Of a stretch of 64,000 nt of DNA, positions 1 to 64,000 are shown one piece after another. A model generated the notes under the pieces. That model searched no databases. It was not told where the DNA came from and worked only from the letters and a program-made list of their open reading frames with translations. The stretch is taken from the IMG/VR virus record IMGVR_UViG_3300028025_002058, positions 1,466-65,465 of that record. One strand, 5' to 3'. Source of the stretch: a virus. Taxonomy: Duplodnaviria; Caudoviricetes. The position numbers and the translations under genes are program-made. Numbering within the stretch: the stretch's first letter is position 1; every line of letters starts with the position of its first letter.

Positions 1-24
1 AGTTTGTAATGTGAGGGAAGCATA

Positions 25-237
25 ATGTATTTTGAGTTGACTGCTCCTGATAGGCTCTCTATGGAGAGGGCCTATTGGGATGCACAGATGATAGGGCTTG
101 ACCCACAGGCAATGGCACCATTGACTTTCAACATTGGAACTGGTAGCATTGAGAAGGTAAGTCGCATTCGAGATAAGTATAATCTAATAGAAAGTTATAC
201 ATCAGACTACGAACCGACTGGATATACAGGGAGATAA
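25..237 (+). CDS. hypothetical early protein
   Basis: 70-aa ORF with GAGGGAAG SD-like site, first of a tightly packed + strand run. Confidence 0.7.
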   Translation: MYFELTAPDRLSMERAYWDAQMIGLDPQAMAPLTFNIGTGSIEKVSRIRDKYNLIESYTSDYEPTGYTGR

Positions 238-238
238 A

Positions 239-394
239 ATGGATTACCAAGATGGTTTTGAAGACGGCGTCAAATTTGCCCGTGAAGTTATTGTAAATAA
301 CATTCGCTTATGGGCAGAAACATCTGAGGATGGTTCAGCGTATGATGATATTGCTGACCGCCTAGAGTTTGGAACCGTTGACTATGACCTCTGA
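239..394 (+). CDS. small acidic hypothetical protein (51 aa, not in ORF track)
   Basis: Hand translation MDYQDGFEDGVKFAREVIVNNIRLWAETSEDGSAYDDIADRLEFGTVDYDL; GGGAG SD; fills the gap between neighbours. Confidence 0.7.
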   Translation: MDYQDGFEDGVKFAREVIVNNIRLWAETSEDGSAYDDIADRLEFGTVDYDL

Positions 395-593
395 GGATCT
401 AACTCGCTGGATTGGCTGCGATCAATGCAGTACAGCTCAGGCTATGTATCTAATTAAACTAGTAGAAGGTGAGTTATTCTTTTGTGGCCACCACTACAAT
501 AAAAACAAGGATGCCCTTGACAAAGTCTCATTCGAGATGATAGAATTAAATAAAAAAGAAGAAGCACCACAACTAACAGAAATGGCGGAATAA
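384..593 (+). CDS. small zinc-finger protein (CxxC...FCGHH)
   Basis: CDQC...LFFCGHH pattern typical of small actinobacterial/actinophage Zn-binding proteins; start moved to ATG 384. Confidence 0.7.
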   Translation: MTSEDLTRWIGCDQCSTAQAMYLIKLVEGELFFCGHHYNKNKDALDKVSFEMIELNKKEEAPQLTEMAE

Positions 594-594
594 A

Positions 595-999
595 ATGGGA
601 GACAGAGCAAACTTTGGATTCGTCCAACCTAACGGAAATACAATTGTCCTATACGGGCACTGGTCTGGACATAACATGCTTGCTAATTTAGCAGAGGCAG
701 TATTTAAAGCACGTCCTCGCTGGAATGACACATCATATGCAACACGCATTACAATCAGTCAAATGATTGGTGATGACTGGAATTCTGAAACTGGATGGGG
801 CCTGCATGTAAATGAGATTGGCGATAACGAGCACAAGATTGCTATCGTTGATTTTAATCAACAGACATTCAGTCTTCATGAAGAGGCGCCACGTAATGAC
901 TTAGACAACAAAGTAAATGGGATGAGCAATGAAGCAATCTTCACCATGGACCTCAGCAACTTTGTTGAAAAGTACGCAGACGTGACTATCTCAATTTAG
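595..999 (+). CDS. conserved phage hypothetical protein
   Basis: 134-aa ORF, MGDRAN...LYGHW...PRWND.SYATRI motif. Confidence 0.75.
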   Translation: MGDRANFGFVQPNGNTIVLYGHWSGHNMLANLAEAVFKARPRWNDTSYATRITISQMIGDDWNSETGWGLHVNEIGDNEHKIAIVDFNQQTFSLHEEAPRNDLDNKVNGMSNEAIFTMDLSNFVEKYADVTISI

Positions 1000-1011
1000 T
1001 TAACTAAGATA

Positions 1012-1020
1012 TGCTATAAT
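1012..1020 (+). promoter_or_regulatory. extended -10 promoter
   Basis: TGcTATAAT at the start of a 345-bp intergenic region. Confidence 0.55.
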
Positions 1021-1052
1021 AGTGATTAGGTCCTAGCGGACCTTTTTACTAG

Positions 1053-1177
1053 AAGTAGGGTGCGGCTACCAGGGGTTCCCCCAAGTCGTTAAATAAAGCA
1101 GCGTATACTAAATTCCTTTCGTTCTGCTAGCAGCCTTACTTATCTTAAGATCCTTCAGCTTAGCTGGGGGATTTTTT
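1053..1177 (+). ncRNA. candidate structured sRNA with exposed anti-SD loop
   Basis: Stem AAGTAGGG(1053-1060)/CCTTACTT(1134-1141) encloses arms GCGGCT/AGTCGT and AGCAG/CTGCT; the latter carries TTCCTTTCG; ends in a terminator; no ORF. Confidence 0.45.
1150..1177 (+). terminator. rho-independent terminator
   Basis: ATCCTTCAGC-TTA-GCTGGGGGAT hairpin followed by a T-run. Confidence 0.8.
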
Positions 1178-1290
1178 GTTTGGCCCGCAAAAGACGTGAG
1201 GGTATCATATGTTATTTACGGGTGTCAATATATATCCCTGGAAATTCCAGTATTTGAGATCAATGTGGTGTAGAACACACCCATATTGCA

Positions 1291-1320
1291 TAGACAAATG
1301 TCAGTGGTCTAATATATAAT
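1291..1320 (+). promoter_or_regulatory. early promoter with TGTCAGTGG element
   Basis: TAGACA-18-TATAAT, with TGTCAGTGG starting 16 bp before TATAAT. Confidence 0.7.
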
Positions 1321-1345
1321 TGGGTTATTAGCGAAAGGAAATAAA

Positions 1346-2122
1346 ATGCCAAATTGGTGTTATAACACGTTAACTATCCAAGGACCTAAGTCTGAGGTAG
1401 ATATGATTAAGGATAGACTTAATAAGCCTTTTACATTAGCACAAGAGACTTATGGTATGGGTGATATCTCTTCTATGGGTTTCCCCACCAAAATTAAAGA
1501 AGTAACTTATTCTAATCCTGTCTTTGCTTTCTTTAATATCCACTCATATAAAGATGAAGGGATTACTGATGAGGAATATGCTTGCCAACCTAATCGTGGA
1601 GATATAGATATTCAAAATGACCCTGATTGGTTCCGCAAATCTGTTGAGTTTGCTAAGACTCAAAAGGACTGGTATTCGTGGAACAATTCTAATTGGGGAA
1701 CTAAATGGGATGTTGCCGTATCAGATGATGACAAGTATCCAAATACAGAACTAATTGAATATAAGTCAGAAGGTGATGATAACTGGGTTATTTATAAGTA
1801 TGAGACTGCATGGTCACCTGCTGTAACTATCTTAACTAAACTAAGTAATCTTGTTCCTAACTGCCTGCTTACATTAGAGTATGAGGAAGAAACAGGCTGG
1901 GGTGGGGAATATGAGATTGTCCGTGGTGAAGTAAAGGAGATTCTTTCATATGAGAATCGTTGCTATGCTTGCCAATCTTTTGATTGTGTTGAGTATTGTG
2001 AAGATGACTGTGGAGAATTCTGCTCTGAATGTAATGAGGGTTCTTGGCAAGATGAAGAGGCTATGGCAAAATGTCAGACCCACATGGTATTATTGGAAAA
2101 TACAGAAAAGGCGGAGGTATAA
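1346..2122 (+). CDS. DUF1281/YubB ferredoxin-like family protein with Cys-rich tail
   Basis: MPNWC.N.L, WYSW...NWGTKW and ETAWSP motifs; C-terminal CxxC clusters. Confidence 0.75.
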   Translation: MPNWCYNTLTIQGPKSEVDMIKDRLNKPFTLAQETYGMGDISSMGFPTKIKEVTYSNPVFAFFNIHSYKDEGITDEEYACQPNRGDIDIQNDPDWFRKSVEFAKTQKDWYSWNNSNWGTKWDVAVSDDDKYPNTELIEYKSEGDDNWVIYKYETAWSPAVTILTKLSNLVPNCLLTLEYEEETGWGGEYEIVRGEVKEILSYENRCYACQSFDCVEYCEDDCGEFCSECNEGSWQDEEAMAKCQTHMVLLENTEKAEV

Positions 2123-2340
2123 TGTCTAGTTTTCTAGAAGATGTAAATCAAATGGTAATTGACGCTGTATATCAAGATATAGCAGAGCAATTGCTAGATG
2201 ACTGGATTAACAATAATCTTGACGAGGGTCAATATTATGCAGATAAACAATTTGCTGAAATGTCAGGAGATAAGTTTATCTATGATGAGTTTAATAAATT
2301 CTATAATCTAAAAGAGGGAGATGAGGATTACCTATGTTAG
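2122..2340 (+). CDS. acidic hypothetical protein
   Basis: TAATG coupling with the upstream gene; GGAGG SD; start moved to 2122. Confidence 0.7.
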   Translation: MSSFLEDVNQMVIDAVYQDIAEQLLDDWINNNLDEGQYYADKQFAEMSGDKFIYDEFNKFYNLKEGDEDYLC

Positions 2341-2519
2341 GATATGACTTAGAAGCTTTGAATAGAATGATTAATGCTATACATGATGTTAAGTTATTCT
2401 ATCTTCGATCCCCGTCCGATTTAATGAACAAGGACCCTTTAATTAAAGATTTAGAGGACGCAGTTAGTTTCTTACAGGGCCTATGGGCAGAAGGGTATTT
2501 TGATGGCTACGAAGACTAG
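2334..2519 (+). CDS. hypothetical protein
   Basis: 61-aa ORF overlapping neighbours. Confidence 0.65.
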   Translation: MLGYDLEALNRMINAIHDVKLFYLRSPSDLMNKDPLIKDLEDAVSFLQGLWAEGYFDGYED

Positions 2520-2694
2520 TAGATTTCTAGAGTACATGAAACTTCATTTAATTAGTCTTAACCAGGACATGGAGAAAGACTTGAATGTTGAATCTAAGAT
2601 AAACATCCAGGGACAAATTATGGCAACAGAACATTTATTGTCAGTGGCAACTGATATAATGAATAACTCTAACGAAAGGTATAATAATGATTGA
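2503..2694 (+). CDS. hypothetical protein
   Basis: ORF in packed cluster; GAAGGG SD. Confidence 0.6.
   Translation: MATKTSRFLEYMKLHLISLNQDMEKDLNVESKINIQGQIMATEHLLSVATDIMNNSNERYNND
2639..2660 (+). promoter_or_regulatory. early promoter with TGTCAGTGG element
   Basis: TGTCAGTGG-N7-TATAAT with extended TG. Confidence 0.65.
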
Positions 2695-2965
2695 AACTGC
2701 AGAGGCTCTACCAGAGAGCATTCAACGTGCCGTCGACCTTGGAATATCAGGCATTGACATTATGCACGGGGAACTAAAGATAATGATGTTGGTTGCTGAG
2801 CAAGAACTTGCAAATGCACAGGCCATTGAAGATGAGACCGAAGAGGCAATGGATTCAATGGAACGCAAATACTGGGAAGGTCAACTTGACGCCCTAGTAG
2901 AACTATACAGACTAACTTATGATATCTCATTTGCGATTGGAGCACGTAATGAAGCCAGCAGATAA
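2687..2965 (+). CDS. acidic helical hypothetical protein
   Basis: 92-aa ORF with AACGAAAGG SD. Confidence 0.7.
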   Translation: MIETAEALPESIQRAVDLGISGIDIMHGELKIMMLVAEQELANAQAIEDETEEAMDSMERKYWEGQLDALVELYRLTYDISFAIGARNEASR

Positions 2966-3266
2966 AGATAAACTAAACGAATGTTTAAAGATTCTTGACA
3001 CCACCGACCTTGGTCTATCCATGGTATGGCTGTGGACATGGTCCACAATCAAGAACTTCATGGAAGACGAGACCTTCATTATGAAGTGTACAGAGGATAA
3101 GATGTGGGACCACCTGTGCGAGGCTGTGGAGGCGGGCCACGGGTTTTCCCTGGAATATGGTGCAGAACAACACCATGACGACGTTATGGAATGGATGTTA
3201 AATCGAGACTACATGGTAGACTCCATGTTCGAAGAAGAGGAAGAGGACGAGGATGAAGATGAGTGA
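2949..3266 (+). CDS. acidic hypothetical protein
   Basis: GGAG SD before ATG 2949; poly-E/D tail. Confidence 0.7.
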   Translation: MKPADKDKLNECLKILDTTDLGLSMVWLWTWSTIKNFMEDETFIMKCTEDKMWDHLCEAVEAGHGFSLEYGAEQHHDDVMEWMLNRDYMVDSMFEEEEEDEDEDE

Positions 3267-3405
3267 TCAATACATAGACGACGTACTTAACCGTGCCCAA
3301 AAGCTTTTGTGGGGCGGATCTGAAACTGAGAACATCGAAGCACATAATATGATTGCTAAACTAATTAAAGATCGTATGTCTGAGAAGGAGGGAACAAATG
3401 AGTAA
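3259..3405 (+). CDS. small hypothetical protein (48 aa, not in ORF track)
   Basis: MSDQYIDDVLNRAQKLLWGGSETENIEAHNMIAKLIKDRMSEKEGTNE; overlaps both neighbours. Confidence 0.65.
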   Translation: MSDQYIDDVLNRAQKLLWGGSETENIEAHNMIAKLIKDRMSEKEGTNE

Positions 3406-3634
3406 TTATGAGCCAAGCTTAGAAATCCTGGAAGTTAACTACTCATGTTCACCTGGAGGCATAGACACATTTGAGGTATATGATAAAGGGGACAATGCGG
3501 GCATAATGGACATTCCAATATATGAGACAGAGTCCTTGACAGAAGCAGTTCAATATTGTTATAATCTAGGTAAGGACTTTATTGTCCGTACATATGCGGA
3601 ATGGGAAATGAGGGAACTACTTGCCGATCTATAG
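3398..3634 (+). CDS. hypothetical protein
   Basis: AAGGAGG SD, 78 aa. Confidence 0.7.
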   Translation: MSNYEPSLEILEVNYSCSPGGIDTFEVYDKGDNAGIMDIPIYETESLTEAVQYCYNLGKDFIVRTYAEWEMRELLADL

Positions 3635-3821
3635 AGTATTTGGTACCAAGTATACAAACTATTACACCATTGTTTCCGCTGCCGACGAATATGAAGCAGC
3701 AGAGCTTGCAAATTCTCGTCCATCAATTGATTGGAATGAAATTCCAACAGATGATGAGATTGAGGCTACAGATGTATTTTTAGATGAAGATACATCAGAA
3801 GATCTACAATTTAATATATAG
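3621..3821 (+). CDS. small acidic hypothetical protein
   Basis: TTG start, GAGGGA SD; 'IVSAADEYEAAELA' pattern common in small phage proteins. Confidence 0.6.
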   Translation: MPIYRVFGTKYTNYYTIVSAADEYEAAELANSRPSIDWNEIPTDDEIEATDVFLDEDTSEDLQFNI

Positions 3822-3828
3822 GCGGAGG

Positions 3829-3860
3829 CTATTTACAGAATTGTAAATAGTTGATATAAT
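3829..3860 (+). promoter_or_regulatory. promoter overlapped by a palindromic operator
   Basis: TTTACA-17-TATAAT with extended TG; inverted repeat CTATTTACA-gaat-TGTAAATAG (3829-3850) covers the -35. Confidence 0.7.
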
Positions 3861-3891
3861 AAATAAAACATCTCTCGAAAGGGGAAAACAA

Positions 3892-4038
3892 ATGGCAACA
3901 AAGCGTGAATATCTAAAGTCTAAGGGGATCACAGTCGGAGCCCGTGGTCGTTTCTCATCAGCAGCAAAGCAAGCTCTCCAGGAAGCAACATCCAATGGAA
4001 TGACGTTTGAGGCGGAGAAGCCAACCCCAAAGAAGTAA
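3892..4038 (+). CDS. stand-alone Lsr2-like DNA-binding domain (48 aa, not in ORF track)
   Basis: MATKREYLKSKGITVGARGRFSSAAKQAL resembles the Lsr2 C-terminal domain (RExxxxxGxxVxxRGR); own promoter and CGAAAGGGG SD. Confidence 0.7.
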   Translation: MATKREYLKSKGITVGARGRFSSAAKQALQEATSNGMTFEAEKPTPKK

Positions 4039-4050
4039 TTAAACATACAT

Positions 4051-4087
4051 GAGGGGACTGGCGCATGTCGGTCCCCTCTGCTATAAT
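4051..4087 (+). promoter_or_regulatory. hairpin plus early promoter
   Basis: GAGGGGACTGGC/GTCGGTCCCCTC stem; TGTCGGT starts 16 bp before TATAAT (extended TGc). Confidence 0.6.
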
Positions 4088-4107
4088 CTTAAGACGAAAG
4101 GCGGACT

Positions 4108-4524
4108 ATGAAAAACAAAGAACAGCAAATCGGAGAACTTCTGGCTAACTCAGTAGAAGACCACTTCTTCAACCCTGCCGCTCTAGGGCGGTATCTAGCA
4201 GAACAACCTACCTACACCATAGACCGTGTCATCGAAGTAGTCGCATGGATTATTGAGAAGCAGGCACGGCGCTATGAGCGAGAAGTAGAAAACGGCGGAA
4301 TGGTATCAGAAGGTCTTGCTATAGCACATAAGTTAGATTTAGTTATAGATAAGATTAAAGATAAGAATACATTCCAACACGTCAAACTCCCAATAACGGG
4401 GGAGGAGCGGAAACAATTCATTAATCAAATCCCTAATCCCAAAGAACAATCATATAGATACTCCTACTTGAATGAAACAGATACTCGTGGAGATAAAGTA
4501 TATATAGAGCATCCATTCATTTAA
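4108..4524 (+). CDS. hypothetical protein
   Basis: 138-aa ORF with ACGAAAGG SD; last + strand gene. Confidence 0.75.
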   Translation: MKNKEQQIGELLANSVEDHFFNPAALGRYLAEQPTYTIDRVIEVVAWIIEKQARRYEREVENGGMVSEGLAIAHKLDLVIDKIKDKNTFQHVKLPITGEERKQFINQIPNPKEQSYRYSYLNETDTRGDKVYIEHPFI

Positions 4525-4544
4525 ACATACATCCCTAGCCCAAA

Positions 4545-4588
4545 TTATCCACAGTCTTATCCACAGGCTGTGGATTTTTTGTGGAAAA
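4545..4588 (+). promoter_or_regulatory. DnaA-box cluster doubling as a terminator hairpin
   Basis: TTATCCACA at 4545 and 4557; inverted TGTGGATTT 4569 and TGTGGAAAA 4580; stem ATCCACAGTC/GGCTGTGGAT followed by a T-run. Confidence 0.7.
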
Positions 4589-4590
4589 AA

Positions 4591-4830
4591 TGTGGGCCAA
4601 TATCTGCGTTTACGACCATGTATATAAAATCCCTGAAAATCTCAGATAATGAGATATAAATGTATATTAATCTAAAGAAACATATATAGAATATAACAGA
4701 ATGTGATCTGAATCTGTCAAAATTGTGGGCGAATTTCTCCGTTTACGGAGCATAAAAATATGCCCCAGAAGCCTTGACAATATGGGCCGAATATGCCATT
4801 TACGGAGCTATTGACAAAATCCCTGAAATA
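4591..4830 (+). repeat. three copies of a spaced motif TRTGGGCS-N10-TTTACG-N16-CCCWGAA
   Basis: Copies start near 4591, 4724 and 4781 with conserved spacing; related copy at 1215-1260. Confidence 0.7.
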
Positions 4831-4839
4831 TGCAGGGAT

Positions 4840-4875
4840 ATGGGTCAAAATGGTATTAAGTGGGGCAAAGTGGAG
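4840..4875 (+). repeat. 10-bp phased RTGG boxes (MraZ-box-like)
   Basis: ATGGgtcaaa ATGGtattaa GTGGggcaaa GTGGag; TGG at 4841, 4851, 4861, 4871. Confidence 0.5.
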
Positions 4876-5072
4876 GGCCTGTCCAATTACATGTATATCT
4901 AACTATATATATCTTAGTAGTAATTGATCAAGAATTAGTAGTATATTTTATCGTAGATCATCTCTAGAATAGGTCAAAATAAGCCATAGGAGGCTATATG
5001 AGAGGGTTTTATTGGAGGGGGGAATCTGGGGTATGGAGCTATTTTGGATGATATCCTAGTAATTAAGCAAGG

Positions 5073-5273
5073 CTACTCATGCATGATACTAGAGTTCATC
5101 CAGATCTCTCCATGGTTATCTATGGAGTATCTTATGGTCATTTCGCTAGCACATTTCAAACATACTGGTATAAAGTCTAATTCTCTAGATAGCTCTATAT
5201 TCATCTCTGATCTATCATACATACATAGGAAGTTATAGGTGAATATAGGGTCTATTTCGGCTTCCCCCGCCAT
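5073..5273 (-). CDS. small zinc-ribbon-like protein
   Basis: YNFLC...PVCLKC; TAATG coupling with the upstream ORF. Confidence 0.6.
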   Translation of the reverse strand: MAGEAEIDPIFTYNFLCMYDRSEMNIELSRELDFIPVCLKCASEMTIRYSIDNHGEIWMNSSIMHE

Positions 5274-5437
5274 TATCTATTTGGTCCCATGAATGGAGTA
5301 ATTGGATTCCAGTCATCATCATCTGACCACTTACCTGTGGAGTAACCTGCTTCAGGTTTCTTTGTACATCTATTGTCGCCATTGCGATCACATCTTGGGA
5401 ATAGCTTTGATGCATCACATACACATATCATACTCAT
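5273..5437 (-). CDS. small Cys-containing protein (54 aa, not in ORF track)
   Basis: MSMICVCDASKLFPRCDRNGDNRC...; AAGGAG SD; replaces track ORF 5233..5424. Confidence 0.6.
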   Translation of the reverse strand: MSMICVCDASKLFPRCDRNGDNRCTKKPEAGYSTGKWSDDDDWNPITPFMGPNR

Positions 5438-5448
5438 AATATGTCTCC

Positions 5449-5943
5449 TTAGTTAAATAGAGATAATTGTACTATATTCTTAGTTGACTGCTTTCCTTGT
5501 AATATGTCGACAATTTCATGGAACTTATCGAACTCACATACATTTCTACCAAAGTTAGCAAACCTTGTACATATGACTATATTCTCTTTTGTGTAGTCTC
5601 CATTTACATCTATCTTATCAATGGATGGAGCTAATGGATGTTTAGGCATCCAATCTTTATGGTCTTTATATAGTAGTGTTATATCTAAGGGTATATTAAA
5701 CCAATAACACTTCCCGCCCTGTTTATCCCAGATCTCCGCCAACTCTTCTGGGGTTACATATATTCTAGCAGGTATCCATTCCTGAGAGGATGGACCTGAT
5801 GCTCCACCTACAGAGGATCCAGTCTTTTCCATTCTCCTCTTATTCGTGGAAGAATTGATTACTGTCCAATTACCCTCAGAGTCCTGGCGAACACCATTCG
5901 ATAGAATGGTTGACCACAGCTTTTTAAAGTGATCTCTGGCCAT
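5449..5943 (-). CDS. HNH-like endonuclease
   Basis: QGGKCYW...PSIDKIDVNGDYTKENIVICTRFANFGRN, the SIDRID..GY...N....C...N phage endonuclease signature. Confidence 0.7.
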   Translation of the reverse strand: MARDHFKKLWSTILSNGVRQDSEGNWTVINSSTNKRRMEKTGSSVGGASGPSSQEWIPARIYVTPEELAEIWDKQGGKCYWFNIPLDITLLYKDHKDWMPKHPLAPSIDKIDVNGDYTKENIVICTRFANFGRNVCEFDKFHEIVDILQGKQSTKNIVQLSLFN

Positions 5944-6190
5944 GCATCTCTTCAAGGGATTCGATTGAACCCATCATGTCATGTTCTGGTACATCGTTAA
6001 AGTAATACTTATCACCTTCAATTGTCCAGCCACGCCAGCCATCTCCCTCATTCCAAAATGCCGATGCAGTCTTCATAGCCTCTGGATCTTTCAAAAGTGT
6101 AGTCATAGAGTTGTAAAATGTAGCCTCTGCAAGCAAGGCATTTCTTAGTGGAGTCCACCAGAATAATCTATTTACTAGCCAATCAATCAT
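5924..6190 (-). CDS. hypothetical protein
   Basis: ORF overlapping neighbours. Confidence 0.65.
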   Translation of the reverse strand: MIDWLVNRLFWWTPLRNALLAEATFYNSMTTLLKDPEAMKTASAFWNEGDGWRGWTIEGDKYYFNDVPEHDMMGSIESLEEMHGQRSL

Positions 6191-6302
6191 TTCCAAGCCT
6201 TTCTAGTAGCTCTTTATTTTCTTCAAATACCTGCTCTATTACACGCTTTAGACGCAATGATCTGTCAAGATCATATTCATCGTCAAATTCTGTGGAATTC
6301 AT
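6183..6302 (-). CDS. small helical protein (39 aa, not in ORF track)
   Basis: MNSTEFDDEYDLDRSLRLKRVIEQVFEENKELLERLGND. Confidence 0.55.
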   Translation of the reverse strand: MNSTEFDDEYDLDRSLRLKRVIEQVFEENKELLERLGND

Positions 6303-6342
6303 CTCTCTACTTTCGCCGCACTTTTCGCTTTCACTATGAGGT

Positions 6343-6495
6343 CTAATGACCAGTGAATTGTCTCCATATGTATGTAGTTATCTCTATGGTAGCATATACA
6401 CCTACGAGTTGTAAACAGATATTAGCGAATATATTTATTAATGAATACCCGTCCGCTTTTCTTTCAATCTCTTCTAGTACATCTAGTCTGGCCAT
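6343..6495 (-). CDS. small single-pass membrane protein
   Basis: MARLDVLEE... with a hydrophobic stretch; overlaps the upstream stop. Confidence 0.6.
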   Translation of the reverse strand: MARLDVLEEIERKADGYSLINIFANICLQLVGVYATIEITTYIWRQFTGH

Positions 6496-6932
6496 TTCAG
6501 TTCTCCGTCCTTGACAAAGACTAGGCCAAGGGAGTCTCCTGCATTTAATTCTAGATCGGATACTCCTAGTTGCGCCCATCCCCATCGTGGGAATAAGTTA
6601 ATTAAACTAAACTTTTCTTTGACTATTATAGCCCAGTAAGCATTCTCTGCTGGCATATTTTTACAATCTTCTATCTCAGGGCCTGGAAGTTCTTCTACAC
6701 GGCATACTACATCAAGGCCGTATCTATCTGTACCATCTAGCTTTATTCCGCCGTCTCTCAGTATGTCTATGGCGTAGGCTTTCTCTGCTGGAATACAGCT
6801 AATTACTTTTTTATCTTTATTTAAAGATGCATAATCAACATAAACATTTACGCATTCTGAATCATTAGAAAGGCTAGTAAATCCTAATGCTACTACAATT
6901 ATAATCAATGATAAAACAATTTTACTCTTCAT
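6483..6932 (-). CDS. secreted/anchored transcobalamin-C-terminal-like (DUF4430/SCO2322-like) protein
   Basis: Signal/anchor MKSKIVLSLIIIVVALG; VCRV..LP...C..MP...YW...W..AQLG.....L..GD.LG..F pattern; overlaps the pduO stop by 11 nt. Confidence 0.6.
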   Translation of the reverse strand: MKSKIVLSLIIIVVALGFTSLSNDSECVNVYVDYASLNKDKKVISCIPAEKAYAIDILRDGGIKLDGTDRYGLDVVCRVEELPGPEIEDCKNMPAENAYWAIIVKEKFSLINLFPRWGWAQLGVSDLELNAGDSLGLVFVKDGELKWPD

Positions 6933-7452
6933 GCTTTGGAACCCAGAGTTTCTCCTTGTCTTTGTTGTGGTATCGTGCCATAACAAACAATAGATCTGAT
7001 AATCTATTTAGGTAAACTGGAATATTACGATTAATCTTAAAGTCATCATTGTTTTCGTGTATTTCTATTGCCATCCAAACATCTCTTTCGGCACGTCTTA
7101 CAATAGTTCTAGCATTATGTAGAGACCCAGTAGGAAGCACAAATGAGTTTAAAGGCTCTAGGTGCTCGTTATAATCATCTATAACATTCTCTAGATATGT
7201 CACTCTATCTTGTGATATAGTCATTGACTTTGATCCAGCCAAGTCTGCCCCAAGATCAAATAAGTCGTTCTGAATTCTTTCAATTATGTCGTTGTAATAT
7301 TCTGTGGCCATTCCTATTGCAGAGTTAGCTTCATCTACTGAACCTATAGCCTGAATGATAGGACTAATCTTACTTGTACGGACATTGTTGGCTAATGATG
7401 TTCCGCCATCATCACCAGTCTTTGTATAGATTCTAGTTAAATGAATAGACAT
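6922..7452 (-). CDS. pduO: PduO-type ATP:cob(I)alamin adenosyltransferase
   Basis: IYTKTGDDGGT, QNDLFDLGADLA, SFVLP, ARTIVRRAER and YLNRLSDLLFVMAR motifs all intact. Confidence 0.95.
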   Translation of the reverse strand: MSIHLTRIYTKTGDDGGTSLANNVRTSKISPIIQAIGSVDEANSAIGMATEYYNDIIERIQNDLFDLGADLAGSKSMTISQDRVTYLENVIDDYNEHLEPLNSFVLPTGSLHNARTIVRRAERDVWMAIEIHENNDDFKINRNIPVYLNRLSDLLFVMARYHNKDKEKLWVPKHEE

Positions 7453-7454
7453 TT

Positions 7455-7760
7455 TTATTTTTCTGCTTTTGCCATAATATGCTTATGGTTAATTAAAAGA
7501 TACTTATTGGATTGATCATCCTCAATCTCTGTGCCTGTGTGGTCTGGGAAATAAACTACATCCCCCACCTCAAGCTCTGGGATAGGAATCAAGTCGCCCT
7601 TATAGTTGACCTCTCCAGCACCCATGTCAATAATAGTTCCAATCTTTGGGCCAGAGTCGTTAAATACTGCAGAGATAACTAAACCAGACTTAGTAGTCTT
7701 GTCTTCTTCCTGTTTTTTTGTAACCAGTAGCATACCACCGATTGGCTTAATCATCTTCAT
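7455..7760 (-). CDS. groES: co-chaperonin GroES-like
   Basis: KPIGG.LLV...TKSGLVI...G.IIDMGAG...VGDVV.F....GTEI....YLLI. Confidence 0.9.
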   Translation of the reverse strand: MKMIKPIGGMLLVTKKQEEDKTTKSGLVISAVFNDSGPKIGTIIDMGAGEVNYKGDLIPIPELEVGDVVYFPDHTGTEIEDDQSNKYLLINHKHIMAKAEK

Positions 7761-7884
7761 CTTCTTCCGTGTCAAATAGATCATAGTCAATATCTTTTAG
7801 TTGACTAAGGCTGTTATATGTCGCATATGCAACTGCTACAAGGGCTACGATGAGCCCTACCAATGCCATTGCTTTCTTGTTCAT
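7747..7884 (-). CDS. small membrane-anchored protein (45 aa, not in ORF track)
   Basis: MNKKAMALVGLIVALVAVAYATY... plus acidic tail; ATGA coupling. Confidence 0.65.
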   Translation of the reverse strand: MNKKAMALVGLIVALVAVAYATYNSLSQLKDIDYDLFDTEEDEDD

Positions 7885-8108
7885 ATCCATACTCCTTTTG
7901 ATGCCTCTTGTCTCCATAATAAGTAAGATTTAATATACACAATACCGTATGCTATTGCTGCAAATATGAATCCATATTGCTTTGTTGTTACAGCGTATAC
8001 GATCCATAAACATTCATTTAGCATTAGGACTAGCCATCCCCAGATGGTCTTACGACCAACAAAAAATATACCTGTAACGCCAATTGCTGCTAATACATAC
8101 GACCACAT
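7881..8108 (-). CDS. half-size PnuC-like vitamin transporter (3 TM)
   Basis: GRKTIWGWL...N..W..YA....YG......Y......Y..W matches one PnuC repeat. Confidence 0.65.
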   Translation of the reverse strand: MWSYVLAAIGVTGIFFVGRKTIWGWLVLMLNECLWIVYAVTTKQYGFIFAAIAYGIVYIKSYLLWRQEASKGVWI

Positions 8109-8110
8109 AC

Positions 8111-8308
8111 TTATTCCTCAAATGATACCTGTGTAGTTGAAAGTAGATTATTGTATCTACGTTCCCATGTTTCCGCCCTTAGCTCTGCGTTTAACACTTT
8201 AGCTTCTAATTCATCTATATTGGATCTATCTAACACGCTACTGGCCTGATCCATGCCAATCTTCCTACCAACCACAAATGATAGAAATACAAAAAATAGT
8301 TCTAACAT
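8111..8308 (-). CDS. membrane-anchored coiled-coil protein
   Basis: Hydrophobic N-terminus followed by a heptad region. Confidence 0.6.
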   Translation of the reverse strand: MLELFFVFLSFVVGRKIGMDQASSVLDRSNIDELEAKVLNAELRAETWERRYNNLLSTTQVSFEE

Positions 8309-8332
8309 ATCCGCCTCTTTCTCTATCCCTTA

Positions 8333-8362
8333 ATTATATAGGAGAGTCCAGGGTTTTGTCAA
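8333..8362 (-). promoter_or_regulatory. sigmaA-type promoter of the PnuC/GroES/PduO operon
   Basis: TTGACA-18-TATAAT. Confidence 0.75.
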
Positions 8363-8420
8363 TAGAATCGTCTATTGTCCTAGTGTGTTCTTTAGCACAG
8401 TTGCCACAATCTTTACACAT
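8334..8420 (-). CDS. micro-peptide MCKDCGNC... (28 aa, not in ORF track)
   Basis: GGAG SD; CxxCxxC start. Confidence 0.45.
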   Translation of the reverse strand: MCKDCGNCAKEHTRTIDDSIDKTLDSPI

Positions 8421-8437
8421 ATATCTCCAATAAAGAT

Positions 8438-8471
8438 CCCCACCAGCCCTAATTCGTAGGGCTTAGTGGGG
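8438..8471 (-). terminator. hairpin / probable terminator
   Basis: CCCCAC..AGCCCTA/TAGGGCT..GTGGGG stem just after 8481..8696. Confidence 0.55.
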
Positions 8472-8480
8472 AATACTTAA

Positions 8481-8696
8481 TTAAACTTTCTTCGGCTTGG
8501 TTTTCTTTTGTCCAAGTACAGTCTCTCTGCGAATACCGTGCTTGTTTGTGTCGATCTTAGTTGCTGGTCTTGGACCAGAGAATCCAGATCTAAACTTACC
8601 TTGCGAAGGATTTTTTCTTGCTGCTTCTTGCGAAGTCACTGCACCAGACGGTTCATTGTTTGGTGGAGTAGTCATACCTGTACCGTTATCACTCAC
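8481..8696 (-). CDS. small basic disordered protein
   Basis: 71 aa, Pro/Gly/Lys-rich. Confidence 0.65.
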   Translation of the reverse strand: MSDNGTGMTTPPNNEPSGAVTSQEAARKNPSQGKFRSGFSGPRPATKIDTNKHGIRRETVLGQKKTKPKKV

Positions 8697-8847
8697 CTGA
8701 AATAAATCTTTCTCTTTGTTCTGGAGTTGCAGTCATACTTAGTGTAAGTCCTGCTTCTCCATCCGTAGAAACATTTAGCATGCCTCCAGGGATCACATTG
8801 ATTCCAGTTTCGCTACCGAATGATTCGCATCCGCATTCAACGCACAT
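8689..8847 (-). CDS. small protein MCVECGC... (52 aa, not in ORF track)
   Basis: Hand translation; abuts or overlaps both neighbours. Confidence 0.65.
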   Translation of the reverse strand: MCVECGCESFGSETGINVIPGGMLNVSTDGEAGLTLSMTATPEQRERFISGE

Positions 8848-8849
8848 TA

Positions 8850-9008
8850 TTACTTACCGCCGTTGCCAAGACCTGCGCCATCTTGCGATGACTTGTCTGT
8901 TGCTGGGAAAGCTGCTGCTGGTGCCTCTGTATATGACTCTGTAGCCCATACTGGTGCATCATTTACCTTTGGTGATGTAAATCCGTTTAAATCTTTTCCG
9001 TCTGCCAT
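8850..9008 (-). CDS. small disordered protein (52 aa, not in ORF track)
   Basis: MADGKDLNGFTSPKVND...GAGLGNGGK; AGGAGT SD; TGcTATAAT promoter at 9065-9073. Confidence 0.7.
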   Translation of the reverse strand: MADGKDLNGFTSPKVNDAPVWATESYTEAPAAAFPATDKSSQDGAGLGNGGK

Positions 9009-9077
9009 GTTATTACTCCTATAGGTTTGTATTTAGATGGGTCTAGAATGCCATCTATACATCTATTATAGCATTTA

Positions 9078-9200
9078 TTATTTTCTATATTTGTCGTGCC
9101 AGCACTGGTCGCAAACGCTTATATATTTGCTTTCTGTGCTTGTTAGGCGGGATGCCGTATTCTGACACCCCGCCATTTCACATAATTCTTCTCTAGGCAT
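9078..9200 (-). CDS. small zinc-finger protein (40 aa, not in ORF track)
   Basis: CEMAGC...VCDQC; TAATG coupling. Confidence 0.6.
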   Translation of the reverse strand: MPREELCEMAGCQNTASRLTSTESKYISVCDQCWHDKYRK

Positions 9201-9388
9201 TACTTCTTTTTAGTAGTCTTCTTAGGTGCAGTCTTCTTAACTGGGGCAGTCTTCTTGACTGGAGCCTTCTTCTTCGCTACTGTCTTCTTTGCTGTGCTCA
9301 CTTTTTTCACCTTTCCGTTGCCTTCGCCTTGCTCGATCATTGTCTTGACCTGTTGCTCTAACAACCATAATCTTAGTTTATTAAACAT
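9200..9388 (-). CDS. histone-H1-like Lys/Ala/Pro-rich protein
   Basis: KKAPVKKTAPVKKTAPKKTTKKK repeats. Confidence 0.7.
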   Translation of the reverse strand: MFNKLRLWLLEQQVKTMIEQGEGNGKVKKVSTAKKTVAKKKAPVKKTAPVKKTAPKKTTKKK

Positions 9389-9556
9389 TTATTTCCTATC
9401 TATCTTATAAGTAATATAGTCTATTACTTGTTTTGGTGTCCAGTCGTCTGGAAACTCAAAATTATTTATTTGATCCACTACTTGTTTTATATACTTACGT
9501 TCGAAGTATCCTTCAAGCCCATAGATCTCGTCTTGTGTCATAGTATATTCTATCAT
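9389..9556 (-). CDS. small hypothetical protein (55 aa, not in ORF track)
   Basis: Open frame MIEYTMTQDEIYGLEG...WTPKQVIDYI... Confidence 0.55.
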   Translation of the reverse strand: MIEYTMTQDEIYGLEGYFERKYIKQVVDQINNFEFPDDWTPKQVIDYITYKIDRK

Positions 9557-9607
9557 TTATATGTCAATGGGGCAAGGTTCCCCCTGCCCCACGAACAATA
9601 TAAAGAA

Positions 9608-10627
9608 TTACTTCTTTAGTGCTACCTTTAGCTTAGGGAACTTCTTGTTCCACTTTGTAGCAAGCGCATTGTATTCCTTGATATATGTAGCCTTAGCAAA
9701 ATCTGCATCTGCCTTAGCCTTTGCTGCTGCAGCATCTGCTGCAACCTTATCTGATGCACGTCCAGCCTTTTCTGCTGCTAGAGCATCTTGGGCTGCCTTG
9801 AGTGCTGAGTTGGCTGTCGCTAGCTCCGCATTCTTTGCTGCAAGTTCTGCTGCAATATCACGAACTACAATCGTAGCGCTTACAGAACCAACTGGTGCTG
9901 ATAGGCCTGTTACGGCTCCTGCTACTGTTGCATATGCAACCACTGTTACTGAGCCAGCTGCAGGAATTGCTACTGTCTGCTCTTTTGTTCCTAGTGTTGC
10001 TACTGCTGTGTCAGTTGTTAGCGCTGTTGCTAGTGCTACTCCAGAACTTGAAACCAAAGTATTAATTGTGGCTCCACCCTTTGGATTACCAAACACGTCA
10101 AATCCAGATACCTTAAGCACCTGTGATGTACCTGCTGCTGCTGATGCAGGAGCGGTTAGTGTAATTGAGTTCAAAGCACCTGCTTGTCCTTGAACGTAGT
10201 AAACTGTTGTAGTTCCAGCACGAGTGATTGATACTGATCCTACTGCTGTACTTTTAGTATATACATAAAAGTCTGCTGAGCTTCCAGTTCCTGTTGAAAC
10301 TGAAAGTGTTGATGTTCCAGATGATGCTGTTACTACTGTAGTTCCAGTTACTGCAGGAACAATTGTTGCATTAACTGCAACTGCTGTTACTACTGTTCCA
10401 GTGTCTACTGATGTTACAGCAATCTTCAATGCATCTGCTGCATCTACACTGTTGTCTGCTGGCACTGGTAGCAATACAGGAGTTGTTACTACTGTTCCAC
10501 CTGTTGCTGCAGAGTTTGCTACCGTTAGGGTAACAGTTCCAGCGTTAGCGTTAGCTGCTGGCGATACAAGCATTGTGCTAGTCAGGGCTGCAGCGATGAT
10601 TAGCGATACTTTCTTAAATGACTTCAT
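9608..10627 (-). CDS. secreted Ala/Thr/Val-rich surface protein with coiled-coil tail
   Basis: Signal peptide ending ANA; beta-rich Ig-like region (DVFGNP); C-terminal helix ending YNALATKWNKK. Confidence 0.75.
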   Translation of the reverse strand: MKSFKKVSLIIAAALTSTMLVSPAANANAGTVTLTVANSAATGGTVVTTPVLLPVPADNSVDAADALKIAVTSVDTGTVVTAVAVNATIVPAVTGTTVVTASSGTSTLSVSTGTGSSADFYVYTKSTAVGSVSITRAGTTTVYYVQGQAGALNSITLTAPASAAAGTSQVLKVSGFDVFGNPKGGATINTLVSSSGVALATALTTDTAVATLGTKEQTVAIPAAGSVTVVAYATVAGAVTGLSAPVGSVSATIVVRDIAAELAAKNAELATANSALKAAQDALAAEKAGRASDKVAADAAAAKAKADADFAKATYIKEYNALATKWNKKFPKLKVALKK

Positions 10628-10674
10628 TTAATTTATTCTCCTTAATTTTTCCACCTCTAGATGAGCGTGGAATT

Positions 10675-10908
10675 CTATTTTGTGTACGTGTTCCGCCATT
10701 GTGACGGAGAGTGAGTATCTTCTACTTCTTGTTTCATTTCAATGTCGTCGTACATTCGAACAATATGTATACATGGATCTTGACCTTCGCCAAATTCTAC
10801 ATCTTCTTGTTCAGACATTGGTAGTCCGTCGTGTGTATTGCATACAGGAGGTCCGCACCAACCTTTTTCCATGCCGTAAGCAATCCATTCATTAAATGTT
10901 ATATCCAT
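10675..10908 (-). CDS. conserved phage hypothetical protein
   Basis: W...G...GWCGPPVC.THDG.P....E...DPC.H.VR motif. Confidence 0.7.
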   Translation of the reverse strand: MDITFNEWIAYGMEKGWCGPPVCNTHDGLPMSEQEDVEFGEGQDPCIHIVRMYDDIEMKQEVEDTHSPSQWRNTYTK

Positions 10909-11201
10909 TCCGCCAGCTCCTTTAGAAGGATGTGCTTAGGCTTTGCGCCAAGTACTGTGTGGACTGGAGTTCCATCCTTAAATAATACCATAGTTGGTAT
11001 TGAACTAACAGAGTATTCCTGAGTTTTTTCTGGATTCTCATCAATATTTAACTTACCAACGAGTAGACCAGTAGATTCAGAGATCTCATCTAGGATTGGA
11101 GATACCTTTTTGCATGGTCCGCACCATTCTGCCCAGAAATCAATTAGTATGAGTTCATTTTCCTTTATAGTACTATCAAAATCTTTGTCTGTAATTATCA
11201 C
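10899..11201 (-). CDS. trxA: thioredoxin
   Basis: DFWAEWCGPCK active site and SIPT cis-Pro motif; GTG start coupled to the upstream stop. Confidence 0.95.
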   Translation of the reverse strand: MIITDKDFDSTIKENELILIDFWAEWCGPCKKVSPILDEISESTGLLVGKLNIDENPEKTQEYSVSSIPTMVLFKDGTPVHTVLGAKPKHILLKELAEWI

Positions 11202-11668
11202 TTTGACTCCACATGGGTTGGCCAATAATAACTACATGCTTCGCAACAGGTATATCCAAGTTCACGATAATCTGAATACTCATTATAAAAATAATAAGAC
11301 TCTGGATCTTTTTCGAACAACCTGCCCTTGTGTGTGTAATGAAGCTTGTCATCGCCTAACCACCATGGCTTGTCTGACTCCAGCATCATAAAGTGTTCTT
11401 GGTAGATATCATCAAATGTTTGTCTTGTGCTATTCTTATAGCCACGCATAATGATCTCTTTAATTATTGCTTCATTGTATGTAAACAGCCAGTCTTCATG
11501 GCCATTCCACATTTTTACTGCTGGATGATTTTTCCATGCACCTGAACTATAAAGTCCAGCCAAAGATTTAAGAACCTGTAGGTTCTCTACGCTTTGTTTA
11601 ATTAAACGCTTACGATCTAAATGCTTTGCTGTTTCGGCAAAGTCCGCCTCTGGTAAGAATGTTTGCAT
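11198..11668 (-). CDS. pyrimidine-dimer DNA glycosylase-like (MSMEG_6728-like) protein
   Basis: MQTFLP...LD.KRL.KQ.VE..Q...W.NHPAVKMW.G; leaderless promoter TTGACT-17-TAGAAT. Confidence 0.8.
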   Translation of the reverse strand: MQTFLPEADFAETAKHLDRKRLIKQSVENLQVLKSLAGLYSSGAWKNHPAVKMWNGHEDWLFTYNEAIIKEIIMRGYKNSTRQTFDDIYQEHFMMLESDKPWWLGDDKLHYTHKGRLFEKDPESYYFYNEYSDYRELGYTCCEACSYYWPTHVESK

Positions 11669-11706
11669 GATACCTATTCTACTAAATAGTTAAAGGCTAG
11701 TCAACA

Positions 11707-11919
11707 CTAGTCTTGCTTTTGTAACTCTTCTGCTGCTTCGTTAATCTTATCCATATACATTTGAATAACGAAGATGGTTGTCTCAGCAGCATTTGCTGCT
11801 AATGGAGCTAGTGCCTCATCTGTTTGTTGATCTTGTGGGACATTGTTAACCCATTTTTGAAATAAGGCTAACTTGATATCATCAATAATTCCCTCAAGAA
11901 TTGTTACCTGCTTACCCAT
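11707..11919 (-). CDS. hypothetical protein
   Basis: 70-aa ORF coupled to the upstream gene. Confidence 0.65.
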   Translation of the reverse strand: MGKQVTILEGIIDDIKLALFQKWVNNVPQDQQTDEALAPLAANAAETTIFVIQMYMDKINEAAEELQKQD

Positions 11920-12844
11920 TTAGTGCTCCTTGTAGGTTAATTAGCTTTCCACCAGTAATTTTTGAATTAGTTGTTGGAGTAGCAGTTTTAGAAATCAAAT
12001 CATAAATTTGAGCGTATGTTAGATTTGGTTTTGCTGCTTTAATTGTTGCCCATTGTGTGGCAGCAATTACTGTTGCTGCAGATGTTCCTGCAACGTTTAT
12101 TACTTTATTGCCTACTGTTGTTGCTCTTGTTGTTCCTAGAGCAAAGAAGTCTGTGAGGACTTGATCATGATTTGAATAGATAGCAATACTTCCTGCAGGC
12201 ATAGTTGCTCCTATGGCAACTGAGGCTGGAATGCATGCTGGCCAATCAATTTTTACATAGTCACGAGCATTACCTGTTGGCAAAAATACTGGGACTCCAG
12301 CATCCATCAAAGTCTTGATCTTACTTTCTGTAATTGGAGTCTTAGGGCAATAGTCTGAGCTTGCTGTAAGATTGTGGTGTCCTTGAGACATAGATACAGA
12401 CTGAATGTTAAATCTATCCTTATTACGAATTACCCAATCCAGTGCATTATAAACTGTTGCTTCACCAGTTGCCTGTCTTAGTCCTTTTGAATTGGCTCCA
12501 ACAATACGAACAAACACGATATTAATATTTGGATTAGTTGCGACTGCAATTGATGCCATTTCAGTTCCGTGACTGAATCCGTTACTTGAAATCCATTCAG
12601 GTTTAATTACGGAAGAGCTTACACCTTCCATTTCAGATAAACCATTTGGACATGAAGCCCATTGAGTAACGCATGCCTCAAAAAGAATTCTATCCTTGAA
12701 AATTGGAAGTGATGTATCTAATGCTGTATCAAGGATAGCAATAGTTGGGTTGCCTACAGTTTTATTCTGTACGGATGCCGCTTGTGCGGATATAGGTGTG
12801 ATTAATGAGACGGCTAATATAACCGATAGTATTTTTTTATTCAT
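11912..12844 (-). CDS. secreted subtilisin-like (S8) serine protease
   Basis: Signal peptide; triad motifs AILDT, HGTEM, AGTSAA; promoter TTGACA-17-TATTAT 6 nt before ATG. Confidence 0.9.
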   Translation of the reverse strand: MNKKILSVILAVSLITPISAQAASVQNKTVGNPTIAILDTALDTSLPIFKDRILFEACVTQWASCPNGLSEMEGVSSSVIKPEWISSNGFSHGTEMASIAVATNPNINIVFVRIVGANSKGLRQATGEATVYNALDWVIRNKDRFNIQSVSMSQGHHNLTASSDYCPKTPITESKIKTLMDAGVPVFLPTGNARDYVKIDWPACIPASVAIGATMPAGSIAIYSNHDQVLTDFFALGTTRATTVGNKVINVAGTSAATVIAATQWATIKAAKPNLTYAQIYDLISKTATPTTNSKITGGKLINLQGALNG

Positions 12845-12883
12845 ATGCTTATAATACTAAATAAAAAAGTGGCTGTCAATACC

Positions 12884-13054
12884 CTACTTATTCTTATTTA
12901 GTTTAGCATCATACCATTTACCAGCGTCCATATCTGGACCCTTTACTTTATTTTCTTCTAGCAATAAAGTAACTGCTGTATTTAGGTATTCAATTTGGAA
13001 CTGCATTCTAAGCATTTCCATCTCAAGTAATCTTATTCTGTCTGACTTTCTCAT
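12884..13054 (-). CDS. small coiled-coil protein (56 aa, not in ORF track)
   Basis: MRKSDRIRLLEMEMLRMQFQIEYL...; ATGA coupling. Confidence 0.6.
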   Translation of the reverse strand: MRKSDRIRLLEMEMLRMQFQIEYLNTAVTLLLEENKVKGPDMDAGKWYDAKLNKNK

Positions 13055-13368
13055 TCCTGACTCTCTCTATCTAGTGGAGTGGGTGCCGTTGCTAAATTAC
13101 CACACTCAACGCATTCCATATCTAGGAAATATGTTGCAATTTCATAGTTATCAAATACGGCTCTAATGTAAAAAACCTGTGATCCGCAAATGCACTCGTG
13201 TGTTGGAGTGCCACGAAGATCCATCCCTGAGACCATTTGGTCTTGACGGGCTTGCTCTACATCATTTTTATCAAAAACTAGTACGTCATACCTATTAAAA
13301 AATTGATGCACAGCTTTAGCACTAAGCAATCCTGCTATTAGTAACGATAATCGATTTGCCCACTTCAT
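13051..13368 (-). CDS. zinc-ribbon protein
   Basis: PTHECICG...ECVECG...APTP motif. Confidence 0.7.
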   Translation of the reverse strand: MKWANRLSLLIAGLLSAKAVHQFFNRYDVLVFDKNDVEQARQDQMVSGMDLRGTPTHECICGSQVFYIRAVFDNYEIATYFLDMECVECGNLATAPTPLDRESQE

Positions 13369-13382
13369 AAATCTATTATACT

Positions 13383-13949
13383 CTAGACTTCAATAATTGT
13401 AAAGGGGCCTCTTACGCTCATGATAAATTTTGCTGAAGCTTCTAAAGCCATTCTAACACGCTTACGTGGAGTCTTAATCTGTGCTGTAGAATGAAATGAG
13501 CCTAGGGCTACCTGTTGTCCGCTTCCTTCTGCCATATACATAACATCTGCTTCGCCTATGTGAAAGTCCATATCCATTGTGAATATTCTTCCAGTACCAG
13601 CAACTGCTACTAAAAAGATTCCGCCTTCATCGCCATCTTCAGTTCCAGAACCAAAATTACCGTATCCGTGCTCTTTAAAAACTTCCTTAACTGAATCAAC
13701 AAACTTAGTTCTCATAAATTTATCTAAGTTTTTATTTCCAGCAGTAGGGACATATTTTGGTGGGGTCCAATTAAATTGAAGTATCTGACCCATTCTAAAA
13801 GAGTCTGTAAAGCCAATACCAAACTGCCCAACTTTAAATACCTTTGGATCAGTTCTTTGAACGATTAAGCCAGTTTTATCATCAGATGCAGCGGCGTCTC
13901 CGCCAAGGTACACCTTGTTCTCATGGATTAGGGCTACTATACAGGTCAT
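13383..13949 (-). CDS. HslV/proteasome-beta-like Ntn peptidase
   Basis: N-terminal (M)TCIVA, GGD, KVF, G.G.T.S and GSG...ALG motifs. Confidence 0.8.
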   Translation of the reverse strand: MTCIVALIHENKVYLGGDAAASDDKTGLIVQRTDPKVFKVGQFGIGFTDSFRMGQILQFNWTPPKYVPTAGNKNLDKFMRTKFVDSVKEVFKEHGYGNFGSGTEDGDEGGIFLVAVAGTGRIFTMDMDFHIGEADVMYMAEGSGQQVALGSFHSTAQIKTPRKRVRMALEASAKFIMSVRGPFTIIEV

Positions 13950-13968
13950 ATATACCAGTATACTATTT

Positions 13969-14298
13969 TTAAAATTCTCTGTCCAGTGACTCTAAATCCT
14001 CTATATGGTGATCAATAAAAGACAATTTAAGCATAGTTTCCTCAAGCTCAGATTTGACTGATATTAGCTCCTGAATGGCATTATAATATTTATCTTTCCA
14101 TTCGGTCAAATCACGCTCAAGTTTATATAGCGATATCTTTAGATCTTTAATTTCTAGCTTTAATTGATCCTGCTCACGCTCAGCCTGACGAACTTTTTCT
14201 TTCCTGTTGTCTCTTAAGCCAGCAATAATTGCCGTTCCCATTCCGCTCAAAATAGCTGCAGAAATAGCAATTATAATAGATGTATAATTTAGATTCAT
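13969..14298 (-). CDS. membrane-anchored coiled-coil protein
   Basis: N-terminal TM helix followed by long heptads. Confidence 0.7.
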   Translation of the reverse strand: MNLNYTSIIIAISAAILSGMGTAIIAGLRDNRKEKVRQAEREQDQLKLEIKDLKISLYKLERDLTEWKDKYYNAIQELISVKSELEETMLKLSFIDHHIEDLESLDREF

Positions 14299-14327
14299 GA
14301 TAAACTAATTATACAGTAATATGATGC

Positions 14328-14564
14328 CTAAATAAGAAGCTCAGATGCTGTGATTTCGTTACCTAAATATCGCCTTTTAATAATAAACTCCTTGACATGG
14401 TCTGGCCCGTTAGATCTTCCAGATAAAATTACAACCCATCTAGGTTCTAGTTTAGCAGAACTACATGTCTCACATACCAATAGGTTAATTGGCAATAGGG
14501 AAGACTTCTTAACATCTAATTTATTCTTTGACTTATTGCAACTGTAACATAAAATTTTTTCCAT
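14328..14564 (-). CDS. zinc-finger protein
   Basis: CYSC...CETC...EPRW. Confidence 0.7.
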   Translation of the reverse strand: MEKILCYSCNKSKNKLDVKKSSLLPINLLVCETCSSAKLEPRWVVILSGRSNGPDHVKEFIIKRRYLGNEITASELLI

Positions 14565-14764
14565 TAATTTGATTCCTCAATATGCTTAAATACTATCTCG
14601 TCTACTATAGTAAAATCTTCATTTTCCATAAGTTCGCTGTACTCTATTCCATCTTCTTTTTTATAGTTAACAATGGATGCATATGCACCAAGACTTTCTA
14701 CTGTTCCGTGACATTGTTCTGAATGAATAAACACAATATGTGTTGTATCATAGTACTCTTTCAC
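14564..14764 (-). CDS. hypothetical protein
   Basis: 66-aa ORF in operon. Confidence 0.6.
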   Translation of the reverse strand: MKEYYDTTHIVFIHSEQCHGTVESLGAYASIVNYKKEDGIEYSELMENEDFTIVDEIVFKHIEESN

Positions 14765-15074
14765 TAGGCTTGCCCTCCAACTCGCATCTTACTCCATATG
14801 ATTCAAGCAGGCGCTTGATTTTTGTTACATAATCAATAACCATTTCTTTTTTAGTTCCTTCAAACTGTAAAAAATTATCTTCATATAGTCTTAATGCTAG
14901 GAAGTCTGGATACATTACAACATCCATTAGAAGCATTGATGGCTTCTTGACTTGGTGTACTGCCTTTTTCATCTCTTCGTTATAAAATACTGGCTTATTT
15001 GGCTCACCAGTCCACTGGTTAATGCCATACTTAAAATGTTTTCTTAAAGCCTCTTCGCTTTTGTCAATGAACAT
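14748..15074 (-). CDS. hypothetical protein
   Basis: 108-aa ORF downstream of whiB. Confidence 0.7.
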   Translation of the reverse strand: MFIDKSEEALRKHFKYGINQWTGEPNKPVFYNEEMKKAVHQVKKPSMLLMDVVMYPDFLALRLYEDNFLQFEGTKKEMVIDYVTKIKRLLESYGVRCELEGKPSERVL

Positions 15075-15375
15075 TTTTCTTTTTCAACCTCTTCCAGGTA
15101 TCCGCTGTTTTATGTAGATTTTTAGATTTATCTATAGATCCTGAGCTAAGGTAAACTCCACCCCAGATTCCATATTCATTTCCCTCTACTCCAGTTTCAT
15201 AACACATATTAATAACTGGACAACTTAAACACATCTCGTCAATGTTCTTTGCAATATTTGAATCAGCTTCATATTTTTCATAAAATAAATTAGTGTCCAT
15301 TCCTCTACATATAGCAAGGTGGAACCAATCTAGATCATCTGTATCTATGCCTAATTCATTTAAAATGTCTGACAT
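15064..15375 (-). CDS. whiB: WhiB-family Fe-S transcription factor
   Basis: AICRG.D..LF...CLSCPV...C...G...YGIWGG; start at MSDIL. Confidence 0.9.
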   Translation of the reverse strand: MSDILNELGIDTDDLDWFHLAICRGMDTNLFYEKYEADSNIAKNIDEMCLSCPVINMCYETGVEGNEYGIWGGVYLSSGSIDKSKNLHKTADTWKRLKKKNVH

Positions 15376-15583
15376 ACTTTGTGGGCAACTTCCATATTCC
15401 GTTACTGTTAACAGCAATTCTATCTGCTGTCCCCCAAGCGTTCTCTCTGAACATGCCCTTTATGTTTGTAAATCCACTACTGTCTTTTTTCCAAATAATG
15501 AGATCGTAATTCTCCCAGTATGGAGTTATATTTTTAGCCTTCTTTATAAAGACTTCGACACCTAGTTCTGTTAAATTTAACAT
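15356..15583 (-). CDS. hypothetical protein
   Basis: 75-aa ORF with AAGGA SD. Confidence 0.7.
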   Translation of the reverse strand: MLNLTELGVEVFIKKAKNITPYWENYDLIIWKKDSSGFTNIKGMFRENAWGTADRIAVNSNGIWKLPTKYVRHFK

Positions 15584-15601
15584 TTTTCCTTAAACATAAA
15601 A

Positions 15602-15652
15602 CGTAGCATCCCACTGATATATATTATACAGGAAATGCTACGGCTATGTCAA
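15602..15652 (-). promoter_or_regulatory. promoter of the whiB operon with inverted repeat
   Basis: TTGACA-18-TATAAT; CGTAGCAT/ATGCTACG arms flank the -10. Confidence 0.7.
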
Positions 15653-15655
15653 TGC

Positions 15656-16588
15656 CTATTTAAGAAAAGTTCCATCCCATATGGACTTTTTAACTTGATC
15701 TGCTTCTGATAAATCTTCTGCTTTTTCTACTGGGACACAATTAGGCACCATACGGCCATTCTTTTCTTTCATGCCTCGTTGAGTATATCCAGACCAGCAT
15801 GCCTTTTCCATATTGTCCCATTTATCTTCGTCTTCATTATCTGACTCGTAAGACTTGCTCATTTCTTCTGAGCATTTTGAGCACTTATCGCATGTTACAT
15901 TCTCTGCCTTGCATGTCTCGCAACCACAATTTTCATATGCTTTTGAAATTGGCCAATTAACTTCATTCTTCATTGGATCTCCAATAGGAGCTGGGTTAGA
16001 TGAATTTGCGTCTTCTGATTCCATTTCCGTTGTATCTGACTCTTCTTCTGAGTCCTCTTCTTCTGGCACTTCAATCATGCCTTCAATTGCTTCCATAAGA
16101 TGCTCAATAACCATTCCAAGCTGTTCTTTTGTGATCTCTGGGCGCAAAGCCTTTGTAATCTCTTCGTCATCTGGAATTTCTACTACTGTATCTGCTGGAT
16201 TAACTACATCATCTAGTATATCTTTAATTTCTTCTACTAATTCATTTGTTGTAAGTGATTTCTTCATATTTTTCTCTCTCTCTACTATTTTACGAGACCA
16301 AGAGAATCCTGCATCCCCGCCCCATGCTAACCACATAATCTTACCATTTGAAGGATTTTCTGCGTTATCCCAATCCTTACCCTTTTTATCTACTTCATGA
16401 CGTGAGAAGAATGAATACATACGCTTAACTGTAGAAAGGCTAAGAGTCTCTCCACGAGATAATTGTCCTGCACGAGTCCAGCCAACTGCAGTTCCTGCAC
16501 CTTTAGCCTTACCCTGCTCTTTTAGTTTAATAGCACGACGGGCTGCTGACTGCATCCCAGATGTTGGCTTGTATCCTTCTTTTGCCAT
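15656..16588 (-). CDS. modular head-associated-like protein
   Basis: N-terminal GT.VG..RA.QL..GE.LS..TVKRM.SFF.RH...WGG domain; acidic linker; CWSGY...KNGRMVPNCVP motif; KSIWDG.F tail. Confidence 0.6.
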   Translation of the reverse strand: MAKEGYKPTSGMQSAARRAIKLKEQGKAKGAGTAVGWTRAGQLSRGETLSLSTVKRMYSFFSRHEVDKKGKDWDNAENPSNGKIMWLAWGGDAGFSWSRKIVEREKNMKKSLTTNELVEEIKDILDDVVNPADTVVEIPDDEEITKALRPEITKEQLGMVIEHLMEAIEGMIEVPEEEDSEEESDTTEMESEDANSSNPAPIGDPMKNEVNWPISKAYENCGCETCKAENVTCDKCSKCSEEMSKSYESDNEDEDKWDNMEKACWSGYTQRGMKEKNGRMVPNCVPVEKAEDLSEADQVKKSIWDGTFLK

Positions 16589-16589
16589 A

Positions 16590-16733
16590 TTATTTCTCCT
16601 TTACGCTAAGGACTTTAACGTTTTTAATTTCATCATCTACACCAAAAATATCATTGGCATAATCGACTGCATCTTCTGAAGAAAATGCTTCTACTTCAGC
16701 ATCAACCTCAAGCTTGATTTTATAAGTATTCAT
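16590..16733 (-). CDS. small protein (47 aa, not in ORF track)
   Basis: MNTYKIKLEVDAEVEAFSSEDAVDY... Confidence 0.6.
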   Translation of the reverse strand: MNTYKIKLEVDAEVEAFSSEDAVDYANDIFGVDDEIKNVKVLSVKEK

Positions 16734-16734
16734 T

Positions 16735-17331
16735 TTACTTTCCGCAGGTTGGGCATGCTCCAGCAGATGTTACTGTTGGCTTTGCTGCTCCTCCAGATTT
16801 AAACTTTGGTCGTCCAAATCCTACTATAGAAACCTGTACTCCTGCTTTATTTTTCTTAAAAGCACGAAGTTGTTTGCAAGCCTCTCCGCCATTTCTTTGG
16901 CTTCCAGACTTCTTTGAAGAAGTATTTCCTTCAATACACCATACTGTTCCATCTTCGTTATCTTCAATAACAATTCCTACGTGAGAAATTCTATCGACAC
17001 CGTCTGAGGGGAAATCAAAATAGGCGATATCTCCTGGTTCTGGATCTGCAATATCTCCGTCAATCCATGCGCCAGCCTTTTTAAATGCTGCTGCTCCGCC
17101 TGGTGTATAAACAGTATTAGGAATTTTTACGGATGCCTCGTTCCCGCACCAATTAACGAAACTTCCGCACCATGGTTGAAAGTTAGCTTTTGTAAATGCG
17201 CCATACTTTGTCTCATTATCTTTAGGACCTTCAATGTATCCTACTTGAGACTTAGCAACTTGAATTAATCTAGCAACTGATCCTGCTGGAGCTTTTGCTG
17301 TTTCTGCTGGGACTGGAAAATCTTGTGACAT
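16735..17331 (-). CDS. CHAP-domain endolysin
   Basis: WCGSFV catalytic Cys, SHVGIV His, CIEGNT. Confidence 0.9.
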   Translation of the reverse strand: MSQDFPVPAETAKAPAGSVARLIQVAKSQVGYIEGPKDNETKYGAFTKANFQPWCGSFVNWCGNEASVKIPNTVYTPGGAAAFKKAGAWIDGDIADPEPGDIAYFDFPSDGVDRISHVGIVIEDNEDGTVWCIEGNTSSKKSGSQRNGGEACKQLRAFKKNKAGVQVSIVGFGRPKFKSGGAAKPTVTSAGACPTCGK

Positions 17332-17333
17332 AA

Positions 17334-17744
17334 TTAATTCTTATCCCAATCTGTATCAACTGGTTGCTCTGCTGGCATTGCACCATCAGGCTTTGCTGCT
17401 AAACGTGCTGCAGTTGCATCAATCTCTGCTTCAAGCTTTTTGTCTGCTTGTGTATTCTTAGCATCCATCTCTTTATTATCGAGTTGAGCCTTCATAATAT
17501 CTTTAGCACCTGACTGACCAATTAGAAGACCAGCAAGTGTTCCTGTAATAAATGTAGCAACTGAACCAAGAACATTAAAGAACATTTTATCATTCTCTGA
17601 TTGTCCGCCGATTGGCTGTGTTACGAAAATAAGAGCATAAAGAATGCCCAATGATGTGCACAAAAGGATTGTGCCTAATGTAATTCCTAAAATAAACTTT
17701 AATCTAGCGTCCAAATCTTGTGGACTTAGTCTTTCTCTAGCCAT
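17334..17744 (-). CDS. two-TM membrane protein (holin candidate)
   Basis: Two TM helices directly upstream of the lysin. Confidence 0.6.
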   Translation of the reverse strand: MARERLSPQDLDARLKFILGITLGTILLCTSLGILYALIFVTQPIGGQSENDKMFFNVLGSVATFITGTLAGLLIGQSGAKDIMKAQLDNKEMDAKNTQADKKLEAEIDATAARLAAKPDGAMPAEQPVDTDWDKN

Positions 17745-17955
17745 TTGGTGTACCTGTTTCAGTCGTTGTAATTTGATCTTTACCAATTACATCTTTAGTG
17801 CATGTGCCTGTTGCTTCACAAATTGGTGGATTGCATTCCGCCTTCTCCCAATTAGCAGGGTCCTGGCATGGGTATCTATAAAAACCTTGATACCCACAGC
17901 TAGTTAATGATAGCATTAAGAGACCTGACAAAGCAATAGCAGTTATTCTTTTCAT
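17737..17955 (-). CDS. Cys-rich lipoprotein
   Basis: Lipobox LTSC; YRYPCQDP.NW...C.PP.C...G.C; leaderless promoter. Confidence 0.75.
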   Translation of the reverse strand: MKRITAIALSGLLMLSLTSCGYQGFYRYPCQDPANWEKAECNPPICEATGTCTKDVIGKDQITTTETGTPNG

Positions 17956-17969
17956 ACCACTATTATACC

Positions 17970-18152
17970 CTACTCTGATTCTTTATTTCTAGCAGGGCTT
18001 GTGACTACCCATAGAGCTGTTGTGGCTATAATTCCATAGCCTACTATAGTCTTTGCGCTTCCGTCCAAAACGACCCAAGCAATGAACATACCAAGAAGGG
18101 TCCAAGCTTGATCAATTAGATCCTTGATTATATTTTTTAGTATTCTTACCAT
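17970..18152 (-). CDS. small two-TM membrane protein
   Basis: WTLLGMFIAWVVLDGSAK; coupled to the PA14 gene. Confidence 0.7.
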   Translation of the reverse strand: MVRILKNIIKDLIDQAWTLLGMFIAWVVLDGSAKTIVGYGIIATTALWVVTSPARNKESE

Positions 18153-20881
18153 TTTCTACCTCCTCGTGAACCTGGTGAATTGGCACCTGAAGCGCCTCCA
18201 CCAGAACTTCCTCCGCCTCCTGTGCCACCTCCCGTGGCTCCTCCTGTGGCAACTGCTGCTGCGTTAATTGCAGCACCTGCTGCAACTACTGTAGCAACAA
18301 CCATATCTGTTGCTTCTTCTCTTTCTTCATCTGACATATCTGCGCCTATACTTCCAAATGCGGCTAATGCTGCTGCTGGATTAGTAAACAATTCTTCTAC
18401 AAGTGCTCCTGGGTTCTGTAATAATTCTACTTGTGCTGCAACTGCTGCGGTAATTACAACTGCATTTCCATTTTCATCAGTTCTAACATCTACTGGGGTT
18501 GCAGGTGGTAGATCTTTATATTCAATTCCAGATGCTTTTATATCCGCAGAGCTTACTGCTTCTCCTGGCTTTAAATCTTCAATCAATGTATTGACTACTG
18601 CATCTTTTTGTTCTTCAGTTAATTCTTTACCTTCTTTAGCATCTTCTATTGCTTTATCAAGGGCTTCCTTCTCTGCTTCTTTTGCTTCTGCCTCTGCCTT
18701 TAATTTATCTGCCTCTGCTTGCTTAGCCTCTGCTTCAGCTTTTGCATTTGCCTCTTCTTGTGCCTTAGCTTCTGCTTCAGCTTTTGCTTGCTCTTCTGCT
18801 TCTCTTGCAGCCTCTGCTTCTGCTTCTAATCTTTCTGCTTCCGCTTTTGCATCTGCCTCTGCTTGCTCTTTAGCTTCTTGTTCTGCTTTTGCTGCAGCCT
18901 CTTCTGCTGCTAAACGATCTGCCTCTGCTTTAGCTGCTGCTTCCTCAGCAGCAACTCTATCTGCTTCTGCTTTAGCCGCTGCTTCAGCGGCTGCCTTTGC
19001 TTGTGCAGCAGCCTGCGCTGCTGCTTGTTCTGCTGCTCTTGCTTGTGCTTCTGCATACTCTGCCTCTGCTGCTGCTTGCGCTGCTGCGGCTTCTGCTGCT
19101 GCATTTGCTGCTGCTTGCGCTGCTGCTTGTTGCTCTGCATAATAATTTGTAGTAACCTGTGCAGCATTTGTCATTGCAGTTACCGCTTCATTAACTTTTG
19201 TTGTTGCCGTATTCGCAAGGGAGTCTGCTGCTTGAACTGCAATTGTTAGGTTTTGATTCGCAGTTGTTAGGTTTTGCTGCTCAGTTGTTAAGTTTGTCTG
19301 AGCGGTTGTGAGGCTTGTTTGGGCTACTGTTAGGTTTTGTTGTAGTGTATTTAGTATAGCTGTGTCGGTAGCTAATGTTTGTTTAGCAGTATTTAGTGTA
19401 TTTATTTGCTGGGGTGTAGCTGAAGATGTAGAAAATTCAGAAGCTGGAATAACTTCCCACCCTGATCCTGTATATCTCATTAAAGATACTGCAGCTCCAC
19501 CACCGTTTTCGTAATACCACATTTCAAAAGTCTTTGATATACCAGCCGTTGTCTGAACGTCAGCGGTGGATCCTCCACCACCTTTATCTACCCAGTCATT
19601 AATCACAAGCTGTCCGTCAAGATATAGTTTTACGCCGTCATCTGCTGGTGCTGTTATATACTGTGTTCCTGTAGTTTGTGGTGTCCATAAACCGTCCCAT
19701 TTAACTTGAAAATCTTCTGTGACTGTAGTCTGTGTTGTTTTGGTTACTGATATATTGTCTACAATGTAGTAGTCAGCATCTTTTACAATTGTAACTTTAT
19801 CAATATTTGTTCCAGTTACTGTTTCTGTTGATGTATATCCACTAGCCATATTATCTGAGCTTACGTTATTTTCCATTACGCTTGTGCTTGTAGTACCATC
19901 TGCATTTATTGTAATAATACTAGTATCACCATTTTTAGCATAAACACCCATAGTAACTTGTGTTACTGTTCCAGTGTTAGATGGGTTTACATCAATAACA
20001 ACATTTTCTGAAGGGTTAATTATTGTAAGTGCTGATCCACTAACAACATCTGTTTTCCCAGCAGAGTCTGACCAGTTGCCTCCTATAGAAACACCACCAA
20101 CAGGTTCTACTGAAACAACTGTGGCTGTTCCATTTGCAAATGTTTCTGTTACCGTAGTGGTTCCACCATTTACTGTTGGCCCTCCGCTACCCCATTGCTC
20201 ATTAATACCATTCGTATCTTTTCCAGTATAAACAACTGTTCCTCCCTGAGATGGAGACCCTGCTGTTCCTGGATTGCTATAAATAGTTATATTTAATCCA
20301 GGTGATGTATTTGAATCAACTACTGCTTGTGCTGCTGCTACAGCAGATTGATCTGAAGCAACTACTGCTGTTTGAGATTCAACTGCTGATGTTGCTGTAG
20401 TAACTGTTGCTGTAGATGACTCAACAACTGTTGTTGCTTGTGCAACTACCGCCGTTTGTGATTCAACAGCCGATGCTGCTGTTGTTGCAACTTGTACTGC
20501 TGTCTCTGCAGACTGTATAGCCGTTGTAGCTTCTTGTACTTTTACTGTAGCATCTGCTACGGCAGTAGCAATCGGCTCTTGTGTTGTTGCAATTGTTGCG
20601 GCTTGCTCTGTTGTTGTATTAGGAACATTTGCCTGAATTGTAGTAGTGATTGCTGCTGCCTGTGTTTCAGCTGCCTGTTGCAATGTTGTTTCTGCTGTTT
20701 CAACTTTTGTTGCAACTGTCTCAACTGTAACAGGAGTGGTTGCTGTGGCGGTATCTGAAGAAGGGTTAGACGGTGTTACTTGAACTGTTGGCTCATCAGC
20801 GTTTGCTACGCTTGGCCCAAAAAGGAAAAGCCAGCCAATTATAAAAAGGCTGGTTAAAAAGTACTTAAACTTTCTAGTCAA
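18146..20881 (-). CDS. large secreted/membrane PA14-domain protein with coiled-coil stalk
   Basis: Signal peptide; PA14 motifs IN..WG.G.P, F.VKW.G, ADDG..LY.DG...INDW, YYENGGGA; AEAEAKA repeats; hydrophobic/Gly tail. Confidence 0.85.
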   Translation of the reverse strand: MTRKFKYFLTSLFIIGWLFLFGPSVANADEPTVQVTPSNPSSDTATATTPVTVETVATKVETAETTLQQAAETQAAAITTTIQANVPNTTTEQAATIATTQEPIATAVADATVKVQEATTAIQSAETAVQVATTAASAVESQTAVVAQATTVVESSTATVTTATSAVESQTAVVASDQSAVAAAQAVVDSNTSPGLNITIYSNPGTAGSPSQGGTVVYTGKDTNGINEQWGSGGPTVNGGTTTVTETFANGTATVVSVEPVGGVSIGGNWSDSAGKTDVVSGSALTIINPSENVVIDVNPSNTGTVTQVTMGVYAKNGDTSIITINADGTTSTSVMENNVSSDNMASGYTSTETVTGTNIDKVTIVKDADYYIVDNISVTKTTQTTVTEDFQVKWDGLWTPQTTGTQYITAPADDGVKLYLDGQLVINDWVDKGGGGSTADVQTTAGISKTFEMWYYENGGGAAVSLMRYTGSGWEVIPASEFSTSSATPQQINTLNTAKQTLATDTAILNTLQQNLTVAQTSLTTAQTNLTTEQQNLTTANQNLTIAVQAADSLANTATTKVNEAVTAMTNAAQVTTNYYAEQQAAAQAAANAAAEAAAAQAAAEAEYAEAQARAAEQAAAQAAAQAKAAAEAAAKAEADRVAAEEAAAKAEADRLAAEEAAAKAEQEAKEQAEADAKAEAERLEAEAEAAREAEEQAKAEAEAKAQEEANAKAEAEAKQAEADKLKAEAEAKEAEKEALDKAIEDAKEGKELTEEQKDAVVNTLIEDLKPGEAVSSADIKASGIEYKDLPPATPVDVRTDENGNAVVITAAVAAQVELLQNPGALVEELFTNPAAALAAFGSIGADMSDEEREEATDMVVATVVAAGAAINAAAVATGGATGGGTGGGGSSGGGASGANSPGSRGGRKW

Positions 20882-20948
20882 CTAGGTATCTCCTAAGTAA
20901 TGCAATATCTTTGCTTACTTAGTAATTATAGCAGAATGTTAGTTTAAA

Positions 20949-21134
20949 CTACTTAGGATTATCTGTTTTATAAAAACCAGAACCGTTAAACTTAATACCA
21001 AATGATCCGTAATGTCTTTGTAATCTTTTACCGCATTCATTGCATAGATAGTTTGGTTCAACAGAAGTTATAGATCTTTCTTTAGACACAATGTCTTCTG
21101 GTGAACATTCGCATTTGTATTCGTATATTGGCAT
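20949..21134 (-). CDS. FmdB-family zinc-ribbon protein
   Basis: MPIYEYKC...C..CG..L.R......F.GSGFYKTD. Confidence 0.85.
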   Translation of the reverse strand: MPIYEYKCECSPEDIVSKERSITSVEPNYLCNECGKRLQRHYGSFGIKFNGSGFYKTDNPK

Positions 21135-21154
21135 AACCGTCCTTTAATAATAAG

Positions 21155-21238
21155 GAGCAGTTTATACACTTGCTCAGGTGTATCCTGCGGGTAGCGGCCC
21201 GCATATAATCTGCGACTCCCCAGTGACGGGGTGCAGAC
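21155..21238 (-). ncRNA. structured leader/ncRNA: two hairpins plus H-type pseudoknot
   Basis: TCTGC/GCAGA with CCCCG/TGGGG; TGCGGG/CCCGCA; TACAC/GTGTA with loop GAGCA pairing to TGCTC; TATAAT at 21243-21248. Confidence 0.55.
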
Positions 21239-21251
21239 TACTATTATACTA

Positions 21252-21671
21252 TTATTTGATTTTGATGGTCTTTGGCTTTTTGTCTTCAGGTACAATCCTA
21301 ATAATATTAATATTAAGCATACCGTCCTTTAGAGATGCACTAGATACTTCCATGTACTCTCCAAGCGCAAATGACCTTGTGAATTTACGTGCAGCAATTC
21401 CCTTATGCAAAACTTCTGCATCTGTGACTTCAGTAATTTCTCCAGAGATAACCAGTGTTCCGTTATCTACAGATAGATTAATGTCTTCTTTTGTGAATCC
21501 TGCAACCGCAAGAGATACCTGATATGTATCTTCGTCTAGCTTTAATACGTCATATGGGGGATACGATTGGCGTGATGCAGCATTATGCACGTTAGCCATT
21601 CTTTCAATTTCACGATTAAAGCCAATAAAAAATGGGTCCTTAAAAAGGTCCCATGTATATGTTGTTACCAT
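21252..21671 (-). CDS. small heat-shock protein Hsp20 (IbpA-like)
   Basis: YPPYDV, LAVAGF, HKGIA.RKF.RSF.L, A.LKDGML.I, PE..KPK.I.I. Confidence 0.95.
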   Translation of the reverse strand: MVTTYTWDLFKDPFFIGFNREIERMANVHNAASRQSYPPYDVLKLDEDTYQVSLAVAGFTKEDINLSVDNGTLVISGEITEVTDAEVLHKGIAARKFTRSFALGEYMEVSSASLKDGMLNINIIRIVPEDKKPKTIKIK

Positions 21672-21741
21672 TTTATTCCTCCTTCAAGCGAATAAGTTAA
21701 TTTATAGGACCCCTTATGGGCATCCTATAATAATTATATCA
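21672..21741 (-). promoter_or_regulatory. hsp20 promoter and ROSE-like leader
   Basis: TGaTATAAT; hairpin TAGGATGCCC/GGGGTCCTA; TTATTCGCTT pairing with AGGAGGAATAA across the SD. Confidence 0.55.
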
Positions 21742-21746
21742 TAATT

Positions 21747-22070
21747 TTAATTGTCTGGAATTTCAGGAATATCTATTTCGATCAGCCCTTTTTCCTTAGC
21801 TAGCCTTTGTCCTTCTGGGCTTAAGTGTATTGTTGCTTCTAGATTTTCATCATATTCAACTTCTACTAGTCCTGCTTCATATAATTCCATAAGAGACTTA
21901 TCAACATATTCAATATGAGACTGCCAAAGCTCTGGTGCGATATCCTTAGCGTTTTCGCTTATAGCAAATATCATTTCACCGCTTTCATCTATTCCTTCAA
22001 GAGAGACTGCGCCAATCTCCAAGTAATAAGCAAGTCTTGAATCTGCGTCGTCTTCTTCGTCTTCGTACAT
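21747..22070 (-). CDS. acidic hypothetical protein
   Basis: 107 aa, AAGGAG SD. Confidence 0.7.
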   Translation of the reverse strand: MYEDEEDDADSRLAYYLEIGAVSLEGIDESGEMIFAISENAKDIAPELWQSHIEYVDKSLMELYEAGLVEVEYDENLEATIHLSPEGQRLAKEKGLIEIDIPEIPDN

Positions 22071-22082
22071 GCCTCTCCTTTG

Positions 22083-22156
22083 TGCGACAAGTAGGACTTG
22101 AACCTACGATTACCGAATTATGAGTTCGGGGCTTTAACCAACTAAGCTATTGTCGC
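22083..22156 (-). tRNA. tRNA with CAT anticodon (elongator Met or Ile2), CCA not encoded
   Basis: Acceptor GCGACAA/TTGTCGC; D arm AGCTTAGTTGGTTAAAGC; anticodon arm CCGAA-CTCATAA-TTCGG; T loop GGTTCAAGTCC. Confidence 0.95.
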
Positions 22157-22164
22157 TTAGTAGT

Positions 22165-22416
22165 CTATTGTAACGTTCCATCTTCATTTTTGTCAATAGT
22201 TTCTTCTACTAACTGCTGGACATAATCAGAAAAATGTTTTCTAATACTTCCTGTTGGTCGTGAGCCTATTGTTTTCCATATTCTTTTGTATTCAACTACA
22301 TTAGCAAATGTAGTTGGGCATATTGGTACTCCATTATATTCCTTTAATACTGTTGGTAGAGGTACGTGTTTACCACAGCACTTACATTCTTTTGCTTTTT
22401 CTTGATATATACTCAT
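22165..22416 (-). CDS. zinc-binding hypothetical protein
   Basis: CKCCG...ICPT; ATGA coupling to terminase. Confidence 0.65.
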   Translation of the reverse strand: MSIYQEKAKECKCCGKHVPLPTVLKEYNGVPICPTTFANVVEYKRIWKTIGSRPTGSIRKHFSDYVQQLVEETIDKNEDGTLQ

Positions 22417-24200
22417 ACTATTTCCATTCCGTCTAGTAAGTCTGCTAACCTTTGTGGCATTCTTGGTGGTCTGATCATATTTGTCACTACAGTATCCTCT
22501 TCTTCTCTGTCCCACTTTAGAGAGCTATATGTGTGGATATCTATCTCTTCATTATTTTGTGGCCTACTTCTACTAATTGCATTAAATATAGAACCGCAAA
22601 CAGCATCCGCTAAGTCTTTAGATCCCTTTCTAGGGTGATCTACTCTATCTCTCATAATTTTAAGCTGAAGCAATTCGTCTATAAGCAATGGTATATGTGG
22701 ACCATCAAGTCTATCCTCTGCGACAACCATAGCCATATCATCATAATGCTTTTTAGCAACAGACAAAGTTTCAGTATTAATTCCATACTGCTTCAATTGC
22801 TGCATCATATCATGAGAGTTCCAACGGTCAAATGTACAAACTCTAACTTTAAATCCCTTAGATCTAAGTGATAGAATATAATCTTTAACTTCTGTAAAGT
22901 CAACTGATTTATCTGGAGTAGGAGTCCAATATCTTACAACATCTACTTCAACAATAGGGGCTGGTTGAGAGTAAGTATCAGTTACCTTAACGTTAACCCA
23001 CTTCTTAACGTGTGACATTGCAACTGCACAATGGTCATGCTTCTGAGCAAGGTCTACGTGAATAAAATATTCTTTATCTGGATCTGGTGCGAACCACTCT
23101 TCAAATCTTCCAAAATTATCTACGGCAATTGCCATATTACTAAAAGCTTTTTCAATCTTCTCTCTTGATTTAAAGAATGCATCTATGGCTTCTGAGGGCA
23201 TGCAGGCAAATCTTCCTAGAGCATCTGGGGCATTCTTATAAAAAGCTACCTTAAAATCATCAATTTTTCTTACTGGGTTTACTTCCCATGTTGGCCTTTT
23301 AAGGGCATACATCTTGGGATACTTATAAGAGATGATATGATCTTCTTCCCACTCAATATCAAATTCGTTACCCTCTGTGCCATCTGGAAGATCTTCATCT
23401 AATTTAAAATGATGGGTTCTAGTAATAACTTCTTTCTCTGCCACAACATCGTCGTATCTTTGCTGGATATAGTCATTCTTGTATCTAGGGAATGAAAGTA
23501 ATATTACCTTACCAAAGTCTGGGAAACGAGAGTCTACCGAAGCCCTATACATATCATATATAGCCCCACCAGTTTTAGCCTGCTCATGCCCAGTAGTATT
23601 TTCTGTGGCGAAGCCTGAGATCTCGTCTAGGATAATGACAATAACGTTATAACCTTCCCAAGCTTCTCTTTCTGAGTGGCCTGAGTGAACTGTTATAGAC
23701 TTATCAAATTTCATTTCAGAAGCCTTTGGCTCATACTTTCCAGCAAACCATGGGGACTTATCTATTCGTGTTTTAAATCCTTTAAAGAAAACATTGTTAG
23801 CCTGTTGTGAGTTAATAGCAATATTAATAATATCAATTGAGTCGCCAGGAGGTTTACCATAATATGTTGCTGGGTCTTTTAAGCATAATAGTAAATATAC
23901 TATATAGGCAACTGATATTGTAGAGCAGTAATCTTTTCCAGAACCTTTACCTAGCTGGGCAACAACCTCATTGGCTGTTTGCTTAAACATTCTTCTGCCT
24001 TCGTCTTCGCCAAACAACTTGATCAGCGTTGACTCTTTATAAATCTGCGAACTCTTTTCAATAAGAGTATACTGGTATTCAGATAAAGGTGGTAGCCCTA
24101 GATAGTCTGGACTCTGTACAAATGTACGCAAGTCAACTGGGCGTTCATCAAACTCTTCACCATCCAGTATATCGATAAGATCATTGAAATTAAGGTCCAC
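22413..24200 (-). CDS. terL: terminase large subunit
   Basis: Walker A GKGSGKD, Walker B IILDE, nuclease motifs HVDLA..HD and DHP..GSKDLADA. Confidence 0.92.
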   Translation of the reverse strand: MDLNFNDLIDILDGEEFDERPVDLRTFVQSPDYLGLPPLSEYQYTLIEKSSQIYKESTLIKLFGEDEGRRMFKQTANEVVAQLGKGSGKDYCSTISVAYIVYLLLCLKDPATYYGKPPGDSIDIINIAINSQQANNVFFKGFKTRIDKSPWFAGKYEPKASEMKFDKSITVHSGHSEREAWEGYNVIVIILDEISGFATENTTGHEQAKTGGAIYDMYRASVDSRFPDFGKVILLSFPRYKNDYIQQRYDDVVAEKEVITRTHHFKLDEDLPDGTEGNEFDIEWEEDHIISYKYPKMYALKRPTWEVNPVRKIDDFKVAFYKNAPDALGRFACMPSEAIDAFFKSREKIEKAFSNMAIAVDNFGRFEEWFAPDPDKEYFIHVDLAQKHDHCAVAMSHVKKWVNVKVTDTYSQPAPIVEVDVVRYWTPTPDKSVDFTEVKDYILSLRSKGFKVRVCTFDRWNSHDMMQQLKQYGINTETLSVAKKHYDDMAMVVAEDRLDGPHIPLLIDELLQLKIMRDRVDHPRKGSKDLADAVCGSIFNAISRSRPQNNEEIDIHTYSSLKWDREEEDTVVTNMIRPPRMPQRLADLLDGMEIV

Positions 24201-24729
24201 TAACTTCCTCAACTATCTCTATAGGCTCTACGATTCCTGTAATCTGAGATAATCTTTTTGCAACATCCATCTTACATTTTGGACATGTAGCAGTAACTTC
24301 TTTTAGAATCTTTACAAGAATATCCTGCTTACGCTCCGTATCAGCAATTTGTGTGGCAAGCTCTGCGTTATCTAGTAGACCTATCTCTTGAAGCATGCCT
24401 ATTCTTTTGCCTTCAATATCAGCAATTATTTTAAGGGCTGTAGCCTTAACGTTTAGTTGTCCCGCCTGATCTGCATCTTCTACGGTTTTCCAGGCTTCTT
24501 TAATAAGCATGGCGTAGTGACGGTCTGCTCCTGAGATAGCCTCTTTAGCCCTGTCACGGGCCGCTGTGTCGTTGTGAACAACGCTCTTCCACTCATCTAT
24601 CAACTCAACCACTTCGGCTCTCTTGAAGCCCGTTATGGTGGCGATTTGGGTAGGGTTGCTTCCCTTGAGTAGTTCTGAGACTACTACGTTCATGCGATCA
24701 AAATGATCGGCTAATTCAATTTCAGACAT
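24190..24729 (-). CDS. probable terminase small subunit (HTH plus helices)
   Basis: N-terminal HTH; directly upstream of terL; leaderless promoter containing palindrome TTAGTCGACTAA. Confidence 0.6.
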   Translation of the reverse strand: MSEIELADHFDRMNVVVSELLKGSNPTQIATITGFKRAEVVELIDEWKSVVHNDTAARDRAKEAISGADRHYAMLIKEAWKTVEDADQAGQLNVKATALKIIADIEGKRIGMLQEIGLLDNAELATQIADTERKQDILVKILKEVTATCPKCKMDVAKRLSQITGIVEPIEIVEEVSGP

Positions 24730-24761
24730 ATATTAGAGTATACTCTTAGTCGACTAAAAAA

Positions 24762-25085
24762 TCAACTGGATTTGGCTATTTTATATAGAACTAGATACCC
24801 TATTAAATCATCAATGTCATTATCCCCAGCAAATCCCTGGTTATTCTTAACTCTATTTAATTTATCATCAATACGAACCTTTAATTGCTCTGTCGCATCT
24901 GTTGTTGAGAATATTCTAATTGGGTTTAAAGCTGAGTCTCCGTATGAGATATTCTTGTCAATAAGCATATGAGCAATCTCATGGCATGCCCCCCATATTT
25001 TACTGCCAGATGGGGCACCTACGGAGTGTAAATATAGATCTGAACACTTAAATTCTGATACATCTTGAAATACTGGTCTTAACAT
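24762..25085 (-). CDS. DUF1599-like nucleotide-modification-associated protein
   Basis: KN..YGDS...RIDDKL.R...D.IDDLIGY. Confidence 0.75.
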   Translation of the reverse strand: MLRPVFQDVSEFKCSDLYLHSVGAPSGSKIWGACHEIAHMLIDKNISYGDSALNPIRIFSTTDATEQLKVRIDDKLNRVKNNQGFAGDNDIDDLIGYLVLYKIAKSS

Positions 25086-25834
25086 TATCTTCTCCTTAAC
25101 AGAACGTTTACAACATCATGCTGTTTAATTCTTTCAAATGAAGCCGCTTCTCCATTTAAAAACTCCATAGTGTATTTATCATTTAATTGTACTAAAAATT
25201 CGTCTGGTTGTCCAGAGCCTAATTCAACTACAATTAATGGACATTCCCATGCCGCATCTGAGAATCCTTCAAATACAAATCTTTCATGACCTTCCACATC
25301 TATCTTCATGAAATCAACCTTGTCAGCATAAACATTATCTAGTCTCTTAGCAGCAATCTCTTGAGTATAAAAGTTTCCATGCTGACCATCGTTACCTATT
25401 CTATGCTCTCCAACTATTCCAGATCCGCCAATATTCTCTTCCCAAATATTTAAAATAAGATCATCTTCTTTATCCGATAGGGCAAAAGGGTGAACAGATA
25501 TAGGGGAAGACTCGTCATAAGAATTAAATGTTTTAGCAATAGAATACATATCGCACAATCTAGTTATTGGTTCAAATGCTAGAACTGAACCAGTTGGACC
25601 AGTAAGTCTTGACATAACCTCTGTAAAATAAAATATGTTTGCTCCGATATCAAGGCAAGTCCATCCTGGCTTTATATTCTGGATCATCCACTCAGTAAGC
25701 TGTTTATCCCATACGCCACTATCTATGCAGCTACGCTGAACATACTTATCTGTTTTATCTCCAGTATAAACATAAAATGAATCTAAAACTTTACTAAAGG
25801 TAATTGATTCAATATTTCTTGGGTCTACTCTCAT
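25085..25834 (-). CDS. FkbM-family SAM methyltransferase
   Basis: LDIGAN, AFEP, RLD and KIDVEGHE motifs. Confidence 0.9.
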   Translation of the reverse strand: MRVDPRNIESITFSKVLDSFYVYTGDKTDKYVQRSCIDSGVWDKQLTEWMIQNIKPGWTCLDIGANIFYFTEVMSRLTGPTGSVLAFEPITRLCDMYSIAKTFNSYDESSPISVHPFALSDKEDDLILNIWEENIGGSGIVGEHRIGNDGQHGNFYTQEIAAKRLDNVYADKVDFMKIDVEGHERFVFEGFSDAAWECPLIVVELGSGQPDEFLVQLNDKYTMEFLNGEAASFERIKQHDVVNVLLRRR

Positions 25835-25977
25835 CTTTTTTTAATTAATCCGAACTGCTCTAGATATCTCTGTATAGTCATAGCAGAGACCCCACACTCG
25901 ATTGCAATTTCTGTAACCGTTTTCTTTTGAATCACATACCTTCTATATAGCCATGGTTGGCTTTGATATAATTTCAT
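25831..25977 (-). CDS. small HTH DNA-binding protein (48 aa, not in ORF track)
   Basis: WLYRRY..QKKTVTEIAIECGVSAMTIQRYL; ATGA couplings on both sides. Confidence 0.75.
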   Translation of the reverse strand: MKLYQSQPWLYRRYVIQKKTVTEIAIECGVSAMTIQRYLEQFGLIKKR

Positions 25978-26540
25978 CGTTCCGTCAACACCTTGTTGGC
26001 ATAATGTGCAATTCCAAATGAATCTGCAACATCAAAATCTGATATAGACAAGCCATACTTTTTATTAAAGTAGTCAGCAGTTCTTTGTTTTCTCATATTT
26101 CGCAACTGAGTTTTATACCATGAGTCTGCGTATCCTGGGTTCTTTACTCTAATAGCCTGCTTCTCATCTTTAGTTGGGTTCTTATTACCAATGTATGCCT
26201 GCCATGATGAAGGGCTAATAGTGATAACTTTAGCCCCAGTAGACATAAGCTCTGCAATAACAACTCCATATACATATGATAGTTTAATTACTGCATCAGG
26301 AGATCTTACAAGTATGGCACCCTCCACGGCAATATAGTCTGACTTTAACTCTTCTAGCATTACATGCATCTTTACCTTAGCGTCATATATCTTTTCATAT
26401 ATATCTGATCCAACAAACTCTATCTTACCCCACTTTAGAGGCTGATCATTTTCCATAAGACAAAAGGCTACAGAGTTAGTTGATGCATCAATTCCAAGAA
26501 CTCTGTTTGCCCTAGTTTTTACCAGGTCAGCTAATTTCAT
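25974..26540 (-). CDS. ruvC: RuvC-like Holliday junction resolvase
   Basis: LGIDAS, IAVE, D.ADS.GIA. Confidence 0.85.
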   Translation of the reverse strand: MKLADLVKTRANRVLGIDASTNSVAFCLMENDQPLKWGKIEFVGSDIYEKIYDAKVKMHVMLEELKSDYIAVEGAILVRSPDAVIKLSYVYGVVIAELMSTGAKVITISPSSWQAYIGNKNPTKDEKQAIRVKNPGYADSWYKTQLRNMRKQRTADYFNKKYGLSISDFDVADSFGIAHYANKVLTER

Positions 26541-26805
26541 CTAGCATCCCAACAATTCTATTTCTTTTAGTTATATCTATTTTCTTTTGGCATGAGGCAC
26601 ATAATGTAGTGTCATTGTATCTACTTAGCTGTGCTCCACACTTCTTGCATCCACGAGCAGCACCATTTCTAATAGCCTTCTTTTCATAATACTTTTCCAT
26701 AATTCTACGATTAGTTGCAACTCTGCAACACTCATCTGTACAATATTTTTGATTATGTGTTTTTGGCTCAAAGTCTTTGGCGCATTCTTTGTTTGCACAA
26801 ATCAT
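26527..26805 (-). CDS. zinc-finger protein
   Basis: C...C...F.P...QKYC...C and CKKC...CASC. Confidence 0.75.
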   Translation of the reverse strand: MICANKECAKDFEPKTHNQKYCTDECCRVATNRRIMEKYYEKKAIRNGAARGCKKCGAQLSRYNDTTLCASCQKKIDITKRNRIVGMLDEIS

Positions 26806-27587
26806 AACTTAGGCACCTTATATGTTTCTATCTGAACTGTGCCAGTAAGTCCAGCGTAACATTCCTTTTTAATTGGACAATAAGTGCATGGCATCTTTGA
26901 CTTAGATGATCCTGCTGGACGCATAGGAAGATCGCCTTCCTTAAAGTTATCCCAAACCTCGCACATCCAGGTAAAAGCCTCTTCAATTATCTCAGTATTC
27001 TTTTCATTCATAGAAACTGGAATAACTATTAATTCTTGAGTGTTTTTATTCTCATAAAGGAAGAATCCTTCTTTAGCATTCTTAAGCTTCATATAGGTTA
27101 AAAGCTGTAGTAGGTGATTTGTTGTAGGCTTCATCTCTGACTGTCTAGCATCCCATACTTCTTGCTTTGCCGTTTTAATTTCACCAATTACAGTTTCATT
27201 ATCATACTCCATAATTAAGTCGATAAATCCTCTAATCGGTGGATACTCATTAACAATCTCTTCTTCTTCTGCTCTCCACTCTGGCATTGTCTTAATTAAA
27301 TTCTGCAAGCGTTCATGTGCCTGAGTTCCCTGAGCCATATTAGCAACTGCAACTGCATCATTATCATCAATAAACATTGCTCCGCTAAATGCCATATACC
27401 AGTATCTAGGGCATGTGCCATGACCATAGCCAAGAGAGCTTGGGCTAAACGACTTCTTTGTCATCTCTCCATCTGGACGCTTTGTATTTCTATATGACTC
27501 ATCAAGTAATCGTGCAAATAGTTCTGGGTCGAAGTGCTTGCCAGTATGCTTTTTAAACTTAAGGTTCTTTACAATATCTCTAGCCAT
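26802..27587 (-). CDS. Cas4/RecB-like PD-(D/E)XK exonuclease
   Basis: SPSS..CPR, GT..HE, G.ID...EIKT, QL..Y, C.YCP....C. Confidence 0.85.
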   Translation of the reverse strand: MARDIVKNLKFKKHTGKHFDPELFARLLDESYRNTKRPDGEMTKKSFSPSSLGYGHGTCPRYWYMAFSGAMFIDDNDAVAVANMAQGTQAHERLQNLIKTMPEWRAEEEEIVNEYPPIRGFIDLIMEYDNETVIGEIKTAKQEVWDARQSEMKPTTNHLLQLLTYMKLKNAKEGFFLYENKNTQELIVIPVSMNEKNTEIIEEAFTWMCEVWDNFKEGDLPMRPAGSSKSKMPCTYCPIKKECYAGLTGTVQIETYKVPKL

Positions 27588-27915
27588 TATATCTGACCAC
27601 ATACTTTAGTGCGTCAACTAGTTTGTCTACTGACTCTTTTGCTGAATAGTAAATATTCTTCTTATTATTGTTTACTGTTCCAGCCTTGTCTTTAGCAATA
27701 GTTGAATAAACTGAAGCCATCATAGCAAATTTAGTAGACATAGCCTGTAGCTCAATAATTAGAGAAGGGGCTTTTGCTGCTGGCACGTCAGGATTCATTA
27801 ACAACTTTACAACAATTGCTAGCGTCTTATCTAACTGTTCATCTTTCATATACTCATGAAGATCATTAAACTCAGTGATATTATTAATAAGTTCTAGTGT
27901 ATTTAGGTCGCTCAT
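27580..27915 (-). CDS. hypothetical helical protein
   Basis: Start at MSDLN via TAATG coupling. Confidence 0.7.
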   Translation of the reverse strand: MSDLNTLELINNITEFNDLHEYMKDEQLDKTLAIVVKLLMNPDVPAAKAPSLIIELQAMSTKFAMMASVYSTIAKDKAGTVNNNKKNIYYSAKESVDKLVDALKYVVRYNG

Positions 27916-28070
27916 TATGCAAACCTCGTCACAATAGCATAGCCAATCCAAAGTCCAACTATTCCCATTAGCCCAGCAAATACTGGTGGGGCAGGAATTG
28001 GTAGCTTAAGTATGCTGAATATTCCACCCACTGCAGCACCAGTTAATGTTGTATATAGTATCTCTTTCAT
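27915..28070 (-). CDS. XapX/DUF1427-like membrane protein (51 aa, not in ORF track)
   Basis: G..VG.IF..LKLPIPAPP...G..GIVG...GY signature. Confidence 0.8.
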   Translation of the reverse strand: MKEILYTTLTGAAVGGIFSILKLPIPAPPVFAGLMGIVGLWIGYAIVTRFA

Positions 28071-28195
28071 TACTTTGCCTTCTTATGCTTTACTATATAA
28101 GGACCAACTACTGATCGTATTGTTCCATCTTTACGAATCTTAACAATCATTCCATTTTTAATAATGGTGTCATTAAATCTACGCTTATTCGCCAT
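28070..28195 (-). CDS. small basic protein (41 aa, not in ORF track)
   Basis: MANKRRFNDTIIKNGMIVKIRKDGTIRSVVGPY...; GGAGG SD. Confidence 0.65.
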   Translation of the reverse strand: MANKRRFNDTIIKNGMIVKIRKDGTIRSVVGPYIVKHKKAK

Positions 28196-28493
28196 GATTA
28201 TCCTCCCAAAACTGAATCAGTTCTTCCAATACAGCCCATTCAATAATTCCAAGACGAACCTTGGAATCTGTTCCTATAATAATTTTTAATGCTGGATGCA
28301 TGTCTCTGCTTACCTTAAATGTATCCGTACAAATCTTTGACCAGGCTGGTTTATTTAAAGTAAAACTCTTAGATGCTTCTTTGTAATCAACTAGGAATTG
28401 TTTCCATTTAGCATCGCCTTTTTGATAGTCGCCACGTCCGCTATTCTTTTGCGCTTTTGCACCATCACGTTTTACTTCAGATCTTTCAGACAT
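28185..28493 (-). CDS. Hjc-like PD-(D/E)XK resolvase/nuclease
   Basis: E.......SGRG...KGD......VDYK. Confidence 0.7.
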   Translation of the reverse strand: MSERSEVKRDGAKAQKNSGRGDYQKGDAKWKQFLVDYKEASKSFTLNKPAWSKICTDTFKVSRDMHPALKIIIGTDSKVRLGIIEWAVLEELIQFWEDNHGE

Positions 28494-28681
28494 TATTCAA
28501 CACGCACTTGATTCTTATGACCGTTTGGGCATTCCCATGCAAGCGTTAAAATTGCAGGATCCCAGAAGGCTTCCTGTGCATCTTCATCACACTTTGAGCA
28601 TGGTTTAAGTCCATGAATTGATTGAAGTTCTGATTTATGAATAAGCTCTGGCTTATGGAAAAACTCATTAAGATTTGGCAC
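28493..28681 (-). CDS. small zinc-binding protein
   Basis: CSKC...WECPNGH. Confidence 0.65.
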   Translation of the reverse strand: MPNLNEFFHKPELIHKSELQSIHGLKPCSKCDEDAQEAFWDPAILTLAWECPNGHKNQVRVE

Positions 28682-29672
28682 TTATATCCTCTCGAAGTTT
28701 TTCAACTACATCTGGATTCTCTCTAAGATACTGTACTGCTTTAGCACGTCCTTGGAATCTTTCTCCATTAACAGTATACCAAGCGCCACCTTTTTCAATA
28801 GCTCCAGTCATTTCTGCAACGTCAAGAGTTTCTCCAACGCTATCTACACCAAGAGTTTCCCCTTGGTAATAAAAGTCGTACTGTCCTGATAAATTTGGGG
28901 GACCGAGTTTGTTGTAATCAATAATCCAGTTAACTGGCCTGCCAACTCTTTGTTCAATGATCTTGTCGCCAACTTTAACCCCAGCCTTAATAGCATTCGC
29001 CTCAGCCTCAGACGACCAGAGTTTAATGACAGTGGAAGAAAAGAACTTGACTGCCATGCCACCTGTTGGGATGTGACTAGCATGCATAGATCCAAACTGA
29101 TTTCGTTGTTGTGAGATGAGTACAAGTAATGTGTTTTTGTTTGCATAATTTAACATCTTGACTGCGTGAGTCATATCCTTTGCTTCAGCGCCGATTTGCT
29201 TAGTGTCTTGCAAATCTTTTAATTCATTTCCATCTTTTTCAAAATAGATTGCTGGTAGTAGTGCTGAGATTGAATCAACTACAATAACATCTACACCTGC
29301 ATCCATTAACTTAGTAGACACATCTACCATATCATTAACAGTCTTAACCTTTGAATGAATAAGGAGTGATGAGTCAACGCCCAATAACTCTGCCCATGAC
29401 TGATCATATGAATCTTCCGCATCAATCCACGCACAGGTCTTTCCTTCTTTTTGAGCTAATGCAATCATTTGTAAACAGAAAGAAGATTTTCCTGCAGACT
29501 TGTTACCCCAAACTAAAGTTTGTCTCCCATAACCAAGCCCGCCTTTTAAAGCCATGTTCAATCCAATACTAGGGGTTTGTTGCTTTAGCACCTGAACATT
29601 TTGTGCAGACTGAACTCGTGCCCTTGTTTTTGGATCTAGTTTTGCCAATATTTCATCTAATACAATTTTCAT
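28668..29672 (-). CDS. recA: RecA/UvsX-like recombinase
   Basis: GNKSAGKS Walker A, WIDAE, VVDSI, PTGG.A.KF, GAWY; TGcTATAAT promoter near 29700. Confidence 0.92.
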   Translation of the reverse strand: MKIVLDEILAKLDPKTRARVQSAQNVQVLKQQTPSIGLNMALKGGLGYGRQTLVWGNKSAGKSSFCLQMIALAQKEGKTCAWIDAEDSYDQSWAELLGVDSSLLIHSKVKTVNDMVDVSTKLMDAGVDVIVVDSISALLPAIYFEKDGNELKDLQDTKQIGAEAKDMTHAVKMLNYANKNTLLVLISQQRNQFGSMHASHIPTGGMAVKFFSSTVIKLWSSEAEANAIKAGVKVGDKIIEQRVGRPVNWIIDYNKLGPPNLSGQYDFYYQGETLGVDSVGETLDVAEMTGAIEKGGAWYTVNGERFQGRAKAVQYLRENPDVVEKLREDISAKS

Positions 29673-29705
29673 TATTATTCTTTCTTCTCTCTAGTTATTA
29701 TAGCA

Positions 29706-30053
29706 TTAAAACAGGTTGCCGTGAAGTCTTGGACGCTCTTTATTTTTATTAATCTTTGATTCTAGAACCTCATCAAGACTATGTAGGATCTGCTCTTCAT
29801 TTCTCATTGCTGCATATACATCTAGCAATCTAATAATTACATCAGCCATTTCTTCTACAATCTTTTCAGATCCATGACTCTTTCTAATTGCTTCTAATAC
29901 TTCAGTAACTTCTGAATGTACGAGAGCAAGCTTGTTTCCAACCTTGTCATGAGAATACTCTCCATCCCAAAACCCCTTTTCTTTTGCTGTTTCATGTAGC
30001 AATGCTGCTAATGCGTCAAGCCCGTACTCAGTTAAAATATTATTGCTGTTCAA
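29706..30053 (-). CDS. MazG-like nucleotide pyrophosphohydrolase
   Basis: LALVHSEVTE.LEA.RK...EEMAD.IIR.LD. Confidence 0.85.
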   Translation of the reverse strand: MNSNNILTEYGLDALAALLHETAKEKGFWDGEYSHDKVGNKLALVHSEVTEVLEAIRKSHGSEKIVEEMADVIIRLLDVYAAMRNEEQILHSLDEVLESKINKNKERPRLHGNLF

Positions 30054-30243
30054 TTTTTTCCCTTAAACTAAATGTAAATGATGGGCCAGTCTCATCATAA
30101 TCAATAACTAACTCTTTTTCTGTAGCCCCTGCATCTAAAAACCTTAAAGTGGGTACAGTTAATTTGCCATGCTCTTCTAAAATAGCTACTAGCACCTGAT
30201 TAATGCTAATTGATGTAACCAGACCTTCTATATTATCTGTCAT
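30040..30243 (-). CDS. hypothetical protein
   Basis: 67-aa ORF coupled to dnaE. Confidence 0.65.
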   Translation of the reverse strand: MTDNIEGLVTSISINQVLVAILEEHGKLTVPTLRFLDAGATEKELVIDYDETGPSFTFSLREKIEQQ

Positions 30244-33200
30244 TTTATTTCCTTAACCATCAGTGTTCCATCATCTAATTTAGATAACACTACCTGACAT
30301 GTCATTCCCTCACGCATTTTTGCTAAGGCAATCTTATACATACTAGAGAATACGATAGCTCTAGTTAAATTCTTATCCTTATCTGACAGTACAATGTGTG
30401 CCATTGTTTTGCCAGCCTTTGTCTTGTAAGGGGTAAAGTCTACCACATGATACTGGTTTTCTTCAAGGTCATACTCTTTACGATATAGGTAATCTACAAA
30501 TGAATCCTTAGACTGAGGATTGATATCTTGAACCTTAACATATCTTGCAATTCTATTATCTCCTACTAGAATAAAATACATCTGATTAGTTTCAATTGGA
30601 GTCTGTTCATTATGGAAAAGCCCAATTGATCCAGTCTCGTCTACCAATTCAATTCTTGCCCAACCAGTTCCACGCTTGATAGACTTGGCCATTCCAAACA
30701 TTACAAATGAACCTAAGTCATCAAACTCTGAAATTGGACGAGCCTGTGTTTTAATTCTAGGAGGAAGATCTAGATTAAATGTTGGAATACCAAGGTACTC
30801 ATAGTAATTATCTTTCTCATTACCTTCTCTAGGATTATCTTCAAATGCCGCTGCACCAATAGCGTTCAATGCAGATATTGCTCTGCTATTAATTCCGCTT
30901 CCCTTTTTAGAAGCTTTATCTATAAAATCAGAGTAGTTAGTGTATGGTCTTTTCTCCATAATTTTATTTGCAATGCTGTCAGAAATAAATTTAACTTCTG
31001 CCAACCCAAATCTAATTGCATCTTTTTGCAGAGAGAAGTAAATCTCTGACTCGTTGATATGAGGAAGTAATACCTTAAGACCTAATCTTTTAGCTTCAAT
31101 TAAGTATTCTGTACGAACATCCTTGTCATTTTCGTTTTTAAGAATCGAAAACATGAACTCAAGAGGGTAGTAAGTTTTAAGCCAAGCCGTATAATAAGAA
31201 AGCATGGAATAAGCAACAGCATGAGAACGGTTAAAAGAATAGCCAGCATGAGCCTCGAAAGTATGCCATAAGGTTTCGGCTTGCTTCTTAGAAATGTGTT
31301 TTGAAGCCCCAACAATAAACCTATCTTTGAACTCGTCAAATTCTTTTGCATCTTTCTTCTTTCCGATAATCTTGCGGACCTTATCAGCCTCTGACCAAGA
31401 CATTCCACCTAGGTGTACGCAAGCTTGCATAACCTGTTCTTGATATATGATAACACCATATGTATTTTCAGTAAAAGGCTTCATGATAGGATGAATATAT
31501 TGAACTGCTTCTTGACCATGTTTTCTTTTAATATAAGATGCACCCACTGTATTCATTGCTCCTGGACGAACCAAAGCATTTGATGCAGCGAGATCTTCAA
31601 ATACACTAACTCCCATTTTAATCAATAGGTTTGTATATGGGGTTGCTTCAGCCTGGAATATACCCTTAGTATACCCTTCGCTCAATGTCTTATAAACTTT
31701 TGGATCATCTAGAGGAAGGCTAGAAAGATTAATGACCTTTCCACTTCTATCCTTAATTGATTTTAATGTATCTGATATCACAGATAAGGTCTTAAGTCCT
31801 AGTGCATCTAGTTTAATAAGACCTATATCTGCAACCGTATCCATATCGTATGCAACGACTGGAATTCTGCCTGACACATCATCGCTAGCATCTGCACGAG
31901 ATTCTACTGGAGCAAACTTTCTAATATCGTCTTTAGCTACAACAACTCCAGCTGCATGTACTCCCACGCTTCTAATCTTGCCACGTAATCTTTCTGCTAG
32001 CCATACAACTTCTGGATACTTCATTCTAAACTCTTTTGTATTTGGCGAATCCATAAAGTCTTCAAATGTGTCAATTGATTTCATTGCACGATTAACATCA
32101 GACAGCGGTACCATAAATACACGAGCAGCATCTCTAATTACACCCTTATCTTTAAAATAAGTGTAAGTTGAAATAGAAGCAACGTGCTTAAACTTTTTCT
32201 TTAAATAATCTTTTACCTCTTTGCGACGACGGTCTTCAAAGTCGGTATCAATGTCTGGAAAGTCATTACGTTCTGGATTAATAAATCGGAAGAACAGTAG
32301 GTCATACTTAATTGGATCTACATCTGTAATTCCTAGGGCATAGCAAACAAGGGAGCCAGCGGCAGATCCACGGCCAGGACCAACCATGATGCTATTATCT
32401 TTAGCCCAGTTAATCATATCTGCTACAACTAAGAAATATGAGGCAAATGATTTATCTTTAATTATAGATAACTCTTCATCAAGTCTGTCTAGGTAGACCT
32501 GATCTTCTGACAGATTTAGCCTTTTAAGGCCTTCTAAGGCCATTTCGCCAAGCTTTTTGTCAGCATTGGTCTTAGGGACAGGGAGGAGGTCCAATCCCCT
32601 GTTAAAATCGTATTCTCCAATTTTATTGGCTATCTCCATGGTATTCTCATAGATATCTTTTCGAGTAATTCCAGCCTTATTAAAGTCAGCCTCAATTTCA
32701 TCCCTAGTCTGAATGAACAAATTATAGTCTATGAATGATATCTTTCTATCTGGATAAAGATAGTTAAATCTATCTAACATATCCTTAATGTTTCTAGACA
32801 TGTCAAAGTCTGCTTCTTTATCAGACTTAGGAGATGTTGATAGAATAAGCATAGCCTCTTCTAATATACGATCTTCTTCTTTAGCAAAGTGGGCATCTCC
32901 AGTTGCCACCGCCTTAATTTTAAGTTCATCTGCCAGTTCAAGCAGCTTTGAGTTTATTTCTTCTGGATTGTGAGATTGAACCTCAATGTAAAAATCTTCA
33001 CCGAAAGTCTTTTTAAAGTCTTGGAGAACCAGTTTAGCCTCAGAAAACTCGCTCCTCTCGATAGCTTTAGAGATAAGCCCATTAAGGCATCCAGACAATA
33101 CAATAATACCTTCCGCATATTCCTTAAGCACCTCTCTATCAATACGTGGCTTATGATAAAAGCCTTCGTTCCATGCAAGTTCCTGTAATATATTTATATT

Positions 33201-33506
33201 CTCTAAACCCTTTTTGTTTTTAGCAAGGAGAATAATATGGTTATAAGCTTGAATAGATTTATCTGTTTTAGAGGAGCGATCAAATCTATCTGTTGGGGAT
33301 ATATACGCTTCTACTCCAAGGATTGGCTTTATGCCTTGTTCCTTACACGCAATCTGCATTTCACGGTGCGAAGATAATGTTCCGTGGTCTGTGATTGCCA
33401 ATGCTGTCTGACCAGCATCCTTTGCTGCTTTTACAAGTTCGGCAGGAGAGTTAAGACCATCCATTAATGAATAGTAAGAATGCACATGTAAATGTGTGAA
33501 TGACAT
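30240..33506 (-). CDS. dnaE: DNA polymerase III alpha subunit (family C)
   Basis: PHP domain HLHVHS/TDHG, GRGSAAGS, FPDIDTD, YSFNRSH. Confidence 0.97.
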   Translation of the reverse strand: MSFTHLHVHSYYSLMDGLNSPAELVKAAKDAGQTALAITDHGTLSSHREMQIACKEQGIKPILGVEAYISPTDRFDRSSKTDKSIQAYNHIILLAKNKKGLENINILQELAWNEGFYHKPRIDREVLKEYAEGIIVLSGCLNGLISKAIERSEFSEAKLVLQDFKKTFGEDFYIEVQSHNPEEINSKLLELADELKIKAVATGDAHFAKEEDRILEEAMLILSTSPKSDKEADFDMSRNIKDMLDRFNYLYPDRKISFIDYNLFIQTRDEIEADFNKAGITRKDIYENTMEIANKIGEYDFNRGLDLLPVPKTNADKKLGEMALEGLKRLNLSEDQVYLDRLDEELSIIKDKSFASYFLVVADMINWAKDNSIMVGPGRGSAAGSLVCYALGITDVDPIKYDLLFFRFINPERNDFPDIDTDFEDRRRKEVKDYLKKKFKHVASISTYTYFKDKGVIRDAARVFMVPLSDVNRAMKSIDTFEDFMDSPNTKEFRMKYPEVVWLAERLRGKIRSVGVHAAGVVVAKDDIRKFAPVESRADASDDVSGRIPVVAYDMDTVADIGLIKLDALGLKTLSVISDTLKSIKDRSGKVINLSSLPLDDPKVYKTLSEGYTKGIFQAEATPYTNLLIKMGVSVFEDLAASNALVRPGAMNTVGASYIKRKHGQEAVQYIHPIMKPFTENTYGVIIYQEQVMQACVHLGGMSWSEADKVRKIIGKKKDAKEFDEFKDRFIVGASKHISKKQAETLWHTFEAHAGYSFNRSHAVAYSMLSYYTAWLKTYYPLEFMFSILKNENDKDVRTEYLIEAKRLGLKVLLPHINESEIYFSLQKDAIRFGLAEVKFISDSIANKIMEKRPYTNYSDFIDKASKKGSGINSRAISALNAIGAAAFEDNPREGNEKDNYYEYLGIPTFNLDLPPRIKTQARPISEFDDLGSFVMFGMAKSIKRGTGWARIELVDETGSIGLFHNEQTPIETNQMYFILVGDNRIARYVKVQDINPQSKDSFVDYLYRKEYDLEENQYHVVDFTPYKTKAGKTMAHIVLSDKDKNLTRAIVFSSMYKIALAKMREGMTCQVVLSKLDDGTLMVKEIK

Positions 33507-33530
33507 TAACTCTCCGCCTTTAACCTTGTG

Positions 33531-34202
33531 TTACCAGTCTACACTGCTGGATGAAGCAGAGGACTCTTCTGTGTTGCCACCGTCACCCATATAGAAAGCT
33601 TCTTGCTCTGCATATGGTACGTGACGTACTGCTGTTTTTTCAAGATCATGCAATTCCAAGCCAGAGAAGTCGAATGGTGTTTCGTCTTTACCTAGAGGGA
33701 TAATTGTATAACTTGTGTCTGTCTTTGAACCGTTACGCTTAATTCGCCACATCAAATTAGTGATGCTTCCCATTTCGCCAGCGTATTCAATTAATGTAGG
33801 TGTGATTGTCTTACCACTTGTACCTTGTGAAAGAATTGCAACGTATGGCTCTTCTTTGCCATCGTCTACTAATACATTGATGTAAAGACGTGTTCTAGCC
33901 TTCCAGCCAGCCTTTGGATCCTTACGGTGTTGTTCATTTGCCCAGTCACGGCCTTCAGTCTCCATTGTATCTAGAGCCTTACGACGGTAATCCTTCGGGT
34001 TTGTGTGCTCTAATGCGATAAACCCGCATCCAAGCTTGTCATTATATGTTGGTGAGTCTGGATCAAGTTCCTGTAGGAATCTAATCTTTACGCTTTCGCC
34101 GTCTTCAATCTTTAGCCAACGACCTTTGTTTTCATCCCCACCGCTATAGGTAGGCTTATCTAGTGCCTTGTTGAGGTCTTTTAGACCCTTTACTATACTC
34201 AT
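33531..34202 (-). CDS. single-stranded DNA-binding protein (gp32-like)
   Basis: Position in replisome; IKR.G.K.DT.Y; acidic C-terminal tail ending DW. Confidence 0.7.
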   Translation of the reverse strand: MSIVKGLKDLNKALDKPTYSGGDENKGRWLKIEDGESVKIRFLQELDPDSPTYNDKLGCGFIALEHTNPKDYRRKALDTMETEGRDWANEQHRKDPKAGWKARTRLYINVLVDDGKEEPYVAILSQGTSGKTITPTLIEYAGEMGSITNLMWRIKRNGSKTDTSYTIIPLGKDETPFDFSGLELHDLEKTAVRHVPYAEQEAFYMGDGGNTEESSASSSSVDW

Positions 34203-34254
34203 TTATATCTCCTTTATAGTTGATGGTATAAATCCATCTGTATTTTTTATTATA

Positions 34255-35253
34255 TCACGAGTTCCAAGATCTGTATTCTATGTCGGATACAGAATTTTTA
34301 ATGCAGGTTTTGATTTCCTCATCGGTCATGTCGCCAACATCTTTTGCATCATGAGGATATATCTTACCATATTCGTACGAAGCCCACAAGAGGTCTTTGA
34401 ACCTTAATTTATTTACTATGCTTTTACCTAATTCTCTACCAGCTTGGTCAGCATCAGTCATAACAGTTATTTTATTAAAATGTCTATTTAAAAGATTCTG
34501 CTGCTCTGTAGACAGGAAACCGCCAAGCGTAGCAACTACATTTGGAAATCCAGCTTGATGCACACGGATTGCATCAAAGCTAGACTCCACAACTATAACA
34601 TGGTTACCAATTTTTTTGGCACGATGAATATTAAATAATGTTTTGCTCTTTGGTAAATTAGTGCTATTCTTAAAAGACTTACCTTCAATTGATCTGCCAA
34701 CAATTCCTATTGGCATTCCGTCTGGGCTATGTACTGGAACAGTAACCATTCCCATATTCTTAGAGTATCCTAAATCAAAGTGTCTCATGGACTCTTCTTC
34801 AATACCCCTAGATTTGAAATAAGACTTACCCTCTTCTGTAGACAGTAGTTCTTTACTTAGTTTATTTAATGTATCTAAAGAAAACTCTTCAAATACTGGC
34901 TTCTCTTCCATGGCATCTGAAAGCAATGAGTCAAAGTTCTCTAATGCCTCAGCTTCTTTTGTTGCAATAAATCTCATTGCTTCAAATTCATTCTTATTCA
35001 TAACACGCTTTACAAGTTCTTGTAGGGTTCCAGCCTCACCGCATGAAGGGTTAAAGCATATGAATGCTCCCTTTTCACGGCTTACGCTAAAGCTTGATGT
35101 GTGTCTATTGGAATGAAATGGGCAGTAGCATAGAAAGTCATTACCAGTCTCACCAACAATTTCAAGTCCTATGGATTTTAGGATAGACTTGATGTGCGTT
35201 GGCGTGTAGTGCGTGGTATCGACTTCCCTTGTGTTATACCCTCTAATTGCCAT
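34255..35253 (-). CDS. dnaG: DNA primase (Zn finger plus TOPRIM)
   Basis: CPFH...CF..SC; VVES.FD, DAD.AG, KDVGD. Confidence 0.92.
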   Translation of the reverse strand: MAIRGYNTREVDTTHYTPTHIKSILKSIGLEIVGETGNDFLCYCPFHSNRHTSSFSVSREKGAFICFNPSCGEAGTLQELVKRVMNKNEFEAMRFIATKEAEALENFDSLLSDAMEEKPVFEEFSLDTLNKLSKELLSTEEGKSYFKSRGIEEESMRHFDLGYSKNMGMVTVPVHSPDGMPIGIVGRSIEGKSFKNSTNLPKSKTLFNIHRAKKIGNHVIVVESSFDAIRVHQAGFPNVVATLGGFLSTEQQNLLNRHFNKITVMTDADQAGRELGKSIVNKLRFKDLLWASYEYGKIYPHDAKDVGDMTDEEIKTCIKNSVSDIEYRSWNS

Positions 35254-35480
35254 GCTTTCTTCTTTCCCACATAAACACCATGAATGCTCATTAAGAACTT
35301 CCATGTCTCGCCTGTAAATTCTACCGAAAAGGCTGGGTCTATGTCAAGTACCCTGACGTAACCTTTACCTCTCATGTCCTGAACTAACAAATTCTCATAC
35401 TGTGGTCTCAAACTAATTAACTGAGAATTATCTTGAAACTCTACATCGATTTGAAATCTTTTAATTTTTCGATGCGTCAT
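35178..35480 (-). CDS. hypothetical protein
   Basis: ORF between helicase and primase. Confidence 0.65.
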   Translation of the reverse strand: MTHRKIKRFQIDVEFQDNSQLISLRPQYENLLVQDMRGKGYVRVLDIDPAFSVEFTGETWKFLMSIHGVYVGKKKAWQLEGITQGKSIPRTTRQRTSSLS

Positions 35481-36705
35481 TAGCAAACGGATTCTCATAA
35501 ATCTCTTTGATGATACCCCTGTTGATATCCCAATCTAAGAACACATTAAACTCCTGACCATGACGATTCTTTCTGCTAACAACCTCAATCATGTTGGTGT
35601 CGGTATACTTATGAATTGCAATTGCCATATCTGCATCGTACTCAATCGCTTTTGACCAAGCAACTTGAGACAGCATAGGAGGAGCATCTTGATCCGTAAT
35701 ATCATCCATTGTTGCTGCAGTAATGTCAATCACTGGAATGTTATTTGTCATCGCCAGCATTTTAAATTCACGAGATACGTTCATGTTACGCTCAGTTGCG
35801 CCAGAGCTTCTCTTATTATCTGAGAATAGCTGGTGATAGTCAAGGATTACTAGGTCTGGTTTATGCTGATCTATCTTTGCCTGAACAGTATTAGCGTTAA
35901 CGTCACCCATTCCTTCGTTAGATACAAGGATAAATCCATTTTTGTTTTCAAATCTTTTCTGTCCCCATGACCTAAATGTATCAACATTAACATCACCTCT
36001 TGCAAAGTCTGATGCACGGAATAGACCAGAACCCATCATTGTGTAAATGCGATCACGCATATTCTCTGGTGACATTTCAAGAGATACAATCATAGGCTTA
36101 AAGCCTTGTTCCCAAGCTTTGCAAGCCAAGTAGGATGTGAACCATGTCTTACCACGTCCTGGCCAACCAATAGCCACGATAAGGTGTCCTGGAGCCATTC
36201 CTGTTGGATATGCTTTATCAATAGCATCGAAGCCTGTTAGAATTCCTGGAGCCCCGCCCATAATAGTAGAACGCTCTTTAACGGCTAAGAAATGCTTCTC
36301 TGCCAATTCAATATCAGTAATGTCTACGTCACGTACGTTATTGGTAAACTTTGAAAGCTGTGAAAGTTTTGCCTGCAAGTCACCTAGAACTCTGGATGCT
36401 GCATCTTCTCTGAGAGAAGATCCGCTCTGCAGAATAATATTCTTTAATCTTCCAGTTAGGTATTCATTTTTAAGCTTATCTAAATAGTATCCAGTCTCAC
36501 CCTTTGTTTCAACTGGGTCAAAATCTTTGAATCGCTCCATAAGAATTCCAACTTCTGGAACTGCTTTAAACTTATAATAATAAGACTTTAATGAATCCCA
36601 AATGTCTTTATGGGAAGTGAATATCTCATCAACATTGTCTGCAAGTAGTGTGCTTATGTCTTTATTCTTGCATACTGCTGAGATTAACTCTGCTTCTGTA
36701 TTCAC
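35461..36705 (-). CDS. dnaB: DnaB-like replicative helicase
   Basis: GWPGRGKT, SLEM, ILDY, IEYDAD, KNRHG. Confidence 0.93.
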   Translation of the reverse strand: MNTEAELISAVCKNKDISTLLADNVDEIFTSHKDIWDSLKSYYYKFKAVPEVGILMERFKDFDPVETKGETGYYLDKLKNEYLTGRLKNIILQSGSSLREDAASRVLGDLQAKLSQLSKFTNNVRDVDITDIELAEKHFLAVKERSTIMGGAPGILTGFDAIDKAYPTGMAPGHLIVAIGWPGRGKTWFTSYLACKAWEQGFKPMIVSLEMSPENMRDRIYTMMGSGLFRASDFARGDVNVDTFRSWGQKRFENKNGFILVSNEGMGDVNANTVQAKIDQHKPDLVILDYHQLFSDNKRSSGATERNMNVSREFKMLAMTNNIPVIDITAATMDDITDQDAPPMLSQVAWSKAIEYDADMAIAIHKYTDTNMIEVVSRKNRHGQEFNVFLDWDINRGIIKEIYENPFANDASKN

Positions 36706-37022
36706 TCGTTCCCGCCTTCAACTAATTCTTTCGTTGCCTGAAGTAGCAATCGACGATGCTTCTCATCCTTCTCACGTTCTGTTTTTGCATAATCCATCTT
36801 GTCAAAATTATAAAAAAAGAAATTTAGTGGATGACCAGACTTTGTTGTCTTAAAGTAATATACTAAAAGATCCTTAGCCTTGTCAAATCCTACGCTATCA
36901 ATAACATCCTGCATAGCCCACTTTTCACGAAACTTATTTATGCGTGGCTTTCTTCCATACTTTTCGTTATAAAGATTTTCATATAGACCAATTAGAACAT
37001 AGGGCTCTTTCTCACTTGCCAC
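36702..37022 (-). CDS. hypothetical protein (possible helicase partner)
   Basis: Coupled directly upstream of dnaB. Confidence 0.65.
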   Translation of the reverse strand: MASEKEPYVLIGLYENLYNEKYGRKPRINKFREKWAMQDVIDSVGFDKAKDLLVYYFKTTKSGHPLNFFFYNFDKMDYAKTEREKDEKHRRLLLQATKELVEGGNE

Positions 37023-37218
37023 GTTTTAATTCCTCTTCAACCTCACGAGTTTTCTCAATTAGCTTACTCTCAACAAAAGCATAGACTCTTTCAGTAGCAG
37101 CATCCACATTCTCTCCACTGCGAACATCGTCTTCCACGCCAATACCAATTTTAATGCTTTCGTAGTTTCCTAGATTGCGTGTGAACGACAGGTCCACCTT
37201 CACTCTTGTTTCTGACAT
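37012..37218 (-). CDS. conserved phage protein (T.NLGNYES motif)
   Basis: FTRNLGNYESIKI motif; TAATG coupling. Confidence 0.7.
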   Translation of the reverse strand: MSETRVKVDLSFTRNLGNYESIKIGIGVEDDVRSGENVDAATERVYAFVESKLIEKTREVEEELKRGK

Positions 37219-37700
37219 TACTCCGCCTTCCATACAGGTACAAATTTTCCATCTTCTGTCTTAGTATACAATATTAAGTTGTGTTTGAGAATAGCCTGAA
37301 GCTCTGATCTTGAAGGCAATTCTCTAATGTGTCCAGCATCAATAATAAACTGATGAATGTCCAATATGTCCGATTCGCTCAACATATACTTAGACCAAGT
37401 ACTATCTGGGTTACTAATTGGATATATCTTCTGAGGCTGTTTAATCTTGCCCTGCAAAATATATTCCTCTATAGTAACCCTATGTCTACCTAGAATTTTG
37501 CTTACTTCTACAACGCTGTAGGCTTTCTCCATATTCTTCTCAACCTGAGAATAAGGATACATCATTCTTTTTTTATCTAAATAGCACCATGCAATTATTT
37601 CATCTCTTGCTCTCGATAGCTTAAGTACTTTATGTACTTTACCATTTAAGAAGAAATAGACGAATTTTTTGCGTAGTCTTTGTCTTTTTTCTCTAGCCAT
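37218..37700 (-). CDS. MerR/excisionase-like HTH DNA-binding protein
   Basis: YSVVEVSKILGRHRVTIEEYI..GKI. Confidence 0.7.
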   Translation of the reverse strand: MAREKRQRLRKKFVYFFLNGKVHKVLKLSRARDEIIAWCYLDKKRMMYPYSQVEKNMEKAYSVVEVSKILGRHRVTIEEYILQGKIKQPQKIYPISNPDSTWSKYMLSESDILDIHQFIIDAGHIRELPSRSELQAILKHNLILYTKTEDGKFVPVWKAE

Positions 37701-37834
37701 CTACCGAATGCATTCGTTTCTTTATTGATCATCCAACGCTTTCCGCAAAGGATGCAAAACAGTTCTGTATGTAGTTTCTGAGAAAATACCCTATCAACGA
37801 ATACTCTTCCATTACATCTGCCACAGGTCATCAT
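37646..37834 (-). CDS. small zinc-finger protein
   Basis: CGRCNG...CILCG.R. Confidence 0.7.
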   Translation of the reverse strand: MMTCGRCNGRVFVDRVFSQKLHTELFCILCGKRWMINKETNAFGRWLEKKDKDYAKNSSISS

Positions 37835-38631
37835 AGTGTAAATGTTTTCCCATCCACAACACATGAGTAATCTGGTGATACGTGAATCATTTGAATATGG
37901 GGATAGTCATTAACAATATGAGCAATAGCAAATCCCTTTTGCCAGTCATGATGCTGACTATACTTCATACCATCACTCTTTTCATCACACATGTGTCCAA
38001 TTTCATAACCACGAAGAGTTTCTCCTTCGCCACCATTTCTAAGTTCATATGTTACCATATGCGAAGCAATTCTGTGAGAGTGGCCTCTAATTAAAGATAC
38101 TTGAAGATCTTCCATATCTTTTCTTACAGAGCCTGATGCTGCAATTGATAGCCCATGATGAACATGAACATCTCCGAAACGGCGTTTTGGCAATTCATTA
38201 TAATAAATATATTCATAACCTAGAGAGTCTAGACTCCATAGGGATTCTGGTGTTACCTCTGAAATATATTCTGGAAGCTTTGCGTCTACATAATTAAAAA
38301 CTCTAATGTCATGATTTCCTAATGCAGAAAATAATTGAGCATCTGGCAACATCTCTCGTGTCTTAGTGTAAAAATCTCTTGCGCCTTTTGCTTCGTGACG
38401 CATCATGGGTACAATTAAATCTCCACTTTCAGTCTTGTGGTAATTTAAAAATTCAGCTGATCGTCCTTCAGTATACTTACTGTAACATGCCTGATCATCC
38501 GTATCTCCAAGATAGTCTACCACGTCTGGCTTAAACCACTTCATAACCTTAAACCATAGGGCAATCATTTTATCGTCTTGATATGGAAATTGCTGATCAG
38601 ATGACAGCATCCATTTTAAATCGTTTGTCAT
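37831..38631 (-). CDS. calcineurin-like metallophosphoesterase
   Basis: SDQQ, LGD..D, GNHD, HHG and GHSHR motifs. Confidence 0.85.
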   Translation of the reverse strand: MTNDLKWMLSSDQQFPYQDDKMIALWFKVMKWFKPDVVDYLGDTDDQACYSKYTEGRSAEFLNYHKTESGDLIVPMMRHEAKGARDFYTKTREMLPDAQLFSALGNHDIRVFNYVDAKLPEYISEVTPESLWSLDSLGYEYIYYNELPKRRFGDVHVHHGLSIAASGSVRKDMEDLQVSLIRGHSHRIASHMVTYELRNGGEGETLRGYEIGHMCDEKSDGMKYSQHHDWQKGFAIAHIVNDYPHIQMIHVSPDYSCVVDGKTFTL

Positions 38632-38646
38632 TTAGTTTCCCTGCGT

Positions 38647-38713
38647 AAAAAAGGGTCACAGATTAGTGACCTTGATATTATCTAAATTGTAGCATATAGC
38701 TACAGCCTGTCAA
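38647..38713 (-). promoter_or_regulatory. promoter followed by a terminator-like hairpin
   Basis: TTGACA-16-TACAAT (extended TG) containing palindrome TGTAGC-tatat-GCTACA, then GGTCAC/GTGACC plus T-run. Confidence 0.6.
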
Positions 38714-38717
38714 TAGG

Positions 38718-39143
38718 CTAGTTTTGAACTGCTACAAAATGAAATCTTGCAGTTCCAGCGGTTGTGCTAGAAGGAATTCTAACCCTGCACTTTGCGCCAG
38801 TAGTTGTTATTGATATAATTTGAGGGGCATAGGCAAGTGTTACGTTTTTAGTAATCCCTGCAAGGTACGGGGTTAGTGCTATATATGGCTTCTTTGTAAA
38901 CCCTGCGTCAGAATAATCAATATCAAATGGGGTATAGGCTCCAGCTGTTAAATCAATTTTTTCTGTAGTTCCACCAAAAAACTTTGGGATAACAATATCT
39001 GCTACCTTTTTATTTTCAATATTAATGGTAGACCCAGCACTTATCTTAGATCCAGCTAATGCTTCGACAGCGGACAGCCTTGTTAGTAAATTTTGCAGCG
39101 CTGCTGCATCAATTGGATCTCCGTCATTAAATGTGTCTGCCAT
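38718..39143 (-). CDS. tail-associated protein (H-type-lectin-like C-terminus possible)
   Basis: End of tail module; F...P...LT....ITTTG.......FVAV pattern. Confidence 0.55.
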   Translation of the reverse strand: MADTFNDGDPIDAAALQNLLTRLSAVEALAGSKISAGSTINIENKKVADIVIPKFFGGTTEKIDLTAGAYTPFDIDYSDAGFTKKPYIALTPYLAGITKNVTLAYAPQIISITTTGAKCRVRIPSSTTAGTARFHFVAVQN

Positions 39144-39547
39144 TATAAGTTTTCTCCTAATTCATGTGCTGAAATTTCTTTTTCAGAAACCTCAATCATA
39201 TTTGACTTATCTAGACCATATCTGCTAAAAGAATCTGGGTCTACAATGTGTCTTAGTTTATTTTGTGATACTAGATACATTTTACCATCTGCTACGTTCT
39301 TGATCAAGGAGCCATCTCTGAATCCCAGTTTGCCAACTAGCTTAATCCCTGATAATGCCGCCTCAGTAGCTAATACCGTAGTAAATAGCCATGACTGGGC
39401 GGCCCTATCTGAAATCAATCTATATCTCTTGCCGTCTTTAATCCAATAAGTATCTTTATCTGTTTTAACAGCGATTCCAGATGGGAAATTAGTCGGCGAT
39501 GTTATTAAGCTTTTCTGAATAGGCTTCTGCCGCCTCAAATTTAGCAT
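39143..39547 (-). CDS. hypothetical protein with internal duplication
   Basis: Two YWIKDGKR / YLVSQNKLR repeats. Confidence 0.65.
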   Translation of the reverse strand: MLNLRRQKPIQKSLITSPTNFPSGIAVKTDKDTYWIKDGKRYRLISDRAAQSWLFTTVLATEAALSGIKLVGKLGFRDGSLIKNVADGKMYLVSQNKLRHIVDPDSFSRYGLDKSNMIEVSEKEISAHELGENL

Positions 39548-39692
39548 CTGCTTCTCTCTTTGCATTTTCAATTTGTTCTAAAGCCTTTGTATAATCTGCA
39601 CGTAAAATAGCAATTTGAGTTTCATAGTTTGAAACTATTTCACCAATTCTCTGTTGCAGGGCTGTAATGACAAGTTCTGCCTTCTCTGCCAT
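39489..39692 (-). CDS. coiled-coil hypothetical protein
   Basis: 67-aa helical ORF. Confidence 0.65.
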   Translation of the reverse strand: MAEKAELVITALQQRIGEIVSNYETQIAILRADYTKALEQIENAKREADAKFEAAEAYSEKLNNIAD

Positions 39693-39699
39693 GTTTATC

Positions 39700-39927
39700 C
39701 TATTCTGTAATTACAGTTAAAGAATCTCTTTCTTCAACTAGAGCTGCTCTTCTAACATTAGCAGAAGCGATTCTTCCACTTGTAGATGCAACCTGTATTG
39801 CGTCTGGAGTATCAATTGCCTGAGCCTCTATCAAATCTAGCTGTAAGCCATAGATGCTATAGTCTATAGACTTGATATGCTGATTTACAATATTCAACTT
39901 CTCTTCATTTGTTAATTCAATAGTCAT
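39700..39927 (-). CDS. small coiled-coil protein (tail-fibre chaperone candidate)
   Basis: LTNEEKL.I motif; AAGGAGGT SD. Confidence 0.65.
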   Translation of the reverse strand: MTIELTNEEKLNIVNQHIKSIDYSIYGLQLDLIEAQAIDTPDAIQVASTSGRIASANVRRAALVEERDSLTVITE

Positions 39928-39954
39928 TTTTTACCTCCTTTCATATTATATCAT

Positions 39955-40146
39955 TTAGCCTTGATTAGTCAAGGCCTGTCTTTCTTCTAATAAAGCCATT
40001 TTTTTGCTATTGCATATAAAAAGTTCATCTTCTAATGAATACTTATCTTTAAACTCTTCGGCATGTTCAATGAATGAATTCATTATAGCCTCAAGGTTGT
40101 CGAGCCTGCTGTTTAAAATACTTAACTTCTCTTCATTAGTAATCAT
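39955..40146 (-). CDS. paralog of 39700..39927
   Basis: ITNEEKL.I...ALLEER..L shared with the neighbour. Confidence 0.65.
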   Translation of the reverse strand: MITNEEKLSILNSRLDNLEAIMNSFIEHAEEFKDKYSLEDELFICNSKKMALLEERQALTNQG

Positions 40147-40154
40147 ACATTCTC

Positions 40155-43124
40155 CTATACATAAGTTGTGCTTGATGGGTACCAGGCTGAATATGTTGAA
40201 ACTCCAGCAGAGTTTCTAGCCCTTACCTGGGCTCTAGCATAGTTATTTGATCCTGAGTAACCTTGGGTAGAGCTAAGCTGTAAAGATGTTCCAGTTATGC
40301 CTGTAGTGGTATAAGGTCCAAGACGGTTGGTAGTATTTGTTGGACTAGATGTTCGATCTGTATAATTTAGCACCTCATATGATTCTGCGCCAGAAACTGC
40401 ACCCCAACTTACAAGTCCGCTTGTGCTTACGTTAACTCCGCCAGGTACTCCTGGAACTGAAACTGATGGGCTATTAACTGTAGGATATGCTGCTGCTACT
40501 GCTGATCCTGCTGAATTTGTAGCAGTAACTAAAAACCTCCAACCATAATTTGGATATAATGTGTTAATATTTGATGGTGGAGAAAATGTAGTTCCAGTTG
40601 TATATTGTACATAAGTAAATGAGCTCTGTGAAAAATATTCCCATGAGTATGAATATGAAGTAGGTGACCCAGACCATCCAGAAGTAGATCCAGTATATGT
40701 TGTTGTTCCAGCAGTTCCAGTCTCTGGATTTACTGTAGCAGTTCCTCCAGATGGGACAACTACTGGTTCAACATAAGGCGTAGATATAACTGTATTAGAT
40801 CCCACTGTATTGCTACCGTAGGCATTAGATCCAGTAGTAAAAGCTTTAAATTGATCTGGTGTTCCAGACGCTTCTGAAGTAGTAATTGTATGGGTTGCAG
40901 CATTTGAAGGACCCGTACCAAAACCTTGTGACCCTACTGCGGTGTCAGTCTCAACAGGTTCTCTTCCTGTTGCTTTTCTAATAGTTGTTACGTAGCTTAT
41001 TGTTGCAGTTCCAGACATTGCCCCAGCAACAGCGCTTATTGTTGTTCCCGCCATTTGTGTTCCGCTTGGTGTTAATGTTACCGAACCACCACTAGGGGCA
41101 ACTCCTGGAGATACTTGAGTTATAGAGTTTGAAGACGCTGTAGTTGATCCACCAGCATTTGTAGCAGTAACATCGCAATATATACTGTAGTTATCATAAG
41201 AAGAAATACCTGAATATGAATTAGAATTTGTTCCAACGTTTATAGTGCTGGCATATGGTGGGTATGGTAAATAAGTATAAGCTTTCCATTGATATGAGTA
41301 GCTCGTAGGTGAATTATTCCAAGAACCAGTTGTTACTGAAAAATTACGTGTGCCGCTTGTATTTGTATTTACTGGAGAACTTACTAGAACTGGTGCTGCG
41401 CCTGCAACAGTAATAGACCGAGCCCTTGTACTTCTTGTTGGGTCTCCCTGTGGCTCCCATTTCAATACAGCAGTATAGCTTCCTGTATCATAATATGTTT
41501 TGCTTATTCCAGAAAAACTTGGATTGCTTACGCCAGTTGAAAAATATTGCCATCCACTATTTGTTCCATCTCCAAAATCTATTAGGTATCTTCTTGGGAA
41601 AGATGAAGTTCCAGAAGGATAACCTGCTGTTGTGCCAGAAAATGTTACAGAAGATCCTGGAGATACTGTAGATGAACTTACATTTAAAGTCATTGCTGAT
41701 GATGGGTGAACGCTAACCATTGCTGGAACATCAAGTCCTTGCATGTATACGCTATCTGCTCCCAGAGATGCTATACCAGTAAAATAAGATGCCGAAGAAT
41801 TTGTTGAAGATGAGGATGCTCTTGCGCTTACTCTAAATTCAAATTGAAATCTCGGTTGGCCTCCAGAGTATGTCGGCGTTCCAATAGAATACAAAGTATC
41901 TGCATTAATATATATTCTCCATGTTACCGTTGCTGTTGTTCCATTTAATGAAACAGATGTTGGAGTAAGATCGGTAGGAAATGATGTGCTTCCAATTACG
42001 GTACTACTATTAAATTCATATGTATTGCCATTAAAATTGTTATAGATTCTTGGCTCTAGTAAATAATAGGTAGATGCGGCTGCATCTTGAACGGTTGCCA
42101 CAAAGTTTAAGTATCCGTCAGATATAATTCTTGGGGACGACTGATTATCAACAACTCCGTTTCCATTATCATCTGATACTGAAAGAGCAGTTATTGATGG
42201 CTTATTTCCAGTTGATACAAATGCGCTTATTGGGGAGCCAGTATGGTCTGTGTATGAATTAATTAAAACAATTTCAGCTATTATATATTGACCTGCTGGA
42301 ATCCCTCCCATTGCAACATAGGAGTCAACACCGCTTACTGTTGTTCCAGTACCATTATAATCTGAGTATGAACCGCTTCTTGTATCAATAAGTCCAAATA
42401 TATCTTGTATTGGGGTATTCTGAAGAGGTGTTCCTCCAGGAGACTTTGATGAATTTTGCCACCATTGAATATATGACCTATCAAGATCTGCTGCTTTCCA
42501 CCAAGTATCACTGAATGAAAAATTAATAGATATAACTGGGTTGGTTCCAGAATAATCTTCTCCAATAGTTGGAGAGTTTGAGCTAAATGTTGGTGCCTGT
42601 CTTATAATTTTAATTGGTGGATTTGAAAACAATGTTGTTCCTGGAGGATAGGTAGACCATACGTTTGAAGCAACAATCTCATAAAATAGCCACCATCCGT
42701 CAGCCAAATATCTTTTGTATCCAATATCTGTTTCTGAGTTGCTTGTTAAGTTATAAACATCTGTTGTTTCTAATTGATATCTTGTTGTATTACCACTATT
42801 ATCTTCAGAAATTTTCATTCTTCTTGAATTAATAGTAATTGGAGTAGCTCCGACTATGCTGGCTCCATTTGAATCATGTCCATACAATACTGTATTTATA
42901 GACTGTGGACTAGATGCTACTGTTCCATTATATCCAGTTAATCTAATATTAATTGGATCATTTAAATTAACCGCTGGAGCATCTCCAGGCCACATTTGAA
43001 CCCAGCCATTTAATGTCTTAGCAAATAGTTTTGTTCCAGACTTCCATCCATCTGTTGCTTTAACCCATACCTTTTTGGCATTTGTTGACCAGCTGCTTGT
43101 TCCTACTTTAGCGTATATTGGCAT
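40155..43124 (-). CDS. tail fibre / adhesin with PKD, Ig-like and FN3 domains
   Basis: IDFGDG PKD motif; G.W..SPTSYSY.W repeats; C-terminal W.AV.GA.SY...VRA.NSAG.S. Confidence 0.75.
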   Translation of the reverse strand: MPIYAKVGTSSWSTNAKKVWVKATDGWKSGTKLFAKTLNGWVQMWPGDAPAVNLNDPINIRLTGYNGTVASSPQSINTVLYGHDSNGASIVGATPITINSRRMKISEDNSGNTTRYQLETTDVYNLTSNSETDIGYKRYLADGWWLFYEIVASNVWSTYPPGTTLFSNPPIKIIRQAPTFSSNSPTIGEDYSGTNPVISINFSFSDTWWKAADLDRSYIQWWQNSSKSPGGTPLQNTPIQDIFGLIDTRSGSYSDYNGTGTTVSGVDSYVAMGGIPAGQYIIAEIVLINSYTDHTGSPISAFVSTGNKPSITALSVSDDNGNGVVDNQSSPRIISDGYLNFVATVQDAAASTYYLLEPRIYNNFNGNTYEFNSSTVIGSTSFPTDLTPTSVSLNGTTATVTWRIYINADTLYSIGTPTYSGGQPRFQFEFRVSARASSSSTNSSASYFTGIASLGADSVYMQGLDVPAMVSVHPSSAMTLNVSSSTVSPGSSVTFSGTTAGYPSGTSSFPRRYLIDFGDGTNSGWQYFSTGVSNPSFSGISKTYYDTGSYTAVLKWEPQGDPTRSTRARSITVAGAAPVLVSSPVNTNTSGTRNFSVTTGSWNNSPTSYSYQWKAYTYLPYPPYASTINVGTNSNSYSGISSYDNYSIYCDVTATNAGGSTTASSNSITQVSPGVAPSGGSVTLTPSGTQMAGTTISAVAGAMSGTATISYVTTIRKATGREPVETDTAVGSQGFGTGPSNAATHTITTSEASGTPDQFKAFTTGSNAYGSNTVGSNTVISTPYVEPVVVPSGGTATVNPETGTAGTTTYTGSTSGWSGSPTSYSYSWEYFSQSSFTYVQYTTGTTFSPPSNINTLYPNYGWRFLVTATNSAGSAVAAAYPTVNSPSVSVPGVPGGVNVSTSGLVSWGAVSGAESYEVLNYTDRTSSPTNTTNRLGPYTTTGITGTSLQLSSTQGYSGSNNYARAQVRARNSAGVSTYSAWYPSSTTYV

Positions 43125-43132
43125 TTGTATTC

Positions 43133-46084
43133 CTAGTATGTAATGAAAATGTCGCCGACATGCCCTGTTGTTGTAGCAGGGGTAGAGTTTGTTTGTTTAA
43201 TATAAATATTTCTTACATATGCACCAGCTGTTCCGCCTGGATATAGAAGTGGTGCACCTTTTCTTAATCTCAAAGTTCCATCAATTGATATCCATGGAAC
43301 ACGAGTTGACAATGATGTTGATTGAACATTTGAAGATGAAGATTTTGCGGGATCTCCTAAATAAAGCCCCTCTGTAAAATACATTGCGGATTTTGTAGAA
43401 TCAAACATTGCTGACTGAGTTCCACCAGATAAAATTTCTGTATAACTGGATCCCTCTATTCTCATAATGCTATTAGAAGAAATTTTACCGTTTTGTAATG
43501 TTAATTCTGGGGTAAAAGTCGCAGCTCCAACATAAGATGTGGATGTATCCTGATTAGTATCATTACTTTCAGAAAGCGAGGAATCGCTAGCTGTTGGCAA
43601 GCCTGTGGATGTAATTGCAGCAGTTACTGTAACTGACGCTCCAGTAATAGAGCCTCCAGTAATTGAAGGTGCAGATAATGAAATTCCTGAAGATAATGTT
43701 CCTAAGAAGAAAGCGTTTCCGCTTGAGTCGATTCTAAACTGCTTTGCTGTAAGAGTTCCGTTATCTAAATTAATAGCCATACCAGCCGTAGAATAATTAG
43801 ATCCATCAGATGGTCCAGATTGTGCAGCATTTCTAATAATGCCTGTTGTTATTACTCCACCACTAATGCTTGTTACATTTGTGTTAACTTGTCCTGCTGT
43901 AATAAATCCAGAAACATCTGGAATAGAGCTTGATGAAGCATATCCAGTAATCAATGCAGACTTCATAACTACAGTTCCGTCTGCTTTTACATAAAAATTA
44001 GCATCTGTACTTCTAGATCCTCCTGCCCAAAAAACAATATCGCTTGCGGAGTTTGTATCTGGTGTCGCAATTCCTGCAGTATATGATGTACTTGAAGCCG
44101 TAATTTGTGCAGTAGATGAATTAAGGGTAATTGTTCCGCTATTTGAAGTTTTTGATATTGCGCTAGAAGCAACATTCCATCCGCCGATATTTGCACTAGT
44201 TGTTGTAAACAAACCAGATGTTGCATCAATTGTGGTTATACCAGATACCGTTGCTGAACTAAATGTTAGTCCAGAAGAATTTAATATATATCCAGCTCCA
44301 GATAAAGATCCGCCTGTATCTCCAGTAGTTGTAACTGTGTTACCAGTTAGAGTTCCACTATATAAAGAAGCACCACTTGCAATACTTACGTTTCCGCTAA
44401 ATGATCCTTTTTTAGCTCTTAGGTCTCCATCTATAACAAAGGACGCACCGTTCCACTCAATGTAATTTGTTGTTGCTCCGCCGACTTTTAATGATGCAGA
44501 TTGATTAGAATCTATATACCAATAGTTATTTGGATTAAATACAAGTCCTCTTTTGCCTGTATCTACTCCGTATCCAAATTTAAATGCTGTGCTATCTAAA
44601 TCTGTAGGATTTGCCTTTGCCTTAAAGTAGCCAGTAACATCCACTGTACTTGCAATATATGGTGTTCCACCTACAGTAACATTAGAACCAGCAACATAAT
44701 TAGAAGAGGTATTATTATACTCATCATATGTAGCAACTGCTATTTCATATACTAGCCCAGCTCCCAATCCTGTTAATCTATATGATGTTCCAGAACCAGG
44801 TGAATCTGCATAAGAATACACTGAAGAGGTTGTTGCCTTATATCTAATTCTGTATCCACGAATTCCGCCAGTTGTTACAGCAGGCCAAGATATATCTGCA
44901 TATCCGTTAAAGCCTACTGTTCCACTGCTATCTAATCCGCCTGAAGTTGTTACTGATCCAACATCTGGTGGACCTTCATTATCTACAACTACAGGACTAG
45001 TTGGTGTAACAGCAACCGCTGTGCCATACGCACCGAAACCTCCGATGTTGTCAGAAAACCTTGCACGTACCCATCTCTTGTTTGTATTTGGAACAATTAC
45101 AACTGCTGGGTTGCTTGATCCAGAAAATATTTTTGTAAAGCCAGTTGTTGGTGCAGTAAGGCTTGAAGATTCAATTTCTTCTATTTCTATCTTATCAAAT
45201 GTTGCATCTGACGGAGTTGTATAGGATACGCTATATCCATTACTTATTGCTGAGGCTATAATTGTTGCAGATGGCAATGTGTTCGCATATGCTGAAGAGC
45301 TAAATGGAACTGAAGATCCTTCGTTGCCATATATGTTTACTGTTTTAACTGATCCGCTAAAAGAAGTTTGAGGTACACCAAATGCTGCTCTATTTTGAGA
45401 TAAGCTTAATGTAAAAGATTGAGATGATGTTCCTGGCAATGGTGGCACATCAAATACCTTAGATGTTCCGCCGCCAGTTATTGTAACCTTGTAATAACTA
45501 AAATATTCTTCTGATGGATTATGATTAAATGAAACCTTAAAGTTTGTTCCTACCCAAGATCCAGAAGCAGATGTTGGTAAGGTTAGCGGTACAAGCTTTG
45601 GCGTTTCAAATTGCGATGTACTAAAATCTGACTCTGTTCCATCTAATGCAACAACTGTTAGCTTAACGCTATGAGCTACTGGAGGTACTGCAACCTTTAA
45701 TGTTCCAGCTGCTTTTAATGAGCCAACAAGTCTATAGGGTGATCCAATAAGCGTTTCATCTTTTACATAAACATTAATTCTATCAAATGCTTTGCCGTAT
45801 GGTTGACCGTTTGCGTCTAAGCCATTCCATGTAATATTTAAAATTCCATTGAAGTAAGTAAGATCTGTATTTAAAAATTTTGGTGCAGTAAGGGTAGGTA
45901 AATCTACGGTTGTAAGTGTATAGCCATCCGACCACGGACTTAGTTCGCCATCAGAATAGACCCATTGGAATTGAAAAGAATATTTAGTATCTATCTTTAA
46001 ATTGGGAACAGGAACTGTAAAATAATCTTGATCTGTTAATTGATTATTTTTAGCTAAGTCTGAAGGAAAGTATTTTTCGGCCAC
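43133..46084 (-). CDS. minor tail protein with FN3 repeats
   Basis: ISW......GYRIRY...LTGL..G..YEIAV..YD...N.S; IGGW beta-rich region. Confidence 0.75.
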   Translation of the reverse strand: MAEKYFPSDLAKNNQLTDQDYFTVPVPNLKIDTKYSFQFQWVYSDGELSPWSDGYTLTTVDLPTLTAPKFLNTDLTYFNGILNITWNGLDANGQPYGKAFDRINVYVKDETLIGSPYRLVGSLKAAGTLKVAVPPVAHSVKLTVVALDGTESDFSTSQFETPKLVPLTLPTSASGSWVGTNFKVSFNHNPSEEYFSYYKVTITGGGTSKVFDVPPLPGTSSQSFTLSLSQNRAAFGVPQTSFSGSVKTVNIYGNEGSSVPFSSSAYANTLPSATIIASAISNGYSVSYTTPSDATFDKIEIEEIESSSLTAPTTGFTKIFSGSSNPAVVIVPNTNKRWVRARFSDNIGGFGAYGTAVAVTPTSPVVVDNEGPPDVGSVTTSGGLDSSGTVGFNGYADISWPAVTTGGIRGYRIRYKATTSSVYSYADSPGSGTSYRLTGLGAGLVYEIAVATYDEYNNTSSNYVAGSNVTVGGTPYIASTVDVTGYFKAKANPTDLDSTAFKFGYGVDTGKRGLVFNPNNYWYIDSNQSASLKVGGATTNYIEWNGASFVIDGDLRAKKGSFSGNVSIASGASLYSGTLTGNTVTTTGDTGGSLSGAGYILNSSGLTFSSATVSGITTIDATSGLFTTTSANIGGWNVASSAISKTSNSGTITLNSSTAQITASSTSYTAGIATPDTNSASDIVFWAGGSRSTDANFYVKADGTVVMKSALITGYASSSSIPDVSGFITAGQVNTNVTSISGGVITTGIIRNAAQSGPSDGSNYSTAGMAINLDNGTLTAKQFRIDSSGNAFFLGTLSSGISLSAPSITGGSITGASVTVTAAITSTGLPTASDSSLSESNDTNQDTSTSYVGAATFTPELTLQNGKISSNSIMRIEGSSYTEILSGGTQSAMFDSTKSAMYFTEGLYLGDPAKSSSSNVQSTSLSTRVPWISIDGTLRLRKGAPLLYPGGTAGAYVRNIYIKQTNSTPATTTGHVGDIFITY

Positions 46085-47011
46085 TTAGAACTCCAGAAGC
46101 ATTTTGTATTCTATGTCTACAGGTCTTCCTGGCTTTTTAATTAGAGGGGTAGACAATACATATCTGCTAATAATTCCATATGATGGATCAAATGTGTCTT
46201 CGTCGTTAATTCTGATTCCATCGAAATAAACTGATGTGCTACCTCCAGTAGCTGTTACCTCAACTCCAATTTTTATAATTGAAGATGGATCTGGTAAATT
46301 TGGAGATGCGGTATAGTTTGCAAATAGGTTACTCAGAGATAGGCTCTGTACCTTATCGCCTGTTCCAGATAATGGGGTAAAATCAATATAGTAATATGCT
46401 GAAGATGAACTATAAAACTTTAGTCTAATCTTAGAAAGATTATTGTCTGCCTTCTTATATGCAATTGCTATACTGTCATTTACGCTATATCCAGACAGGT
46501 CATAGGATACTAATGAGTTAATATATTCTTTAGGGAAACCAGATGTGGCATCAATTCTAACCATACTGTCACCAATTTTTGACAAGAATGTGTATTCTCC
46601 AAGTGCGTCTACTGTATTGCTTTGAGATACTGGATTAGACGATCCGTCAAACCAGTTAAAATTATTTGAAAAAGATGAAACAAATGCGCTGTCGAAATTA
46701 TTAAAAGATGTTCTGCCACTTGGATATAATCCCATTTCAGAAATTACCCCAGATATATCTTGTGGGATTGTTGATTTATAAACAATGTTATAAGCAAATA
46801 CTGGGTCTCCGTCTATATCTACACCAGTTTGAATAACATCAAATCCTGATAACTCTACTGGCATTCTGTAGAACTCAAACTCTAGTCTAGTATCATTACC
46901 TTTAGGGTCTGCCGCCGTTGATCCTATTCCTAAAGCTATCTCTTTGCCCACAAATGCGTTATTGCCAGATAGGTAGCTTGTTAAAAATCTTTTACCAAAT
47001 TTAGTTATCAT
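46085..47011 (-). CDS. tail/baseplate protein
   Basis: IT..G......IALG.G......DT.L..E..R motif typical of tail collar/baseplate proteins. Confidence 0.65.
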   Translation of the reverse strand: MITKFGKRFLTSYLSGNNAFVGKEIALGIGSTAADPKGNDTRLEFEFYRMPVELSGFDVIQTGVDIDGDPVFAYNIVYKSTIPQDISGVISEMGLYPSGRTSFNNFDSAFVSSFSNNFNWFDGSSNPVSQSNTVDALGEYTFLSKIGDSMVRIDATSGFPKEYINSLVSYDLSGYSVNDSIAIAYKKADNNLSKIRLKFYSSSSAYYYIDFTPLSGTGDKVQSLSLSNLFANYTASPNLPDPSSIIKIGVEVTATGGSTSVYFDGIRINDEDTFDPSYGIISRYVLSTPLIKKPGRPVDIEYKMLLEF

Positions 47012-47412
47012 TTTCTCTCAACCTTTACATTTATTGCTTTTAGCGCTTCTCCACTGCTATTTCTAACTTTAAAAACTACTTTTGCTGTAGGGTTATTTGC
47101 TGCATCATAAACAATTTCATTAGAAACAACTTGTATATCAGAAAGACTAGGCTTTAAGTTATTGCCTTCCTCTGGCCCGTCTGGCCCGTCTGGACCCTCT
47201 GGACCATCATCTGGATCCTCTTCTGGATCTTCTTCTCCATTATTTAGGTCATCAGATGATTGCTGACCAACTAATCTTGCGGCTGCAACGTTTGGGGTTA
47301 GATAGGCTAAATAGTTTGAATTCGCTACAACATCAAGCTCTGAGCCTACAACAGTAACTAATGGAGCTGTGGTTGGCTGAGCACTCGAAGAGGTCTTTGA
47401 TTTTTTAACCAT
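47008..47412 (-). CDS. tail-module hypothetical protein
   Basis: Acidic linker with GPE/GPD repeats; leaderless promoter. Confidence 0.65.
   Translation of the reverse strand: MVKKSKTSSSAQPTTAPLVTVVGSELDVVANSNYLAYLTPNVAAARLVGQQSSDDLNNGEEDPEEDPDDGPEGPDGPDGPEEGNNLKPSLSDIQVVSNEIVYDAANNPTAKVVFKVRNSSGEALKAINVKVERK
47171..47206. repeat. four in-frame 9-bp tandem repeats
   Basis: tctggcccg tctggcccg tctggaccc tctggacca. Confidence 0.8.
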
Positions 47413-47431
47413 TTTTTTATTATACCATTTA

Positions 47432-50400
47432 TTAACTATAAATAGATCTAGTAGTTATCTTGGTCTTTAGCCCTTCCTCGAAACTATTGTTTATACTGGA
47501 TACTATAAATTTTTGTGTTCCATCTAGGCCATTAGAAGGATAGTTAATTGTAACAAGATCTCCTACAGAAATCAAGGGGTTTGAGAATATTTCTAATTCG
47601 CATACTGACTGTTTTTTAGACCATTGGTTCTTAATCCAATCAGATAAATTTTTTGCGTCCTCTTCTCTTTGAATCCAGGTGGACTCAAACGTGGCCTGCT
47701 CTGGGCTAGTGAACTCATTTATTGTTTTATCCAAGTATTCATTTTGACCAGACTGCACAATCGTATTTCCAATAATACTGAATGAGGCAAATTGAGAATC
47801 ATCTAGCGGGACAAATGTTCCTGCGTTATTTACCACATATACCTCTGCTCCAAATGAAGTTAGTCTGGAGCCAAGAACTTCTACATACTGGCTTAGGCCA
47901 ACGCTTGGGAATACAGGGAAAGCTGGTCTTGAGTCGTATTTAACATTAATCTTTTTTAACTCTCTTGCAACAGTTCCAAATTCATCGACTGCTCCTCCAG
48001 GTACTCCACCACTGTCAAAGCTGCTTGTTAGTTTATCTCCGTAAAGGAATTTTAAAGCAGTGCTTCCAAATCTTCCGTAGTACTGGTCTTGTAAGATACC
48101 TTGCTCGTATTGAGTTTGATTTAATGGAACTGCATATACATAATCAAAGAACGTGGATCCTACGTTTGAGTAGATTGCTAAATTTGAAGTACGTGCAAGA
48201 ATGTCGTTTGAATCAGCAGCAGTTATCTTAAAGTTATTTATAAAAACATCTATCACTACTACTTGATTTGTTGAATCATATTTTACTCTAACATCTACTT
48301 TATAAGAAGTTGAGCCAGTAAGAAATGCAAGTGTCTTTGCTTTGTCTTGTTGAGAATCTGTAAGAGAAGTCTTAATTCCATTTTTAACTTTAAATATACC
48401 CAGTGCCTTGTCAGACCCACTGTCTGCCAGATTAGAAGTAGTCTCCATAGAAATATAATAGCCATCCATACCATTAGGACTTGTAAAAAATCCAATTCCA
48501 CCAGAAGCGTTAACATTCTTTACAGTGCTCTTGAAGAACATTCCTGTTCCAAATGTATAGTACTCTGAAGATTCTGATATATTCATATCTTTTACAGCCA
48601 CCGCATTTAAAGCTTTATTAGTGCTGTCAGATGTTATTTGAAATAAAGACTTCTGGATTTGCTTAACTGGAGAAGTTATATCTGTTTCAGCAGGAGTTGA
48701 ATTTAAAGATGGAGGTGTAGCAACAGACCATGTAACATTTGATGGTACGCTACTGGCAACAGTAGTGTCTGATGTATTATTAGTTTTAAAAGTGTTATTG
48801 TATCCGTTCCAGCCAATTGCTGCAACTGAACCTGAAGCTGTGTGGAAAGCTGGTGTCGTGCCAAATGCTCCTCTGGCTTTAATTCTTATTCTTCCAGTTT
48901 GTCCTATAGCTTTATTGGCTGGCAGAGTCAGGGATATGTTATTTGCAATCTTTTGAAGGTCGCTCTGTTGTTCTATGTCTACTTTAGATACAGTGCCTAA
49001 CTTATTAACGTATTGATACTCTACTGCGTCATATTCAATAATCTCAGAATCAATTACTAGGTATCCAGAATAGCTATATATGATTTGCTTGGTTTCTTGA
49101 TTTACTGTTATTGGAGATAGGCTAATATATGAACCAGCGCCAGCATCATTTAAAAGCGTTGTGTTAAGAGAAAATGCTCCTAGATAAGAAGATCCAGATT
49201 TCCATAATGGCTGACCACTTCCGAGAAGCTCGCTTGCAGTTACTGGATTCCATAAAATCTTTACTTGATTAATTGCTGGAAGATCCCTTTTCTGTAGAGA
49301 CATAATGTTTGGCAATATGTTTCCGTCTTTTGAATATTTAAAATTCCAGTGTGGTGTTGTTTGCGAAAACAAATAGTCTCGTGTGTAGAATTGCAGTACG
49401 TTGTTCTCATCAAATGTGGCTACCATCTGAGAGTCTCTACATATTTCTTGAATAGCATTCCATACTGTTTCATTGTCATCTGTCCACCAGTAAATAGGAC
49501 TTAAGATTGATTTATCTGTGATGGTTACAACGCCATTTAGCTCAGTCTTTTTATAATTTATATTATAGTTAGTAAATCCAACGTTATCCAAAAGCTTTCT
49601 GATAATAGCTATTGCTGAACTATCTTTAGATACCATTCCAGGAACAATTATGTCCTGTAGTGATTTTGCTCCATCTAGGGCATCTACTGTTATGTTTCCG
49701 AATTCTGAAGTGGTCCATGAGTCCGCATAAAATGTACCTTGCTTTACCTTTTCATACTGACCTTGTGAATCTGTAAGAGGTGCTCCTGAGTAATACACTT
49801 TAATGTATGGCTTTAGCTCTGCACTCTTATAAAGATAAATATTTGATGCACTAAATGCTGTTCCCTTTTCGTATGAAATAATTTTTCTAGGAGATTCGTA
49901 CGATACCAAGTCTAATGACATTGAGTTTGCTGAAACTTTTCCTACTGGCAAAATGTCGTCTGGGCTGCTAGATGATTCCTGGGATGTAGAAAAATTTGAT
50001 ATGTGTGGGGTTAGATCTGCCACCCATCTTGGAGATAATTCAATTACTCCTATGTTAGATCCGCTAACTTCAGGAGCCGTTCTAATAGGGGTACTAACAC
50101 CTGATGTTACTAGCTTTAATGATGTTATAGATACTGGTGTTGATATAGTGGCAGGCTCTGTTGTCACCCATGCCGTTCCATTATAATAAAGAGTCAATGT
50201 TCCAGCATCGTAATTCTTTGTTCCGCTAGTTGTAAAAGGCTTTATGGCAGAACTTGTTCCTGTTGCAAGTACTGCGTCTCCTTCTTTATAAACAGTCCAT
50301 GTTGGAGGAATAGCATGAGATATTTCAAATCTAACAATGATCTTGTTGGTCAAGACTGCTTGTGGGTATGTGATTTCTATATTTGCCCCAGTGCCTCTTT

Positions 50401-50740
50401 CAGATAACCAATACTTATAATATGTATCAATGCCAGGATAGTAGGTTCTATAATTTAATGTGTAATCTATATTCTTTGGATCTTTCCAGCTATTTAAATC
50501 TACATCACCAACAATTCCATATCTTACTCCCGCCCCTACTGGTCTAAATGCTTTTACAACTGAAGATGCTGGGAAAAGTTTTTTATAAGGTTTAGATCCA
50601 TCTGTTCTAGTATACTCAGATCCAGTTACAGAAATATTATCAATCATAGAATTCATATTATATTCAATAGTACAACCAATATTAGATTTAATGGTTGTAT
50701 TTTGCTCTATAATTGTTTTAACTGCTGGTGCCTGAATCAT
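47432..50740 (-). CDS. tail tip/hub protein
   Basis: 1102 aa after the distal tail gene; W.AIQEI......FDE..VLQF and NP...GD.V.I motifs. Confidence 0.75.
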   Translation of the reverse strand: MIQAPAVKTIIEQNTTIKSNIGCTIEYNMNSMIDNISVTGSEYTRTDGSKPYKKLFPASSVVKAFRPVGAGVRYGIVGDVDLNSWKDPKNIDYTLNYRTYYPGIDTYYKYWLSERGTGANIEITYPQAVLTNKIIVRFEISHAIPPTWTVYKEGDAVLATGTSSAIKPFTTSGTKNYDAGTLTLYYNGTAWVTTEPATISTPVSITSLKLVTSGVSTPIRTAPEVSGSNIGVIELSPRWVADLTPHISNFSTSQESSSSPDDILPVGKVSANSMSLDLVSYESPRKIISYEKGTAFSASNIYLYKSAELKPYIKVYYSGAPLTDSQGQYEKVKQGTFYADSWTTSEFGNITVDALDGAKSLQDIIVPGMVSKDSSAIAIIRKLLDNVGFTNYNINYKKTELNGVVTITDKSILSPIYWWTDDNETVWNAIQEICRDSQMVATFDENNVLQFYTRDYLFSQTTPHWNFKYSKDGNILPNIMSLQKRDLPAINQVKILWNPVTASELLGSGQPLWKSGSSYLGAFSLNTTLLNDAGAGSYISLSPITVNQETKQIIYSYSGYLVIDSEIIEYDAVEYQYVNKLGTVSKVDIEQQSDLQKIANNISLTLPANKAIGQTGRIRIKARGAFGTTPAFHTASGSVAAIGWNGYNNTFKTNNTSDTTVASSVPSNVTWSVATPPSLNSTPAETDITSPVKQIQKSLFQITSDSTNKALNAVAVKDMNISESSEYYTFGTGMFFKSTVKNVNASGGIGFFTSPNGMDGYYISMETTSNLADSGSDKALGIFKVKNGIKTSLTDSQQDKAKTLAFLTGSTSYKVDVRVKYDSTNQVVVIDVFINNFKITAADSNDILARTSNLAIYSNVGSTFFDYVYAVPLNQTQYEQGILQDQYYGRFGSTALKFLYGDKLTSSFDSGGVPGGAVDEFGTVARELKKINVKYDSRPAFPVFPSVGLSQYVEVLGSRLTSFGAEVYVVNNAGTFVPLDDSQFASFSIIGNTIVQSGQNEYLDKTINEFTSPEQATFESTWIQREEDAKNLSDWIKNQWSKKQSVCELEIFSNPLISVGDLVTINYPSNGLDGTQKFIVSSINNSFEEGLKTKITTRSIYS

Positions 50741-51210
50741 TAGACTTCTTCCAACTCAATAGATACATTCCAGTGTGGTTGTAAGCCACGCTTTACAACT
50801 GAAAAATTACAGCCTCCAAATACCACAGTATACGGCTCAAATCCAGACGATGACTGGTCTGCCCCATTTGATGCTAAGTTAATCTTAATATTAAATTCCT
50901 TTTTACCATCTTCGCTTAGATAAAATTGTCTTAGGTCTTCCGCTCCCCATGCCCCGTCAACAGTTAATGTTCTATATGAAGGAAGCATAGACCAAGACAT
51001 TGAGAATCTTCTTTTATCTGCTATGTGATTTTTTCTAAGAGTTCCATTAGATGTTCTAATAGACTGTTCAATTCTTTCTATTGATACAGACAAATCTGAC
51101 CTGTTATGCTCAGTTACTTTATTCCATATTTTAGTTGTGCCTGCAGGAGTAGCAAGAATATCTTTTGCTTCTATGCTTAGAACTGATCCTCTAGGTAAAT
51201 ACATACTCAT
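50740..51210 (-). CDS. distal tail protein
   Basis: Directly after tape measure; RT.NGTLR..H...K..F..SW...LEEV. Confidence 0.7.
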   Translation of the reverse strand: MSMYLPRGSVLSIEAKDILATPAGTTKIWNKVTEHNRSDLSVSIERIEQSIRTSNGTLRKNHIADKRRFSMSWSMLPSYRTLTVDGAWGAEDLRQFYLSEDGKKEFNIKINLASNGADQSSSGFEPYTVVFGGCNFSVVKRGLQPHWNVSIELEEV

Positions 51211-54200
51211 TATACACTTCCTCCGATACGTCTGTCAATGCCTTCTCTTGCGTTAACTAAGGCTAGTTCTCTCTTGAAACTACGCAATACGTCATCGGCA
51301 GTCACATTTGTTCCATTCAATGCAATATCTATATTATATACGTTATTACTGCTTGGACTATTTGATATATTAACACCGCTATAGTTAGTTCCTCCAGGCA
51401 TATTAAACTTTGGCATTGTAGCCGCATTTGGATAAATTGTGCCAGAAACATTAGGAATAAATCCTTCTCCTTGGGTTCCCAATGCGTTAACTCTATCGTT
51501 TACAATATATTGTTTGCCAGCGACAACTGCTCCTCCAAGAGCTTTCTTTTCATAAGGATTCTTTACTCTTGTAATATTTCCGTCATCGTCTTTTACTTTA
51601 AATATCGAAACAAGACCCTTGTCGTCTTCTGCTGAGAAATAATCACCCATAACTAAGCCCTGTTTGTAAGCAAAATTCTTGAGCTTTTGACCTATACCAA
51701 ATTCGCCAAAATCTTTTAGTGGGTTTCCATAGCTTGAAAGACTTGCTCCTTGTATATCTCCCTTGGTGCCAGTACCCTGTGATCCCAGTGTAAACGGATC
51801 TTTGAGCGTTCCAGAACCACCCATGCTTCCATCTCTAACTTTGCCAGTTAAAATATTAACTTGTTGTGCTAAGATTTGATTTTTAGAAAGAGCTTTACCA
51901 ATTTGATCTAGTACTTCTTGAGGAGTTGTTTTAATTCCAAGAGAGTCGCCCATCTTTGTTAGGGCAGCCATTGTGTTTTTAAACTCATCTGTTAACTTAA
52001 ACTTATCTCCTTCCACTTGAAGTTTTGTCATTAAGTTATTTAAGTTTGTTGTGTACTCTGTTAATCCGCTATTAAAAGTATCAGCTTTAGTGCGAAGAGA
52101 AGATAGGCTTTCACCAGCAAGGCTTGCCTTGTCTGCAGCATTTTGATTCTTTTTAGCAAGGGCGTCTAACTGATCCTGTAGAGGTTTGATATCAAGTTCT
52201 GCCTTGGCTATGATTGCTTCTTCAGCAGATTTACGATTAGCATCATTTAGAAGTTGCTCAATTGTCATCTGCTCTTCTGCGTAGCCAGTCAGATTTCCTT
52301 GAGCTAACAGTTGCTGTGCTCTTAGTTGAGCCTTTTGAATTTCTAGCTGAGTATTCTCTGCTTCTGTTGCTCTACGAATACCATCAATTTTATCTTGTGC
52401 TGCTTTTCTAATTGCAGCAATTTGCTTATTTAATCCTTCAATTACTTTTCTAGAATCAATTTGGGCTTTTGCAGACTGACCTCTTTGAGCTTTTTCAAGA
52501 CGCTTAATCTCATCTGTCATTCCCTTATATTTACTATTTGCAGCTGCTATAGAAGGATTAAGTTGAACTTGAGCCTTTACTATTTCATTTAATCTATTTG
52601 CAGCAATTGCTGCTTCTCCGCTCATGAATTGGAAGTTCATTGAAACTCCGCTAAGAGTTAGTCTATACTTTGCCCATGCGCTATTTAGGGTGTCTGTTTT
52701 ATTTAGCATTCCAGCTAATAATGGATCTGTCTTGCCTATCTCTGCTATAACGTCCTTTGATAGACCAGCTTGCTTTCCAAATAAAACATTTATCTGGTCA
52801 AGCTTACTCTTTACAGCCGCCGCTTGTTGTTCTGCACTAGCTTTTCCTGACTCACCTAATTGCTTTTGCTTTGAAATTGTTTCTTCTAGGGTAGCATCCA
52901 TTGCCATAAATACACTATGTAATGCCCTTGCTTGAGACTCAGCATCTCCAGTTTTCATTGCAGCCTCAAATGTTTTTACTGTTTGAGCTGATGCCTGCTC
53001 CATGTTTTGAATACTTTGGAATGCATTAGAACTAATAGCTTGTGCTGCCATGTTAGCATTTTCAGATTGCTTAATCATTGTAAAGATTTTAGCCGTAGCA
53101 ATTTCTGCAGAATCTCCAGCCGCCATAAATTGTGCCTTTAGCTGAACAGCAACCTGACCAACATCTTTTCTGTCTGTTTGGTCAAACAATTCTACGTAGC
53201 TTGACATAGTTGTCTTTACTTGTTCTTTAAGCTTCTTATATTCTTCAATTGTCATCTTGATAGGAATGTTTGCTTTTGTCATGCTCTCATAAACCATAAG
53301 ATTTTTTTCTTTAAGAGCCTGAGCATTTTCAATTGCTTGCTTTATCTTAGCGTTATAATCAGTATATTTAAATCCTGCTTTAGATGCTGCTTCTGCATCC
53401 ATTCCAAACGCTTGTCTACCAATCTCTAGCTGCTTGGCTTTTTCTTTTTGCATCTTAACAAAGATAGAAACTCCTGCAGTTAATGCAGTAAGTGCTACTC
53501 CTAATGGAGATGCAAATCTTAATACTCCAGCAAGGCCTTTTATAACTGGGCCAATTAATCTAGCAGCTCCAGATAGGCCTCCAGAAAAAGCTCTCATCTT
53601 TGTGGTAAGAGTATCTATCGGTCCAAATGTCTTTGTTGACTTAACTGCTATGTCTTGAAGTCCTTGAGGAAGTTTGCTCATAGCTCTTCCGCCCATACTT
53701 GGAGATCCGTCTGCTCCTCCGCCGCCCATGCCACCAAATGAATACATTGAGCCAAGTATTCCTGACCCCATTGATATTGCAGTTCCTAAACCACCACCAA
53801 TTTGAGAACCCAGCATCTGTCCACCAATTGCAATTCCAGTTCCGCCAATCATCTGCTTAACTAGACCGCCTCTGTTGTATCCTGGAACCATTCCTCCCAT
53901 ATTCATAAACAAAGATTCGTCTAGTGGTAGATGAGCATATGAAAGTTGCTCTCCTCCTCTAGTGCCAGCAGGCATTCCCTGTCTTAATGTTTCATAAGAA
54001 GTTCCTTGTTGAGAGAGTGGTCGTGTTTGTTCGTGCTCTATTTTAAATGGAGCTTGTCCAGGAAGCTCAACAATTATATTATTATTGCTACTTGGATCTA
54101 CCTTAAATGATCCTGAAGGATATTTTTCAGATAATGTTTTTATTAAATTATCTCTTCTTTGTGTAATGGTACCTGTTCCTGGGAACTGGAATCTCATTGT

Positions 54201-57200
54201 ATTTCTTGCAGCAATAGCTCTTAGTTGATCTCTTGTTACGCCAGCATTTAAATAAGCTTTTGTTAAATGTCTTCCAAACTCTTGCTCTGTGATATTGCCA
54301 TTAGGATCAATATTAGTTCTTAAATATGTATTAACATCTTTGTGTTGCTGTGATGTTAGTGGAGGAAGCTTAGATCTTCTTAGAACAGCATTTGCCATTC
54401 CAAATACATTTGGGTCTGCAAATTCATCTAGGTAAGAAGATGCTGTTACTGGTGCCCCGCCACGACTTCTTAGATTTGCAGATTGACGTGCAGGATATAC
54501 AGAATTTTGAAGAGTATTAATTGGAATACCAGCATCATCTAATAATGCCTTTGCTCTGTACTGTCTTCCGCCTCTAGCGCTGTTTATAGCCTGTAGCAGC
54601 GGAAGGTTTGCCCTGGTTGCTTCTGCGTTTACAACAAACTCTCCTGGGGTCAATACAGCTGGAACTATATCTTTATTTACATTAGGTCCTGGGACTCTTC
54701 TTCCAGTAAATCTTCCAGCTAGTCTCATTGCAAGTCCGCCAAGGTTAAACTTCTTAGGGACCGTTGTTTCAATGTTGTAGCCTGCTCCAGATGTTCTAAC
54801 TCCTAGTGCTCCTGCTATTTTGTTAATAAAATCTCTTGTCTTACCCTTTTTAAATAACTCTCTCATATTAGATTTACCAGTTGGGTCAACTACTGGCTGA
54901 TTTAATGTAGGAACCATTGTGGGGTTAATTGTTCTGCCCATAGCTGTTGCCTGTGCGCCAACTGCTGATGCAATCATTCTTTCTGTTTCCAGATTAAGGG
55001 CAATAATTTTTGCTTTTGCTGCTTCAACTGTCATCTTGCCTGCACGAAGCTCTGCAACGATTACTGCAGATTCTCTTGCAGCATTATCTGTTAGCTTAGA
55101 AACAACTGGAAGAATATCGTCAAACTGCATCATAAAGTCTTTGCTTACAACTCCTGTTGCAACAATTTGTTTCTTTAATGCTTCAATTTCTGCCTTTGAT
55201 TGCATAGATAAAGTTGCCATCATGGCATGCCATCTAGCAGCTTCTCCTGAAACTATACCAGTTGATACTCCGCCTACTGTTGTTAGGCCAGGAACATTTG
55301 GAAGTCTTTCATTCATATAGATCTGTGGATTCTGACCTATTTTTTGATTAACTGGTCCAGATCCTGGAACCATTCCAAACATTGTCTGCTGAAGTCTTTC
55401 AGCATCGTTCATTCCAGATCTAGGAACCATGTGTGAGCTTGCTCTTGTTCCCATTGCTCCAGCTAGTGGATGATTTGGATCTACTACTCTTGGTCCGCCT
55501 GCTGCTACAACAAGGTTTCCCGCCATTGTTGAAACTGCTGGATTAACACTAATTGAACCAGATTTTGCCTTTGCTTCTAATACTGCAAACTCATCAATTA
55601 AGTTTCCTAATGCTTGTTTTAATACTGCCGCCGCTTTTGCATCGCTATAGAATGATTGCTCAACTAACTTACCAGCTTTTTCTGCTGCTAGCATTTCTGG
55701 AGTTAAATACTTCCATCCTTCTCCGCCCTTAAAGAATGCTCTAAGATGTGCTGCTCCCTTTAATAAATATCCAAAGAAGTTTGCAAGCACACCAGTTAAC
55801 ATAATGAAAGGACCAATGATTGCAGTTATTCCTCCAAGTAGGGCAAGCACTTGCTTGACAGGCTTTGGTAAGTTATTTGCAAACTGCACGACCTTATCAA
55901 TTACTTGAATTAATACAGTATTAATTGTTAAAAATTGTTCTCCAACTTCAGCAAGGGAAGCCTTCAGGCTTTCTAATGCTCTACGGTATTTACCAGAAGC
56001 AGATTCGGTTACGGCTGATAATTCTCGATCAGCTACAGAAGCTAATTCAGAAGAAGATGCCTTCATTAGATCTAATACTTTAAGAGTCTGGCTTCCTTGA
56101 CGACCTAGGTTTTCAAACAACGCATTAAGTCTTGAGAACTGGAACTTACCAAATAGTTGCTCGATTGCCTGTTGTTTCTGAAGTGGATCTAGACTATCTA
56201 GTGCACCCTGAAGCTCCATTAATGTTCCAGTTAAGTCTCCAGCATTATCATTAACTATGCTAAGAAGATTTATTCCTAAGTCTTGGAATTTTCCAACTGC
56301 AACATCTGTTGGGTTAATTAAAGAAGCTAATGCTGACTTTAAAGCGTTTGCACCTTCTGATGCATTAATTCCGCCTTCTCTCATAGCTGTCAAATATAAA
56401 GCTAGATCTTGAACACTTCCACCTAGTCCTTGAATTACTGGACCAGCTTTTGGAATTGCTTCTACTAAATCGTTTAGCGTTGTAGAAGTTTGGTTTTCAA
56501 CTGCGTTCAGGAAGTTAATTGATTGTGACAATTCTTCTGTATTTTGTTTAAATGCTGATTGAATTGCAAGTGTTGCTTTCATTGCTTCCTGGCGATCTAC
56601 TTCACCAAGCACTGCTAGTCTTGTTGTTTCCTGAATAGAACCTAACAGTTCATTACCAGTTTTACCAGTTGCTGCAATATCTGCTGCTAATCCAATTGTT
56701 TCTTTAAAGCTGACACCCATTGCTGCAGATATTTGTTTTGCAGTTTCAGAAACATCTTTACGAACCTTGCCAAGCTCTGCTGCAGAAGTTCCTGCAACAT
56801 CGCCATAAACCTTTGTAAGACGAACTAATTCTTGATCTGCTTCTCTAAATGCTTTTGCTGCCTGAGCACCAAATGCTGCAAGTGGTACTGTGAGACCTAC
56901 TGTTAATTGGCGACCTGCCCACTGAGTATTTTTACCCCAGTTAATAAGTTGTCCAGCGCCATCTTGAAGAACTTTATTCATAATCTGAAGTTCTTGTCTT
57001 GCAATTGCTGCCTTGTTCTTTACTTCATCTAGCCCTCTTGGAACGTGCACATTGAACTGCATAAGTCCTTGTGCATTCCTGCCTAGCGGTTGTAATATTG
57101 AATTTTGTAGGGCTACCTGTTGTTTTGCTAAATCACGAATAACACCACCAGATTGTTTAGCATGATCTCTGAAAGTATTAAAATATTGATTTAGCTTTAA

Positions 57201-57461
57201 TTTTCCGCCGTCAAGATTTTTACCAAACTTTTCAACATCTGATTGTAGGCTGACGAAGTGTGTGGAAAACTGTCCTGTGCTTCTTAGTGTATCCGAAAAC
57301 GATCTATTCATTACGGCAATTTGATTTGCCAACATCTTATTGGAGTTAGCTAATTGCTCTTGTAATTTTGATAGGCTGGCAGTAACCTTATGCACATCGG
57401 CAATAAGGGCTGAGAAGTCGGCGTTAGCGACTATGCGGGTACTGATCGTTTCGTCAGCCAT
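51210..57461 (-). CDS. tape measure protein
   Basis: 2083 aa, Ala/Gly-rich helical, TP901-like TMP core, follows tail chaperones. Confidence 0.93.
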   Translation of the reverse strand: MADETISTRIVANADFSALIADVHKVTASLSKLQEQLANSNKMLANQIAVMNRSFSDTLRSTGQFSTHFVSLQSDVEKFGKNLDGGKLKLNQYFNTFRDHAKQSGGVIRDLAKQQVALQNSILQPLGRNAQGLMQFNVHVPRGLDEVKNKAAIARQELQIMNKVLQDGAGQLINWGKNTQWAGRQLTVGLTVPLAAFGAQAAKAFREADQELVRLTKVYGDVAGTSAAELGKVRKDVSETAKQISAAMGVSFKETIGLAADIAATGKTGNELLGSIQETTRLAVLGEVDRQEAMKATLAIQSAFKQNTEELSQSINFLNAVENQTSTTLNDLVEAIPKAGPVIQGLGGSVQDLALYLTAMREGGINASEGANALKSALASLINPTDVAVGKFQDLGINLLSIVNDNAGDLTGTLMELQGALDSLDPLQKQQAIEQLFGKFQFSRLNALFENLGRQGSQTLKVLDLMKASSSELASVADRELSAVTESASGKYRRALESLKASLAEVGEQFLTINTVLIQVIDKVVQFANNLPKPVKQVLALLGGITAIIGPFIMLTGVLANFFGYLLKGAAHLRAFFKGGEGWKYLTPEMLAAEKAGKLVEQSFYSDAKAAAVLKQALGNLIDEFAVLEAKAKSGSISVNPAVSTMAGNLVVAAGGPRVVDPNHPLAGAMGTRASSHMVPRSGMNDAERLQQTMFGMVPGSGPVNQKIGQNPQIYMNERLPNVPGLTTVGGVSTGIVSGEAARWHAMMATLSMQSKAEIEALKKQIVATGVVSKDFMMQFDDILPVVSKLTDNAARESAVIVAELRAGKMTVEAAKAKIIALNLETERMIASAVGAQATAMGRTINPTMVPTLNQPVVDPTGKSNMRELFKKGKTRDFINKIAGALGVRTSGAGYNIETTVPKKFNLGGLAMRLAGRFTGRRVPGPNVNKDIVPAVLTPGEFVVNAEATRANLPLLQAINSARGGRQYRAKALLDDAGIPINTLQNSVYPARQSANLRSRGGAPVTASSYLDEFADPNVFGMANAVLRRSKLPPLTSQQHKDVNTYLRTNIDPNGNITEQEFGRHLTKAYLNAGVTRDQLRAIAARNTMRFQFPGTGTITQRRDNLIKTLSEKYPSGSFKVDPSSNNNIIVELPGQAPFKIEHEQTRPLSQQGTSYETLRQGMPAGTRGGEQLSYAHLPLDESLFMNMGGMVPGYNRGGLVKQMIGGTGIAIGGQMLGSQIGGGLGTAISMGSGILGSMYSFGGMGGGGADGSPSMGGRAMSKLPQGLQDIAVKSTKTFGPIDTLTTKMRAFSGGLSGAARLIGPVIKGLAGVLRFASPLGVALTALTAGVSIFVKMQKEKAKQLEIGRQAFGMDAEAASKAGFKYTDYNAKIKQAIENAQALKEKNLMVYESMTKANIPIKMTIEEYKKLKEQVKTTMSSYVELFDQTDRKDVGQVAVQLKAQFMAAGDSAEIATAKIFTMIKQSENANMAAQAISSNAFQSIQNMEQASAQTVKTFEAAMKTGDAESQARALHSVFMAMDATLEETISKQKQLGESGKASAEQQAAAVKSKLDQINVLFGKQAGLSKDVIAEIGKTDPLLAGMLNKTDTLNSAWAKYRLTLSGVSMNFQFMSGEAAIAANRLNEIVKAQVQLNPSIAAANSKYKGMTDEIKRLEKAQRGQSAKAQIDSRKVIEGLNKQIAAIRKAAQDKIDGIRRATEAENTQLEIQKAQLRAQQLLAQGNLTGYAEEQMTIEQLLNDANRKSAEEAIIAKAELDIKPLQDQLDALAKKNQNAADKASLAGESLSSLRTKADTFNSGLTEYTTNLNNLMTKLQVEGDKFKLTDEFKNTMAALTKMGDSLGIKTTPQEVLDQIGKALSKNQILAQQVNILTGKVRDGSMGGSGTLKDPFTLGSQGTGTKGDIQGASLSSYGNPLKDFGEFGIGQKLKNFAYKQGLVMGDYFSAEDDKGLVSIFKVKDDDGNITRVKNPYEKKALGGAVVAGKQYIVNDRVNALGTQGEGFIPNVSGTIYPNAATMPKFNMPGGTNYSGVNISNSPSSNNVYNIDIALNGTNVTADDVLRSFKRELALVNAREGIDRRIGGSV

Positions 57462-57471
57462 TTATATCAAA

Positions 57472-57846
57472 CTATTCCCTTGTGTATCCTAGTCCCGCTC
57501 CAATTCCAAATCCAGCTTGCGCTGCAAAATTTCCTTGTAACGAAACAACATCGTTGCTAGCTGCATCTATTCCTGCGGCTCGTAACTCTATATCTTGGAA
57601 ACTAGGGCCTCCCTTTTTATCATCTTGGTATTCACCTATATCTACTCCCTTTAAAGAAGCTGCAAATTTTTTATCTTCGTGCTCTTTTCTCTTTAAAGAC
57701 TTCAATGTATTTATAAGCTCTGGCATTGATAAGCTTTCTTCTAGTTCTTGGTAATTTTTCCAATGTCCTAAAAGAAAAACTTCTCCCTCTAAAGCGGCTA
57801 AATCTAGTTCTGACCAGCCAGAACCGCTGCCGCTAGTAGGTTTGGG
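57472..57846 (-). CDS. tail assembly chaperone, -1 frameshifted extension (GT)
   Basis: The -1 frame is open from slippery site CCCAAAC (57840-57846) through track ORF 57472..57726. Confidence 0.8.
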   Translation of the reverse strand, partial: PKPTSGSGSGWSELDLAALEGEVFLLGHWKNYQELEESLSMPELINTLKSLKRKEHEDKKFAASLKGVDIGEYQDDKKGGPSFQDIELRAAGIDAASNDVVSLQGNFAAQAGFGIGAGLGYTRE

Positions 57847-58136
57847 TCGTCAAGTTTGATTCCTCCGCAAACTTCTAGAATGCGGTTCATTGTTGGAACA
57901 TCTAAAGCATCTTCAAATGCTTCTCTGTTTGCTACCAATTCTGGTAGTTGTTTTTCAAGTGCAATTGCACAAGCATCAATCAGAATGTTTAGGGTGTCAT
58001 CTTCTGTTTGGGACTCTGCTGTCTTTTTAATCGCTATCATGAACTTACGCAGTTCTGCTATTGATAGTGGCTTGAGCTTTACATTTTGCCCATTTTGTAG
58101 CTGTACTTCTTCTACGTCGTATACTGTTGTTGCCAA
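57804..58136 (-). CDS. tail assembly chaperone (G)
   Basis: Between major tail and tape measure genes; AGGAGG SD. Confidence 0.85.
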   Translation of the reverse strand: MATTVYDVEEVQLQNGQNVKLKPLSIAELRKFMIAIKKTAESQTEDDTLNILIDACAIALEKQLPELVANREAFEDALDVPTMNRILEVCGGIKLDDPNLLAAAVLAGQN

Positions 58137-58197
58137 TTTAATCCTCCTAGGATCTAGTCTAAATCATTATACTAAAAATTATATACTAATACAACCA

Positions 58198-58224
58198 CAA
58201 AAGCCCCCAATTTCTTGGGGGCCC
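58198..58224 (-). terminator. rho-independent terminator after major tail gene
   Basis: GCCCCCAA-gaaa-TTGGGGGC-TTTT. Confidence 0.85.
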
Positions 58225-58246
58225 CTGTAGAATAATTAATTAATTA

Positions 58247-58987
58247 TTAAGCCAATACACGGTCAATAATCTTGCCGTACTCTTGTCCTTCGTAGCCGCT
58301 CATAGCGGTTGGAAGAAGACGGAATGTTACTGGGAATGTAGTTGGAGTAGATCTTGCCAATGTGAAAGCTGATTGCTGCACTGACAAAACACGACGTGCA
58401 TAATATACACGCTCCGTTGACTTATTGTTTGATCCATCTGTTGTTGATGGAGCATTTCCAACTGCAATTAGCTGACGCTCTGTAGGTGCGATACCTAGAG
58501 CTCCTGCTGCTAGACCAAGTGTCTTCTTTGTATTTGCTGTTCCTGCTGCAAATCCTGTGTCTTCAATAATTGTGTTTGTGTTAGAAATTGTGTTTGATGT
58601 TGGATCATCTGACTGTCCAAATACAACTAGAACGTTCTCTAGAGTACCTTCTGACATTTCTGTTGCGATCATAACCTCCATCGCAGACTTGAACAGCTTA
58701 GCTGTATCAAGCAACTGGTCGACGGTTACTGAATCGTATGTTGGATTGTAAGTGATCTGAAGACCATTATTTGTAAATCCTACGTTGCGATACGCAAATG
58801 TTGAACCTGGGGTAATAGCATTAAGAGTCTTTGTATAGGATTCTCCTGATACGTATGCTCCTGCTGCTGTTGTTCCTGGCTCTGCATTTTCTATGTATGA
58901 TGTTCCTGCTGTTACGTCAATATTCGAAATGAATAGTGGTGACGCACCAACGAGAATATTTTTAGCATTACCTGCGTTTTGTGCCAT
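58247..58987 (-). CDS. major tail tube protein
   Basis: Position; VG.T..G..I.Y.P....V.VDQ motif; strong SD and terminator. Confidence 0.85.
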   Translation of the reverse strand: MAQNAGNAKNILVGASPLFISNIDVTAGTSYIENAEPGTTAAGAYVSGESYTKTLNAITPGSTFAYRNVGFTNNGLQITYNPTYDSVTVDQLLDTAKLFKSAMEVMIATEMSEGTLENVLVVFGQSDDPTSNTISNTNTIIEDTGFAAGTANTKKTLGLAAGALGIAPTERQLIAVGNAPSTTDGSNNKSTERVYYARRVLSVQQSAFTLARSTPTTFPVTFRLLPTAMSGYEGQEYGKIIDRVLA

Positions 58988-59110
58988 ATTGTGTTTCCAC
59001 CTCCTGGAATTCTTTGGTTATTAAATTGTAAAATCAAATTTTAAATCTGGCTGGCTAGGCCTCTTCCCTCTTGGTATAATTCTATGCCATTCTAGGTAAA
59101 AAGGCAAACC

Positions 59111-59623
59111 TTAAAGGAATCTTCCCTGGCCGTCTGTAATTCTTGAATATTTAATTTCTAATATGACCTCAGCAGAGAAAAATCCTTGAATCTCTTCTGA
59201 TGGGGCTGTAGGGGAGATATCTGCTACCCAGACAGTATGGAACTTGAACTTATCTGATAGATCTGCCCATTTATTTATATCTCTAGCGGACTCATCCATT
59301 CTTCTAAACTCATCTGTCATATAGTTTCTGATTTCATTTATATCAGATACTGAGGTCGAGTATATAGTAAATAGAATTTGCTCACAGCATATTAACCAGT
59401 TATCCTCATAGGACATACCTATCTTGTCATAGACTATGTGCTTCTTGCCGCTCAAAAACTGGTTCATCTCTGCAGATTGTTGAACTGGGATAATTGGAAC
59501 GATATTCTCATTTAGATTATCACTCCAGTAGTCGTCCTGGTCAAATATGTTTCTTGTATGCAATTCTTTCCATAGATATTTTCTAAGTTCAATCATTGCG
59601 TCTAGCTTATAATTAGCTGTCAC
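59111..59623 (-). CDS. tail terminator/completion protein
   Basis: Synteny and size. Confidence 0.6.
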   Translation of the reverse strand: MTANYKLDAMIELRKYLWKELHTRNIFDQDDYWSDNLNENIVPIIPVQQSAEMNQFLSGKKHIVYDKIGMSYEDNWLICCEQILFTIYSTSVSDINEIRNYMTDEFRRMDESARDINKWADLSDKFKFHTVWVADISPTAPSEEIQGFFSAEVILEIKYSRITDGQGRFL

Positions 59624-60402
59624 ATTACACCTCCAAATGCCAAGGATAGAGCAGAGTCTGCCTGAGATTTAATAGTATTTGGAGAGAATGAATACTGAAC
59701 CTTCTTTATATCAGAAGGAACGCTAAGAGCTTTAGTCATGCTTGAATTAAATATCTTTTGGAACCCAGACTTTTTAATTGATTCATTTACAAGTCTACCG
59801 CTAAAAAATCTTGAATGCGCTAACGAAAATTGATTACGTGCTGCAGACCCACCAGGTCTCTTTACTGTAACTGATGCGCCTTTAGGCATAAATACAGTTT
59901 CTCCGTTATATTCAAACACTAGTCTTTCTGCATTCTTTGGTCTAATAACTAATGGTAATCCAGCTTCCATTACTGCTGCCTTGTTTGCGAACATGTGTCT
60001 ACGCTTTCCCTTTGGAGCAGGAACCATAGATCTTGATGGAAGGAATTCATAGTTAACTCTAAATGATAATCCTTGCTCTGAAATCTTATTTAACTTAAAA
60101 AGCCTATCAGACTTAGACCCAGTCCTCTTCCACTCATAAACATGGTGCAAAGACTTTGGTCTTGTTCTTGCCAGTGCGTCTATATATGCACCGAAATCCT
60201 GATCTATCTGCTGGAATATTAACGATGTAAATGCATTTTGAAATTTCTTGTTAGTTGTAAGCTTAGAGATTACAGATGCCTCATAGTATACGTATGCTGA
60301 TATTTGAGCTACGGTACTATCTTTCAGCGGGCCGTTTTGATTAGAATACATCATTCTCTCAAGACCGCTGGCTGTTTGAACTAGAAGTGCACTATTGTCC
60401 AA
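59620..60402 (-). CDS. neck/tail completion protein
   Basis: Synteny; IRPK.A..L.F......F...V..PG motif. Confidence 0.6.
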   Translation of the reverse strand: MDNSALLVQTASGLERMMYSNQNGPLKDSTVAQISAYVYYEASVISKLTTNKKFQNAFTSLIFQQIDQDFGAYIDALARTRPKSLHHVYEWKRTGSKSDRLFKLNKISEQGLSFRVNYEFLPSRSMVPAPKGKRRHMFANKAAVMEAGLPLVIRPKNAERLVFEYNGETVFMPKGASVTVKRPGGSAARNQFSLAHSRFFSGRLVNESIKKSGFQKIFNSSMTKALSVPSDIKKVQYSFSPNTIKSQADSALSLAFGGVM

Positions 60403-60820
60403 TTTGCTGGTTCTCCGATCTCTTCATAGATGAGTTATAAGCAATCACACGGCTAAAAGGATCAGTTACTGGCGTTGTTCCTATTACTTCAAATACGGTT
60501 GGGCTTTCGTTTGGATAATTTATTTCTTGCCAAATTACGTTGTCATCTACATCTCTTATATTAGTTACCTTTTCTCTGGCAGTTAATTTTTCAGATGTAC
60601 GAACTTGAATGATTTGGTCGTTTATATATTTGTTAGAAAAAACTTGTTTATCGCTAGATCTAGTTGTAGCAGAGTTGCTAATAACTCCCTTTGCATGGCA
60701 CGGAATGGTCTTATAGTAAGTCCATTCTCTGATTATGGCACCAGTGTCTGGATCTTGACCTTCAAACTGTCTGTAAACATCTAACTTCATAGACAATACT
60801 GAGTCAACGATATCATTCAT
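60392..60820 (-). CDS. head-closure (stopper) protein
   Basis: Synteny and size. Confidence 0.6.
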   Translation of the reverse strand: MNDIVDSVLSMKLDVYRQFEGQDPDTGAIIREWTYYKTIPCHAKGVISNSATTRSSDKQVFSNKYINDQIIQVRTSEKLTAREKVTNIRDVDDNVIWQEINYPNESPTVFEVIGTTPVTDPFSRVIAYNSSMKRSENQQIGQ

Positions 60821-61800
60821 TATATGATCTCTACCTTAGTGCCCAATACATAGTCGGCAAGTAGTTTGTCTGCATATGAGTTTCCAGTACCAGAATACGC
60901 CTCTCCGTTGTATTCGAAATCCCAGTCGAATGTTGAAATCTTCTTTATATACTTAGTTCTCCATAGCAGATCCTTCGCAAAGAAGTCCTTCATAAGTTCT
61001 ATAGCTGCTAGCTCAACATTATCTGGAACCTTTTCCCATCCAAATCTTCCTTGAATTCTGTATGGGGTGTTTGATTGAAATACTCCATTAACATCATATA
61101 TAGATGGAGGAATCATCCCATTTGCGGTATAGACAGTATTATCTAAAGCAGTTGCACGATTAATTCTTATTCCATAACCGCTTTCGCTGATGATTACGTC
61201 GTAGTTCCAATTATCTATTTCGTCTATAGTATTTAATAGCAATGTATCATTCATATACAATTCGTGTAGCTGATATATCTTTTCTGGCAATGGCAATATG
61301 TCTGAGCCATACCCATACACTACATAAACGTCATCGTGAAGATAAAACTTTTGCTGGGTATAGTCTTCAATTTGTTTTCTAGCATATTTCTCTGCACGTA
61401 CTAATTCTTGATATGACTTATATCCTGGATCTGAAGAATCCATGCTAAAGCCCATGTCCTGAATATGATTAAAGTTTACGTATGGAGTAACTACAAATAC
61501 ATCATCTGACTTTGTTACCGCCGTCCCATTTACATAATACTCCCACTGCAGTCTCAGAGTCTTATTTCTTTGAGTCTGTGCATATGGAATATTTACAATA
61601 TATGAACCAGGATTTACTTCGTCTGCTACAGAAGAAAGAACCGCTACAAGCTGTCCTGGATTTATTGGAGGGGTTATGGCTGGATCATCTGTAACGTCAA
61701 ATAACTTTACGGATGGTGCTGAATCTGCAACTGCAACCTCACCATTCCAAAAAACTTGGTGCTTTATTGGTGACTGACTGTTTATAAATATCTCTGCCAT
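60820..61800 (-). CDS. head-tail adaptor with N-terminal Ig-like extension
   Basis: A...IE.YT...F and GW..VP..V..AA..L motifs. Confidence 0.7.
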   Translation of the reverse strand: MAEIFINSQSPIKHQVFWNGEVAVADSAPSVKLFDVTDDPAITPPINPGQLVAVLSSVADEVNPGSYIVNIPYAQTQRNKTLRLQWEYYVNGTAVTKSDDVFVVTPYVNFNHIQDMGFSMDSSDPGYKSYQELVRAEKYARKQIEDYTQQKFYLHDDVYVVYGYGSDILPLPEKIYQLHELYMNDTLLLNTIDEIDNWNYDVIISESGYGIRINRATALDNTVYTANGMIPPSIYDVNGVFQSNTPYRIQGRFGWEKVPDNVELAAIELMKDFFAKDLLWRTKYIKKISTFDWDFEYNGEAYSGTGNSYADKLLADYVLGTKVEII

Positions 61801-61814
61801 TTTATAGGCTTAGA

Positions 61815-62216
61815 CTAGTTGTAGTACTCCTGGACTTCCTTTGGAGTTGCTAATCTAAAGCCCTCCTCCTTATCAAAAATTTCTTGAGCTCTATCTTTAT
61901 TCATTGCTACGAATGGGTGTTCCTTTGTGAAAGTAAACCCTGCAATATCATATCTAAAATTAGCTCTGGTCATTCTAACTAATACTGTGTTCTCTGGCTG
62001 GTCCGCCTTTGGATCGAATTTTGGCAATACTTCTACTGACATATCTTCTGACTCTTCTTCCATCTTTTCAATGGTCTTGTTATATACAGACCAAGTTACG
62101 CCTTCTTCTGCGAGGGCCGCAATAACGTCGGCTTTATTTTTTAAGCCATCTGTATCAACTGCAAAATCTTCTGCAATCTTTTTTAGTTCTGAAACCTTCA
62201 ATGTCTCAAATGACAT
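61815..62216 (-). CDS. Rho-N/HeH-like domain protein
   Basis: LKVSELKKIA.......L.NKADVIAAL. Confidence 0.65.
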   Translation of the reverse strand: MSFETLKVSELKKIAEDFAVDTDGLKNKADVIAALAEEGVTWSVYNKTIEKMEEESEDMSVEVLPKFDPKADQPENTVLVRMTRANFRYDIAGFTFTKEHPFVAMNKDRAQEIFDKEEGFRLATPKEVQEYYN

Positions 62217-62268
62217 GTAAATCTCCTATTTCTACTCTAAACAATTATAGCATTACTAAATTAAAATG

Positions 62269-62300
62269 AAAAGCCCCCAAAATTTAATTTGGGGGCCTTT
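62269..62300 (-). terminator. rho-independent terminator after major capsid gene
   Basis: GCCCCCAAA-ttaaat-TTTGGGGGC-TTTT. Confidence 0.85.
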
Positions 62301-62322
62301 CTAGAGATCTAAATCCTAATAA

Positions 62323-63381
62323 TTAGGAAGCGACCTTAACGTTCTTTACAACGACCCAAGCGTCTGCTTGCTCGATCTGGACGCCAACACGAGTATACAT
62401 TGTGTACTCAATTGAGTCCTTACGTGGCCAGAAGAAACGGTAAACAGTTACATCACGCTTGATACCAATAACTACGTTATTTGGGAATGTCAAGTGGATA
62501 TCTCCGTGGTTACCAGTCTCACCTGTGTAATCGCCATCCTGTGCTTCAGGAAGTAGTGGAACTTCAACAATCGGAATACCGAATGCGAATGGTGCCACAT
62601 ACCCTGCTGGACCGCCTAGAGGCTGTACGCCTTGTCCACGGATTACGCTTGATGCGATATCCTGTGGGTTAGATGATCCGTCTGAACCAAGAACTGATGT
62701 TGAGTACAAGTAATCCTGAATCAGGTTTGATCCTGCTAGGAATCGTAGATCTGCTCTACGTTGCTTGTACTTACGTGGAAGTGCCTTAAGTGCTGAATTG
62801 AATACTGCACGAGAAACTCCTGCGCCATTAGCATCGACAACGTGACCGTTAGCCTTTGCCTTCTTTACAACACCATCAAATGCCTTGTATAGGTTATCAC
62901 CTGTTAGTGCTGTATTTCCATTAAGAACAACATCTTCAATGTCGTTACCTGCTTGTGTTGCCATCATTCTGGCAATATGATCTTCGAGATCAGCACCCTC
63001 AATATTGTCTTCTAGAGACTCTGTTGATAGTTCCCAATCTAGACGAAGCTTCTTTGTTGAAAGAGAAATCTTTGAGAAAGTAACAGCTGCATTTGATGCA
63101 TTGTTATCTCCTTCAGTAGCGAGCTTCATAAGCTTCTCGCCAACTGACATACGATCAATCTCTGTAGTATCGGCTCTCATTCGGACGGTACGTGCAACTT
63201 TACCAATTACGGTAGCATCGAACATGTAGTCCAGGAATCGAGCTGATTGTTCTGGGTTTAGGAGACCGCCATTGCCAGCTTCACGTCCTACGTGTACACC
63301 AGTTGTTGTTGTACCGAGAGATGCGAAAGTAGCTGTAGCAGTTGTACCTGCTGCGATATCCTTTAATAGTTCATTACTCAT
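62323..63381 (-). CDS. major capsid protein (HK97 fold)
   Basis: GG.L.PEQ..RF, E.LEDNIEG, NG........DG..K and FG.PI..VP motifs. Confidence 0.92.
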   Translation of the reverse strand: MSNELLKDIAAGTTATATFASLGTTTTGVHVGREAGNGGLLNPEQSARFLDYMFDATVIGKVARTVRMRADTTEIDRMSVGEKLMKLATEGDNNASNAAVTFSKISLSTKKLRLDWELSTESLEDNIEGADLEDHIARMMATQAGNDIEDVVLNGNTALTGDNLYKAFDGVVKKAKANGHVVDANGAGVSRAVFNSALKALPRKYKQRRADLRFLAGSNLIQDYLYSTSVLGSDGSSNPQDIASSVIRGQGVQPLGGPAGYVAPFAFGIPIVEVPLLPEAQDGDYTGETGNHGDIHLTFPNNVVIGIKRDVTVYRFFWPRKDSIEYTMYTRVGVQIEQADAWVVVKNVKVAS

Positions 63382-63403
63382 TTTATATTTTCACCTACCT
63401 TTT

Positions 63404-64000
63404 TTAGTTAAAAATTTCATTTACGGAACCGAGGAAAGAACCGTTCCACTTTGATTTTTTGATTGTTACTTCCTGTGACCCGCCAAGGTCAGAGGACTTC
63501 TTAATTGCAGTCTCTGATTCTACTGCATCGACACGCTTTTCTACGCCATCAATCGTGTTCTTGATATTTTCTACAGCCTTTGAAAGGGCTGCATGCTGTT
63601 CTGCCAACTCTGAAATTCGACTATCAACGCTCTTGCTGAAAGTTTCAACTGTATCTTTGATAGTTGTAACTTGTGCTGCATTTGCTTCTGAAGCTTTATT
63701 CAATGTCTCTGAGAAAAATCCCTTAAGATCGCCAAGCATCTTTGCAAAATCAGGTTCATCAACCATAACTTCTGATACGTCGGCTGCTTTTTCTAGAGTT
63801 TCGGCAGAAGCGTCTGCTACTGCATCTGCAGGAGCTTCTTCAACAGCTGGTGCTTCCTCTACGGGAGCATCTACTGCTGTGTCTTCTACGGTTGCTTCTG
63901 GTGCTACTGCATCTTCTGCAACTACGTTTTCTGTATTATCTGACACTTCTTTACCTCCTTCTATGTCTGCCTGTTTTGCAATTTGTGTTTCAGGCGTCGA
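63404..64000 (-). CDS. capsid scaffold, probably the C-terminal part of a longer prohead protease gene (5' truncated)
   Basis: Acidic plus coiled-coil; frame open to the window edge; internal AAGGAGGT-GTG start at 63946. Confidence 0.7.
   Translation of the reverse strand, partial: STPETQIAKQADIEGGKEVSDNTENVVAEDAVAPEATVEDTAVDAPVEEAPAVEEAPADAVADASAETLEKAADVSEVMVDEPDFAKMLGDLKGFFSETLNKASEANAAQVTTIKDTVETFSKSVDSRISELAEQHAALSKAVENIKNTIDGVEKRVDAVESETAIKKSSDLGGSQEVTIKKSKWNGSFLGSVNEIFN

What the first reader, a model, noticed from the sequence alone, without database searches (positions are those of the whole stretch)
1012..1177. Candidate anti-Shine-Dalgarno sRNA complementary to the RBS of four promoter-proximal early genes
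Seen: an ORF-free unit between an extended -10 and a strong terminator can fold into a closed multi-arm structure with TTCCTTTCGTT (1113-1123) largely in a loop. The first gene after each of four early promoters has the complementary CGAAAGG SD: CGAAAGGAA 1332 (9/9), AACGAAAGG 2671 (9/9), CGAAAGG 3876 and ACGAAAGG 4094. Inference: a trans-acting RNA that shuts off this early gene class, or a 16S 3'-end mimic that masks host GAAAGG SDs. Caveat: hairpin 1028-1043 plus T5 could terminate transcription before the element.
Basis: partly seen in the sequence, partly recalled or inferred. Interest (0 to 1): 0.72.

Follow-up and report, generated by a model that had tools for sequence, protein, structure and literature searches.

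The report
Phage small RNA matching early ribosome sites
This uncultured freshwater phage and its relatives carry a folded small RNA of about 150 bases whose loop is the exact complement of a private tag on the ribosome-binding sites of the first genes of their early operons, so it probably controls early protein synthesis, though no experiment has tested this.

Summary
Window 1012-1178 is an ORF-free unit: an extended -10 promoter, a 5' hairpin, a three-way-junction RNA (1055-1139) and a terminator.

The RNA is real. Homologues occur in 148 of 159 related phage loci (93 distinct sequences). On 83 distinct cores, 94.5% of cells pair, against 26-46% when partners are slid, and 11 of 21 pairs change on both sides. 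It matches no Rfam family.

All 93 sequences keep CUUUCGUU in the P3 loop. Its complement, AACGAAAG(G), is the consensus Shine-Dalgarno context of a gene class:
- In this genome all 5 plus-strand CGAAAGG copies lie 12-15 nt before an ATG.
- In 99 loci, 435 of 502 CGAAAG copies do so, ahead of 27 unrelated protein clusters, mostly directly behind a promoter.

The AAC extension does not pair with 16S rRNA. In three lineages the same seed sits on a different hairpin. Two relatives with no RNA found mostly lack the C tag.

Best reading (0.58): a trans-acting antisense RNA that pairs with tagged early ribosome-binding sites. Repression is inferred and expression is unproven. The 16S-mimic reading is disfavoured.

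The scan noted this family before in another genome (e1-6003589).

The parts
1012..1020 (+). Extended -10 promoter TGCTATAAT of the RNA gene. The start is inferred at about 1027.
   Evidence: Read. TGnTA[TC]A[AC]T was found upstream of 57 of 82 distinct cores, and a -10 alone in 8 more. It is aligned.
1021..1051 (+). 5' stem-loop (core 1028-1043). It is variable in sequence and probably a protective 5' hairpin, not a terminator.
   Evidence: Folded. 56 of the 65 relatives with a -10 fold a hairpin here at dG of -5 or lower. Stem sequences differ between relatives and the T run is not kept.
1055..1139 (+). Three-way-junction core:
- P1: 1055-1061 with 1133-1139.
- P2: 1062-1067 with 1084-1089.
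- P2a hairpin: 1072-1082.
- Junction UAAAUAAA: 1090-1097.
- P3: 1098-1102 with 1126-1131, with A1129 bulged.
   Evidence: The covariance model R1 matches 1051-1143 at 83.3 bits, E 8.8e-18. Pair counts on 83 distinct sequences: 94.5% paired against 26-46% slid, and covariation score 0.43 against 0.03-0.10.
1103..1125 (+). P3 loop of 23 nt. It carries the seed: invariant CUUUCGUU at 1116-1123, extended in this phage to UUCCUUUCGUU at 1113-1123.
   Evidence: CTTTCGTT is present in 93 of 93 distinct family sequences. Per-base unpaired probability is 0.67 against 0.42 for the whole RNA.
1147..1178 (+). Intrinsic terminator of the RNA gene
   Evidence: 13-pair stem plus T run. A strict test found a GC-rich hairpin plus T-rich tail in 52 of 82 relatives. 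Several more are visible by eye, and 12 have none.
1330..1340 (+). Tagged Shine-Dalgarno AGCGAAAGGAA of gene 1346-2122 (DUF1281_C-like, 258 aa). It can form 11 contiguous pairs with 1113-1123, one of them G-U.
   Evidence: Duplex energy -14.6 kcal/mol, rank 2 of 132 start regions. A promoter lies at 1291-1320.
2671..2679 (+). Tagged Shine-Dalgarno AACGAAAGG of gene 2687-2965 (92 aa, unknown function)
   Evidence: The -10 TGATATAAT at 2652-2660 was read.
3876..3882 (+). Tagged Shine-Dalgarno CGAAAGG of gene 3892-4038 (Lsr2-like, 48 aa)
   Evidence: A promoter lies at 3832-3860.
4094..4101 (+). Tagged Shine-Dalgarno ACGAAAGG of gene 4108-4524 (138 aa, unknown function)
   Evidence: Duplex rank 10 of 132. 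The -10 TGCTATAAT at 4079-4087 was read.

Best explanation
Window 1027-1178 encodes an independently transcribed phage RNA of about 150 nt. A three-way junction (P1, P2/P2a, P3) holds out a large P3 loop whose invariant CUUUCGUU, with a few flanking bases, acts as an antisense seed.

The seed pairs with AACGAAAG(G). This is a private 5' extension of the GAAAGG Shine-Dalgarno sequence carried by the first gene behind most early promoters. There are five such genes in this genome.

A 10-12 bp duplex over the Shine-Dalgarno sequence would keep 30S subunits off the first cistron of each early operon. Short leaders would then be exposed to decay, so the accumulating RNA damps or ends early-gene expression.

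Shown: the structure, the seed invariance, the tag class, the complementarity and their co-occurrence.
Inferred: transcription from the predicted ends, pairing in vivo, and the sign of the effect (repression).
For: 1) A real structured RNA.
- nhmmer finds it in 148 of 159 related loci, giving 93 distinct sequences.
- On 83 distinct cores, 94.5% of cells pair against 25.8-46.0% for slid partners. 11 of 21 pairs change on both sides. The covariation score is 0.43 against 0.03-0.10, and 0 of 500 shuffles reach it.
- P2 runs through GCGGCU/AGUCGC, GCCGCU/AGUGGC, GCAUCU/AGAUGC and GCCCCU/AGGGGU.

2) Gene-like unit.
- Extended -10 in 57 of 82 cores and a terminator in at least 52 of 82.
- No ORF.

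3) Seed.
- CUUUCGUU is in 93 of 93 distinct sequences although its flanks differ between groups.

4) Tag.
- In this genome, 5 of 5 plus-strand CGAAAGG copies are Shine-Dalgarno sites.
- In 99 non-redundant loci, 435 of 502 CGAAAG copies on the RNA's strand lie 9-19 nt before an ORF start.
- Of 605 GAAAG-type sites, 428 have C at -1, 423 have A at -2 and 465 have A at -3.
- The tag precedes 27 unrelated protein clusters, 12 of them in 8 or more loci.
- 76% of tagged genes have a -10-like hexamer within 68 nt upstream, against 20% of other genes. Median upstream gap is 119 nt against -1.

5) The AAC extension is not explained by the ribosome.
- 16S ends ...CACCUCCUUU|CUAAGGAG in 5 of 5 Nanopelagicaceae genomes read.

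6) Helix length.
- Own loop with own targets gives a mean contiguous helix of 10.57 bp (n=435), against 7.79 with shuffled target flanks.
- Swapping loops between phages gives 10.29, and 0 of 500 permutations reach the own value.

7) The seed moves but is kept.
- L157 has a plain hairpin with loop UUUCCUUUCGUUCU at the same locus.
- G005 has a short scaffold without the P3 loop, plus a new 11-bp hairpin with loop UUCCCUUUCGUU behind its Lsr2-like gene.
- G002 carries ACCCUUUCGG in the P2a loop.

8) Relatives with no RNA found.
- In G003 and G004, C at -1 occurs in only 4 of 26 GAAAG sites, against 428 of 605.

9) RNA-library contigs.
- Contigs from 3 of 4 metatranscriptomes cover 1008-1100 or 1008-1136. 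This is weak.
Against: - No transcript ends, strand or abundance could be shown. The RNA-run data are contigs that also span the upstream gene, and DNA carry-over is possible.
- Thermodynamic folding gives only about 0.09 probability that all 8 seed bases are free at once, in the window and as the family median.
- Raw duplex energy is not unique to the tagged genes. They rank 2, 3 and 10 of 132, two of the five are outside the top 15, and an untagged late gene ranks first.
- The own-versus-swapped loop difference is small (10.57 against 10.29 bp) and confounded by relatedness.
- G002 is 99% complete. It keeps 7 AACGAAAG tags but has no CUUUCGUU on the early strand, and its loop can match only CGAAAGG(G), so AA is unexplained there.
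- G001 has a scaffold copy with no CU-rich loop, yet 6 of 15 sites have C.
- The two lineages with no RNA found are 53% and 37% complete contigs.
- The junction bases GGUGC, CUA, UAA-UAA-GC and AGCAGCC are as conserved as the seed. Simple antisense action does not explain that.
- The host is unknown, and Nanopelagicaceae was used only as a stand-in.
Confidence: 0.58

Rival explanations
1. The RNA does pair with the tagged leaders, but the effect is positive. Pairing might shield very short leaders from 5'-end-dependent decay, or hand tagged mRNAs to ribosomes, favouring translation of the first cistrons early in infection.
For: This reading rests on the same seed and tag evidence. The RNA's promoter is of the same host-type extended -10 class as the early promoters, so it is made together with its targets. 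The scaffold junction is strongly conserved, as if it bound a partner.
Against: The duplex covers the Shine-Dalgarno sequence itself. By established knowledge of base-pairing RNAs, that blocks 30S binding. The plain-hairpin forms (L157, G005) show the scaffold is dispensable.
Confidence: 0.1
2. This is a structured RNA with another job, such as binding a protein or small molecule, or acting as a cis leader for downstream genes. Its complementarity to GAAAGG-type sites would then be a by-product of a CU-rich loop.
For: Junction nucleotides are invariant while stems covary. A scaffold copy without any CU loop exists in G001. 12 of 82 relatives have no terminator and run into the next conserved element. 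Seed accessibility in folding is modest.
Against: - The 8-nt seed is invariant in 93 of 93 sequences, and its exact complement is the consensus tag.
- The seed is kept on unrelated hairpins when the scaffold or loop is lost.
- A promoter-like element (TTGGCC-17-TATCAT, 1180-1208) separates the RNA from the next gene.
- No riboswitch or other Rfam family matches, even at E up to 10.
Confidence: 0.15
3. The RNA mimics the 16S 3' end and acts as an anti-Shine-Dalgarno decoy, masking host GAAAGG-type ribosome-binding sites in general to shut off the host.
For: In this phage the loop holds UCCUUUC, identical to the 16S tail read. The short variants carry only CC(C)UUUC in a hairpin loop. The 9-mer GGUGCGGCU at 1059-1067 equals the 3' strand of 16S helix 45.
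Against: - The invariant part is CUUUCGUU, which leaves the 16S sequence after CUUUC.
- The base before it is C, A or U in different groups, and CCUCC is absent.
- The GCGGCU/AGUCGC bases covary freely, so the helix-45 identity is accidental.
- ACGAAAGG occurs 3-53 times per Nanopelagicaceae genome, below its reversed control of 35-97.
Confidence: 0.08
4. There is no RNA gene. The region would be a DNA-level site or the remnant ribosome-binding site of a decayed minus-strand gene.
For: On the minus strand the motif reads AACGAAAGGAA, like the tags.
Against: - Helices keep pairing through double changes, which only an RNA-level constraint explains.
- No start codon or ORF follows on the minus strand, here or in the aligned relatives.
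- The promoter and terminator have plus-strand polarity.
Confidence: 0.02

Closest known systems
Start-Associated Sequences (SAS) of Cluster K mycobacteriophages (PMC3203893; passages read)
   Same: Both are conserved asymmetric motifs that embed the Shine-Dalgarno core. Both sit a few bases before the start codons of a subset of non-structural genes of actinobacterial phages, in one orientation. Both have conserved bases that cannot pair with 16S rRNA. The authors left open whether a host or phage RNA or protein binds them.
   Different: The motif differs: the 13-bp sequence printed in that paper, against AACGAAAGG here. No partner RNA is known for SAS. Here a phage RNA with the exact complement is encoded beside the tagged genes. 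SAS genes were not described as promoter-proximal.
c4 antisense RNA of phages P1/P7 and sar RNA of P22 (recalled, no paper read; the Rfam C4 family is in the library searched)
   Same: These are phage-encoded, structured small RNAs whose exposed segments pair with the ribosome-binding region of a phage mRNA and block its translation.
   Different: Those RNAs act on one operon (ant) of temperate phages and are cis-linked or processed from the same transcript. Here one seed faces tags on five operon-leading genes in this genome and on 27 protein clusters in the family. There was no Rfam match.
C/U-rich-loop base-pairing RNAs of Gram-positive bacteria: actinobacterial 6C/B11, S. aureus RNAIII/RsaE, Listeria LhrC (recalled)
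   Same: These are Hfq-independent RNAs that present pyrimidine-rich hairpin loops to purine-rich Shine-Dalgarno regions of many mRNAs.
   Different: They are host-encoded. Their seeds are C-rich (CCCC or UCCC) and match the generic Shine-Dalgarno core. Here the seed reaches a private extension (AAC) outside the 16S-complementary part. The 6C model did not match.
T4 RegB endoribonuclease (PMC3014915; passages read)
   Same: [quoted passage not shown]
   Different: RegB is a protein nuclease that cuts GGAG with help from ribosomal protein S1. Here the proposed agent is an antisense RNA, and the selectivity comes from a tag rather than from sequence context 3' of GGAG.

Membership tests
Trans-acting base-pairing small RNA (generic kind) | Own promoter and terminator, and no coding capacity | tested here: met
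   Extended -10 at 1012-1020 and terminator at 1147-1175. No ORF of 25 aa or more. An extended or plain -10 is kept in 65 of 82 relatives and a terminator in at least 52 of 82.
Trans-acting base-pairing small RNA (generic kind) | Conserved secondary structure supported by covariation | tested here: met
   94.5% paired, 11 of 21 pairs with double changes, and slid controls at 26-46%.
Trans-acting base-pairing small RNA (generic kind) | Conserved single-stranded seed complementary to target mRNAs at functional sites | tested here: met
   Seed in 93 of 93 sequences. Its complement is the consensus tag at 428 of 605 GAAAG-type Shine-Dalgarno sites. Mean contiguous helix is 10.57 bp. Predicted accessibility is only partial.
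Trans-acting base-pairing small RNA (generic kind) | Expressed as a discrete small transcript | tested here: inconclusive
   Contigs of 3 of 4 metatranscriptome runs cover 1008-1100 or 1008-1136 but also the upstream gene. Contigs show no ends, strand or level.
Trans-acting base-pairing small RNA (generic kind) | Changes target translation or stability through pairing | not testable with these tools
   This needs reporters with compensatory mutations, or toeprinting.
Rfam families (C4 antisense RNA, 6C and all 4227 models) | Match to the family covariance model | tested here: not met
   At gathering thresholds only a tRNA-Met was found elsewhere in the window. At E up to 10 over 950-1350, the only match was a chance terminator hit to NsiR1 (17.7 bits against a cut-off of 39).
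16S rRNA 3'-end mimic | Conserved copy of the anti-Shine-Dalgarno core CCUCC and tail | tested here: not met
   CCUCC is absent. Only CUUUC is shared, the invariant motif continues GUU against 16S U-3', and the base before it varies.
Riboswitch or cis-acting leader | Lies in the 5' UTR of the regulated gene with a ligand-dependent terminator/antiterminator choice | tested here: inconclusive
   A promoter-like element lies between the RNA and the next gene. 12 of 82 relatives lack the terminator. No alternative pairing was analysed. No Rfam riboswitch matched.
Cluster K Start-Associated Sequence system | The 13-bp SAS consensus before start codons | tested here: not met
   The tag here is AACGAAAGG, a different sequence from the consensus printed in PMC3203893. 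The position and logic are alike.

The most novel reading that the evidence does not exclude
The RNA and tag form a private translation address. The conserved three-way-junction scaffold would dock on the host 30S subunit or on ribosomal protein S1 and supply a surrogate anti-Shine-Dalgarno sequence (CUUUCGUU). Ribosomes carrying the phage RNA would then preferentially start on AAC-tagged first cistrons. This would be an RNA-programmed specialised ribosome, and a mechanistic answer to what start-associated sequences of actinophages are for.
Probability: 0.05. Interest if true: 0.95.

Novelty: new variant of a known kind. Interest (0 to 1): 0.62.

Why it matters
Phage-encoded regulatory RNAs are known mainly from temperate phages of enterobacteria, and each acts on one operon. 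Here a whole clade of uncultured freshwater actinobacterial phages appears to run an RNA regulon on its own early genes. One frozen 8-nt seed faces a tag on the ribosome-binding sites of operon-leading genes from 27 unrelated protein clusters.

This would be an RNA counterpart of T4 RegB. It would work in a phylum that lacks Hfq (recalled).

It also gives a concrete, testable partner for the long-unexplained class of start-associated motifs in actinophage genomes. The Cluster K paper left open whether an RNA or a protein reads them.

The seed and tag pair is short and portable, so it could serve as an orthogonal translational switch for actinobacteria.

Tried and rejected
- Rfam at gathering and at E up to 10 gave no family.
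- blastn ('distant') of 900-1400 against deposited phage genomes gave no match, so no annotated relative was available.
- One scan of 185,579 species genomes with a degenerate scaffold pattern gave 78 stretches. None passes the covariance model except one weak hit at E 0.017 in a Bacteroidetes MAG, taken as chance. No host-encoded homologue was found within the reach of that pattern.
- The idea that 1059-1067 and 1084-1090 copy 16S helix 44/45 segments was dropped, because those bases covary freely in the family.
- Duplex-energy ranking alone does not single out the tagged genes.
- Metatranscriptome contigs gave cover but no ends. The parts without cover (1161-1313) say nothing.
- A second protein-guided scan from L079 returned almost the same contigs, so the set of relatives with no RNA found could not be enlarged.
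- Three MAGs reached through chance pattern hits held no 16S gene. Relatives of one of them were used instead. That family is only a plausible host group, not a shown host.
- Literature searches found no description of this RNA (listings and abstracts only). PMC10202952 was read (part 1 of 2 of the main text). It concerns a different phage family and mentions no RNA gene. Supplements of all papers were closed and may hold transcript or motif tables I could not see.
- Regex attempts mis-parsed the cores and were replaced.

Full report
**What the window is.** The window is bases 1466-65465 of a 65,465-bp virus record with about 38-40% G+C. Small plus-strand genes fill the first 4.5 kb. Among them are a DUF7455 protein, an Lsr2-like 48-aa protein and a DUF1281_C-like protein. 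These point to a phage of Actinobacteria. The runs that hold the sequence are freshwater and subsurface metagenomes. Related contigs are plentiful in IMG/VR.

**Observation.** Every coordinate in the finding is right.
- 1000-1179 has no ORF of 25 aa or more on either strand.
- TGCTATAAT lies at 1012-1020, and a 13-pair terminator at 1147-1175.
- The single-sequence fold closes a multi-arm structure with the motif in a loop. Its z-score is -3.15 for 1020-1185 but only -1.32 for 1050-1185, without the 5' hairpin.
- The count of CGAAAGG is not unusual: 5 against 3.48 expected. The placement is unusual. In the whole genome all 5 plus-strand copies sit 12-15 nt before an ATG opening an ORF of 48-258 aa. 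The only minus-strand copy is the RNA's own antisense. One tagged gene lies just upstream of the window.

**The RNA is real.**
- blastn found the stretch in 64 loci at 71-94% identity.
- A profile found it in 148 of 159 loci, giving 93 distinct sequences and 82 distinct cores.
- RNAalifold and a covariance model give P1 (7 bp), P2 (6 bp) capped by the variable hairpin P2a, a conserved junction UAA(G/A)UAAAGC, and P3 with a bulged A and a 16-25 nt loop, followed by AGCAGCC.
- On 83 distinct sequences, 94.5% of cells pair against 25.8-46.0% for slid partners. 11 of 21 pairs change on both sides. The covariation score is 0.43 against 0.03-0.10.
- The model matches the window once, at 1051-1143, with 83.3 bits.
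- No Rfam family matches.
- A pattern scan of species-representative genomes gave no credible bacterial copy.
- The 5' hairpin varies in sequence, loses its T run in relatives and is missing in some. It is therefore not a conserved early terminator.

**Seed and tag.** All 93 distinct sequences keep CUUUCGUU in the P3 loop, while the flanks fall into groups: AAUUC-, UUUUA-, UUUUUC- and UUAUUU- on the 5' side, and -UGAC, -GGUR, -GAGGU and -GGAAA on the 3' side.

On the target side, in 99 non-redundant loci (746,584 bases):
- CGAAAG occurs 502 times on the RNA's strand, and 435 of these lie 9-19 nt before an ORF of 30 aa or more.
- The other strand holds 79 copies, none so placed. That strand carries few genes in these loci.
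- Among 1935 crudely called genes, 605 have GAAAG in the Shine-Dalgarno window.
- Of those, 428 have C at -1, 423 have A at -2 and 465 have A at -3. The consensus is AACGAAAGG, the exact complement of the seed.
- The tag precedes 27 unrelated protein clusters. These include DUF932, DUF1281_C-like and Lsr2-like proteins.

Tagged genes are operon leaders:
- 76% have a TA[TC]AAT within 68 nt upstream, against 20% of other genes.
- The tag usually starts 10-17 nt after the -10.
- The median upstream gap is 119 nt against -1.

**Not the ribosome's own complement.** In five genomes of the family of a Candidatus Planktophila MAG, 16S ends ...GGTGCGGCTGGATCACCTCCTTT|CTAAGGAG. GAAAGG therefore pairs with the tail, but C at -1 and the AA before it do not. 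ACGAAAGG is rarer than its reversed control in those genomes: 3-53 against 35-97 per genome. That family is only a stand-in, since the host is not shown. The 9-mer shared with helix 45 is an accident, because those positions covary.

**Tests of the link between seed and tag.**
- Own loops form a mean contiguous helix of 10.57 bp with own targets (n=435). The figure is 7.79 with shuffled target flanks and 10.29 with loops swapped between phages. 0 of 500 permutations reach the own value. The effect is small and relatedness confounds it.
- Where the usual loop is lost, the seed reappears elsewhere:
  - L157 has a plain GC hairpin with loop UUUCCUUUCGUUCU plus a terminator at the same locus.
  - G005 has a short scaffold whose P3 loop is replaced by a small hairpin. 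It also has an 11-bp hairpin with loop UUCCCUUUCGUU directly after its Lsr2-like gene.
  - G002 carries ACCCUUUCGG in the P2a loop.
- In two lineages where the model found no RNA (G003, 53% complete; G004, 37% complete), only 4 of 26 GAAAG sites have C at -1. A, the 16S-complementary base, is the commonest there.

**Results against the reading.**
- G002 (99% complete) keeps 7 AACGAAAG tags without any CUUUCGUU on the early strand, so AA is unmatched there.
- G001 has a scaffold copy without a CU loop, yet C at 6 of 15 sites.
- Predicted simultaneous accessibility of the 8 seed bases is about 0.09.
- Duplex energies rank the tagged genes 2, 3 and 10 of 132, with two lower and an untagged late gene first.
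- RNA-library contigs cover 1008-1136 in 3 of 4 runs, but they also span the upstream gene and cannot show ends or strand.
- The conserved junction is unexplained by simple antisense action.

**Mechanism proposed.** Host RNA polymerase makes the RNA from an early-type extended -10 promoter. As the RNA accumulates, its loop nucleates pairing with AACGAAAG(G) a few bases from the 5' end of each early operon mRNA. The loop contains UUCG, which fits the YUNR U-turn motif of fast-pairing antisense loops (recalled, not tested). The duplex covers the Shine-Dalgarno sequence and blocks initiation on the first cistron. Loss of translation of the leader gene would then lower expression of the whole operon. 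The pairing potential is shown. Expression, pairing in vivo and the sign of the effect are inferred.

**Comparison and novelty.** It works like the c4 and sar antisense RNAs of P1/P7 and P22, and like the pyrimidine-loop RNAs of Gram-positive bacteria (recalled). Functionally it resembles T4 RegB (passages read). It matches none of their models.

Its target side closely parallels the start-associated sequences of Cluster K mycobacteriophages.

Three literature searches found no description of this RNA.

The scan itself noted the same family before in another genome, with the same reading (e1-6003589). It has noted similar loop and ribosome-site pairs in other phage groups.

I class it as a new variant of a known kind.

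Noticed in passing
window 1180-1262: Directly after the RNA's terminator lies a block conserved in nearly all relatives, including those without a terminator. It reads TTGCCCGCAAAAG..TGAGGGTA(G/T)CAT, then TTTACGG, GTCAATAT and CCCTGGAAATT. It looks like a promoter (TTGGCC-17-TATCAT) with a conserved spacer. In some relatives CCCTCA and TGAGGG form an inverted repeat. Function unknown.
   Followed up: partly
window 1209-1319: A 36-aa Cys-rich ORF starts at an ATG 8 nt after GAGGG. If TATCAT (1203-1208) is a -10, this ATG could not be in that transcript. Whether the ORF is real was not tested.
   Followed up: no
window 1296-1305 and 2636-2645; also the genome just before the window: Three early promoters share TTGTCAGTGG as the -35 region ahead of their -10. 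The RNA's own promoter lacks it.
   Followed up: partly
L333 reverse strand about 13105-13160 (same as L278 about 7345-7410): In one relative, the terminator hairpin behind the Lsr2-like gene carries the seed UUCCCUUUCGUU as its loop. An mRNA 3' end may there do the job of the small RNA. The matching hairpin of this window (4045-4078) has no seed.
   Followed up: partly
L160 1501-1576 (minus strand): A paralogous scaffold copy has its own TTGACA-17-TAAAAT promoter and terminator, lies 2 kb downstream of the DUF1281_C-like gene, and has no CU-rich loop at all. The scaffold may have a role of its own.
   Followed up: partly
window 22082-22156 (minus strand): tRNA-Met (CAT anticodon), 73.1 bits. 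It is the only Rfam or ARAGORN hit in the window.
   Followed up: no
window 1059-1067 and 1084-1090: GGUGCGGCU and AGUCGUU are identical to segments of the 16S 3' minor domain read in Nanopelagicaceae. Family covariation shows this is coincidence.
   Followed up: yes
window 600-1000: Contigs from four freshwater metatranscriptome runs cover the 134-aa gene 595-999 (phrog_31860, unknown function). Summed word depth reaches 112 in one run. That depth sums contigs of several strains and is no measure of expression.
   Followed up: no
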